A stretch of 64,000 nt of DNA from Mobula hypostoma (GCF_963921235.1 NC_086097.1:132062001-132126000); one strand, 5' to 3'. Positions 1-64,000 are shown, numbered from the stretch's first letter. The notes: generated by a model not told the origin, from the sequence alone. Numbers and translations are program-made.

Positions 1-13380: not shown

Positions 13381-13630
13381 ATTGTCTGAAGTGAAGAAAC
13401 ACTGAAGGTTATGGAGTTGCATTCAGGCCAGGCTGAGGAAGGAGGCCATTTGTGAACCAATATGTTTTACTTTGGCACTTGGTAGTTTCATGACAACTGT
13501 CACTTTTTAATTTTTTCGCCAGTTCCAGTTCTATCTAAGTATTTTAACTAACATCCCTTATCTTTACCTGACCTTTAATTTTAACTGTAAAATTTCAGTC
13601 AGGAGATGCTTATAAAGATGACAACTTGGC

Positions 13631-13636
13631 TTTATT
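13631..13636 (-). promoter_or_regulatory. Candidate polyadenylation signal (AATAAA) of the minus-strand gene
   Basis: AATAAA about 400 nt downstream of the stop; an ATTAAA at 13889-13894 is an alternative. Confidence 0.35.
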
Positions 13637-14029
13637 TCAGGAAGCACAAAACCCTGAATGAACTCCACAGACTCCACAGAACAGATGCAAACAAATATGC
13701 CAGATAAGCAGACATTGAAAATGAATTTTAAAATCTGACATTCAGGCCTTTAACAGCGATTTGTGCTTTTGACTAACAATGTGGATGCACACAAAACAGT
13801 GTACAAGGTTTTAAATGTCTCAGTAGTCAACTTAATCTCTGTACAGATCTGAGAAGTTATCTCTACTTGTAACTGACCTGTCATTGATTTTAATAGAACA
13901 CATCAGGTTCATTCTGTACCTTGGAGTGTCAAGTTAAACATACAGTTCTAAACAATTCAAAAAATAAATAATTTTACTGTTTCCTCAGTGTGGCGTCAGG
14001 AATGGTCTTCTGAGATCCAGGCTCCCAGC

Positions 14030-14185
14030 TCAGGGAACTGGTTCAAGGCAGCGCATAGTCTCTCCCAGTGTAAGTGGCCAGTTGTACCGATGGAACGGTT
14101 TTGATAGACATGGATGTCCCACCTCGGGTTTACCAATTGTCAAAGTTGTCATGTTATTGAATGTTTCATCAATAATGTTCAGGAC
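14030..14185 (-). CDS. Uncharacterised gene terminal coding exon G: VLNIIDETFNNMTTLTIGKPEVGHPCLSKPFHRYNWPLTLGETMRCLEPVP*
   Basis: Acceptor attttcactttgtaacag|G; 156 nt, phase 0, ends in TGA; more GC-rich than its AT-rich flanks. Confidence 0.75.
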   Translation of the reverse strand, partial: VLNIIDETFNNMTTLTIGKPEVGHPCLSKPFHRYNWPLTLGETMRCLEPVP

Positions 14186-14404
14186 CTGTTACAAAGTGAA
14201 AATAATGCTTAAATATTGAAATTATGAAAATCAATTTAAATATTTGCTCCCCCCCCACACACACACACAAACACACATATGCATGCACATATGTTCACAC
14301 ATGCAGACACACACATATACAGGAAAACAACTAACATTGAATAATTAATATTGAATAACTTAATCAAATCAAATATAAAACTCCACCTACCTTTCTCTCT
14401 GCTT

Positions 14405-14593
14405 CACACATAAAAGTTGCTGTTGAATGCAGCAGGCCAGGCAGCATCTCTAGGAAGGGGTACAGTCGACGTCTCGGCCCGAAATGTCAACTGTACCTCT
14501 TCCTAGAGATGCTGCCTGGCCTGCTGCATTCACCAGCAACTTTTATGTGTGTTGCTTGAAATTCCAGCATCTGCAGATTTCCTCGTGTTTGCG
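14405..14593. mobile_element. Short palindromic Penelope-tail insertion (family 2)
   Basis: Inverted arms of about 63 bp; 13-bp TSD tttctctctgctt (14392-14404, 14594-14606). Confidence 0.85.
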
Positions 14594-14786
14594 TTTCTCT
14601 CTGCTTGTTTTGATTGTGGAAAGTTAGTCTGATGCAAGCTCAGTGGACTGATTTCTACACAAGTTATTGTTGTGTTAGTGAACTCCAGGAGCCCCCCTGG
14701 CACAACACAGGTCTCCCATGACTGGTCCTCTGCATGGCAGAAGATTGTGCTTCACAAACAGCTGGGAAAAGTGGAAAAGGTCTTAC

Positions 14787-14826
14787 CTGTTGACACATCT
14801 GGGCAAATCTTGGCAGTGGTTCTGCC
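14787..14826 (-). CDS. Uncharacterised gene exon F: AEPLPRFAQMCQQ
   Basis: Acceptor ttactctacaacag|G, strong donor CAG|gtaaga; 40 nt, phase 2 to 0, bridges exons E and G in frame. Confidence 0.75.
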
Positions 14827-14936
14827 CTGTTGTAGAGTAATTTGTCAATGTCATTCACTCAGTAATTTGGAGTAAGTCTGCTCTTGTTATGAGTTCACAT
14901 TGCACAAAGTTAGTATAGCATCAATGCTAATAGAGG

Positions 14937-15210
14937 GTGTGATAGCAAAATGGTTAAGTTACTGGAATAGGATCCAGAGACCTGTTCTCTTCACCTCAAA
15001 ATAAGAGTTCAAAGCTCACCACAGCAGCAGGGGAATTTAAATTTAGTCAATAAATAAATCACTAAACCATTAATGGAAACCATTTAAAAAACTACAAAAC
15101 CATTGGATTATTAATACTCCTTATTGAGGGAAATGTCTTTTTGATACTCAGACTGCATTGCTTTCTGAAGTGGCTGCTCAGGACAAGTAAATACTGGTCT
15201 CTATTTCCTA
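14937..15210 (+). mobile_element. Old chondrichthyan tRNA-SINE, degraded
   Basis: tggttaagttactgga...gagttcaaagctcaccacagcagcaggggaatttaaatt resembles a remembered shark SINE. Confidence 0.5.
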
Positions 15211-16314
15211 TGAGGAAAATGAAACAAAACATTGAAAGATTCCTCCCAACACTATTAACGATGGAATGAATTGGAATGTAAGGGGAGCAAGCCTTCAGAA
15301 ACAGAAATGTAATTTTACGTGGTTTTGTCCAATAAAGCACTCTTATAAAAAAAAGTGAAAATCAATTTTGCCAGCAGTTTAAAAATTGACATTAGCCTTT
15401 GAAAAGCTAGAAATAGATCTTCCTGTCAAACAGAAAACTCCCCTGCTCTGTCTAGACTACAGAGAGTGCAAAATTATCAGATTTTCATTTCCTCAATTTC
15501 ACTCAAGAGTGGTAAGAACGTGTGAGTATTGATTCATCTGCTGAAACGAAAGGTAGACGAGCTCTTCATCTCGACATGGTCAAATGGCTTTGTGGTTGTC
15601 TAATTATACTCATTCAAGGAATATAAATCTTCAGCTAGTCATCGCATAATTAGGTAAGAGGGGCCACATGCATTACTGCAATTGTACAGCACCCTCCTTC
15701 TCAATATTTATCCAGACTTCTCCCATGGTCCTTCACTCAAATACATTTAACTTCCAAATGAATGAGAAATTTGATAATCATCAAGATTAAGTTTAGGAAT
15801 TTAACATTTCTAGTGATTTTGGAAGACCTCAATATTAAGGAGAAAACACACATTCATCTATAAGCCTTATACTTTTTACTTTTGAATGACTCTTAGTGCG
15901 ATCCCATATTCTGACTACCGAAACTCCTTGGCATTACGATGACAAAATTATAGACCCATTGGAGCAGGAAATCGAGTACAAAGTCTGCAGTAGCAAAATA
16001 AGCAGGCAGGTTTAAGGAAGTAGAACTGGATAGGATTAGTTAAGTATTAACTAATACTTAAAATAATAATCTAGGTAATGCTTCTGTTAACTAAGCAACG
16101 AATTTGTTTTGTATTTCGATTTGAATGGCAAAAGATGTGAAAGGTTCTTGAATTGATCTTGGGAGAATGTGAAGGGAGAGTAAGAGGAAGAATATGAGAG
16201 GCATCTTGATCTTTGGTTATCAGAATCTAATTTTGCCAGTCAACTGCTAAAGGAAAGCTACTTGGATGAATTGTCTGTGCAGACCAGCCTGGGTATTTTT
16301 CCATGCGCGATGTT

Positions 16315-17860
16315 CCTCTCCATTACCACCATCCACTGTCTGGCAGACCAATTCCCCTCCACAGTCTGGTATACCAATTTCCCTCCACTGTCTGGCAGAC
16401 TAATTCCCCTCCACTGTCTGGTATACCAATTCCCCTCCACTGTCTGGTATACCAATTCCCCTCCGCTGTCTGGTATACCAATTCCCCTCTGCTGTCTGGC
16501 AGACTAATTCCCCTCCAGCACCACTCTCCACTGTCTGGCAGAACTGGTTCTCACCCTCAACAATTTTTCCTTCAGCTCCTCCTATTTTCTCCAAACTCGA
16601 GGGGCAGCCACAGGCACTCGCATGGGCTCCAGCTATGCCTGCCCCTTTGATAGCTGCGTAGAACAGTTCATGTTCAAGGCCCTCCCCAGTAATCTTTCCT
16701 GACTCTTCCTCCTCTACATTTACTACTGCATTAGCGCTGCTTCATACACCCATGCTGAGCTCATCAATCTTATCAACTTTGCCTCTAAATCCCACCCTAC
16801 CCTTAAATTTATCTCTGACACCTCCCTCTTTCTTGATCACTCTCTTTCCATCTGTGGAGACAAACTGTCATCCGACATCTTTTATAAACCTACAGATTCC
16901 CACTGTTATCTTGACTATACCTCTTCCCACCCTATCTCCTGTAAAAATAGTCTTCCCTTTTCTCTGATTCTTTGCCTCCGCCACATCTGTTCCCAGGATG
17001 CAGCTTTTCATTCCAGAACCTCAGAGATGCCCTCCACCATTGATACTTCCCTCACCTGCATCTCCTCCATTTCCCCTACATCCGCACTCACCCCATCTTT
17101 CCACCACCTTAACTGTGATAGTGTTCCTCTTGACCTTACCTACCACCCCATCAGCCTCCGCGTCCAACACATTATCCTCTGCACCTTCCACCTCAATTCA
17201 GGGCCCCAGGCCGTCCTTCTAGGCAAGGCAACACTTCACCTGCAATTTGCTGGGATTGTCTATTGTGTCTGGTGTTCCCAATGCAGCCCCCTGTTGTAAA
17301 CTGGGAGACCGTTTCATTGGGCACCTCTGCTCTATCCAACAAAAGCAGAACTTCCTGGTGGACAAACATTTTAATTCCGATTCCCATTCCTGTTCTGACA
17401 TGCCAGTCTATGCCTTCTTTTTGTGCCAAGTAAAGGCCGCTCTCAGGGTGGAGGAGCAACACCTTATATTCTGTCTGCGTATCCTCCAAACTGATGGCAT
17501 GAATATCACCTTCTGCTTCCAGTAAAACAAAATCCCTCCCTCCTCTAGTCCCCACTCTGACATTTTACCTCTTTTCACCTGCCTATCATTTCCCCCTGGT
17601 TCCCCTCCTCCACCCCCTTCTCCTTTCCTATCAGACTCGTTATTCTCCACCCCTTTATCTTTCCCACCTACCTGGCTTCACCTATAACCTTCCAGCTATC
17701 CTTCCTCCCCTCCTCCCCCTCCTCCCCCCTTTTTATTCTGGAATCTTCCTCCTTCCTTGTCAGTCCTGAATAAGGGTCTCGGCCTGAAATGTCGACTGCG
17801 TATCCACTTCCACAGATGCTGTTTCACCTGCCGAGTTCCTCCAGCATTTTGCGTGTGTTA
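16315..17860 (+). mobile_element. Penelope-like element (family 2): RT remnant, GIY-YIG, pyrimidine tract, tail
   Basis: IFYKPTDSHCYLDYTSSHP RT motif; IVYCVWCSQCS...LGDRFIGH...LRVEEQHLIFCL; tail cagtcctgaataagggtctcggcctgaaatgtcgactg. Confidence 0.85.
16333..16514. repeat. 26-bp minisatellite, 7 units
   Basis: ccactgtctgg(cagact/tatacc)aattcccct. Confidence 0.95.
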
Positions 17861-17949
17861 TAGTGTAACCTCATTGGCGAAGATGCTTCCCAAACTCCTT
17901 CTCATCAAGTCCAGCTATAATGCAGCATATTAATGGTACATTAAAATTC

Positions 17950-18172
17950 CCACCGCTGAGTTTGTCCGTTCTCCCCCTGACCGTGTGACATTTCTCTGTG
18001 TGCTCTGAATCCTTCCCACATTCCAAAGACGTACCAGTTGGTAGGTTAATTGGTCGTTGTAAATTGTGTTGGGATTAGGCTAGGGTAAAATAGGGGGATT
18101 GTTGGGCAGCATGGCTCAAAGTGCCAGAAGGGCCTGTACAGCGCTGTATCTCAATGAATAAATAAATAAATT
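17950..18172 (+). mobile_element. V/HE1-like SINE
   Basis: gagtttgtccgttctcccc...ttcccacattccaaagacgta...(aata)n tail. Confidence 0.7.
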
Positions 18173-18944
18173 TTAAACTGTTTAACTTTATTTCAGATGG
18201 GACGGCTGTGGCAAACATTTCCACACAAAATGACTAGAAAACAAACAGGAATAAATGTTGTGCCTAGTAAGCATGCAATCTAATTCGTTAACCATAACCC
18301 CACTAATAATCATCCTCCTCCCACCCCTTCCATTGCCACGCGTCTCTGAAAGTAGAATCATTGATCCCCGGCTATTAGCCAGTGAAAGAATTGCCTTTCC
18401 TTCCTTTCTGTTAGTGAACATTAACACAATTTGCTGCAGAATATAAACAAGATACCTTATTCAAATAAAACCTTACACCGTTAATGGTAAGTATGACATG
18501 TATTACAGGGCTGAACCTAGATTTAATTAATTGTAAATATGCCAAAATCTGTAATGCAATCTCACGAGTCCACCACTAAAAAGCTTGTTGTTACAGTACA
18601 GGAAATACCACAGCTTCTATCATTAAGGCAGGAACTAAATGATTCTAAATGTATTATCACTTAATACCAAATGTAGAGGAGGCTGAGGGGTGGAATACAT
18701 TTGCAGACACCAACATTTGTGCTAACTATGTTACTTGACCTAATAACCATTACATACATTACTTAAAAGAAATTACTTTCATTTGCCTATCTGTAACTCC
18801 AGATACAGATCACTATAATCTTTCCTCTCTTTCAATATTTCTGTGTATAGCTACATTCTTACCTAGCCTTGATTTTTTTTAAAAATTGGCACTGTACAGA
18901 TGTGGTGTTCTTTATTTGTCATTGGCAAAATCAGGTACTTTTAG

Positions 18945-19432
18945 ATCACAAAACCATAAGATGTCGGAGCAGAATTAGGCTACTTGGCCCATTGAATCTA
19001 CTCTGCCATTCTGTCATGGTTGATTTAATACCCCTCTCAACACCATCCTCCTGCCTTTTTCCAGTGACTTTTGATGCCCTTACTAATGAAAAACTCATTA
19101 TCCTCTGGTTTAAATATACCCAATGGCTTGGCCTCCACAACTGACTGGGCAATAAATTCCACAGATCCCCTACCCTCTGAAGAATTTCCCCCTTATCTTT
19201 GTTTTAAATGGACGTCCCTCACTTCTGAGTCTGTGCCCTCTTGTTCTATAATCCCTCACTATAGGAAACATTCTCTCAACATCCACTCTATTTATCTAGG
19301 TCTTTCAATATTCAATAGGTTTCAGTGAGATCCCTCCTCATTCTTCTAAACTTCAGCGAGTACAGGCCCAGAGCCATCAAAGGCTCCTCATGTGTTAACA
19401 ATTTCAGTCCTGGAATCTTTCTCATGAACCTT
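18945..19432 (-). mobile_element. CR1 LINE 3' fragment
   Basis: accataag tail; similar to 36745-37250. Confidence 0.8.
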
Positions 19433-20114
19433 CACTCATGCAAAATATCCATCTAATTTCATTCTCTGCAAAGTGCAACTAAAACAGAATGAGTCATAAT
19501 ATCAATTATAGACAAGCTCACTTTATCTTCTTTTGTGAAAGCCTTTTGTTTTCCATCCCATTCCCACCTGGGCTTTTGCGTCCCTCACTTCATATACTGC
19601 CGTCACGTCACTTATCTAGTACACTCCACATCAGTTAACATTGGTCAAGAGTTAGAAAGCCGTGCATGATATTCTTAAAACAAAATAGCCAAAATGTGGC
19701 AAGCATGCCAGCATGGAATATGATGAGCAAAAAATGATTAAAACCCAGGAGCTAAAACTATTAGATTCATGTCATGTTTACATATTATCCACGCATCATA
19801 TTCATTATATATTACATAAACATACAATTATATGCACTAGGAGTAAGAGAAGGCCACTTTGTCTTTTGAAATTGTTCCACTATTCATTAAGAACACGGCT
19901 GATTTGATTGTACCCAGAATTCTTGTGTTCTTTCTTCTTCCAATAATCTTTCATCTCCCTGCTGAACAAGAATCTATCTACTCATGCCTTCAAACTATAT
20001 AGGGAATCTGCTTTTCTGCTATATAGGGAGTCTTTGAGGTGGAGTTCCCAAGATGGACAGTCTTCTTGGAGGAAATTCCACCTTGTCCCTGTTTTAAATA
20101 ATGACTCATATAAT

Positions 20115-21190
20115 ATACACTTTATTTGTTACACCTGTACACCTGCTCGTTAATGCAAATATCTAATCAACCAATCATGTGGCATCAATTCTCTATGTAA
20201 AAGCATGCAAGCATAGTCAAGAGGTTCAGATCAGTGTCAACTTCCAAAGACAGTCTGACATATGTTATTGGTTTGTACAGCATATGAATGGGAGAGAAAA
20301 CAGAGCCTGGGAAGCAATATTGTTACAAACAAGAGAAAATTTGCAAATGCTGGAAATCCAAGCAACACGCACAAAATGCTGGAGGAACTCAGCAGACCAA
20401 GCAGCATCTAGGAAAAGAGTATAGTCAACATTTTGGTCTGAAACTCTTCAGCAGGACCACAATATTGTCACTTTGAATAGTTTGGTGACGTATGGTCAAG
20501 AAGCAAGAGAGAAACTTAAGCAATTATTTACATTTTTGAGACCTGTTGGGTTGTTTAGTACAATTTAAGTCAATAGTGTTTGGTGTTTATATATTTATTT
20601 ATTTAGTTATTGTTATTATCCTTATTATTAGTATTATTTCTTCTTGGGGGAGGTGTTGGTGGTAGGTGTTAGGACGACGCTCCTGTATCCTCCTCACACT
20701 CCAGTTCAGCAGGTGGCAGTAATGCACTTTTTTAGATGGTCTGCCAACTGTCAATTAAATCAATGGAAGAAGAATAAGACCAAATATCATCATGGGGAAG
20801 AAATGTGATCTAAGTGTTGTTGACTGCGGAATGATTGTTGGTGCCAGACAGGGAGGTTTGAGTATCTCAGAAACAACTGTCTCCTGGGGTTTTTACACTC
20901 AACAGTCTCTAGAATTTACAGTAGATGATGTGAAAAACAAACAAAAAATCTAATGAGCGGCAATTCTATGGGCAAAGATGACTTGTTAATGAGAGAGATC
21001 AGAGGAGAATGACCAGACTGGTGGAAGGTGACAGAAACTCAAGTAACCACAGTGGTGTGGGGAAGAGCACCTTTGAACACACAACACATCGAAGCTTGAA
21101 GTGGTTGGGCTGCAGCAGTGGAAGACCATGAATAGGAGTGTATGTTCAGTAAACGTACACTCTTGTACCTAATAAAGTGGCCACTGAGTA
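20115..21190 (+). mobile_element. Tc1-like non-autonomous DNA transposon, interrupted by other inserts (including a Penelope tail at 20328-20460)
   Basis: End motif gtacctaataaagtggccactgagt; body similar to 54227-54780. Confidence 0.7.
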
Positions 21191-21314
21191 ATATACCTTA
21201 CCTATTTTCTTCTCTGTATTTCTATCTGCATGTGATTGCACAGACATTGAAGGATGCTACACAAATAATCTTGCTGGTGTTGTTCCATCTAAAAAGCATT
21301 TGACCATCAATTAC

Positions 21315-21385
21315 CTCACCAATGATCCTCTTGCTATCAGTTGCTCTACTATAAATATTCCTAGTTCTCCAACAGGACCTCTGTA
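21315..21385 (-). CDS. Uncharacterised gene exon E: YRGPVGELGIFIVEQLIARGSLV(R)
   Basis: Acceptor cactttacatttcacag|T, donor GAG|gtaatt; 71 nt, phase 0 to 2; 96-nt intron to exon D. Confidence 0.8.
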
Positions 21386-21481
21386 CTGTGAAATGTAAAG
21401 TGCAAATCACACACTACAAGTTCTTTTTGATAATTACAGATAGACTAATAAATACATTGTCTCAGCCTTCCATCACCATAC

Positions 21482-21562
21482 CTTCAATGTAAAGTAGTGA
21501 CATCTGATTTTAAGAGGCAACGATTCATAATTAGAAATATAGATCCATTTGAGAATATATCT
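21482..21562 (-). CDS. Uncharacterised gene exon D: RYILKWIYISNYESLPLKIRCHYFTLK
   Basis: Acceptor ttgttctctgtatttgcag|A, donor GAAG|gtatgg; 81 nt, phase 0 to 0. Confidence 0.75.
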
Positions 21563-21809
21563 CTGCAAATACAGAGAACAATTTATTACTTAGCGATATT
21601 TAAAAGAACTGAATCTGCTCTTAGCTGACTTGTGTTATCAGTAATCAGGTCAACATCAATTTAAGCTTTCACTCCTGGAGATGTGCTTAGGAAGTCAAGG
21701 TGCATCACTTCCTGCTTGAAATGCTTAAAATGTAGATCTGTTTCTCTCTCAGTTTGTTCCGCAGTTTCAAAAGAAATCAAAGAATGAGCAATGGAAGTCT
21801 ATGGGAGAG

Positions 21810-22265
21810 GAACAAAGATGTGAAGAGGGAGAAAGTGAGAGAGAAGCAGGTGTAGTGTGTGTTTGTGTGTATATGTGTGAGAGAATGAGAGGGGTGTAGA
21901 GTAGGCAAGAATAAGAGAGGGACAGGTGTAGAGACAGAGGTATAGAGGTACAGAGAGAGAGAGAGGGAGATATGGGGACAGGGAGAGGTACAGAGAGAGA
22001 ATGGACAGACATAACAATTTGGAGACAGAGAGAAAATTAAAGAAATTTAGAGAAAGAGAAATGGATCTAAAGGTGCAGAATCAAAGAAGTTAAGGTATGG
22101 AGACAGAGAGAGAGAGAGAGAGAAAGAGAGATATGGAGCCAGATGTAGAAACCAAGGGAGACAGATAAATGGGCAAAAAGATGTAGAGCTGTACAGACAA
22201 GGAAAGATTAGGAGACAGATAGAAAGAGAGAAGAAGCATAGAAGGAAAGAGGAAGAGTGAAGAGG
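21810..22265. repeat. GA-rich low-complexity tract
   Basis: (ga)n and gagaca runs. Confidence 0.85.
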
Positions 22266-24154
22266 CAGTATTTACAACTCTTGTCATCCCTCACATCCCG
22301 CTTTGATAAATGAGACAATAATACAAGAAAATTGCACAGGAGTAGACCCCTCAAGCCTGTACTACCATTCAACATGATGATGGCTGATCTCCTCAGTCCG
22401 CAACCTTTCTGCTGTACCATTTCCCCACAGACCACAATTCTTCAATCTTTCACATATTTATCTGCTTCCTCTTTAAATACCTTTAACGATTTAACCTCCA
22501 CAACTCTCCAGGGTGGAGAATTTTAATAGACCACCAGCTTCTGTGAGAAGAAATGTCTATGTCTCTCAGTTTGAAATAACTCTTTCCCTCTCTCATCACT
22601 ATTTGAGGTCCTCTCGCTACTAGAATGATAGATAAATTATATATAAAAATGATATATAAAAAGATATAAGAAACTAAATGTTAATATTGTAGTATAAAAT
22701 AATGTCTTAGGCATAGCATTACTGATTAAAGACATAGGTGGTATCGACGTGGACCAACAAATGACCTGCTGGAAGAACTTAGTGGGAAAGGAAGCATCTG
22801 TGGGTGGAAAAGATTTGTTGCCATTTTAGGCTGAAAGCCTGGATCAGAACCATGGTGTCTCCAGAAATCTTTCTGGCCATTAATGGTTATATCATCTCAC
22901 TAATACAGATCTGAAATTAGCCCTAATTCCCTTTCCCTTTCATTATCATCCTACACATTTTTCCAATGAAAAAAATCTTCCCAATTCTCAAAGTTAACTC
23001 CTTTCCATTTTCAAACAACATTTCCTCCTGTTCATCACTGATGGCTTTACCTTCAGCTACTGAAACCTATTCCCTAGAAACCACTTCTTAATTATCTCCG
23101 GATACCAATTGCTTCCACAGTAATACACTTTACAGAAAGACTATCTCTCATACCCCACTACTGGTCAAAGTTGTTAAAATTCCCTCACTGAGTTAAATAT
23201 CAAATAATAATCCTTCGTACAAAACCTCATAAGAAGAGGTTATTGCTTAAAAAAAATGTGTCATTTCACCTGGTCCCTGTCTCTTTGGGATCAAAAGGCT
23301 TACTTTCTACTTTTTAAAACATTGAGCTGCAATTCATTTGACTTGCAGCTGATTGAGTGCCTTAATTTATTTGTGGAGGTTAGAGTTCTGTTTATTGGAA
23401 AATGGTGCATTCCTGCGTGGACAGTAATTGAACGCATTTGTTGAAAAATAACTGGCCCTTAATGACTAACAGGTAGAATAGCACAGGTATATTTAAATGC
23501 TTATCCATGGAGTCTTTCGGGTGACTGCAGGCAACTTATCTATTTAACCAAGTTGTTCATAGATATCTCTTCATGATTCCAATGGAAATGCTTCTCAAGT
23601 GCTCATTCATCCTTTTAGTGAAAGCATTTAATGGCTTTTTCCTTTTATACAACAAAGTGCTTTATATCCCATGAATTGATTACAAAAAAAAAGATAACTG
23701 AGCTTCATTTCATTCCCCATCGATAGCTTTATTTCAAATCAATATTGTTCACTGAAATAAGAAGAATCTGTGAAAATTCAGGATCCATTTCAATACAAGG
23801 GCAGGTCCCCCACTGCTGTGAGATCGCCAGTCGCCTGTGTCCTGGACTAGGCATCTTCTCTCAGTGTGGCCCTGAGCACAGCTCCCGGCTCAGTGTCCTA
23901 GATCAGTGGTGCCTCCATGTAAGAAATGACTGCATTCATTCAATGGCTTCACCCCCAGCTGTTCAGCTGCTGCTAAAAGTTGAAGGACATTCATCACCGC
24001 CAGGGATCACTTAGAATCTAGATAAAAAAGGGATTGTTTCTAAAAAAGTTGGTTATTGAAAATGGGTTTTAAAACTAATTAGTCAGATATAACGGGACAT
24101 ATCACACTCATGACACATAATATCACACATAATAGAGGTATATCATACTTTATA

Positions 24155-25155
24155 TTTATGACTGTGCGGCTAAGTACAGCTCCAATGCCATATTTAAGTT
24201 TACTGATGGCACCACTGTGGTAGGCCGAATCAAAGGTGATGATGAATCAGCGTACAGGAGGGAGATTGAAGGTAGGAGCAGACTAAGTAGTGTCAGCAAG
24301 ACCAAGCAGCTAATTATTGACTTCAGGAGAAGGAAACCAGAGGTCCATGAGCCAGTCCTCAATGGAGGACGAGAGGTGGAGAGGGGCATCAATTTAAAAT
24401 TCCTCGGTGTTATACTTTCAGAGAACCTGTCCTGGGCCCAGCACATAAGTGCAATTCTGACAAAAGCATAGCAGTGCCTCTACCTCCTTCGGACCTTGCA
24501 AAGATTTGGCATGGCGTCTACAACTTTGCCAAACTTTTATAGATGTGCGGTGGAGAATATATTCAATGGTTGCATTATAGTCTGGTATGGAAACACCAAT
24601 ACCCTTGAATGGAAAATGCTACATAAAGTTGTGTCTCTGGCCCGGTCCATTACCGGTAAAGCCCTCCGCAATATTAGTCATGCCTACATAGAGTGTCTTC
24701 ACAGGAAAACACTGCCCATTGTAAGGGACCCCCACCACCCAGGTCATGCCCTCTTCTCGCTGCTGCCATCAGGAAGAAGATACAGAAGGCTTAGGACTCA
24801 CAGCACCAGGTTCAAGAACAGTTATTATCCCTCAACATCAGGAACATCAGGCTCTTGAGCCAGTGAGAAAACTTCACACAACTTCAATTGCCCCATTACT
24901 GAACTGTTTCCACAACCTATGAACTGACTTTCAAAGACTCTTCATGTCATGTGCTTGATATTTATGCTTATTTATTGATTTTTTTTTTGTTCTTTCACAG
25001 TTTGTTGTCTTTTGCACGTTGGTTGCTTGTCTGTCCAATTAGATGTGGTCTTTCATTGATTCTATTATGGGTTCTTGGATTTACCAAGTATGCCCGCAAG
25101 AAAATGAATGTCAGGGTTGTATATGTACTTTGATAACAAATTTAGTTTGTACTTT
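24155..25155 (+). mobile_element. Rex1/Babar 3' fragment
   Basis: KFTDGTTVVGRIKGDDESAYRREI...FYRCAVEN...DPHHPGHALFSLLPSGRRYR. Confidence 0.9.
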
Positions 25156-25274
25156 GTACATTGACAGACAGATACATACACAAGCACATACATTCATGCA
25201 CTCATAAGCTTATAGGCATATAAACATAAATATAAAATACACATACTGTCACACATACACATACACACTTACTA

Positions 25275-25622
25275 CGATACAAATGGAAGCTATTCAGCCC
25301 AATAAGTACATGCCAACTTATATCAGAGCAATACCCACTCCCTCCTCTATTTCCCTATTCCTCTGAAACTTATTCCGTTTTACATATGCCTATCAACTCC
25401 CGTTTAAGTCTTTGTCATTTACCTACACCATGTGGGTAACTTACAATGGCCAGCTAATGTACCACTATGTCATTTGAATGTAGGAGGATAGTGGAACACC
25501 TGCAGAAACCCAGGGGATCACAGGGAGTGCATGCAAACTCTACATAGATAGCTCCTAAGGTGAGGATTGAACCTGGAGTTCTGGCACTGTAAGGCAGCAA
25601 TCTGCTTGCTGCACCGTTGCAT
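25275..25622 (-). mobile_element. V/HE1-like SINE
   Basis: tRNA-like head at 25545-25620, V-domain-like middle, CR1-like tail. Confidence 0.6.
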
Positions 25623-27649
25623 CATCCTTTACTGTATTACACTCACAAACACACACACTTCTTCCCATCTCCAACTAATTCACTATTCACAACAGCACAT
25701 TACCTAAGTGCTTTAACTGTGTACACCATTCCCTTGTGTTGGAAGTTGTCGAAAGCCTTCTGAAAGCCGAAGTACACCACATCCACTGTTTTCCCCCATT
25801 CTCTCTATCAGTTTACATCCTCAGAAAAATTCCAGTACATTTTTCAAGTCTGATTTTTTCTTTCAAACCTATGCTAACTTTGCAGAGTCCAGTCACTATC
25901 ATCACAGCGCTCTGCTAATACAATACATCTTTGATAATGGACTCCAACATTTTCCTGACCGTCCCTGAATTAAAATCATCTGATTGATGGATATTCCTGC
26001 ATCTGAATGAGCTCCCTTAATATTATTAAATTCTAAAGTCTGACATACATATATAAGTTCATTGTTGTGAACAGCAGAGCTAGCTTTCTGTCTTCACTTT
26101 TAGATGTATTAATCAATCAGATTTGTGATCATCACATACAGTAAATAGATTGATGAAGTATGTTAAATTCACATGTTGACTTTGCTGGCACAGTCATTTG
26201 TTGTGGCTATCTTAGAGTATACTTCATTAAAATGCCCCAGAAATTCCACGTCAATGCCTATTTTATGTGTTTTGTGAATTTAAAACAGTAATTCCTCCCA
26301 TTGTTCTGCACAGCAAATTATTTAAACCAAGTTTTCACAGCAATGCCTACAAAATTATAGCAGATTTCTTGTTCAAAAGCGTGGTTAGAAAACTATGTTT
26401 CGAGGATTATTTTACAAGAAGAGAGAGGAATAAATGAAGAGGAAAAAATCCAAAGAGCCAGGAAACTGAAACATTTAGCCGTGGTGAAATGATTAAAACT
26501 GAGAGATATGCCCAAGCGAAGTTCCCACTTCTGGAATGATTGTGGGCCTCTGGAGTGAGCTGTAAATGTAGTAAGGAGAACAACAGTGGGATTGAAAATA
26601 AGGATGTGAACTTTAAGAGCAGAATGTTTTGTGGTGAGGAGATACTATAGGTCAGAGAAATGTATGAAGTTCGGACAGGAAATCGGAGTTTTGTAAAAGT
26701 TATGAACAGTTCAACAAGTCTAAGCACTAAAGTTAACATTAACAAACATATAAACATACAAATTAGAAAAAAAACATTCAAAATCTTGTGATACTTCATT
26801 GCAGACTCAATTCAACAGTCCTGCACATTGCCAGGAGCTTCTTAGCCTCCTTATTTATTAAGAAGTTCCTACCACTGTTTGAAAAACGTTCAAAGATTCT
26901 GCTTCGGCTGCCTTATGAAGGAAGGAAGATCCAAAGTATTGGACATTGTGTGTCTAAATCCAAGCATCCCCCTGTAAAGAGACAGAGTGCCTGGAGCATC
27001 TGTAAGGCGGAATGCACTCACTAAGGATCAGGTGGTATTAAACATATTGCTGGAATATTACCTATTTAAGCAAACATGTCAACCAAGGTCATAAGTCATA
27101 CAGACCACTTTTGCATATTCTCATCAAGTTGTCTGTATTGATGCTCAGTTTTTCGTTAGTGCAGCCAATTGCTGAGCCTCTACGTCAATCAGCCTGCCGT
27201 AATTTTGTGTTACTAGCTGTCAACTGCACTGACCGTGCAGTCAATAGCAAATCTTTGTTTATTACCTGACATCTTTCATATTCAGGCTGTGATTAAGTAT
27301 GAGGTTACGGATATAACTGGACAATGCTGGTTACAACTGTTACATTAGATAAAAACTTAGAGTCATAGTGTTATACAGCATGGACAGTGTTGGCCTGGTA
27401 TTCCCTGTTCAGGTCTCTAGTCTGGATGGTGGGGAGGTTCTGTCAGGGTTTACAGTTCACACAATAACACTGAGAGTGCTATTACCGAACTCAAGTATAA
27501 ACTTTGCATTTGACAACAATTTGTAGAGAGGAGGAAGGAAAGGCAGGATGTGAAACTAGCAGAAAAAGAAATTGACACAACATTGTCAGGAGATAGAAGA
27601 GATCTGAATATTGGTCTGTAGCTTCCTATCTTTAGCTGATTCAGCCTTG

Positions 27650-27872
27650 TCATAAACTCAAGAAATTCTGCAGATGCTGGAAATCCAAAGTAACACAAAA
27701 CATTGTTGGAGGATCTCAGCAGGTTAGGCAGTATCTATGGAAATGAATGGACAGCTGACATTTTGGGCCGAGTCCTGAAGAAGGGTCTCAGCCCAGAACA
27801 TTGACTGTTTATTCATTTCCATAGATGCTGCCTGACCTGCTGAGTTCCTCCAGCACGTTATGTGTGTTGCTT
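27650..27872. mobile_element. Palindromic Penelope-tail insertion (family 2)
   Basis: Inverted arms 27690-27772 and 27787-27870 around tcctgaagaagggtc. Confidence 0.8.
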
Positions 27873-28254
27873 TTGATTCAACTATGTGTTCAGGTGATCC
27901 TTAAATGTTGTGAGAATCCTTTCCTCCACCACATTCTCAGGTAGTATTTTCCAGCTTCTAACCATCTTCTTGGCAAAAATATTTTTCCTCAGATCCCCAC
28001 TAAAGCTCATTTTAAATCTATGCCAGTCTTGAACTGTGTGTCTCCCTTCATGTGAATAATACATTGAATTTACAGATAACATTCAATAAGTCTATGATTT
28101 CTTATAATCATATAAATTGTAATATTTATTTATTTGCACAAATTTTCTAGTAGTTCTCATAGGCTGCACTGGTATTTGATACACTAAGCCATGGTAATGT
28201 TGAGTAGATTATTTCACTGAATAGCCACTCCATGCCTTTTCCCAGATTGGCATG

Positions 28255-28485
28255 GAAACACTTAGCTTTGAGGCTGAAAGCATTGGGTTCAAGACTAATT
28301 ACAAAGACTATAGTGCAGTACTGACTGAGGTATTGTACTGCTGGAGGTACTGTCCACTTAGAAGGATTATTAAGTTGACTTGCAGCCATCCAGTCAGGAA
28401 CAGTATTTTGAAGAAGAGAAAGAAGTAGAAAGCCTCCTCCAATGTCCTGGCAAACATTCACCCATCTATCACACTGCTCATTGGA
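28255..28485 (+). mobile_element. Ancient Deu-domain SINE (AmnSINE1/SacSINE1-like)
   Basis: tagtgcagtactga..gtactgctggaggtactgtc...tattttgaagaagag...tgtcctggcaaacatt matches the remembered Deu-domain pattern. Confidence 0.55.
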
Positions 28486-28959
28486 AAATAAAAGAACTGT
28501 AGATGCTGGAAATCTAAAATATGGACAGAAAATTCTCAGAAGACCAAGCAGCATCTGGGGAGAGAGGAGATAATGAAGACTTTATGAATCTAAAATGAGT
28601 TATTTTTTTAATCTGATGAAGGGTCACTGACTTGAAATGTTATAGACACAAAACACAAAAACAAACTATTCAACCCATGAGTCCACACTGATATCAATAA
28701 CCCATTACACCAATCCTACATTAATTCCATTCTATTTTTAATTGGAACACAGAACAAGATTTACAGATTCCTTCTCCACAGGCTGAGTGTTGTCAATGTT
28801 TTATGTTATTTATTTTATACCATACAAACTGTCTTATCATCATCACTTTGCTGCTTGTGAGAAAATTGGACAAAGTTCATCGAAGTTGTCTTCCCAGGGA
28901 ACTGTGAATTCACTAATAACCACTTCTCTACTGGTGTCAGACCATACGATTATATCTGG

Positions 28960-29495
28960 ATGCAATGTGGTGAAAGCTATGATGAAGCCCATGAGTGCAA
29001 GTTAACCAAGTATGCAGAATTAAGATCAGAGTGCAGAGACAGAGGGTGGAAGGTCTCATGCTATCCATTCGAAGTAGGCTGCCGTGGCTTTATTGCATTC
29101 ACTTTCCAGAAGTGGCTGTGTGACCTTGGCTTCACTAGAAGAGAGATCAAGTTAACCAGCAGGACTGTAGCTGAGGCAGCAGAGACAGGATCTTCATGGG
29201 TGTGGACCAAGTACGTCCAGAGGGGCAGATAGTCAGACAGTGTATCCATCTTTTGCAAACCCTTCAGTAGTTGCATAGACACCTGAAGAGTAGACTATCT
29301 GTTGGATGGAAGCGACCAACAACTCTGATAGAGGCAGATGCCAAGTTTTTAAGCTCACCAGTGGGAGGTGGTGCTTTAGCACTGCTGGCCCACCACCTCG
29401 AGGGAGTCTTGATCATAAGTGGGCCAAAACTCCTGAAGACAGGTGGCAGATCAACTGATGATCCCACTGGTGATAGCACAGGACAGTTAACATCT
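28960..29495 (+). mobile_element. HERO/NeSL-group non-LTR retrotransposon 3' end (restriction-like endonuclease C-terminus plus 3' UTR)
   Basis: EAHECKLTKYAELRSECRDRGWKVSCYPFEVGCRGF...AEAAETGSSWVW; stop at 29232. Confidence 0.8.
29402..29468 (+). ncRNA. Hammerhead-ribozyme-like motif with permuted strand order (G12 mutated in this copy)
   Basis: GGAGTC^TTGATC..AGTGGG cc AAAACTCC..GATCAA CTGATGA t CCCACT: three complementary helices around the CUGAUGA / (G)AAA / GUC core. Confidence 0.55.
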
Positions 29496-29693
29496 TAGTC
29501 CAAGTGTATTTTCAATTCTTTATTATGACAGTAACAACTCAAACCACTTTGGGACGTCAAATATAAGTGGAAGAAAGGGGAGCTAATTAGCCATTTATTG
29601 AATGCTAATACAAAAGAAAGGGAGGGGATTGCTTCATCCTCCCTATTCTGCAGATAGCTGAACCAATACACCCAGTATATCACAAGTCCTTAC

Positions 29694-29835
29694 CAAAAGG
29701 CCGCATGACTTTTTTAGCCGCCAATTCCAGCAGATGTCCTTGAGTTTGGATAGTCTGTAAACGTCAAATTTGGGAAGTGGCCCCCTGTAGGTCGCCAGGA
29801 TCATGGATGAAGCATCATAGCATTTCAAGCATAGG
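29694..29835 (-). CDS. Uncharacterised gene exon C: LCLKCYDASSMILATYRGPLPKFDVYRLSKLKDICWNWRLKKSCGLL
   Basis: Acceptor tttccacatcacttttag|C, donor TTG|gtaagg; 142 nt, phase 2 to 0; the other two frames contain stops; 205-nt intron to exon B. Confidence 0.8.
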
Positions 29836-30040
29836 CTAAAAGTGATGTGGAAATTTTCAGCACACTTTATACATCATTTTCCAGAGCCTACAACCACATA
29901 TGAAACCGATATGTGTCAGAAGTGTGTAACTATGTAGTTCAGAAAATAATTACACAACTTGGCGTTGCACATCATCTGAATACTACACCACAGCCTAAAA
30001 ATAGAGAAACCACAGATGAATATTAAACAAAGTTACTAAC

Positions 30041-30097
30041 CTCGGATTTGGCCAATCACAGATCTCTCCTCTAAAGTAATACAGATAGGTCCTCTCC
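30041..30097 (-). CDS. Uncharacterised gene exon B: ERTYLYYFRGEICDWPNP(S)
   Basis: Acceptor cccctatattttcactag|G, donor CCGAG|gttagt; 57 nt, phase 2 to 2, in frame with exons A and C. Confidence 0.8.
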
Positions 30098-30659
30098 CTA
30101 GTGAAAATATAGGGGCCAGAACAAGTGTCTACAATGGATTGCAATCTTTTCATTCTACTGCAGTACATTTACATGTAATTTTATCAATACTCAGTACAAT
30201 CCTTGAGTGCCTCAAAGTGTGTTTAAAACACCTGCCTTCTTTCTTTAATATTTCATCATTAAATGCCAAAATCGCCTGATATGATCCTAATTTAGTGCCA
30301 ATTACACTGCATTGATCAAAGTGACCTTTTCATACCAGAGCACAAAAATCAATCCAACCGTACAACAAATGTCAGGGGGATGAGAGCAACATATAATCTG
30401 TGACAATCAAAACATTACTTACAAATGGAATCACCAATGACCTGCTTGCCAAGGCAATTTCTGCATGATGTGTTCTGTGTATGTTTGCTGCATAGTTTTG
30501 TCCGCACTGTTCAACGTTTAACAGAAGTGCATTATTTCACTCAGGTGGTGACAGACAATGCAATACTCAAACCACTCTATCTGGTACCAGTAATGATAGA
30601 TGCAACCACAATTGTACATTTTGCTTCGTGACTCAGTAGATGTAGGAAGAGTCCGGAAT

Positions 30660-31150
30660 GGTGAATCAGAATCAGAATTAGGTTTATTATCAAAGATGTC
30701 CAGTATATCATAAAGTGTGTTGCTACGGTGCAAACTATACGTTACAATAAGAAATACATTAGAAAGTGCAAAAACAGAACAAAATAGAGGAAATGTTCAT
30801 GAGTTCATCTAAGCTTAGAAATCTGATAATGGAGGGGAAGAAGCTGTTCCTAAAGTGTTAAATGTGGGTCTTCATTCTCCTGCACTTCCTCCCTGATGGT
30901 AGTAATGAGAAGTGGGTATGTCCAGGACGGTGAGGTCCTTTAACGTTCAATGCTGCTTTCCTGAGGCACTGCCTTTTAAGGATGTCCTTCATGTGTTAGC
31001 TGGCTGAGTCCGCAACACTCTGCAGCTTTTTCTGATCCTGTGCATTGGAGCCTCCACACCAGATGGTGATGCAACCACTCAGAATGCTCTCACTGGTACA
31101 TCTGTAGAAATTTTCCAGAGTTCAGGCGACATACAAAACCTCCTCAGACA
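30660..31150 (-). mobile_element. Rex1/Babar 3' fragment
   Basis: (aatcag)n tail; similar to 59346-59950. Confidence 0.8.
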
Positions 31151-31634
31151 CGAAATGGTCGTAGGCAAGTCTTTTGTTTTATTTGTGCAAATTCTTCAAA
31201 TATGTTTCATTATACTACAGGGTTAATTTAATAGCGCTTATTGTTCGCAGCGGCTCCATCAGACAAACTCTGCTGTTGAACTATGTTATGATATCAGGAC
31301 AGTGTAAGCAGGTCCCAAAGTGAAGAATAGCATCAAGGTGATCTCACGGAAATGTACAAAATTCTTGAGGAGATTATCAGAGTAGATTGTGTTTAAAATT
31401 GATGCTTCCCCGGTGGGAGAGTACAGAACTAGCAGTCACCATCTCAAAGCGAGGTGCCAGCCATTCAGTGCAGAGTTGAGAAGACATTCCTCCACTCACA
31501 ATACAGTGCATCTTTGGAATTCTCTAACCAAGAATGCAGTGGAGGTTCAGGCTGTGAGTAATCAAAGGTGGACTGAAAGATTTTGAGATAATAAGTGGTT
31601 AAAAGGATATAGAGGAGTGGGAAAGTGGTGCCGA

Positions 31635-31850
31635 GATCGGAGTGGCACAGCTGGTAGAGCAACCACCCCACAGCTCTGGTGATATGGGTTCAATTCTGAC
31701 CTCGAGTCCAGTCAGTGTGGAGTTTGTAAGATCTGTCTGTGACTGCAAGAGTTTCCCCTGGGTGCTCCGGTTGCCAAAGGTAGGTAGATTTGTCATAAAA
31801 TTATCTACTATAAGATTACCCCTGGTGTATAGGTGAGTGTTAGAATATGG
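31635..31850 (+). mobile_element. V/HE1-like SINE
   Basis: gtggcacagctggtagagc A box, gggttcaattctgacc B box, V-domain-like gtttcccctgggtgctccgg. Confidence 0.7.
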
Positions 31851-32803
31851 GAAGAGGGGAGACAAACAATAACTTTTCAGCTGAGGAGTTCTGTATCAAT
31901 ATCCATTGATATGTACCAATCAGTTATGTGACACCACTGGAACTCAAAAGGACACCTTTTACGCATCGTTCTTTGAGATTGGGCCGGGTGTAAATATTGT
32001 AATATACTGGGGCCTCATTAGCGTATTAATGCCAGGTTTATGTTCTACATTACAAAGTGAGATAGAGACCAGATGCACTTTTGTGTCAGGTCTATATTTG
32101 GTGTAACACATCATGCACTGAGATTTGGATCAGGAGTATATTTAAGTTCTGGTCTAGTGCACAGACCATGTCAGGATTTGTGCTTCAGATTGGGGTATAT
32201 CCTGCATCAACATGGAAATTCAGACTATTATTACTTTTTGCATTCTAACATGCAAGTATATTCAGTATTATTGATTAAGATTCAACTTGAGTACATACAC
32301 TCAGCAGCCATTTTGTTAGGTACACCTGGACACCTGCTTGTTAATGCAAATATCTTATTGGCCAATCATGTGGCAGCAACCCCATGCATAAAAGCATGCA
32401 GACATGGTCTAGAGGTTCAGTTGTTGTTCAGAACAAAGATAAGAATGGTGATGAAGTGTGATCCAAGTGAATGACCATGAAAGAAATGAATGTTCATGCC
32501 AGATGGGGTGGTTTTAGTAGCTCAGAAACTACTGATCTCCTGGGATCTTCATGCACAACAGTCTCTAGAGCTTACAGAGAATGGTGCGAGCACACAACAT
32601 GTTGAATATTAAAATGGATGAGTTACAATAAAGAGGCCACTGAGGGTAGAACATGAATTCAGCCCCTTCTTAATGTATGATTCAAAGTACACCTATTGGT
32701 CACTTTACTGGGTTCCTCCTGTACCTAATGAAGTGGCCACTGTGAGTATGTACATGGTCTTCTGTTGCTGTTACCCATCCACTTCAAGGTTTGACGTGTT
32801 ATG

Positions 32804-34444
32804 CTATGTTCCCTCTAAGCTGTGATGCAACACATATTTTTCAACCAGCACACAAAGGAAATTAATGTGCGCAGAAAAGGTTAGTTACCTAAAATAATGT
32901 AGTAATTAATAATTATACTTATTGAAAATAATCTTTTAGCTAAGTGTTTCTGTTAACTATATATATAGGCATCTGTTATCTTGTGAGACCTTGGATTTGC
33001 ACCTTGGAAGGCTTCCAGGGTGCAGGCCTGGGCAAGGTTGTATGGAAGACCAGCAGTTGCCCATGCTGCAAGTCTCCCCTCTCCACGTCACCGATGTTGT
33101 CCACGGGAAGGGAATTAGGACCCATACAGCTTGGCACCAGTGTCATCGCAGAGCAATGTGTGGTTAAGTGCCTTGCTCAAGGACACAACACGCTGCCTCA
33201 GCCAAGGCTCGAACTAGCGACCTTCAGATCACTAGATGAACGCCTTAACCACTTGGCCACGTGCCAACACTCTCTGTTAACTAGTTAGTCAGTTTTTCAA
33301 ATACCACAATGCACGTCACTAATTTACGTCACCTCACCTTTCCTGTTCCGGTTTGTACAGCTGCATCACGGTGGCAGCCATCTTTGGCGGACAGTGTTCA
33401 TATTGTAAAGTTTACAAAGATCTGTTTCAAATCTTGTGTATAGCTTACTAAGTTTTTATTGAAAAAATATTGATTCACTATGTTGAATTCAAAAGAAGCG
33501 AAGGGCGTGAAGCGCAAAAAAACTTTACAGGTTTTAAGTGATGTCTTTGATGAACAGGCTGCACTGTGCAAAAGTGTGGCCTGACACCGATTGATTCACT
33601 TCATTTTGCGCAAGGCAAAATTAACAAGATAAGAAAGCAGTATCTGGGAGACAATATTTCATAGAGTGACAAAGGTAAAGTTTTGCTAAGCCAACAACAT
33701 GAAGAAAACGTTACAGTAGATACCAGTTCGCTGTTGACTTTTATAAATAGTCTTTACATTCATTTAGAAGAAAGGTTTCCTGAAGATGAGATACAAGCAT
33801 GGTCATCTTTTGATTTCTCCGCAATTGTAGAATGTGACTTCACATTTGGCGAAGAACAAGTTAATGCCTTATGTCTAAAATATCATGATTTTCTAGCTGA
33901 AAATACTGTAATAGTTAGATAGTTTAATGATTTCAAATCTTCCGTGCAAGAAAAAATTAAATCCAAACTGATTTCAAACTTTGCTCAAATGGTGGCATTT
34001 GTACTTTAAAATGAACTGTTTTGCAACCTTGCACAGTTGATGGACATTGGGAAAACCTTTCTTGTGTCCAGTGCGGACTGTGAGCGAGGTTTTAGCCTCA
34101 TGAATCAACTCAAAAACAAGCTGAGAAATCGTTCAGGTGAATATCATTTGGATATGTTAAAGAGAATCAAAAGCTATCAATTGGATGGAAATTCTATTAG
34201 TCTAGATAGAGTTTGCAAAGAATGGGTAAATGTCAAAGACAGGAGAGAGAAAAAATAACTGAGTGACTTAAATATGTATGTTATTTTGTTGTTATTCTGT
34301 GCAGTTTTATGTCAAATATTTAGTAAACCTACATAAACTGTGCCATTTGTGCATTCAGTGCACACATACTTTGGTCACGGGAAAAAATTTGCACAACGTA
34401 AGATTTTTGTGCACACTAACTACTAAAAATGAGAGGGAACATTG
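32804..34444 (+). mobile_element. hAT DNA transposon, internally deleted, decayed transposase C-terminus
   Basis: TIRs ctatgttccctct / agagggaacattg; perfect 8-bp TSD gtgttatg (32796-32803, 34445-34452); dimerisation motif FLVSSADCERGFSLMNQLKNKLRNR. Confidence 0.93.
32960..33272 (-). mobile_element. tRNA-derived SINE (family A) inserted in the hAT element
   Basis: 11-bp TSD tctgttaacta (32949-32959, 33273-33283); (TA)n tail. Confidence 0.92.
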
Positions 34445-34980
34445 GTGTTATGTATTCTGAGATGCTCTTCTGCACACCACTGTCGTAATGCATGGTTATT
34501 TGAGTTACTGTCACCTTCCTGTCAGCTTGAACCAGTCTGGCTATACTTCTCTGACCTCTCTCATTAACAAGGCATTTTTAACCACAGAACTGCTGCTCAC
34601 TGGATGTTCTTTTGTTTCTCACACCATTCCTGCATTGAGATTTTGATCAAATGTTAATTCTGCATCGAACACAAAGGTTTGAATATAGTGCATTTCCAAA
34701 CCTGACCAGAGGCCTCTTCCTTCACGTGTCCTTCACTTTCTTTGTTACATACTTCCATTTAAGTGCGTAACATTCTATAGTTTAACATGATGAATTAATG
34801 CTGATAAATTAAGAAGCAAATAAGAGTGAAGATGGCATTTTGGTCACCGTTTTCCTTCCATGTAACTGCCATTCTTCTGCCTTCTATATTCAGTGCATGA
34901 AAAAGATAGCTCTAAACCTGATTTATTATACAAACGTATTAAAAAATTAATCATGGGTCAGATGGATTATACATAATTAC

Positions 34981-35079
34981 CTTTTCTGGTCCACACATAA
35001 AATAGCATTGAAGTTACATTGAAGGCTTTTTAAATATAAGTTTTCATACAGTGATACATCGCTGGTGACCATAGAGTAT
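34981..35079 (-). CDS. Uncharacterised spliced gene, most 5' exon recovered (exon A): (x)YSMVTSDVSLYENLYLKSLQCNFNAILCVDQK(R)
   Basis: Acceptor tctcctgttctgtctgcag|A, donor AAAAG|gtaatt; 99 nt, phase 2 to 2; only this frame is open; in-frame ATG at 35072. Confidence 0.75.
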
Positions 35080-35247
35080 CTGCAGACAGAACAGGAGATT
35101 TACTCAGTCAAAATATTGTCAACTTTTAGAGACACCTGAGCTGTAGATGCCAGAGTTTGGGGCAACAAATAATCTGCTGGAAGAGCTCAATGGTTCGAGC
35201 AGCACCTGTGGGGAGAGTCCACCCACACCACTCCTTCTGGTATTATC

Positions 35248-35460
35248 AAGCAACACACTTAAAAGTTGCTGGTGAATGCAGCAGGCCAGGCAGCATCTAT
35301 AGGAAGAGGTACAGTTGATGTTTTGAGCCGAGACCCTTCATCAGGACTAACTGAAAGAAGAGCTAGTAAGAAATTTGAAAGTGGGAGGGGGAGGGGGAGA
35401 TCCGAAAAGTTTTAAGTGTGTTGCTTGAAATTCCAGCATCTGCAGATTTCCTCATGTTTG
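35248..35460. mobile_element. Inverted Penelope-tail insertion (family 2)
   Basis: 15-bp TSD ccttctggtattatc (35233-35247, 35461-35475). Confidence 0.85.
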
Positions 35461-36744
35461 CCTTCTGGTATTATCTCCATTAATCACTGCTCAACCAGTC
35501 CTTGTCATGTTACGCAACTGTATGAGTTGCCTGACCATTTCTCATCATTTCATCAAATGCGATCAGTGTGTGAATCAAAAAGCTGAGCTGATACTTTTAA
35601 TAGATGCTTAAAGTGAAATATTTTCTGCCCTTGGTCATTCAACAGGTTCCAGCAGTCACTGCATTGGTTAATAAGAAGGAAAAAGAATTACTGCCACCCG
35701 GTCCTTTAGAGCCTTGCCCACTAAATCAGTCAAAAGTCTACCAGCCACTCTCCCAATTTTGTTCAATCAGTCAAAAGTGCCAGCTATGGTCCCAGCAGTA
35801 GTCAGTCAAACATCCATTTGCTGTGTACTCAGTCCTCACCAGTAAGCAACACAGTCATCAACGACAGACTGAGTCTTGAACAGCTGGTGAAATGTGCAAC
35901 CTCCAGTCTGAGTCAGTTAGCTCAATAGCCAGAGGCTAGGTTTCCAATTGTGGCTGGCTGCTTCGTGAAACCTCTTAGCTATGCTCCTCACTCTGGGTTG
36001 TGGATGAATCAAAATGCAACCTGTTATACTCCAAGTGCTCAGTGTTAAGTAAACATCAACCATACTTTAAGTTCTTGTCAGTCTGACAAACATTTACCTG
36101 AGTTATTCATTCAATTATTCCAAAAACTCACTAGCTGTAATCCTAACCCTGATTGCCTGCAAGCCATAACTTTTGCTCATGGCGTTTTTTTTTTAGGTAT
36201 AGTTCTTGCTCCTAGTTGATCAGATAAAAAAGTTGATCTCTGTCTCTCAATGTCTTCTCGCAACGCTGAGTTAGCTCTAACCAGGTAACTAATTGACCCA
36301 CATTCTTTCACATTAGCCGATTTCCCTTTAGCTTGAAACTCAAGCCTTTAGCCCCGCTGTTCATTCATCAGAGATTTCAAAGGCTAGGTCTTCCAACTAA
36401 GTTGCATGTTGCTACTTTATTACTTCCTGGTTCTCCCCACAAACCTTTCTATAGAAAGGACTAGTCCTTTAACATTATGGGAACAGTCCCTTTGACAAGG
36501 GGTCTGCACTAACTTCCAAGCACTGGGATCCAGTCATGGAGTAATACAGCATGGAAACTGGCCCTTTGAATAACCAGTCCCTACCGATCGAGATACCATT
36601 CAAGTTGTTCCATTTGACAATATAATCTTCTAAATCTCTCCAATCCATGTATCTGTCCAACTGTCTTTTAAAAGTTGTAATTGTACCTGTTCGGGATCAT
36701 TCTGGAGCTATGACATTATGGATAGCGTAGCTATGGATTAATTA

Positions 36745-39620
36745 GACCATAAGACAGAAGACAAAGGCGCAGAAGTCGGCCATTCGGCCCATCGAGTCTG
36801 CTCTGTCATTTTATCATGAGCTGATCCATTCTCCCATTTAGTCCCACTCTCCCGCCTTCTCACCATAACCTTTGATGCCCTGACTACTCAGATACCTATC
36901 AATCTCTGCCTTACATACACCCAATGACTTAGCCTCCACTGCTGCCCGTGGTAACAAATTCCATAGATTCACCACCCTCTGGCTAAAAAAATTTCTTTGC
37001 ATTTCTGTTCTGAATGGGCGCCCTTCAATCCTTAAGTCATGTCCTCTTGTACTAGACTCCCCCATCATAGGAAACAACTTTGCCACATCCACTCTGTCCA
37101 TGCATTTCAACATTCTTAATGCTTCTATGAGGTCTCCCCTCATTCTTCTAAACTCCAAGGAATACAGTCCAAGAGCGGACAAACATTCCTCATATCTTAA
37201 CCCTCTCATTCCCGGAATCATTCTAGTGAATCTTCTCTGTACCCTCTCCAAAGTCAGCGTACCCTTTCTTAAATAAGCAGACCAAAACTGCCCACAGTAC
37301 TCCAAGTGAGGTCTCACCAGCGCCTTATAGAGCCTCAATGTCACATCCCTGCTCCTATACTCTATTCCCTAGAAATGAATGCCAATATTGTATTCGCCTT
37401 CTTCACTACCGACTCAACCTGGAGGTTAACCTTAAGGGTATCCTGTATGAGGACTCCCAAGTGTCGTTGCATCTCGGACCTTTGAATTCTTTCCCCATTT
37501 AAATAATAATCTGCCCATCTATTTCTTCCGCCAAAGTGCATAACCATACACTTTCCAACATTGTATTTCATTTGCCACTTCTTTGTCCGTTCTTCCAATT
37601 CATCCAAATTTCTCTGCAGACTCTCCATTTCCCAGCACTACTGGCCCCTCCACCTATCTTCGTATCATCAGTAAACTTAGCCACAAAGCCATCTATTCCA
37701 TAATCCAAATCATTAATGTACAATGTAAAAAGAAGCGGCCCCAACACGGACTCCTGTGGAACACCACTGGTAACCAGCAGCCAGCCAGAATAGGATCCCT
37801 TTATTCCCACTCTCTGTTTCCTGCCAATCAGCCAACGCTCTATCCATGTATGTAACTTTCCCGTAATTCCATGGGCTCTTATCTTGTTAAGTAGCCTCAT
37901 GTGTGGCACCTTGTCAAAGGCCTTCTGAAAATCCAAATATACAACATCCACTGCATCTCCCTTGTCTAGCCTACTGGTAATTTCCTCAAAAAATTGTAAT
38001 AGGTTTGTCAGGCAGGATTTTCCTTTAAGAAATCCACGCTGTTCTGCCTATCTTGTCATATGCCTCCAGGTACTCTGTAACCTCATCCTTGACAATCGAC
38101 TCCAACAACTTCCCAACCACCGATGTCAAGCTAACAGGTCAATAATTTCCTTTTTGCTTCCTTGCCCCCTTCTTAAACAGCGGAGTGACATTTGCAATCT
38201 TCCAGTCCTCCGGAACCATGCCAGAATCTATTGACTTTTGAAAGATCATCGCTAATGCCTCCGCAATCTCCACAGCTACTTTCTTCAGAACACGCGATGC
38301 ATTCCATCTGGTCCAAGAGATTTGTCTATCTTCAGACTATTCAGCTTCCTGTGTACTCTCTCTGTTGTAATTGTGACTGCGCACACTTCTCTTCCCTGCC
38401 ACCCTTGAGTGTCCGGTATACTGCTGATGTCTTCCTCAGTGAAGACTGATGCAAAATACTCGTTCAGTTCCTCGGCCATCTCCTTATCTCCCATTACAAT
38501 TTCTCCAGCATCATTTTCTATCGGTCTTATATCTCCTCTCACCTGTCTTTTACTCTTTATATACTTGAAAAAGCTTTTATTATCCTCTTTGATATTATTT
38601 GTGAGCTTCCTTTCATAGTTAATCTCTTCCCTCTTATTGACCTTCTTAGTTTCCTGTTGTAAGGTTTTAAAAACTTCCCAATCCTCTGTCTTCCCACTAG
38701 TTTTTGCTTCCTTGTATGCCCTCTCCTTTGCTTTAACTTTGGCTTTGACTTCTCTAGTCAACCACGGTTGCATCTTTTTCCATTCGAAAATTTCTTCTTT
38801 TTTGGAATATATCTGTCTTGCACCTTCCTCACTTCTCGCATAAACTTCAGCCACTGCTGCTCTGCCGTCTTTCCTGCCAGTGTCCCTTTCCAGTCAACTT
38901 TCGCCAGTTCCTCTCTCATGCTACTGTAATTTCCTTTACTCCACTGAAATACCGACACATCAGATTTCGGCTTCTCTTTTTCTAATTTCACAGTGAACTC
39001 AATCATGTTATGATCACTGCCTCCTAAGGGTTCCTTCACCTCAATCTCTCTAATCACCTCTGGTTCATTACACAATACCCAGTCCAGTACAGCTGATCCC
39101 CTAGTGGGCTCAACAACAAGCTGTTCTAAAAAGCCATCTCGCAGACATTCTACAAATTCTCTCTTGAGATCCAGTGCCGACCTGATTTTCCCAATCCACT
39201 CGCATGTTAAAATCCCCCTCAATTATCAGAACACTGCCCTTCTGACAAGCCTTTTATATTTCCTGCTGTAATTTGTAGTCCACATCACTGCAGTTGTTTG
39301 GAGGTCCATAAGTAAGAGCCATCAGGGTCCTTTTACCCCTGCGATTTCTTAGCTCAACCCATAAAGATTCTGCACCTTCCGATCCTATATCACCTCTTTC
39401 TCATGATTTAATATCATTTCTTACCAATAAAACCACGCCTCCCCCTCTGCCTACCTTCCTATCCTTCCGATACACTGTGTATCCTTGGACATCCAGAGAC
39501 ATGCATCCTTTAGCCACGTCTCAGCGATGGCCACAATATCATACCTGCCAATCTGTGGTTGTACGACAAGATCATCCACCTTATTCCTTACGCTGCGTGC
39601 ATTTAAGTATAACATCTTAA
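36745..39620 (-). mobile_element. CR1-type LINE, nearly complete but frameshifted ORF2 (APE endonuclease plus RT) and 3' tail
   Basis: LYLNARSVRNK, GSDHNMIEF, YLDFQKAFDKVPH, SGVPQESVLGP, KFTDDTK, YKALVRPHLEYC. Confidence 0.95.
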
Positions 39621-40529
39621 GATGAGAATTGGATTTCAGGAAATAAAACCTGTTCACAATTTAATTCCCAACTAATAGTTTCTGGCTAAGTGAAACTAAT
39701 CAGTAGGTGTGAGACATTTCTGATTCTGTCCCATTGAAACAAACACAAGGGAAGACGATAGATGAATGTTCCTACTATGAGCACACTGTTAAAGGTCTAT
39801 CCATGATACTTAATACACAATTCAGGACACATCTGTTTTGTCACCAAGCCTTCTGCTTAATTGTTTATTCATGATTTCATCCTTCAACACTGTAACGAAA
39901 GATGGATATTTTGTGTGTCTGCAATTTGTACTCAGAGGTTTTTGGAACAGACATAAGGATTGAATATTCAAAGGGATTCTGTTGGGATGTGCTGCATAGT
40001 ACATATATACTTTTGCAATTTTACCCTACTATGTTGAAAATATTAAAGGTGATTATAGCAATTGAAACTGTAGTTAATAATTTATACTTATCTTGTGTTG
40101 AAGTATAAACATTGTGTTGGGAGAGTGAGATTCTCTTGCATTCCCCTGGACTATCTCTCTCCTGAAAGTTTCGATAACGGTGTGAATGAAGACTTTTATG
40201 TTTCACAGTTACTACTTCTGTGTGGCTCAGTTTTAAGTCAGTCATAACAGTACCTGGCTCAAGTACATCCTGTGGCAGCTCGTTCCACACCAGTACCACA
40301 GTTAGTGCAAAAAAAGAGTTGTCCCTCAAGTTCCTAGTCAATCGTTCCTGTCACCTTAAGCCTATGCCCTCCAGACTGATCTTTCTGGTTACCTTTACAC
40401 TAATCCAACACTGATCCCATTTTATTCTCCCCAGCTTGCGGCCCATTGGCAGGAGTAGATATATGAATAATACTTGGTGAACCACTGGAAAGTAACACCT
40501 GTACCCAAGGTAGAAATGGGCACACAAGA

Positions 40530-40765
40530 GTATTTGGGGTAGCGGTTGGTGTAACACTGGTTTATTGCTGCTGCTGTCTGTAAGGAGTTTGTGCGTTATC
40601 CTCGTGACCACGTGGCTTTCCTCTGGGTGCACCAGTTTCCTCCCACATTACAAAAGGCATGCAGATTTATCAGCTGATTGGTCACATGGGTGTAATTGTG
40701 TGGCACGGGTATGTTGGGCCGGTAGAGACTGTTATCACGCTGTACCTCTAAATAAAAATATAATA
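40530..40765 (+). mobile_element. V/HE1-like SINE
   Basis: gtaaggagtttgtgcgtt...ggtgcaccagtttcctcccaca; A-rich tail. Confidence 0.7.
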
Positions 40766-40771
40766 ACATTC

Positions 40772-40918
40772 CCATAAAAGTTGCTGGTGAACGCAGCAGG
40801 CCAGGCAGCATCTCTAGGAAGAGGTACAGTCGACTTTTCGGGCCGAGACCCTTCGTCAGGACTAACTGAAAGAAGAGCTCGTATGAGATTTGAAAGTGGG
40901 AGGGGGAGGGGGATCTCA
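40772..40918 (-). mobile_element. Penelope tail (family 2) with minimal hammerhead core
   Basis: Minus strand reads agtc CTGACGA agggtctcggccc GAAA agtc gact. Confidence 0.8.
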
Positions 40919-40934
40919 TTTGCAGATTCCCTCA

Positions 40935-41500
40935 GCCCTCAGCCTGCTGCCCCAGCACACAACAACAAACATGATCGCACTGGCCGCCACAGACTCGTAG
41001 AACATCCCCAGCATCGTCCGACAGATGTAAAGGACCTCCGTCTCCTCAGGAAATAGAGACGGCTCTGACCCTTCTTGTAGACAGCCTCAGTGTTCTTTGA
41101 CCAGTCCAGTTTATTGTCAATTCGTATCCCCAGGTATTTGTAATCCTCCACCATGTCCACACTGACCCCCTGGATAGAAATGGGGGTCACCGGTGCCTTA
41201 GCTCTCCTCAGGTCTACCACCAGCTCCTTAGTCTTTTTCACATTAAGCTACAGATAATTCTGCTCACACTACGTGACAAAGTTTCCTACCGTAGCCCTGT
41301 ACTCAGCCTCATCTCCCTTGCTGATGCATCCAACTATGGCAGAGTCATCCGAAAACTTCTGAAGATGACAAGACTCTGTGCAGTAGTTGAAGTCCGAGGT
41401 GTAAATGGTGAAGAGAAAGGGAGACAAGACAGTCCCCTGTGGAGCCCCTGTGCTGCTGATCACTCTGTCGGACACACAATGTTGCAGGCACATGTACTGT
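40935..41500 (-). mobile_element. Rex1/Babar RT fragment
   Basis: STGAPQGTVLSPFLFTIYTSDF..KFSDDSAIVG; DWSKNTEAVYKKGQSRLYFLR. Confidence 0.9.
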
Positions 41501-41894
41501 TTATAGGTTTACGAAGGATATAGGCAGAATAGACAGCTGATATTTTTTCCATAGGGTCAAAATGTCTAATACTAAAATATATACGCTGAAGGTGAGAGAG
41601 AAGTAAGTTGAAAGCAGATTGTGTTTTTTTTACAGAGTGGTTGTTGCTTGAAATGCACTGCCAGTGGAGGCAAGTATGAAAGGAACATTTAAGAGTCTCT
41701 TAGATAGACAAATAAATGTGCAGAGAATGGAAAGATATTGATATTGTGTAGGCAAAAGGAATTAGTCTAGGGGATAGGGAGTTGAATTACTGGTTTAATA
41801 GGTTCAGCACAACATAGTGGGCCAAAAGGCCTGTTGCTGTGATGTACTTTCTATGTTCTTGACTTTCTATGCAAAAAAACTTTCTAACCTACTT

Positions 41895-42390
41895 AAGTAG
41901 GTTCATGAGGTTAATTCCCGGGATGGCGGGACTGTCATATGTTGAAAGATTGGAGTGACTGGGCTTGTATATAATGGGATTTAGAAGCATGAGAGGGGAT
42001 CTGATTGAAACATATAAGATTATTGGGGGATTGGACACGCTGGAGGCAGGAAACATGTTCCCGATGTTGAGGGAGTCCAGAACCAGAGGCCACAGTTTAA
42101 GAATAAGGGGTAGGCCAGTTAGAATGGAGTTGAGGAAAAACTTTTTCACACAGAGAGTTGTGGATCTGTGGAATGCTCTGCCTCAGAAGGCAGTGGAGGC
42201 CAATTCTCTGGATTCTTTCAAGAGAAAGTTAGATAGAGCTGTTAAAGATAACGGAGTCAAGGGATATGGGGAGAAGGCAGGAACGGGGTACTGATTGTGG
42301 ATGATCAGCCACGATCACAGTGAATAGTGGTGCTGGCTCGAAGGGCTGAATGGCCTACTCCTGCACCTATTGTTTACTGTCTATTGTCTA
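41895..42390 (+). mobile_element. CR1 LINE 3' fragment
   Basis: RGDLIETYKI...TRGHSLRI...FFTQRVVDLWNALP; (ctattgt)n tail. Confidence 0.9.
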
Positions 42391-44999
42391 AAAGCCACAT
42401 ATCTGAATTACTTAATTTTTGTAATTTCAATCTTGCTGAAACCCACACCCACCAAGCTGTCAGTTTCTTCTAGTTTTTTACTCACACTTTAGTCAGGTGT
42501 TCTATGAGTGAATATGTTGGAGAGGGACCTACTGATGAGATTGCTACCATTTAGTGAAGAATCACAGGTGTGCGATTTTTAACAGTTTGAAGGATGCAAC
42601 CAATTTTTCCTAGGAACACCAGCGTTGGAAAAAGGACCTGTTTACAAATTAATACAACAGCTGCTGCTCCCAACTGATGCCTCCCCATTATTATATCAAA
42701 ATATCCCAAGCAGTGTTTTCCAGCTAGAACATAAAAATATGTTTGTGCAAAAAGCCAACAACTTAAGTAAACAGATTTTTAGGAATATCTTAAAGGAGTA
42801 AGAAGATGAAAGGCAAAGATGTTTAGGGGAAGAATTCCAAACTTCAGTGATGTAGGATCTTTGAGTGCTACAAGTTATAGGCAAAAATTCTACAAAACTG
42901 AGAGTCATGGAGGTATAAATTCCTAAGATGCAGGGTCTGAGGGAAAAGGGGTGATATGTAGGTCTGAGGTAAGGAAAATCCTCTCTCCGAAAGATCAGGG
43001 TGCTCAATAGCTGAGTATGTTCCAACCCAAGTTTAATACCATTTTGAACACAATGGGAATCAAGGGAAATGAGGATTAAGTGACAATATAGAAAATGGGA
43101 ATGGGAGTCACCTACCCTGCTCCTTTAATTCTGCTCTTCCGTGCAATAAGATTGATCTCAGCCTTCAAAGTCAAAGTCGAGTTTACCACCATATGCACCA
43201 TATGCAGAATGGCAATGCAAAACTTACTTGCAGCATTTTCCTGTACACTCGCCTACAGTCCAGACCTGTCCAAGTAAGCCATGAATATATTCAAGGACTT
43301 AATCTCTATAATTCCTGGCACAGAGAGAGTCACAATTTCTTTAAGGGAAAAAGTTCCTCCTAGTCTTCATGAGGTGATACCTGATTCTGAAACTGGAGCC
43401 CAAAACTAAACCACATACCTCCAGGCTCAAGGACAGCTTCTGTCCCACTGTTATACAACTATTAAACTGTCTTCTTGTATGATAATATGGAATGACAACT
43501 TACCTCAATATGGCCCTTACTATCTACCTGCGTTACACTTCCTCTGCAATTGCAGCACTTTATTCTGATTTTTGTCATAACTACCTCAACGTACTGATGT
43601 GATGAAATAATCTGTATGGGTGGCATGCAAAACAAAGTGTTCAGTTTCAGATTCATTTATTTATCACGTGTACATTGAAGCATTGTACAGAGAAATGCAT
43701 AGCTTGTGTTAACAACCAGCAGAACTTCAGGATGTGCTGAGTCTAGTGTCGCTAGACATTCCAGCACCAACACAGTATGCCCAAAACGTTCAGCCTCACA
43801 ACAACAAGACAACATAAAGAAAAGCAGCAAAACAAGCTCCTCCCCATCCCCCTCTCAAACACAGACAGGCCTCTAACCCCAGGGCAGTTTGTCTCTGGGC
43901 CTCAACTCTCTGCTCTTGGCCCCAGACTCTCAAATTTGCAGACACTGGGCCTCCAACCTTCAGTCTCTGGCCTGGATTCACAGACAGGCAAACATCAGGC
44001 CTCTGACTTCTGGACGAGGTGAACCAATGGCTTCAACCTTCAGGCGTCGACTTCCAGACTTGCCAACTTGAGTCTTCAATCTTTGGGCTTTGACCCCTGG
44101 ACTTCAAAATCTGATTCAACCAATGGCCTTCCCTGACCTTTGGGTATTGACTCCAGGACTTACCAGTCATGGACTTTCACCTTGAGGCCAAGACCTCCAA
44201 ACTTGCACAGACCTTCAACATTGGGACTCTCTGAACTCAGAGGGTCACTGAACCCTGTCCTTGGGGCCCACTAACCTCAGTTCTTGACCATGGGGACTGC
44301 TGGTCTTCAGTGTGTGTTGATCTGATTGTCCTGACTCTTTATTTACTGTTGCTGACCTCTAACTGTCTCTTGTCCCTGTCCCTAAACTGCTCCCTAACTT
44401 CCCACTCTGTCCCCAAGATGACCCCTACTTACCTTAAATATAACTAAGTTTAAGCCACTACCTCAGCAGACACAGAGGCTCAATGCCATCATGACCAGAA
44501 ATGAATGGATGCAAGTGTTTTACCTGTACCTTAGTACACGTGGCAATAAAGATTAAAAAAAACATTCTTTCTGCACGATGTCATGTCCCCTCAAATCTTT
44601 CCATCTTCTAGTTCTATTTATTCAGTGACTTCAGGTTTGACTTGTTCACATGTTCTCCATCAGACAGACTCTTCGTGTCAGGAAGTGACTACATGATTCT
44701 TCTCTGAGAAGAATGGTCATTTAGTTGGACTGAGTATGACTGGTGGCCTTGAGTCTTAAGGAGAGGCTAGATAGGCTGGGACATTTTTCCTTGATGTGGA
44801 GGATACTAAGGTTTATAAAATTATAGAGGGCTGTTATAAATTATGCAGTGACAGGGTAGTAGATTTAAAACTAGAAGGCATAGGTTTAAGATGAGTGAGA
44901 CAGATATAACAGGGGCAACTTGTTACACAGAAGAACAGAGATTTACTCGTGTTTATGCATCACTACAAATAACTGAATTTAAACTTATCTAATTAATCC

Positions 45000-45556
45000 T
45001 GTTTGAGGGAGCCACAAACCCACCTGAGCCTGCATCTCCGGAACCTGGAATGATGGAAGATGGTCCAGTGCACATGGTTCGCCGGTTGATTGATTCATGT
45101 CATCGTGGGTAGGGTGTGCAGTACCTGGTTGACTGGGAACAGTATGGCCCAAAGGAGAGGTCTTGGGTGCCGTCCAGATTCATCTTGGATGCATTGCTCA
45201 TTGAGAAGTTCCTCGGGATGGCGGGGTCCTGTCAGTCCTGTACAGGCAGACACCTCCCAGTCACCACCCAGCTAATTGGAGTCGCCTGTCACTCATTTCC
45301 AACTCATCACCTGCAGCTTATTTAAATTCAGCTCTCATTCACAGTCCTTGTTCACCCATTGAACCAGCCAGCCCCAAACAGTTGCTTCAAGCCTTCAGTT
45401 ACCTTGTTGCCTTGTCTTGTTAAGTATCTGTTCTCTCTTGTTTTGTGGCCCCTCGTGGCTTTTTATTTTGCAGTTTAGTTTTAAAGGTAGTGCTCATCGC
45501 TAAATCATCTCTGCTGCTTTGCACTTAGGTCAAGCCCTCTCCTTCATTTCCTAACA
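45000..45556 (+). mobile_element. Gypsy chromovirus 3' remnant: chromodomain, G-rich PPT, LTR 45230-45556
   Basis: [34 protein letters not shown] bounded by TGT...ACA. Confidence 0.8.
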
Positions 45557-45611
45557 ATTCCAGCAGTTATAATGTGTTTGGACTGGTCTCATCTTATGCC
45601 ATAGAAATTCA

Positions 45612-47140
45612 GATAACACACTCAGGAGGAAGTCCTGGAGGAATTTAGCAGGGCAGGCAGCATCTATGGAAGAGAGTATAGTCAACGTTTTGAGCCAAGA
45701 CCTTCATCGGAACTGGAAAAAAGGGATGAGAAGTCAGATAAGAAGGTGAGGGGAGGGTAGGAAGAAGTCCAAGGAGGTAGATAATAGGTAAAACCTGGAT
45801 AGGAGGAAAGGTGAAGTAACGAGCTGGGAAGCTGATAGGTGAAAGAGAAACAGGGCTGGAGAAGGGGGAATCTGATAGGAGAGGACAGAAGGCCATGGAA
45901 GAAAGAAGAGGGAGAGGAACACCGGAGGGAGGTGATGCATAGCTAAGGCGATAAAGTGAGAGAGGGAAATGGGAATGGGGAATGGTGAAGGGGCTGGGGG
46001 GGGGGTGTCATTACCAGAAGTTGGAGAAATCAATGTACATGCCATCAGGTTTGAGGTTACCCAGATGAAATATAAGGTGTTGCTCCTCCAACTTGAGCGT
46101 GACCTCATTCCGATAGGAGAGGAAGCCATGGACTGACATGTCAGAATGGGAATGGGAAGTAGAATTAAAATAGGTAGCCAGTGGGAGATCCCACTTTTTC
46201 TGGCAGATGGAACGTAGGTGCTCGGCAAAGTGGTCTCCCAATCTACATTGGGCTTCACCAATGTACAGGAAGCCACACCGGGAGCACTGGATACAGTAGC
46301 TGACCCCAACCAACTCACGGGTGAAGTGAGAAGTCACCTGGAAGGGCTGTTTGGGGCTTGAATGCTGGTGAGGGAGGAGACACAGGGGCAGGTGTATCAC
46401 TTGTTCTGCTTGCAAGGATAAGTGCCAGATGGGAGAACGTTGGGGAGGGACAAGGGAGTCATGTGGGGAATGATTCCTGCTGATTGGGAGACTGCTTCAT
46501 TGAGTACCTACGCTCCATCCACCAGAAAAAGCGGGATCTCCCAGTGGCTACCTATTTTAATTCCGCTTCCCATTCCCATTCTGACATGTCAGTCCATGGC
46601 ATCCTCTGCTGTCGCGATGAGGCCACACTCTGGTTGGAGGAGCTACACCTCATAGTCAATCTGGCAGCCTCCAACCTGATGGCATGATGATTGATTTCTT
46701 GAACTTCCAGTAATGCCCCTCCCCACCCTCTTCTTCACCCTTCCCCATTCCCATTTTCCCTGTCTCACCTTATATCCTTATCTGTCCATACCTCCCTCTT
46801 GTGCTTCTCCCCCTTTTCTTTCTTCCAGTGCCTTTTGTCCTCTCTTACCAGGTTCCTCCTTCTCCAGCCCAGTATCTCTTTCACCAATCACCTTCCTAGC
46901 TCTTCACTTCACCCCTCTCCCCATCCCGGTTTCACCCATTACTTTGTGTTTCTTTCTCCCCTCCCCCCACCTTCTTACTCTGACTCCTCATCTTCTTTTC
47001 TCCAGTCCTGATGAAGGGTCTCGGCCTGAAATGTCGACCGTATTCTTTTCCACAGATACTGCCTAGCCTGCTGAGTTCCTCCAGCATCTTGTGTGTGCTG
47101 CTTGATTTACAGCATCTGCAGATTTTCCCTTATTTGTGAA
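45612..47140. mobile_element. Two Penelope (family 2) 3' halves in inverted orientation
   Basis: Minus arm 45612-46420 (SYCIQCSRCGFLYIGE..LGDHFAEH), plus arm 46460-47140; 9-bp direct repeat agaaattca at both outer edges. Confidence 0.85.
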
Positions 47141-48090
47141 AGAAATTCACGTGGTTCTTTGTTACTTGTTTCTTTTCCTTCGACCTTAGGAGTTGTCATC
47201 TATTTTGGTCATGCTTCCAATTATGTTTCTTAACTCCCAAGAGCTAAAAAGAGAAAAAAAAACATGTAACCTCAAAGGATAAAATTGGTGGAATTTGTCC
47301 AAAGCACTTGCTTTATTTTGCTTGTTCTTAAGAAAACTATTATAAAAGCAAATCTAAAACATGTGCATTTGCTTTAATGTAAAGAGTTAAAAACCGCCTA
47401 TAAAAATTGCAATCTCCAAGCATTCCTTTTTCCTCCCTAGAAGATAGTGTCTGAACTCTTATCTTTTTCTTTGCAGTAATCTTAAATTGCTAAACCCATT
47501 TCATACATTTAATCCCCAGACTCTTTTGAAAACTAATCATTTCTATGCTTTGTCTATAAAACATACCTCAGTAAACAAAAACCAAATTATCTGGGATTTT
47601 AGATTAGACAATTATTGACTTAATTCTCTACATCCTAATCACAGGATAATGTCCAATAATCCACAAACACATCTTAATCAATGTTAATCATAATTTATGT
47701 TCATCAGAAGTGTACAGTTAATGAAATGTAATTTATGATTTGAAGGTTTGAACCCTTTGGTTATGACTCCACTGGAAACATTTTTAATAAAAACTGGGGT
47801 CTCAGTTTATAGAATCTCAATAATTCAGTGTTAGAGTAGCTACTAGAATATTAGGGGGAGTGACCGTGTGGGATATCTTTATAGCTAGTTTTTGTTCTCC
47901 CTGATATCAGTGAATAAGACACATCAAGCCAGAGAGACTTAGAACTCACAGTCACACTGAACTCACTGTCTGCGATCTCTGGATAACCTCACTAATTTTA
48001 TCTGGTTGTTGGGAGCTGACTGCTTGTAAAGAGCGAACAATCTCTGGAATTCTATGTCCCAGGGTGCTGTCGACGTTCTTCTTCGAAGAT

Positions 48091-48460
48091 CATCACCTTG
48101 TCATGGTGGAAAGGCTTGTGGGCTCCTGAGAGCCCAAGAGCAATGCTGTCTGGAGCTTAGCTCCTGGTGGAGTCACCCATGCTAGTAAGTTCAAGGGCAA
48201 GGTTCCAGAAAAAGAGCGATCTGACCAAGATCTCAATGGTGGAGTTGGCAGAAGATGATGGCACATCACAATGGCAGTGAAGGGTCCCTAGGTATCTTGC
48301 ATTACATATATTGGACCCTGACCCCGAGGTGTCAAGGACAATGTGGTGCTTACCCATGCATCATCCACCCCTAGTTAAATAAGGTCACGCACAGACATTC
48401 CCTATTAAGCAAAAAACTCCTTAGGAGAACATCAACTTGGCTTGAGTGATCACACTACTA
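48091..48460 (+). mobile_element. RTE-clade (Rex3/Expander/BovB-like) 5' UTR-derived sequence
   Basis: caccttgtcatggtggaaaggcttg...ctcctggtggagtcacccatg...ccagaaaaagagcg resembles remembered RTE 5' ends. Confidence 0.5.
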
Positions 48461-49064
48461 CTGTTGAGGCTAGATTCTCGAGGTTACTAAAAGAGAAAGT
48501 AGACACTTTTTTTTAAATTTAGGGAACTGAGGATGATGGGGTATTAGAAGAGCAGGTGAGGCTTGAGGCAGATCAAACTTGATCAGTTTGAAGAGCTTGA
48601 AGGACCTGTTCCTAGTATCACATCCTTCATTGACCCTCTGCACTGTACAGGTTCTAGCGAGCAGAGAGAATCAGAGTCGAAAGCAGACCCTGCATTTGGA
48701 AGGTCATGACCTATATTAAATGAGGTTTTGAATATCAAGCGATATGGGGTTAGTGCAGGTAAAACAAAGTTCAGCCATGATCATGTAAAACAGCAGAACA
48801 GGCAAAGGGGTCTGAATGGCCTGTGATTCCTTCTGTTTCTTATGCTGTTACACAGGTCTCTTAACTGTTCAAAAATTAATCAAGTAAATTTAAATAATAT
48901 CAAAAATTAAAAAGCACATCTATTTAAGTAAATGTACACTAAGTATCAAGATAATGGAAAATGACGGTAAACATTTACTTTCAATATTTCTCTTTACATA
49001 CTTGCTGCCTGACAAGCTGAGGTTTTCCGTTTTCAGTAATGGAGAAGGTCAGCAACTTTATATT

Positions 49065-52000
49065 CCATAAAACCATAAGACCATAAGCGATAGGAGCAGA
49101 AGTAGACAATTCAACACATTGAGTCTGCTCCACCAATTAATCAAGGCTGATCCATTTTCCCCCTCAACCCCACTCTCCTGCCTTCTCCCTGTAACTTTTC
49201 ATGCCCTGACTAATCAAAAACCTACCAACCTCGCCTGAATTACACCCAATGTCATGACATCAGCAACCACCTGTGGCAACAAATTTCACAGATTCACCAC
49301 CCGCTGGCTAAAATATTTCTTCCTCGTGTCTGTTCTAAAGGGACAAGCCTCTATTCTGAGGCTATGCCTTCTTTTCCTAGACTCCCCCACTACAGGAAGC
49401 ATCCTTTCCACATCCACTCAATCTAAGCCTTTCAACATTCGGTATGTTTCAATGAGAAACCCACCTCCACCATTCTTCAGCGAGAACAGACCCGGAGCCA
49501 TCAAATGTTCCTGGAATCATTCTTGTGAACTTCTTCTGAACCATCTTCAATGTCAGCCTTTCTTAGATAAGGGGCAAAAATCTACTTGCAATACTCCAAG
49601 TGAGGCCTCAGCAGTGCTTTGTAAAACCTTGGCATTACATTCTTGCTTTTATATTCTAGTTCTCACAAAATGAATGCTAACATTGCATTTGCCTTCCTCA
49701 CCACTGACTCAACCTGCAAGTTAACCTTTGATGAATCCTGCAAGAGAATTCCCAAGTCCCCTTGCATCTTGAATTTTTGAATTTTCTGCTGATTTAGAAT
49801 ATAGGCTGCGCTTTTGTTCCTTCTACCAAAGTGCAGGACCTTACACTTCCTGACATTGTATTCCATTTGTCACTTCTTTGCCCATTCTCCTAATCTGTCC
49901 AAGTCCTCTGCAGACTTCCTCAACACCAGTTCATCGTTATTTCCTTGTCCCCCATTACTACCACTCCAGCATCATTTTCCAGCAGTCCGATACCTACTTT
50001 CTCCTCTCTTTTACTCCTTATATATCTGAAAAAAACTTTTGGTATCCTCTTTGATATTATTAGTGAGCCTACCTTCAAATTTTATCCTTTCCCTCCTTAT
50101 GGCTTTCTAGTTACCTTTCATTGGGTTTTAAAAGCCTCTCAAGCCTCTACCTCCCTACTAATTTTTGCTATAATATATGCCCTTTCTTTTGCTTTTATGT
50201 TGTTTTTGACTTCCCTTCTCATCCATGGTTGCATTATCCTACCTTTAGGATACTTCTTCTTTGAGACTTCCCTATCATGCACCTTCTAAATCTCTCCCAG
50301 AAACGTCACACCCCTGCTTGTATCCCATTCCACGCAACTTTGGCCAGCTCTTCTTTCATGTCTCTGTAAACCCCTTTTCTCCACTGTAATACTGACAAAT
50401 CTGACTTTAGCTTCTTCCTTTCAATTTGCAGGGCGATGTCTATCATATTATAATCACCATCTCCTAAGGATTCCTTTACCTTAAGCTCCTTAATCAAAAC
50501 CAGTTCCTTACAGATTGCCCAATCCAAATAGCCTTTCCTGTACTGGGCTTTCTTCAAATTCCCTCTCTTGGAATCCAGCGCCAATCTGATTTTCCCAATC
50601 TACCTGCATATTGAAATTGCCCAGGACTATCATAACATTGCACTTTTGACATGTGTTTTCTTTCTCCCCTTGTAATTTCTATCCCACATCCTGTCTTTTC
50701 ACCTTGCAGTTTCTTAACTATACCCAAAATGATTCGACATTTTCTGATCCTATGTCGCCTCTTTCTAAGGATTTGATATCATTTTTTACCAACAGGCCAC
50801 TCTACCTTCTCTACCCACCTGCCTATCCTTTCAATATAAATGTGTATCCTTGAATGGTAAGCTCCCAACTATGATCTTTAAACCACAACTCAGTGATGTC
50901 CACAATGTCAACCCTACAATCTCTAGCTGTGCTACAAGTTCATCCACCTTATTTTGCATACTGTGTTCATTCAAATATAACACCTTCAGTCCTGCATTCA
51001 TCACCTTTTTTGATCTGTCCCCATGTTACACTGAAATTCATCCCACTGACTGCAATTTTGCCCTGTCAGCTGCCTATCCTTCTGGACAGTCTCAATCCAC
51101 ACTGCATCTAGTTTTATACCAATTGCTCCATCACTCAGGTACACATGCTCCTGCCAAATTAGTTTATACCCTCCCCAACAGTTCTAGCAAACCTGCTTGC
51201 GAGGATATTGGTCCCCATCGAGCTTAGGTGTAATTGTTCCCTTTATACAGGTTATACCTTCTGGAGAACCAATCCAATGACCCAGAAATCTGGATCCCTG
51301 CCCCCTGCACCAGTTCCTCAGCCATGCATTAATCTGCTAAATTATCCTATTCTTACCCTCACTGGCACATGACACAGGAAGCAATCCAGACATTACTACC
51401 CTGGAGGTCCTGCTTTTCAGCTTTCTACTCTACTCCCCAAATTCTCTCGTCAGGACCTCCTCACTTTTCGTACCTATGTCATTGGTGCCAGTATGTACCA
51501 AGAGTTCTGGCTGGTCACCAATGCTTTTTAGAATGCTGTGGCATGATCCAAGACATCCCTGATCCTGGCACTTGGGAGCAACATTTCTCATTCACGGCCA
51601 CAGAATTTCATATCTATTCTTCTAACTATGGAATCCCTTATCACTACTGCAGTTTTCATTTCTCCCTTCCCTTCTGAGCCACAACATCATACTCAGTGCT
51701 AGAGACCCGGTTGCTGTGGCTCCCCCAGTAGATCATCCCCCTCAACCATATCCAAAGCGGTAATCTTACTATTCAAAGGAATGGCCACAGAGTACTCTAC
51801 ACTGGCTGCCCATTTCTTTTCTCTCTCCTAACAGTCACCCAGGTACTTGCCTCCTGCACTTTAGGGATGAATCTCCCTGTAGCTCCTATTTATCACCTTC
51901 TCAGTTTCCCTTATGAACCAAAGGCCATCAAGCTGCAGCTACTGTTCCTTAACACATTCTCTAAGAAGCAGTAGCTTAGTGCACCTGGTGTAGACATTGT

Positions 52001-52270
52001 TATCCAGGAGGCTGGAGGTCTTCCAGAATTACTACATCTCACACAAATAAGCCAGCACAGCCCCTGGAGCCATTCTCACTTACACTAATTCATGAAGTAT
52101 GAAGTAAAATAAAATTATCTCGCCCAAGCCAGCTGAGCCAAATCCTTCCCGCTCTAGCATCGGTCCAACTCTAACAATAGCCACTCTGCTTGTCCCTACC
52201 TTAATTTTATTTGCCCTAGCTAACAAATCACAATTCAGTCCGGCCACCAGAAAAAACTGAAAGCCCACAA
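49065..52270 (-). mobile_element. CR1-type LINE retaining both ends, heavily deleted (ORF1 and ORF2 remnants)
   Basis: accataag tail at 49070; ORF2 pieces; ORF1 region 51150-52080 similar to 4760-5140. Confidence 0.85.
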
Positions 52271-54226
52271 ATGTTCCTTTTTAAATCTGTCACTCCAACC
52301 AATTCAATTGGGGTGCTGTAACGTATCACATATCCTGTGTGGTAACATATCAAATGACCTGTTCTGTGCCCAAAACATAGATATAATCACAGGGAAGGCA
52401 TGGCCAGCACCATAGGATGTTAGGGAGTTTCAGCATGTCATTAAATACCCGAACAGACTTCGGCAGCTACACGGTTGATATGTTCCTGATTAGTAAGGGT
52501 GTGAAATGTTACTGGGAGAAGGCAGGAGAATGGGGCTGGAGAGGGAAAATAAATCAGCCATGACCATATGGTGAAGCAAATTCAATGCAGTGAATAGCCT
52601 AATTCTGCTCCTATCTCTTACGGTTTTATGGTCAATGAGAATCTAAAACTGGAGCATCGATTTAAAGTTAAAAGTTTGAAGATTAACTTTATTTAATACA
52701 AGTACATTGAAACATCACAGCATTGAGCGAAATGCATCGTTTGCATCAAATCAAACCAGAGATGATTGTGCTGGACAGCCCACAAGTGAAACCATGCTTC
52801 CAGCACCAACATAGCATGCCCACAACTCACTAACCCTAACCTTCATGCTTCTGGAATATGAGAGGAAACTGAAGCACCCGGAAGAAGCCCACATCACCCG
52901 GAGAAGTGCATAAACTCCTTACGTGCAGCAGCAGGAACTGAACCCCAATCTGTGATTGTTGATGCGCTAATTACCATAACACTGTACCGCTACCTTGAGA
53001 GATGAAAGATTTAAATGGGGCCTGTGTGGCAAATGTATTCACATAGAGGATGATCTGTACATGAAATGACCTGCCAGAGCAAGTGGAGGAGGCAGAAAAC
53101 GTAACAGCGTTTGAAAGTGATTCAGATCCGTACACAGGTAGAAGTATTTTGCAGGGATACGGACCAAAGGCAGGGAAATTGGACTTTCTTGGTGAGCACC
53201 ATGTTCAGCATGGACAAGTTGTCTGTTTCCATCCTGTATCACTCTAGGACTCTGTAACTGTTCCATGTTGGTATGAAGTATTTTAACTTTGATCATGTAA
53301 AAATCATGCAGAATTCATGTTACAGAGTTTTTAGTGACAGCTAGGATTATTCCAAATATCAATAATTTTTGTTCATCTCAAAAATGATGGGATGGTACTC
53401 TGTGGCAAAAAAAAATCAACCATCATTCTACACTGCATCATCAAAGGTGATGTTAGAGCCAGGGTTCAGAAACTTGGACAAGAAATAGTGTCTGAATGGA
53501 ATAAGGAAGATATGGAGGCAAGGCTATTTAAGGAGCTTGGAATTCCAACAATTGAAGATATAGCATGCAGTGGATTACATTGAAAATATTGGAGAGGTTG
53601 GAAGTAAATAAGAGTCGCGAATAAGTGATGTCATAGGAACCTGAGGAGATTACAGAGGTAGCGAAGAGGTTAGGGGTCAGTGGACTTGATCCTTGGTTAG
53701 GCTGTACTTTGAGTATTATGTGCAGTCCTAGCTGTCCCAGAACAGGAAGGGATGTGGAAACTTGGGAGAGGGTTCAGAAGAGGTTTTTCAAGATGCTGCC
53801 TGGATTGGAGTGTACGATCAGTAAGGAGGGATTGTACAAATTTGGACTCTTTTCTCAGCAGGGCTGAGGAGACCTGATCGAAGTATGTAAAATTATGAGA
53901 AGCATAGGTAGGGTAGACAGCCAGATCTCTCTCTTAGAGGCAATGTGTTGAAAAATAGACAGCATATCTTTCAAGTGAGAAGGGGAAAGTTTAAAGCAGA
54001 TGTTCAAGGCAAAACTTTTATGCCCAGAGATATGGGTGTCTGTAAAGGACTGCCTGGTATAGCAGTGGAGGCAGATATAATCATGGCATTCAAGAGGCTT
54101 TTTGAAAGGCACGTGATTATGCAGAGAATGGAAGAATATAGATCAGACAAAGACAGAATGGATTATTTTAATTTGGCATCATACTTTGCATAGACAAGAA
54201 CTATTCCTGTTCTGTACTGATCTATA

Positions 54227-54780
54227 CTCAGTGGCCACTTTATTAGGTACAGGAGGTACTTAAAAAAAAGTCGATACTTAGTGTATGCTGCTGCTGTGGC
54301 CAATCTAGTTCAAGGTTCGATGTGTTGTGTGTTCAGAGATGCACTTCGGCACACCACTGTTGTAATGTGTGATTATTTCAGTTCCTGTCACCTTCCTGTC
54401 AACCTGGACCAGTCAGGCCATTCTCTTCTTACCTCTCTTACTAACAAGGCATATCTGCCCACAGAACTGTCACTAACTGGATGATTTTTGTTTATCGCAA
54501 CATTCTCTGTTAACTTTAGAAACAATTTAGTGTTATAAATCCCAGGAGATCAGCAGTTACTGAGAATCTGAAACCACCCTGTCTGACACCAACAATCATT
54601 CCATGATCAAAGTCACTTAGATCACATTTCTTCCCCGTTCTGACGTTTGGCCTGAACAACAACTGAACCTCTTGATCATGTCTGCATGCTTTTATGCATT
54701 GAGTTGCTGCCACATGATTGGTTAATTAGATATCTGTATAAAAGGTGTACAAGTGTCCCTAATAAAGTGGACACTGTGTG
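54227..54780 (-). mobile_element. Tc1-like non-autonomous element
   Basis: TIRs cagtggccactttattagg / cctaataaagtggacactg; TA at the left flank; KKCDLSDFDHGMIVGVRQGG resembles a Tc1 transposase N-terminus. Confidence 0.85.
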
Positions 54781-55297
54781 CATACTCTATCTTTAGAGAC
54801 TGAGCCAGCATAAAATAGTGTGAACATAAGAATAATGGGGAACAAGCCATAAAGTAAATGAGGATATCAGCAACAAAGTTCAACTCGGTTCCAAAGCTAA
54901 ATTATTGAACTCGTAGCTTTTTGAAACAAAGATTTTGTCACCACATTCTTTTCAATGTAAAAATAGAAGGCAGGAAATGTCATCGGGCTCTTCTGTTTAA
55001 TTCAACATGGTTACAGAGGCTGGAATTCATACAGATTTAAAAAAAATATATAATGGGAAAAGAATGAGAAAAAATGTAAATATAAAATGTCGTACATGCA
55101 CATAGTTTGAAGAACTTGTTTAAATTTCCTCATGTAGAAACCCTCACTAGAATTTTAATTAAACCTTTTAGGTTGTAACAGGATCTTACAAGTTCTGAGA
55201 AACTGAACTTTACACTCCTAAGATGTGCGAATGTTTTCCATCCTTGCATCCATGATGCATTGATAATGTTGTATCTGCTCTTTATCTGATCTTATCA

Positions 55298-55482
55298 CAA
55301 ACAAGAGAAAATCTGCAGATGCTGGAAATCCAAGCAACACACACACAATACCGGAGGAACTCTGCAGGCCGGGAGTCCCCTCCCCCCACCTTCTTACTCT
55401 GACTTCTCATCTTTCTTGCTCTAGTCCTGATGAAGAAACATCGACTGTACTCTTTTTCCATAGATGCTGCCTGGCCTGCTGT
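55298..55482. mobile_element. Rearranged/inverted Penelope tail (family 2)
   Basis: tctgcagatgctgga arm plus agtcctgatgaagaaacatcgactg arm. Confidence 0.75.
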
Positions 55483-55745
55483 TCATAATATGATTAAATA
55501 TTTTACCAACTAATCCCATAACCGAAAGCTATTAACATGGTGATCAGAATAAACAATTGCCTCTGCAAATAAATTGTATCATTGGTTCAGACTAAATGAA
55601 AAATGTCATTAGACATGATCATATTCATATTGTAAGCTGAAAAAAATACTATGTCCAATCATTACCTATCATCTGACGTCCAAATACTGACTACATCAAG
55701 AACTTAGTAAATTGATTTGGAGATACTGCAATTGTGTTAGGTGCT

Positions 55746-57700
55746 ACTTTGGTGCAAGCTAGTAGGAATATAGAGGATTGGGAAGCTTTTAGAAACTTGC
55801 AGAAGGAAACTAAGAAGGTCATTAGGAAGGAAAAGATGAAGTATGAAAGGAAGCTAGTGACTAATATCAAAGAAGATACTAAAAGTTTTTTTAAGCATAT
55901 GAAGGGTAAAAGAGGGATGGGGGTAGATATAGGACCAATAGAAAATGACGCTGGAGATATTGTAATGAGAGACACAGAGATGGCAGAGGAACTGAATGCA
56001 TATTTTGCATCGTCCTTCACAGTGGAAGACATCTGCAGTATACCGGACATTTAAGAGCGCCAGGGAAGTGAAAATTAGTGAATTAGTGAAAATTAGTGAA
56101 AATTACCACAGCGTAGGTGCTCAGGGCGCTTAATGGTCTGAGGGTGGATAAATCTCCTGGACCTGATGGAATGCACCCTTGGGTTCTGAAGGAAATAGTT
56201 GGAGAGATTACAAAGGAATTAACAATGATCTTTGAAGAATCGATAGATTCTGGCAGTGTACTGGATGACTGGAAAATTGCAAATGTTACTCTGTTATTTA
56301 TGAAGGGTGAGAGGCAGCAGAAAGGAAACCATAGACCTGTTAGCCTGACATCAGTGGTTGGGAAGTTGTTGGAATCGATTGTTAGGGATGAGAATATGGA
56401 GTACCTGGAGGCACATGACAAGATAGGCCAAAGCCAGCATGGTTTACTGAAAGGAAAATCCTGCCTGACAAATCTACTGCAATTTCTTGAAGAAATTATA
56501 AGCAAGGTAGATAAAGGAGATGCAGTAGATGTGGTGTACTTGGATTTTCAGAGGACCTTTGACAAGGTGCCGCACATGAGGTTGCTTAGCAAGATAAGAG
56601 CCCATGGAATTACAGGGAAGTTACTAGCTTGGGTGAGCATTGGCTGATCAGCAGAAAACAGAGTGGGAATAAAGGGATCCTATTCTGGCTAGCTGCCAGT
56701 TACTAGTGGAGTTCCACAGGGGTCGGTGTTGGGATCGCTGCTTTTTACAATGTATGTTAATGACTTGGACTATGGGATTAATGGATTTGCGGCTAAATTT
56801 GCTGATAATGCAAAGATAAGCAGAGGAGTGACTAGTGTTGAGGAAGCAGAGAGCCTGCAGAGAGACTTTGATAGTTTAGGGACATGGCAAATGAAATACA
56901 ATTTTGGAAAGTGTATGGTCATGCACTTTGATAGAAGAAATAAACGGGCAGACTATTATTTAGATAGGAAGAGAATTCAAAATGCAGAGATGCAAAGGGA
57001 CTTGGGAGTCCTTGTGCAGGATACCCTAAAGGATAACCTCCAGGTTGAGTCGGTGGTGAAGAATGTGAATGCTATGTCGGCATTCATTTCTAGAGGTATA
57101 GAATATAAGAGCAGAGATGTGATGTTGAGGCTCTATAAGGCTTCTGAGACCACTCTTGGAGTATTGTGCGCAGTTTTGGGCTCCATATTTCAGAAAGGAT
57201 ATACTAACATTGGAAAGGTTCAGAGATGATTCACGAGAATGATTCCAGGAATGAAAGGGTTACCTTATGAGGAACGTTTGGCAGGTCTTGGACTGTATTC
57301 TCTGGAGTTCAGGAGAATGAGGGGGGATCTCATAGAAACATTCTGAATGTTACAAGGCCTGAAAAGATTAGACATGGCAAAGTTATTTCCCATGGTAGGA
57401 GAGTCTAGGACAAGAGGGCACAACTTCAGGATTGAAGGACGTCCATTTAGAACAGAGATGTGGAGAAATTACCTTGGTCAGAGGATGGCAAATCTGTGGA
57501 ATTTGTCGCCACAAGCAGCTGTGGAGGCCAAGTTATTCGGTGTATTTAAGGCAGAGATAGATAGCTTCTTGATTAGCCAGGGCATCAAAGGGAGCGGAGA
57601 TGACTGGAAGAATTGGATCAGCCCATGATTGAATGGCAGAGCAGACTCAATGGGCCGAATGGCCTACTTCTGCTCCTAATTCTTACGGTCTTATGGTCTA
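55746..57700 (+). mobile_element. CR1-type LINE, 5'-truncated, frameshifted RT
   Basis: KSPGPDGMHP, HRPVSLTSVVGK, YLDFQRTFDKVPH, KFADNAK; closely similar to 36745-38700. Confidence 0.95.
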
Positions 57701-58489
57701 AGCCTTTTCTATGAGTGTATCAATATAATTCACACTCAGAGAATGCTTTAACTGGATTTTTAACACAGTCAGACTTTCTACACTTTTACTGATAGCAAGT
57801 GTCAAAGGTCCTTCAGGAGGGATTTGGAAAGAATGTTTGCATTGCAAACTACATTGTTAGTTGTCAGCTGCTATTAGACAATATATTGCCCAGATGTTTT
57901 CAGGCAATATTTAAATGCAAAGAAGCTACATTTATTATTAAGGATATTATTCATACTTGGTATTATGCAAGAAGCAATAATTTGTTCTTAGATCCTACCT
58001 TGAACAAAATAAATTAGTTCAAGGTGTTCTGTGTAAGCCTCTTCAGTTAGAATTTAACACTGTGCCACATGATTTAGATAAGAGAACAGAAGATTTTTGT
58101 GATAGCAAGCTTTAAGGAGAGAGGGAGGTGGAGTGACAGAAATGCTTAGTGAAAGATAACAATACTTTATTCTCTTTATGATAATTAACTATTTCAAGAG
58201 ACGATTTATGAGAAATGATTGGTCAAATATAATAGACATGGTGTGATAGCTTTTGAACCATTGTTGTTAGCAGAATTTCAGGTGGCGAAGAGGATATGGA
58301 AGTGAGATAGATGGCTGGTTCACAAACATGAAAAGTCCTGAAGAAGGGTTTGGCCCAAAATGTCAATTGTTTACTCTTTTCCATAGATGCTGCCTGGCCT
58401 GCTCAGTTCCTCTAGCATTTTCTGTGTGTTGCTTTAGATTGGCTAGTTGTGTGGTGTTACTACTAGAATCTCACACTCAACCTCAGCAA

Positions 58490-59165
58490 GACCATTACAG
58501 ACTCCAGGAGAAGGAACTTGGGAGAACATACACTAGTCCTCATAGAGAGGTCAGTGGTGGAAAGGGTGAGCAGCTTCAGGTTCCTCAGTGTCAATATCTC
58601 AGTGGTTCTATCTTGGGCTCAGCACATGGATGCAATTATAAAGTAAATACGCTGGTGGCTATACCTCATGAGGAGATTTGGTACGTCACAAATACTCTGG
58701 CGAACGTCTACAGATGTACCAAGAGTACATTCTGACTGGCTGCATCACCAACTGATATGGAGGCTCCAATGTGCAGGATCAAACGTAAGGTTGCAGAAGG
58801 TTGTAGACGTAGCCAGCTCTGTCACAGCACATCACCATCATGAGGACATCTTCAAGAGGCAGAGACTCAACGAGGTGTCGTACACCTCTAAGGACCTTCA
58901 CCATCCAGAACATGGCACCCTCTCATTACTAATATTAGGGAGGAGGGACACACAACATTCAGCACACTCAACATTTTAAGAACAGCTTCTTCCCCTCCAC
59001 CAGCAGATTTCTGATGGTCCATGAACCTATGAACACTACCTCACTATTCCTCTTTTCCATTCTTTTTTACTTAATTATTTATTGCAACTTATAGTAATTT
59101 TTATGTCTTGCTAGAAAACAACACATTTTACAACATATGATTATAACCCTGCTTCTGATTCAAAT
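58490..59165 (+). mobile_element. Rex1/Babar 3' fragment, degraded
   Basis: KDLHHPEHGTLSLLILGRR plus 3' UTR. Confidence 0.7.
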
Positions 59166-59345
59166 TGTAAGCCTTTCATAGAAGTGCAATTTGATTCTGG
59201 CATTGGGTTCAGGCATCACTGGTTTACTGGCATTCATTATCCATCCTTATTTGCTCCTGATTTCAGTGGGCTTCTAAGTATCCGAGGGGCAATCACATTT
59301 CTGTGAGTTTGGTATGATGCATGGTCCCCCAAAGGATGTTAAGTT

Positions 59346-60212
59346 CAGAATCAGAATCAGAATCAGGTTTATTATCACCGGCATGTGATGTGAAATTTGT
59401 TAACTTAGCAGCAGTAGTTCAATGCATAATCTAGCAGAGAAAAAAATAATAAATAAAATAAAACATAATAATAATAAATAAACAAGTAAATCAATTACAT
59501 ATATTAAATAGATTTTTAAAAAGTGCAAAAACAGAAATACTGTATATTAAAAAAAAGTGAGATAGTGTCCAAAGCTTCAATGTTCATTTAGGAATCAGAT
59601 GTCAGAGGGGAAAAAGCTGTTCCAGAATTGCTGAGTGTGTACCTTCAGGCTTCTGTACCTCCTACCTGAGGGTAACAGTGAGAAAAGGGCATGCCCTGGG
59701 TGCTGGAGGCCCTTGATAATGGATGCTGGCTTTCTGAGACACCGCTCCCTAAAGATGTCCTGCATACTTTGTAGGCTAGTACCCAAGATGGAGCTGACTA
59801 GATTTACAACCTTCTGCAGCCTCTTTTGGTCCTGTGCAGTGTCCCCTCCATACCAGACAGTGATGCAGCCTGTCAGAATGCTCTCCACGGTACAACTATA
59901 GAAGTTTTTGAGTGTATTTGTTGACATGCCAAATCTCTTCAAACACCTAATAAGGTATAGCTGCTGTCTTGCCTTCTTTATAACTACATCAATATGTTGG
60001 GACCAGGTTAGATCCTCAGAGATCTTGACACCCAGGAACTTGATGCTGCTCACTCTCTCCACTGCTGATCCCTCTGTGATCCCTCTCTGATCCCTTCATC
60101 TTACCCTTCATGAACTCCACAATCAGCTCTTTTGTCTTACTGACATTGAGTGCCAGGTTGTTGCTGCGGCACCGTTCCACTAGTTGGCATATCTCACTCC
60201 CGTACGCCCTCT
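59346..60212 (-). mobile_element. Rex1/Babar 3' fragment
   Basis: ERVSSIKFLGVKISEDLTWSQH..FYSCTVESILTGCITVWYG; (aatcag)n tail. Confidence 0.92.
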
Positions 60213-62085
60213 GTACATACTTTGTAAACTATGTCCAATAATTTCCTGACCATCACTACTAACTCAAGATTTTGTGTCTAGGTTTATTTAGTGGTGAGAT
60301 TTGAGCTTTGTTCAACGCGATCATCATTCCAGGCTCCCAAATTATTCGGACTATAAAACAGCCAACATGTTTGCCACATGAATGCTTCAATTAAAACAAC
60401 AAGAAAACATGTTTCAACAAATAGCCAGACAAGACAAGCAACAGAGTGGTTTGGCATCTAACCAGAAGGTCAGAATCTCAATTTAAGGGCAGACTGCCAC
60501 TCAGACAACTCATTCAGAAATCTTTCAATTGTTTCAGTAGGTGTGTTCATGATATGTTTAGCATATTCAGCTTCTGCAAGTGCTTGAAACATGACTGCTA
60601 GTTTTACCATAGAATGCATTAGTGAAACCCATGACAATTGCAGGCAAATAGAAAAGCGAGATATAAAAATTTGAATGCAAATAGCAAGAACAGGCTGGAT
60701 CAAGACTTCAGTGTCATAGCATATATTTGACAAATTCTAACATTATGATCTTTATGGGTTTCCATTTCCTAGAACACAGACAGTACAGCATAGGAAAAGG
60801 ACTTTTGGCCCACATTGTCAGTATCAAACACAATGACAAATTGAACTAAATTTCTATCCCATAAATGTGTTCCTTTTGAACTTCTGAAATGCAATTCAGT
60901 GCTGATTGAAGTAAATTTCATGGATGTTATTGGACATGTTAGAGGTGATGGTAGAAGAGTAGTCAGATGAATTGAGACCTTGAAACTCCAACCAACAGAG
61001 TCAACCCAGCAATAAATAGAGGAAATGCTGGTTACGTTCTGAAAGTCGGGTGGCATCCACGGAGAGAGAAACAGACTCAGGTTCATCAGGACTTAATGAC
61101 CCCAACAACATTTTCTCTCAGGGGATGTGGGATGATTTGAAGCTATTATCTGCTTTTCATTATTCTCCTCAAGGTCTTGTTATTTCATTGATGAGCTAAA
61201 TTCAAATAGCGCAGAATTAGGTCCTGACACCTGTGCTTCATGAAACAGTGAGCTCAATCCTCATTCTGGATATTTCAGCAAAAATATCTGGACTAATACT
61301 TCAGTGCGCTATTAAAGGAGTGTAAACAGGTGGTTTATGGTCAGTGCACATTCTGTGGGCTGAATGGTTGTTTTCTGTGCTATGATTATATGACTGAGAA
61401 AGTCTTACAGGTGTGGAGGAAATTGGGATGTGGAATCACAGGTAGATGAACCATTAAAAATTGCAGAGCATCTTAGGAGGGAGCAATTAAAAATAAAGAA
61501 GTGTAGAAACATTCAACAGATGAGGCTGTGCTTGCAAGAAGAGAAACAGAGCTACTGTTACAGGTTGATTAAATTTCATAAGAATTGGTTCATTGATCTG
61601 AAAGGTTATTTCTACCACCCTTTCCACAGACTAGCTGATCGTTTCCAGTGTTTTCCGTTTTTATTTCATATTTTCAGCATCTCCTTTATTTTTCTCTTTT
61701 TTGTGCAAGTTGAGACAGTGATTAGTAAAGCAGATGGAGTCCTGGGTTTGATAAACAGAGGTGCAGCGTACAAAAGCAAGGAAGACTAGATCTAAACAGT
61801 GTAGAAGAAAGAACTGAAGCATTGCCCCCAGTTTAGGCATCTCTCCTAAGGAAGGATGTGAACGTCCAAACGAAGTTATAGAAAGTGCTCATTAAGGAGT
61901 TATAAGGTTTGAGTGGAGAAGCTGGACTTGTTCTTCCAGAGAGGAGATATGATAGTGGCATAAAAAATGTTAAAAGACATAGTTGGCTCTAGGTTTTGTT
62001 TCTGTTATGTACTTCCTATGACCATGTCACTCTAAGATCATGGCTGATCATACAGGTAGAACAAAAGGAAACTATTCCATTAGTG

Positions 62086-63063
62086 CAGGGGCCCCCAACC
62101 TTTTTTGTACTGCGGACCGGTTTATTATTGACAATATTCTTGTGGACCAGCCAACCGGGGGGGGGGGGGGCAGGGGTAGGGTTGCCAACGGACAAGAGTA
62201 GCAGTCAAATACGGGACACTTGTGTTTACCCTGAGAAAGACTACCATGACCATGAAGCCTTGCACGGGCACCTGGCATGTACATGCGTGTACGTGCCCAT
62301 TTTTTTCTACGGATACTTTTTGGCGATTCTGTTCAGTGAAACTGCACTGTACATACATTATTTCTACTTTATATAGGCTGTGTATTTATCATATCATTCC
62401 TGCTTTTACTATATGTTAGTGTTACTTTAGGTTTTATGTAACACAACGCATGAATATAGTGATAAATCAATTATAAGTCACTTATAAGTCAATAACATCA
62501 TAACATTTTAAGTAACGTTTGGATATTAAACACACAGTGCATATGTTCCCCATATGATCATATAAAATCATTGCAGCACATCAATATCGCTCAATCAGTG
62601 GGAGCCCTGGGCTTGTTTCCCTGCAATGAGATGGTGCCATCGAGGGGTGATGGGAGACAGCGATATTCGAAAGGGGTTCCTTATGTCCCGTCTATTCCTC
62701 AATTTAGTTTTCATTGCGTTCATTGCAGAAAACCCCGCTTTGCAGAGATATGTTGGAAATGGAAGCAACGTTTTCGGTGCTTTCGTGGCTATCTCAGGAT
62801 ATTTAGCCTTGACTTTGATCCAGAATGCCGTCAAAGATGTTATGTCAAACATACTTTTCAGCCCACCGTCATTTGCAAGCTCGAGGAGTTGATCTCCTTC
62901 CCGCGCTGACATGGACGATGCGCGGGTAATGACCTCGCATGCGTAATAACCTTGCATGCATTCAAGTTCAACAGTGTGCATGACAGGGAATGAGGAAAGG
63001 TGCAGCTGACTCATATTGCCAAATCATATCGTTTCCTCACGGCCCGGTGGTTGGGGACCGCTG
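62086..63063 (-). mobile_element. hAT-Charlie DNA transposon deletion derivative
   Basis: TIRs caggggcccccaacc / ggttggggaccgctg; perfect 8-bp TSD cattagtg (62078-62085, 63064-63071); FWIKVKAKYPEIA..LPFPTYLCKAGFS..KTKLRNR..KQAQGSH. Confidence 0.93.
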
Positions 63064-63194
63064 CATTAGTGGATGACTCAGTGGCCTTCTCCTGTGATGT
63101 AAGAACTCTTTGGCACTATATTAATAAAATCAAGGACAAAGGATGAAGTGTAACACCATCCAAAGGAAGAAGTGAGGTCATTAATCTGTAGTTA

Positions 63195-64000
63195 TAGATA
63201 GGTAGATAGATAGATACTTTATTAATTCCGAAGGAAATAACTGTGTCACAGTAGCATTACAAGTGTACAAGATATTCAAATATATAAATATTAGAAGGGA
63301 AGTAAGAAAGAATACAAAATAAGTTACCTCAAACAGTCTAACAGGAGGGGGTCATCACTTCCCATCTATAGGTTAATCATTATAGAGCCTAATGGCTGAG
63401 GGTAAGAATGATCTCATATAGTGCTCTTTAGAGCAGTGCATTTGTCTTAGTTGATGACTAAAAGTGCTCCTCTGTTCAGCCAAGGTGGCATGCAGCGGGT
63501 GAGAAACATTATCCAAAATTACCAGGATTTTCCGCAGAGTCCTTTGTTCTACCACAGCCTCCAGTATGTCCAGTTTGGCTCCTATAGCAGAGTCAGCCTT
63601 TCTAATCAGTTTATTGAGCCTGTTGGTATTACTTGTGTTGATGCCGTAGCCCCAGCTCACCACTGCATAGAAGATTGTACTGGCCACAATAGACAGGTAG
63701 AGCATATGAAGGAGAGGCCTGCACACTCCAAAGGATTCCAGTCTCCTCAGGAAGTAGAGGCGGCTCTGGCCTTTCTTGTACACGGCCTCTGTTTTGGTGC
63801 TCCACTCAAGTCTGCCATCCACGTGCATGCCCAGGTATTTGTAGGTCCTCACCTCATCCACGTCCTCACCATCAATAGTAACAGGGAGCAGTGCAGGGTT
63901 AGTCTTCCTAAAGTCCATCATTGTCTCCTTTGTCTTACTAATGTTGAGCTGCAGTTTGCACCATTTGACAAAATCCTCCACCAGGGCCCTATATTCATCC
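63195..64000 (-). mobile_element. Rex1/Babar 3' fragment (runs off the window)
   Basis: LQLNISKTKE..YKYLG..KKGQSRLYFLRRL..SFLPSAIRLYN; (agat)n tail. Confidence 0.92.

What the first reader, a model, noticed from the sequence alone, without database searches (positions are those of the whole stretch)
29402..29468. Hammerhead ribozyme core in a non-canonical (permuted or pseudoknotted) strand order in a HERO retrotransposon 3' UTR
Seen: all three hammerhead strands are present with matching helices. Stem III is GGAGT (29403-07) / ACTCC (29429-33), with a GUC cleavage triplet ending at 29408. Stem I is TTGATC (29409-14) / GATCAA (29449-54), followed directly by CTGATGA (29455-61). Stem II is AGTGGG (29418-23) / CCCACT (29463-68), joined to the core through unpaired CC and T. 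Established: types I, II and III are circular permutations of the order [III-UH-I], [I-CUGANGA-II], [II-GAAA-III]. Here the last two strands are swapped, so the helices cannot nest; it must be a pseudoknot or fold between two RNA molecules. G12 reads A (ccAAAAC), as expected from CpG decay, so this copy is probably inactive. Inference: the family may use a topologically unusual self-cleaving RNA to process its 3' end. I recall similar motifs in fish HERO 3' UTRs but have not verified this, and I do not know whether it has been described.
Basis: partly seen in the sequence, partly recalled or inferred. Interest (0 to 1): 0.82.

Follow-up and report, generated by a model that had tools for sequence, protein, structure and literature searches.

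The report
Rewired hammerhead ribozyme in HERO retrotransposons
The tail of this jumping gene carries a complete hammerhead ribozyme motif whose pieces are wired in an order not described before, and the same design is kept in many distant relatives, so it is very probably a working RNA part, although this particular copy is mutated.

Summary
Its prediction that the family consensus restores ccGAAAc is confirmed.

The strand order (cleavage-site block, GAAA block, CUGANGA block) is already in print as the "type-SGC" hammerhead (Eckert et al. 2023, PMC10085705). That paper reports it only from soil metatranscriptome RNA.

I compared 79 contigs encoding HERO-like proteins that are 37-61% identical to this family. 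A strict descriptor found the motif 46 times on the sense strand and 0 times on the antisense strand.

The conserved design is:
- **Stem II** is GGCCC 29387-91 with GGGCC 29421-25, including the canonical G10.1-C11.1 pair.
- **CCCACT** belongs to a 12-bp closing helix, 29355-66 with 29462-73, which starts directly after A9.
- **A hairpin** (29367-86) sits between that helix and G10.1. The CUGANGA block is therefore split from stem II by a four-way junction.
- **A further helix** (29393-98 with 29441-46) ties the far ends of stems I and II to stem III.

All helices covary and the catalytic core is nearly invariant. Position 17 is never G.

Cleavage itself is untested, and the window copy carries an inactivating G12-to-A change. 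I file it as a new variant of a known kind, in a new host (animal LINE 3' UTRs).

The parts
29355..29366 (+). Closing helix Pc, 5' strand (TCACCAGTGGGA). It pairs with 29462-73.
   Evidence: 12 bp in the window. The helix is also in the RNAfold minimum-energy structure. An equivalent helix starts right after A9 in 33 of 37 non-redundant relatives. Own partners average 8.92 bp against 5.45 bp for mismatched partners, 0 of 2000 permutations as high.
29367..29386 (+). Hairpin Ph: stem 29367-74 with 29379-86 (8 bp, 3 G.U), loop TTTA. It fills the gap between Pc and G10.1 with no unpaired base.
   Evidence: Most relatives have a hairpin flush on both sides, with a 6-13 bp stem of quite different sequences.
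29387..29391 (+). Stem II, 10.x strand (GGCCC; G29387 = G10.1). In this copy A29392-C29393 also pair, because of the C29420T change.
   Evidence: It covaries with the strand 5' of GAAA: GGCGGC/GCCGCC, GACCCC/GGGGTC, GCCCCC/GGGGGC, GATGA/TCATC and others. The 10.1-11.1 pair is G-C in 35 of 37.
29393..29398 (+). Helix P0, 5' strand (CCACCT). It pairs with 29441-46.
   Evidence: P0 was not part of the search descriptor. On alignment A2 it is 76.5% paired, and 6 of 6 pairs show changes on both sides.
29399..29401 (+). Spacer CGA. Its GA lies directly 5' of stem III and forms one side of a kink-turn-like internal loop.
   Evidence: GA occupies this place in 24 of 37 relatives. The kink-turn consensus is recalled, not tested.
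29402..29408 (+). Stem III 16.x strand (GGGAG), then U16.1 (29407) and C17 (29408). The predicted cut is between 29408 and 29409.
   Evidence: With positions 16.1 and 17 left free in the scan, all 46 hits have U at 16.1 and none has G at 17.
29409..29414 (+). Stem I, 5' strand (TTGATC).
   Evidence: 6 of 6 pairs show changes on both sides, 86.2% paired. All four Watson-Crick pair types occur at positions 1 and 2.
29415..29420 (+). Linker from stem I to stem II (ATAAGT; family consensus ATAAGC). It is A-rich in relatives.
29421..29425 (+). Stem II, 11.x strand (GGGCC; C29425 = C11.1).
29426..29429 (+). G12-A13-A14-A15.1. It reads AAAA in this copy and GAAA in the family consensus.
   Evidence: G in 47 of 57 copies. 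G in the contigs of four other runs. Invariant in relatives even when each position is freed in turn.
29430..29434 (+). Stem III, 15.x strand (CTCCT).
   Evidence: The 15.2-16.2 pair is C-G in 36 of 37.
29435..29440 (+). Spacer GAAGAC: three bases, then GA. This is the bulged side of the kink-turn-like loop.
   Evidence: Two or three bases followed by GA occur here in 27 of 37 relatives. Both sides are present in 21 of 37.
29441..29446 (+). Helix P0, 3' strand (AGGTGG).
29449..29454 (+). Stem I, 3' strand (GATCAA).
29455..29461 (+). C3-A9 (CTGATGA).
   Evidence: In relatives N7 is any base (T 20, A 8, C 6, G 3). The other six positions are invariant when freed one at a time, apart from 2 T at C3.
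29462..29473 (+). Closing helix Pc, 3' strand (TCCCACTGGTGA).
29474..29519 (+). 3' tail of the element, after the ribozyme domain.
   Evidence: Family alignments lose similarity after about 29519.
28981..29232 (+). C-terminal coding part (PD-(D/E)XK-type endonuclease region) of this 5'-truncated copy. The stop is at 29230-32.

Best explanation
Bases 29355-29473 are one decayed copy of a conserved RNA domain of about 120 nt in the 3' UTR of HERO-type (R2-group) LINEs. The domain is a complete hammerhead ribozyme with a new connectivity.

**Core.** Every canonical core element is present in the family consensus: C3-A9, the G10.1-C11.1 pair, G12-A14, the A15.1-U16.1 pair, and H17. Stems I, II and III flank them in the usual places.

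**Wiring, 5' to 3'.**
1. Closing-helix strand (Pc).
2. Hairpin (Ph).
3. Stem II 10.x strand.
4. Helix P0 strand.
5. Stem III strand, then U and H17.
6. Stem I strand, then a linker.
7. Stem II 11.x strand, then GAAA.
8. Stem III strand.
9. Helix P0 strand.
10. Stem I strand, then CUGANGA.
11. Closing-helix strand (Pc).

**How this relates to known forms.** The backbone link between A9 and G10.1 is replaced by a four-way junction with no unpaired bases: Pc stacked on Ph, and stem II stacked on the core. P0 closes a three-way junction at the far ends of stems I and II, like the fourth helix of the published type-SGC hammerheads. In formal terms the motif is a circular permutation of type-SGC, opened between A9 and G10.1.

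**Inferred, not shown.**
- Active copies cut themselves after position 17 (C29408 here), leaving a 2',3'-cyclic phosphate and a 5'-hydroxyl.
- The two products stay held together by about 30 base pairs (Pc, II, P0, III), so cutting may be reversible.
- Where units lie head to tail, the cut would free the 5' end of the downstream unit, as HDV-like ribozymes do for R2.

**This copy.** It is catalytically dead because of G12 to A at 29426.
For: **Specificity of the motif**
- A strict descriptor using the true stem II hits 46 times on the sense strand, in 44 of 79 HERO-like metagenome loci (proteins 37-61% identical).
- It hits 0 times on the antisense strand.
- It hits 3 times in 20 dinucleotide shuffles of the same 281,230 bases.
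- Hits lie 33-600 nt after the stop codon.

**Covariation** (count of structure pairs on MAFFT alignment A2, 37 sequences)
- 83.4% of cells are paired, against 59.0% in shuffles.
- The covariation score is 0.566 against 0.184 (0 of 500 shuffles as high), and 0.07-0.19 for slid partners.
- 21 of 23 pairs show changes on both sides.
- P0 was not used for selection, and 6 of 6 of its pairs do.

**Closing helix and junction**
- Pc averages 8.92 bp with own partners and 5.45 bp with mismatched partners (0 of 2000 permutations as high).
- Pc starts directly after A9 in 33 of 37.
- Ph is flush on both sides in most.

**Core conservation**
- Each core position stays invariant, or nearly so, when freed one at a time.
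- Position 17 is never G (0 of 46). N7 takes all four bases.

**This family and this genome**
- The family consensus restores CGAAA.
- 41 of 57 distinct copies pass the strict descriptor.
- One copy of a second HERO lineage in this genome, the only one fetched (L172), shows the same design.
- RNAfold on its own predicts Pc, Ph and the true stem II for the window RNA.

**Published precedent**
- Type-SGC hammerheads have the same S-G order, a short I-to-II linker, one extra base after A9 and a fourth helix. They cleave in vitro (PMC10085705: sections 13-15 and 18, and supplement parts 1, 8, 18).
Against: - No cleavage was seen or could be tested. The only runs available are contigs, which cannot show RNA ends.
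- 0 of 30 sampled genomic copies begin at 29409, and all 30 span the site. The templates for insertion were therefore uncut, re-ligated or bridged.
- A cut here separates the ORF from the 3' end that target-primed reverse transcription needs, so the benefit to the element is unclear.
- Helices I, II and III were part of the search descriptor, so their pairing is partly ascertained. The controls above and P0/Pc offset this.
- Four loci with enough downstream sequence show no motif (L087, L088, L121, L122). About eight more carry single defects.
- A helix junction between A9 and G10.1 has no tested precedent. The authors of PMC10085705 assumed the blocks cannot be interrupted.
- The two long copies (about 3.45 kb) of this genome that I examined are not in tandem.
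Confidence: 0.7

Rival explanations
1. The domain keeps a hammerhead-like fold only as a scaffold that the element's reverse transcriptase recognises for target-primed reverse transcription. It does not cut itself in cells.
For: - R2-group proteins bind structured, pseudoknotted 3' UTRs (abstract of PMC12222951, seen in the listings).
- The domain lies 46 nt from the 3' end.
- All 30 sampled copies span the cut site.
- Runs X1 and X2 show 20-50 times more contig depth over 29431-29502. This may be a short abundant element that borrowed only that tail.
Against: - A binding scaffold gives no reason to keep exactly the eleven catalytic hammerhead bases.
- It gives no reason to keep the G10.1-C11.1 pair, or the rule that position 17 is never G (0 of 46).
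- N7, the helices and the spacers all vary freely while these stay fixed.
- The two roles are not exclusive.
Confidence: 0.2
2. One reading: a type-SGC-like hammerhead whose stem II is AGTGGG 29418-23 with CCCACT 29463-68. The stem joins the core through unpaired CC and T, and the RNA folds as a pseudoknot or between two molecules.
For: - The six pairs exist in this copy.
- The block order matches type-SGC, and CUGAUGA is followed by U as in the published consensus CUGAUGAUG.
Against: - The ancestral sequence has C at 29420, which gives a C.A mismatch.
- Across 37 relatives this pairing is no better than with mismatched partners: 2.27 against 2.25 bp, 1006 of 2000 permutations as high.
- Both strands have other partners that covary.
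- The published SGC descriptor needs G after CUGAUGA(U). The window has C there.
Confidence: 0.03
3. A chance resemblance inside a GC-rich structured UTR.
For: With AAAA allowed, the relaxed any-order descriptor gives about 2 weak hits per shuffled window, and 2 strong hits in 30 shuffled windows.
Against: 46 sense hits, 0 antisense hits and 0.15 expected by shuffling, across distant lineages. The covariation statistics point the same way.
Confidence: 0.01

Closest known systems
Type-SGC hammerhead ribozymes (HRIMA-1 motif and variants; Eckert, Friedrich, Weinberg and Weinberg, Nucleic Acids Res 2023, PMC10085705)
   Same: - The cleavage-site block comes before the GAAA block, which comes before CUGANGA.
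- A short linker runs from the stem I strand to the stem II strand.
- The core is pseudoknotted.
- An extra element is tolerated between A9 and G10.1 (one U in type-SGC).
- A fourth helix closes a three-way junction at the far ends of stems I and II.
- One base separates the stem II strand from that helix.
- The circular order is C-S-G in both.
   Different: - In type-SGC the stem II 10.x strand follows CUGAUGA(U) directly. Here it lies upstream of the cleavage-site block, and two helices (Pc, Ph) join it to A9 through a four-way junction.
- The published RNAMotif descriptors do not match this motif.
- The published examples (583) come from soil metatranscriptome RNA, next to hairpin ribozymes. 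These are DNA copies in animal LINE 3' UTRs.
Minimal type I hammerheads of Penelope-like elements and retrozymes (Cervera and de la Pena 2014 and 2020; Lunse et al. 2017; recalled, and seen only as titles or abstracts and in the notes)
   Same: A hammerhead core carried by a retroelement near its end. Partial tandem units are seen in some relatives here too.
   Different: - Those have the canonical C-G-S order with a tiny stem III, and they act as dimers.
- Their hosts encode GIY-YIG endonucleases, or no protein at all.
- Here the order is non-canonical, all helices are full length, and the host is an R2-group LINE with a PD-(D/E)XK endonuclease.
HDV-like ribozymes at the 5' end of R2 and other LINEs (recalled: Eickbush and Eickbush 2010; Ruminski et al. 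2011)
   Same: A self-cleaving ribozyme kept by an R2-group LINE. It cuts at its own 5' side, so the ribozyme stays on the downstream product.
   Different: A different ribozyme class, and a different position (5' UTR against 3' UTR).

Membership tests
Hammerhead ribozyme (core definition) | CUGANGA (C3-A9) directly 3' of a stem I strand | tested here: met
   29455-61 follows GATCAA. It is invariant in 46 of 46 relatives when positions are freed one at a time, apart from 2 extra hits with T at C3.
Hammerhead ribozyme (core definition) | GAAA (G12-A15.1) between stem II and stem III, with an A15.1-U16.1 pair | tested here: met
   Met in the family consensus (G in 47 of 57 copies) and in relatives. 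Not met in the window copy itself, which reads AAAA.
Hammerhead ribozyme (core definition) | Cleavage-site nucleotide H17 (not G) after U16.1 | tested here: met
   TC at 29407-08. With 16.1 and 17 free, the 46 hits read TT 17, TC 15, TA 14, and G at 17 zero times.
Hammerhead ribozyme (core definition) | Three helices I, II and III around the core, supported by covariation, with a G10.1-C11.1 pair | tested here: met
   for the per-helix counts. G-C at 10.1-11.1 in 35 of 37.
Hammerhead ribozyme (core definition) | Each conserved block is continuous, with CUGANGA joined directly to the stem II strand (the assumption stated in PMC10085705) | tested here: not met
   After A9 comes helix Pc. G10.1 lies 68 nt upstream of C3 and is reached through Pc and Ph.
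Hammerhead ribozyme (core definition) | Site-specific self-cleavage | not testable with these tools
   Only contigs of public runs were available.
Type-SGC hammerhead (PMC10085705) | Stem II formed by the strand 5' of CGAAA and the strand after CUGAUGA(U)G | tested here: not met
   Permutation test. The window has C where G10.1 is required.
Type-SGC hammerhead (PMC10085705) | A helix that joins the far ends of stems I and II | tested here: met
   P0 (29393-98 with 29441-46) closes the same three-way junction. Its 5' strand sits elsewhere in the chain.
Rfam hammerhead families and all other Rfam 15 families | A match to a covariance model | tested here: not met
   No hammerhead hit in the window at gathering score. 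None at E up to 10 around the site. None at E up to 1 in six loci that carry intact motifs.
HERO clade of R2-group LINEs | A single ORF with a reverse transcriptase followed by a PD-(D/E)XK-type endonuclease, placed in the clade by RT phylogeny | tested here: inconclusive
   - The 583-aa ORF of copy L046 ends in a CCHC region and a PD...ELTVPWE...K...EVGCxG region.
- Relatives carry PF00078 and PF13966, and occur in amphioxus, sea urchin, fishes and bivalves.
- The Pfam hit on the query itself is below the cut-off: zf-RVT 21.4 against 27.5 bits.
- The R2-group definition comes from passages of PMC3636483.
Kink-turn | A three-base bulge followed by tandem G.A pairs between two helices | tested here: inconclusive
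   GA sits 5' of the stem III strand in 24 of 37. Two or three bases then GA sit 3' of the other strand in 27 of 37. Both occur in 21 of 37. The consensus is recalled (Klein et al. 2001), and no structural test was possible.

The most novel reading that the evidence does not exclude
HERO LINEs across several animal phyla depend on a seventh natural hammerhead connectivity. In it a conserved block is split by a four-way junction.

The ribozyme cuts and re-joins the element's RNA inside a domain that stays base-paired. This would couple RNA processing, including release of units from head-to-tail arrays, to recognition by the reverse transcriptase.

It would be the first non-circularly permuted ribozyme known to be encoded in animal genomes, where this one genome alone gave thousands of first-look candidate matches.
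Probability: 0.45. Interest if true: 0.9.

Novelty: new variant of a known kind. Interest (0 to 1): 0.84.

Why it matters
- **Hammerhead design rules.** Hammerheads were thought to come in three circular permutations until 2023, when three non-circular ones were added on the stated assumption that the three conserved blocks cannot be interrupted. This motif breaks that assumption at a defined place (A9|G10.1) while keeping every catalytic base. Pattern searches built on the six orders will therefore miss relatives.
- **New host.** It puts a non-circularly permuted ribozyme into animal genomes and into an R2-group LINE. In this genome alone, two HERO lineages gave at least 8,365 and 13,360 first-look candidates. 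These are not copy numbers.
- **Testability.** It gives a compact RNA of about 120 nt that can be tested directly.
- **Structure and engineering.** The closed arrangement of helices I, III and P0, with a kink-turn-like loop, is of interest for RNA structure and for ribozyme engineering.
- **Biology of the element.** If the ribozyme is active, one must ask what a cut 111 nt from the 3' end does for a LINE.

Tried and rejected
Rejected by the permutation test and by the ancestral C at 29420.
- **Type II-like reading.** I tried taking the 12-bp helix as stem II with GAAA supplied from the loop of stem I. I dropped it once the GGCCC/GGGCC pairing was seen to covary.
- **Rfam.** No family matched.
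- **RNA evidence.**
  - All 24 runs offered are kept as contigs.
  - Laying four of them showed no begin or end places and cannot show cleavage.
  - The single contig from the run on record as RNA (X17, depth 4) covers 29237-29437. It has only 29 letters beyond the site, so it does not count as bridging it.
- **Genomic footprint of cleavage.**
  - 0 of 30 copies start at 29409.
  - Among 30 copies chosen by protein match, one alignment stops at about 29413 (L032). I take this as a rearrangement.
- **Tandem arrangement in this genome.** The two long copies share 3.45 kb and have unrelated upstream flanks.
- **Earlier notes of the scan.** Nothing on this sequence. Notes on Penelope-type minimal hammerheads concern another class.
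- **Literature searches.** Searches found no paper that links a hammerhead to HERO or to another R2-group LINE. Subscription-only papers and Repbase entries were not searchable.
- **Loci not examined further.** L074, L115 and L135 among the 15 loci without a strict hit. For the first two, my protein-motif match lies outside the tblastn match.

Full report
**1. What is in the window.**

The surrounding element is a 5'-truncated copy of a very abundant young LINE:
- The ORF fragment ending at 29232 matches the C-terminal endonuclease region of longer copies (583-aa open frame in L046).
- Relatives of that protein carry reverse-transcriptase and zf-RVT domains. They occur in amphioxus, sea urchin, fishes and bivalves.
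- In this genome the 3' UTR gave 1,558 first-look candidates, of which 40 were scored at 96-100% identity.
- The C-terminal peptide gave 8,365 first-look candidates, of which 150 were scored. These figures are not copy numbers.
- Copies lose similarity after about 29519, which is the 3' end.
- The predicted cut site (29408/29409) therefore lies 176 nt after the stop codon and 111 nt before the element's end.

**2. Consensus.**

- In a 30-copy alignment the majority reads AGCGGGCCGAAAC.
- Among 57 distinct copies, G stands at 29426 in 47 and C at 29420 in 35.
- Contigs of four other public runs, from coded organisms, read C and G at these two places in almost all depth.

**3. What is already known.**

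Eckert et al. 2023 (PMC10085705) divide the hammerhead into blocks S, G and C, and describe natural "type-SGC" ribozymes. I read the outline, sections 7, 13, 14, 15 and 18, and supplement parts 1, 8 and 18.

Type-SGC ribozymes have:
- a linker of about 3 nt from stem I to stem II;
- the consensus CUGAUGAUG;
- a fourth helix joining the far ends of stems I and II;
- proven cleavage in vitro.

All 583 examples are listed there as soil RNA. The authors state as an assumption that each block cannot be interrupted.

Six literature searches found no paper that links a hammerhead with HERO or another R2-group LINE.

**4. Relatives.**

A protein-profile scan of metagenome contigs returned 79 loci that encode HERO-like proteins 37-61% identical to this family.

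Its "stem II" was only 3-4 bp there.

Reading the flanks showed three things:
- The bases right after CUGANGA always pair with a stretch about 45-55 nt upstream of stem III. This is Pc.
- The bases right before GAAA (GGGCC and variants) pair with GGCCC and variants, lying just upstream.
- The stretch between stem III and stem I's 3' strand pairs with the stretch following GGCCC. This is P0.

**5. Tests of the revised model.**

*Descriptor hits.* A strict descriptor using the true stem II gives:
- 46 sense-strand hits, in 44 of the 79 loci;
- 0 antisense hits;
- 3 hits in 20 dinucleotide shuffles of the same 281,230 bases.

*Coverage of the loci.*
- In 45 loci I could find a stop codon with at least 230 nt downstream. 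Of these, 30 carry the strict motif.
- Of the other 15, eight show the motif with one defect:
  - G12 to A in L081;
  - C3 changed in L125 and L130;
  - helix mismatches in L067, L084, L090, L136 and L139, judged by eye.
- Four show nothing (L087, L088, L121, L122).
- Three were not pursued (L074, L115, L135).

*Covariation.* On a plain MAFFT alignment of 37 non-redundant instances, the count of structure pairs gives:

| Measure | Observed | Control |
|---|---|---|
| Cells paired | 83.4% | 59.0% in shuffles |
| Covariation score | 0.566 | 0.184 in shuffles (0 of 500 as high) |
| Covariation score, slid partners | | 0.07-0.19 |
| Pairs with changes on both sides | 21 of 23 | |

Helices I, II and III were demanded by the descriptor, so their pairing is partly ascertained. 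P0 and Pc were not:
- All 6 P0 pairs show double changes.
- Pc averages 8.92 bp with own partners and 5.45 bp with mismatched partners (0 of 2000 permutations as high).

That is no support.

*Core.* Each core position was freed in turn in the scan:
- U4, G5, A6, G8, A9, A13, A14 and A15.1 stay invariant in 46 of 46.
- C3 gains 2 hits with T.
- G12 gains 4 hits with other bases.
- U16.1 is always U.
- Position 17 is U, C or A, and never G.
- N7 takes all four bases.
- The 10.1-11.1 pair is G-C in 35 of 37.

This is the conservation pattern of an active hammerhead.

**6. The architecture.**

*Window coordinates.*

| Element | Coordinates |
|---|---|
| Pc | 29355-66 with 29462-73 |
| Ph | 29367-86 |
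| Stem II | 29387-91 with 29421-25 |
| P0 | 29393-98 with 29441-46 |
| Stem III | 29402-07 with 29429-34 |
| C17 | 29408 |
| Stem I | 29409-14 with 29449-54 |
| G12-A15.1 | 29426-29 |
| C3-A9 | 29455-61 |

*Four-way junction.*
- Pc starts directly after A9 in 33 of 37 relatives.
- In most, Ph fills the space up to G10.1 with no unpaired base.
- The A9-G10.1 link is therefore replaced by a perfect four-way junction.
- I infer that stem II stacks on the core as usual while Pc stacks on Ph.

*Three-way junction.* P0, stem I and stem II meet at a three-way junction at the far ends of I and II, exactly as the fourth helix does in type-SGC (alignment).

*Relation to type-SGC.* Cutting a type-SGC RNA between A9 and G10.1, and joining its old ends, gives this order. 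That includes the single base between the stem II strand and the fourth-helix strand.

*Kink-turn-like loop.*
- The loop between stem III and P0 has GA on both strands, with a 2-3 base bulge, in 21 of 37.
- This resembles a kink-turn, a consensus I recall rather than tested.
- It would let P0 fold back towards stems I and II.

*Independent prediction.* RNAfold, which knows nothing of this model, predicts Pc, Ph and the true stem II for the window RNA.

No Rfam model matches the domain.

**7. Function.**

*Shown:*
- The domain and its catalytic bases are under strong conservation in many HERO lineages.
- One fetched copy of a second, more abundant lineage in this same genome also carries it: L172, with the core intact and one mismatch in stem III.

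*Not shown:* cleavage.

*Against a simple processing role:*
- All 30 sampled genomic copies that hold 29409-29519 continue upstream across the site, and none starts there.

*Possible roles (inference):*
- After a cut, the two products would remain joined by Pc, II, P0 and III (about 30 bp). Re-ligation, or template use across the nick, is therefore conceivable.
- In several relatives, units lie head to tail, or a full unit is preceded by a partial one ending in the domain (L099, L102, L072, L135, probably L061). A cut there would free the 5' end of the downstream unit, as HDV-like ribozymes do for R2 (recalled).
- The two long copies of this genome that I examined are not tandem.
- In about ten lineages the stop codon lies only 33-40 nt before position 17. 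The 5' part of the domain then overlaps the end of the ORF, and translation would unfold it.

*The rival view*, that the fold is kept only as a binding site for the reverse transcriptase, cannot be excluded. It does not explain the catalytic-core rules.

**8. Verdict.**

- The general strand order is already known.
- Two things are new: a hammerhead with a split CUGANGA/stem II block, and its home in R2-group LINE 3' UTRs of animals.
- The window copy itself is a dead relic (G12 to A).

Noticed in passing
window 28876-28980: Relative to other family copies, including the 583-aa open copy L046, these 105 bases are inverted in place, directly 5' of the direct part that starts at 28981. This is the pattern left by twin priming during LINE insertion. 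The apparent ORF upstream of 28981 is therefore spurious.
   Followed up: partly
window 29431-29502 (runs X1, X2): Contig depth is 20-50 times higher here than over the rest of the element. Loose ends lie before 29430 and after 29467. This suggests a much more abundant short element, possibly SINE-like, that shares only the last part of the ribozyme domain and the tail.
   Followed up: no
loci L064, L071, L073, L093, L098-L100, L104, L105 and others (hairpin Ph loops); L065, L066, L072, L102: The loop of hairpin Ph often holds a palindrome: UGAUCA in many lineages and UGGCCA in others. It could make loop-loop dimers or bind protein. The window family has UUUA instead.
   Followed up: no
L099 1-112 and 3644-3756; L102 1-92 and 3734-3825; L072 700-2609 and 5112-7021; L135 1-789 and 3679-4461; L061 motif at 86: HERO-like units of about 3.6-4.4 kb lie head to tail, or a full unit follows a partial one that ends with the ribozyme domain and tail. 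This resembles the pseudo-LTR layout of Penelope-like elements. An assembly wrap-around cannot be excluded for L102.
   Followed up: partly
own genome, for example G000:C12:93549258-93549998 (L172 just downstream): A second HERO lineage is present, 65-69% identical in protein to locus L099, with at least 13,360 first-look candidates. That is more than the window's family. Some frames are open for over 1,000 aa.
   Followed up: partly
loci L065, L066, L070, L072, L073, L100, L102, L104, L124, L129: The stop codon lies only 33-40 nt before position 17. The closing helix and hairpin of the ribozyme domain therefore overlap the last codons of the ORF.
   Followed up: no
window 24136-24858: Two adjacent open frames look like the reverse-transcriptase part of a different LINE (motifs FTDGTTVVGRI and LKFLGVILSENLSW). 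I did not study it.
   Followed up: no
L038 and L058 (family copies): Two copies carry internal deletions of about 57 bases that remove part of the ribozyme domain. The gaps correspond to window 29337-29393 and 29382-29438.
   Followed up: no
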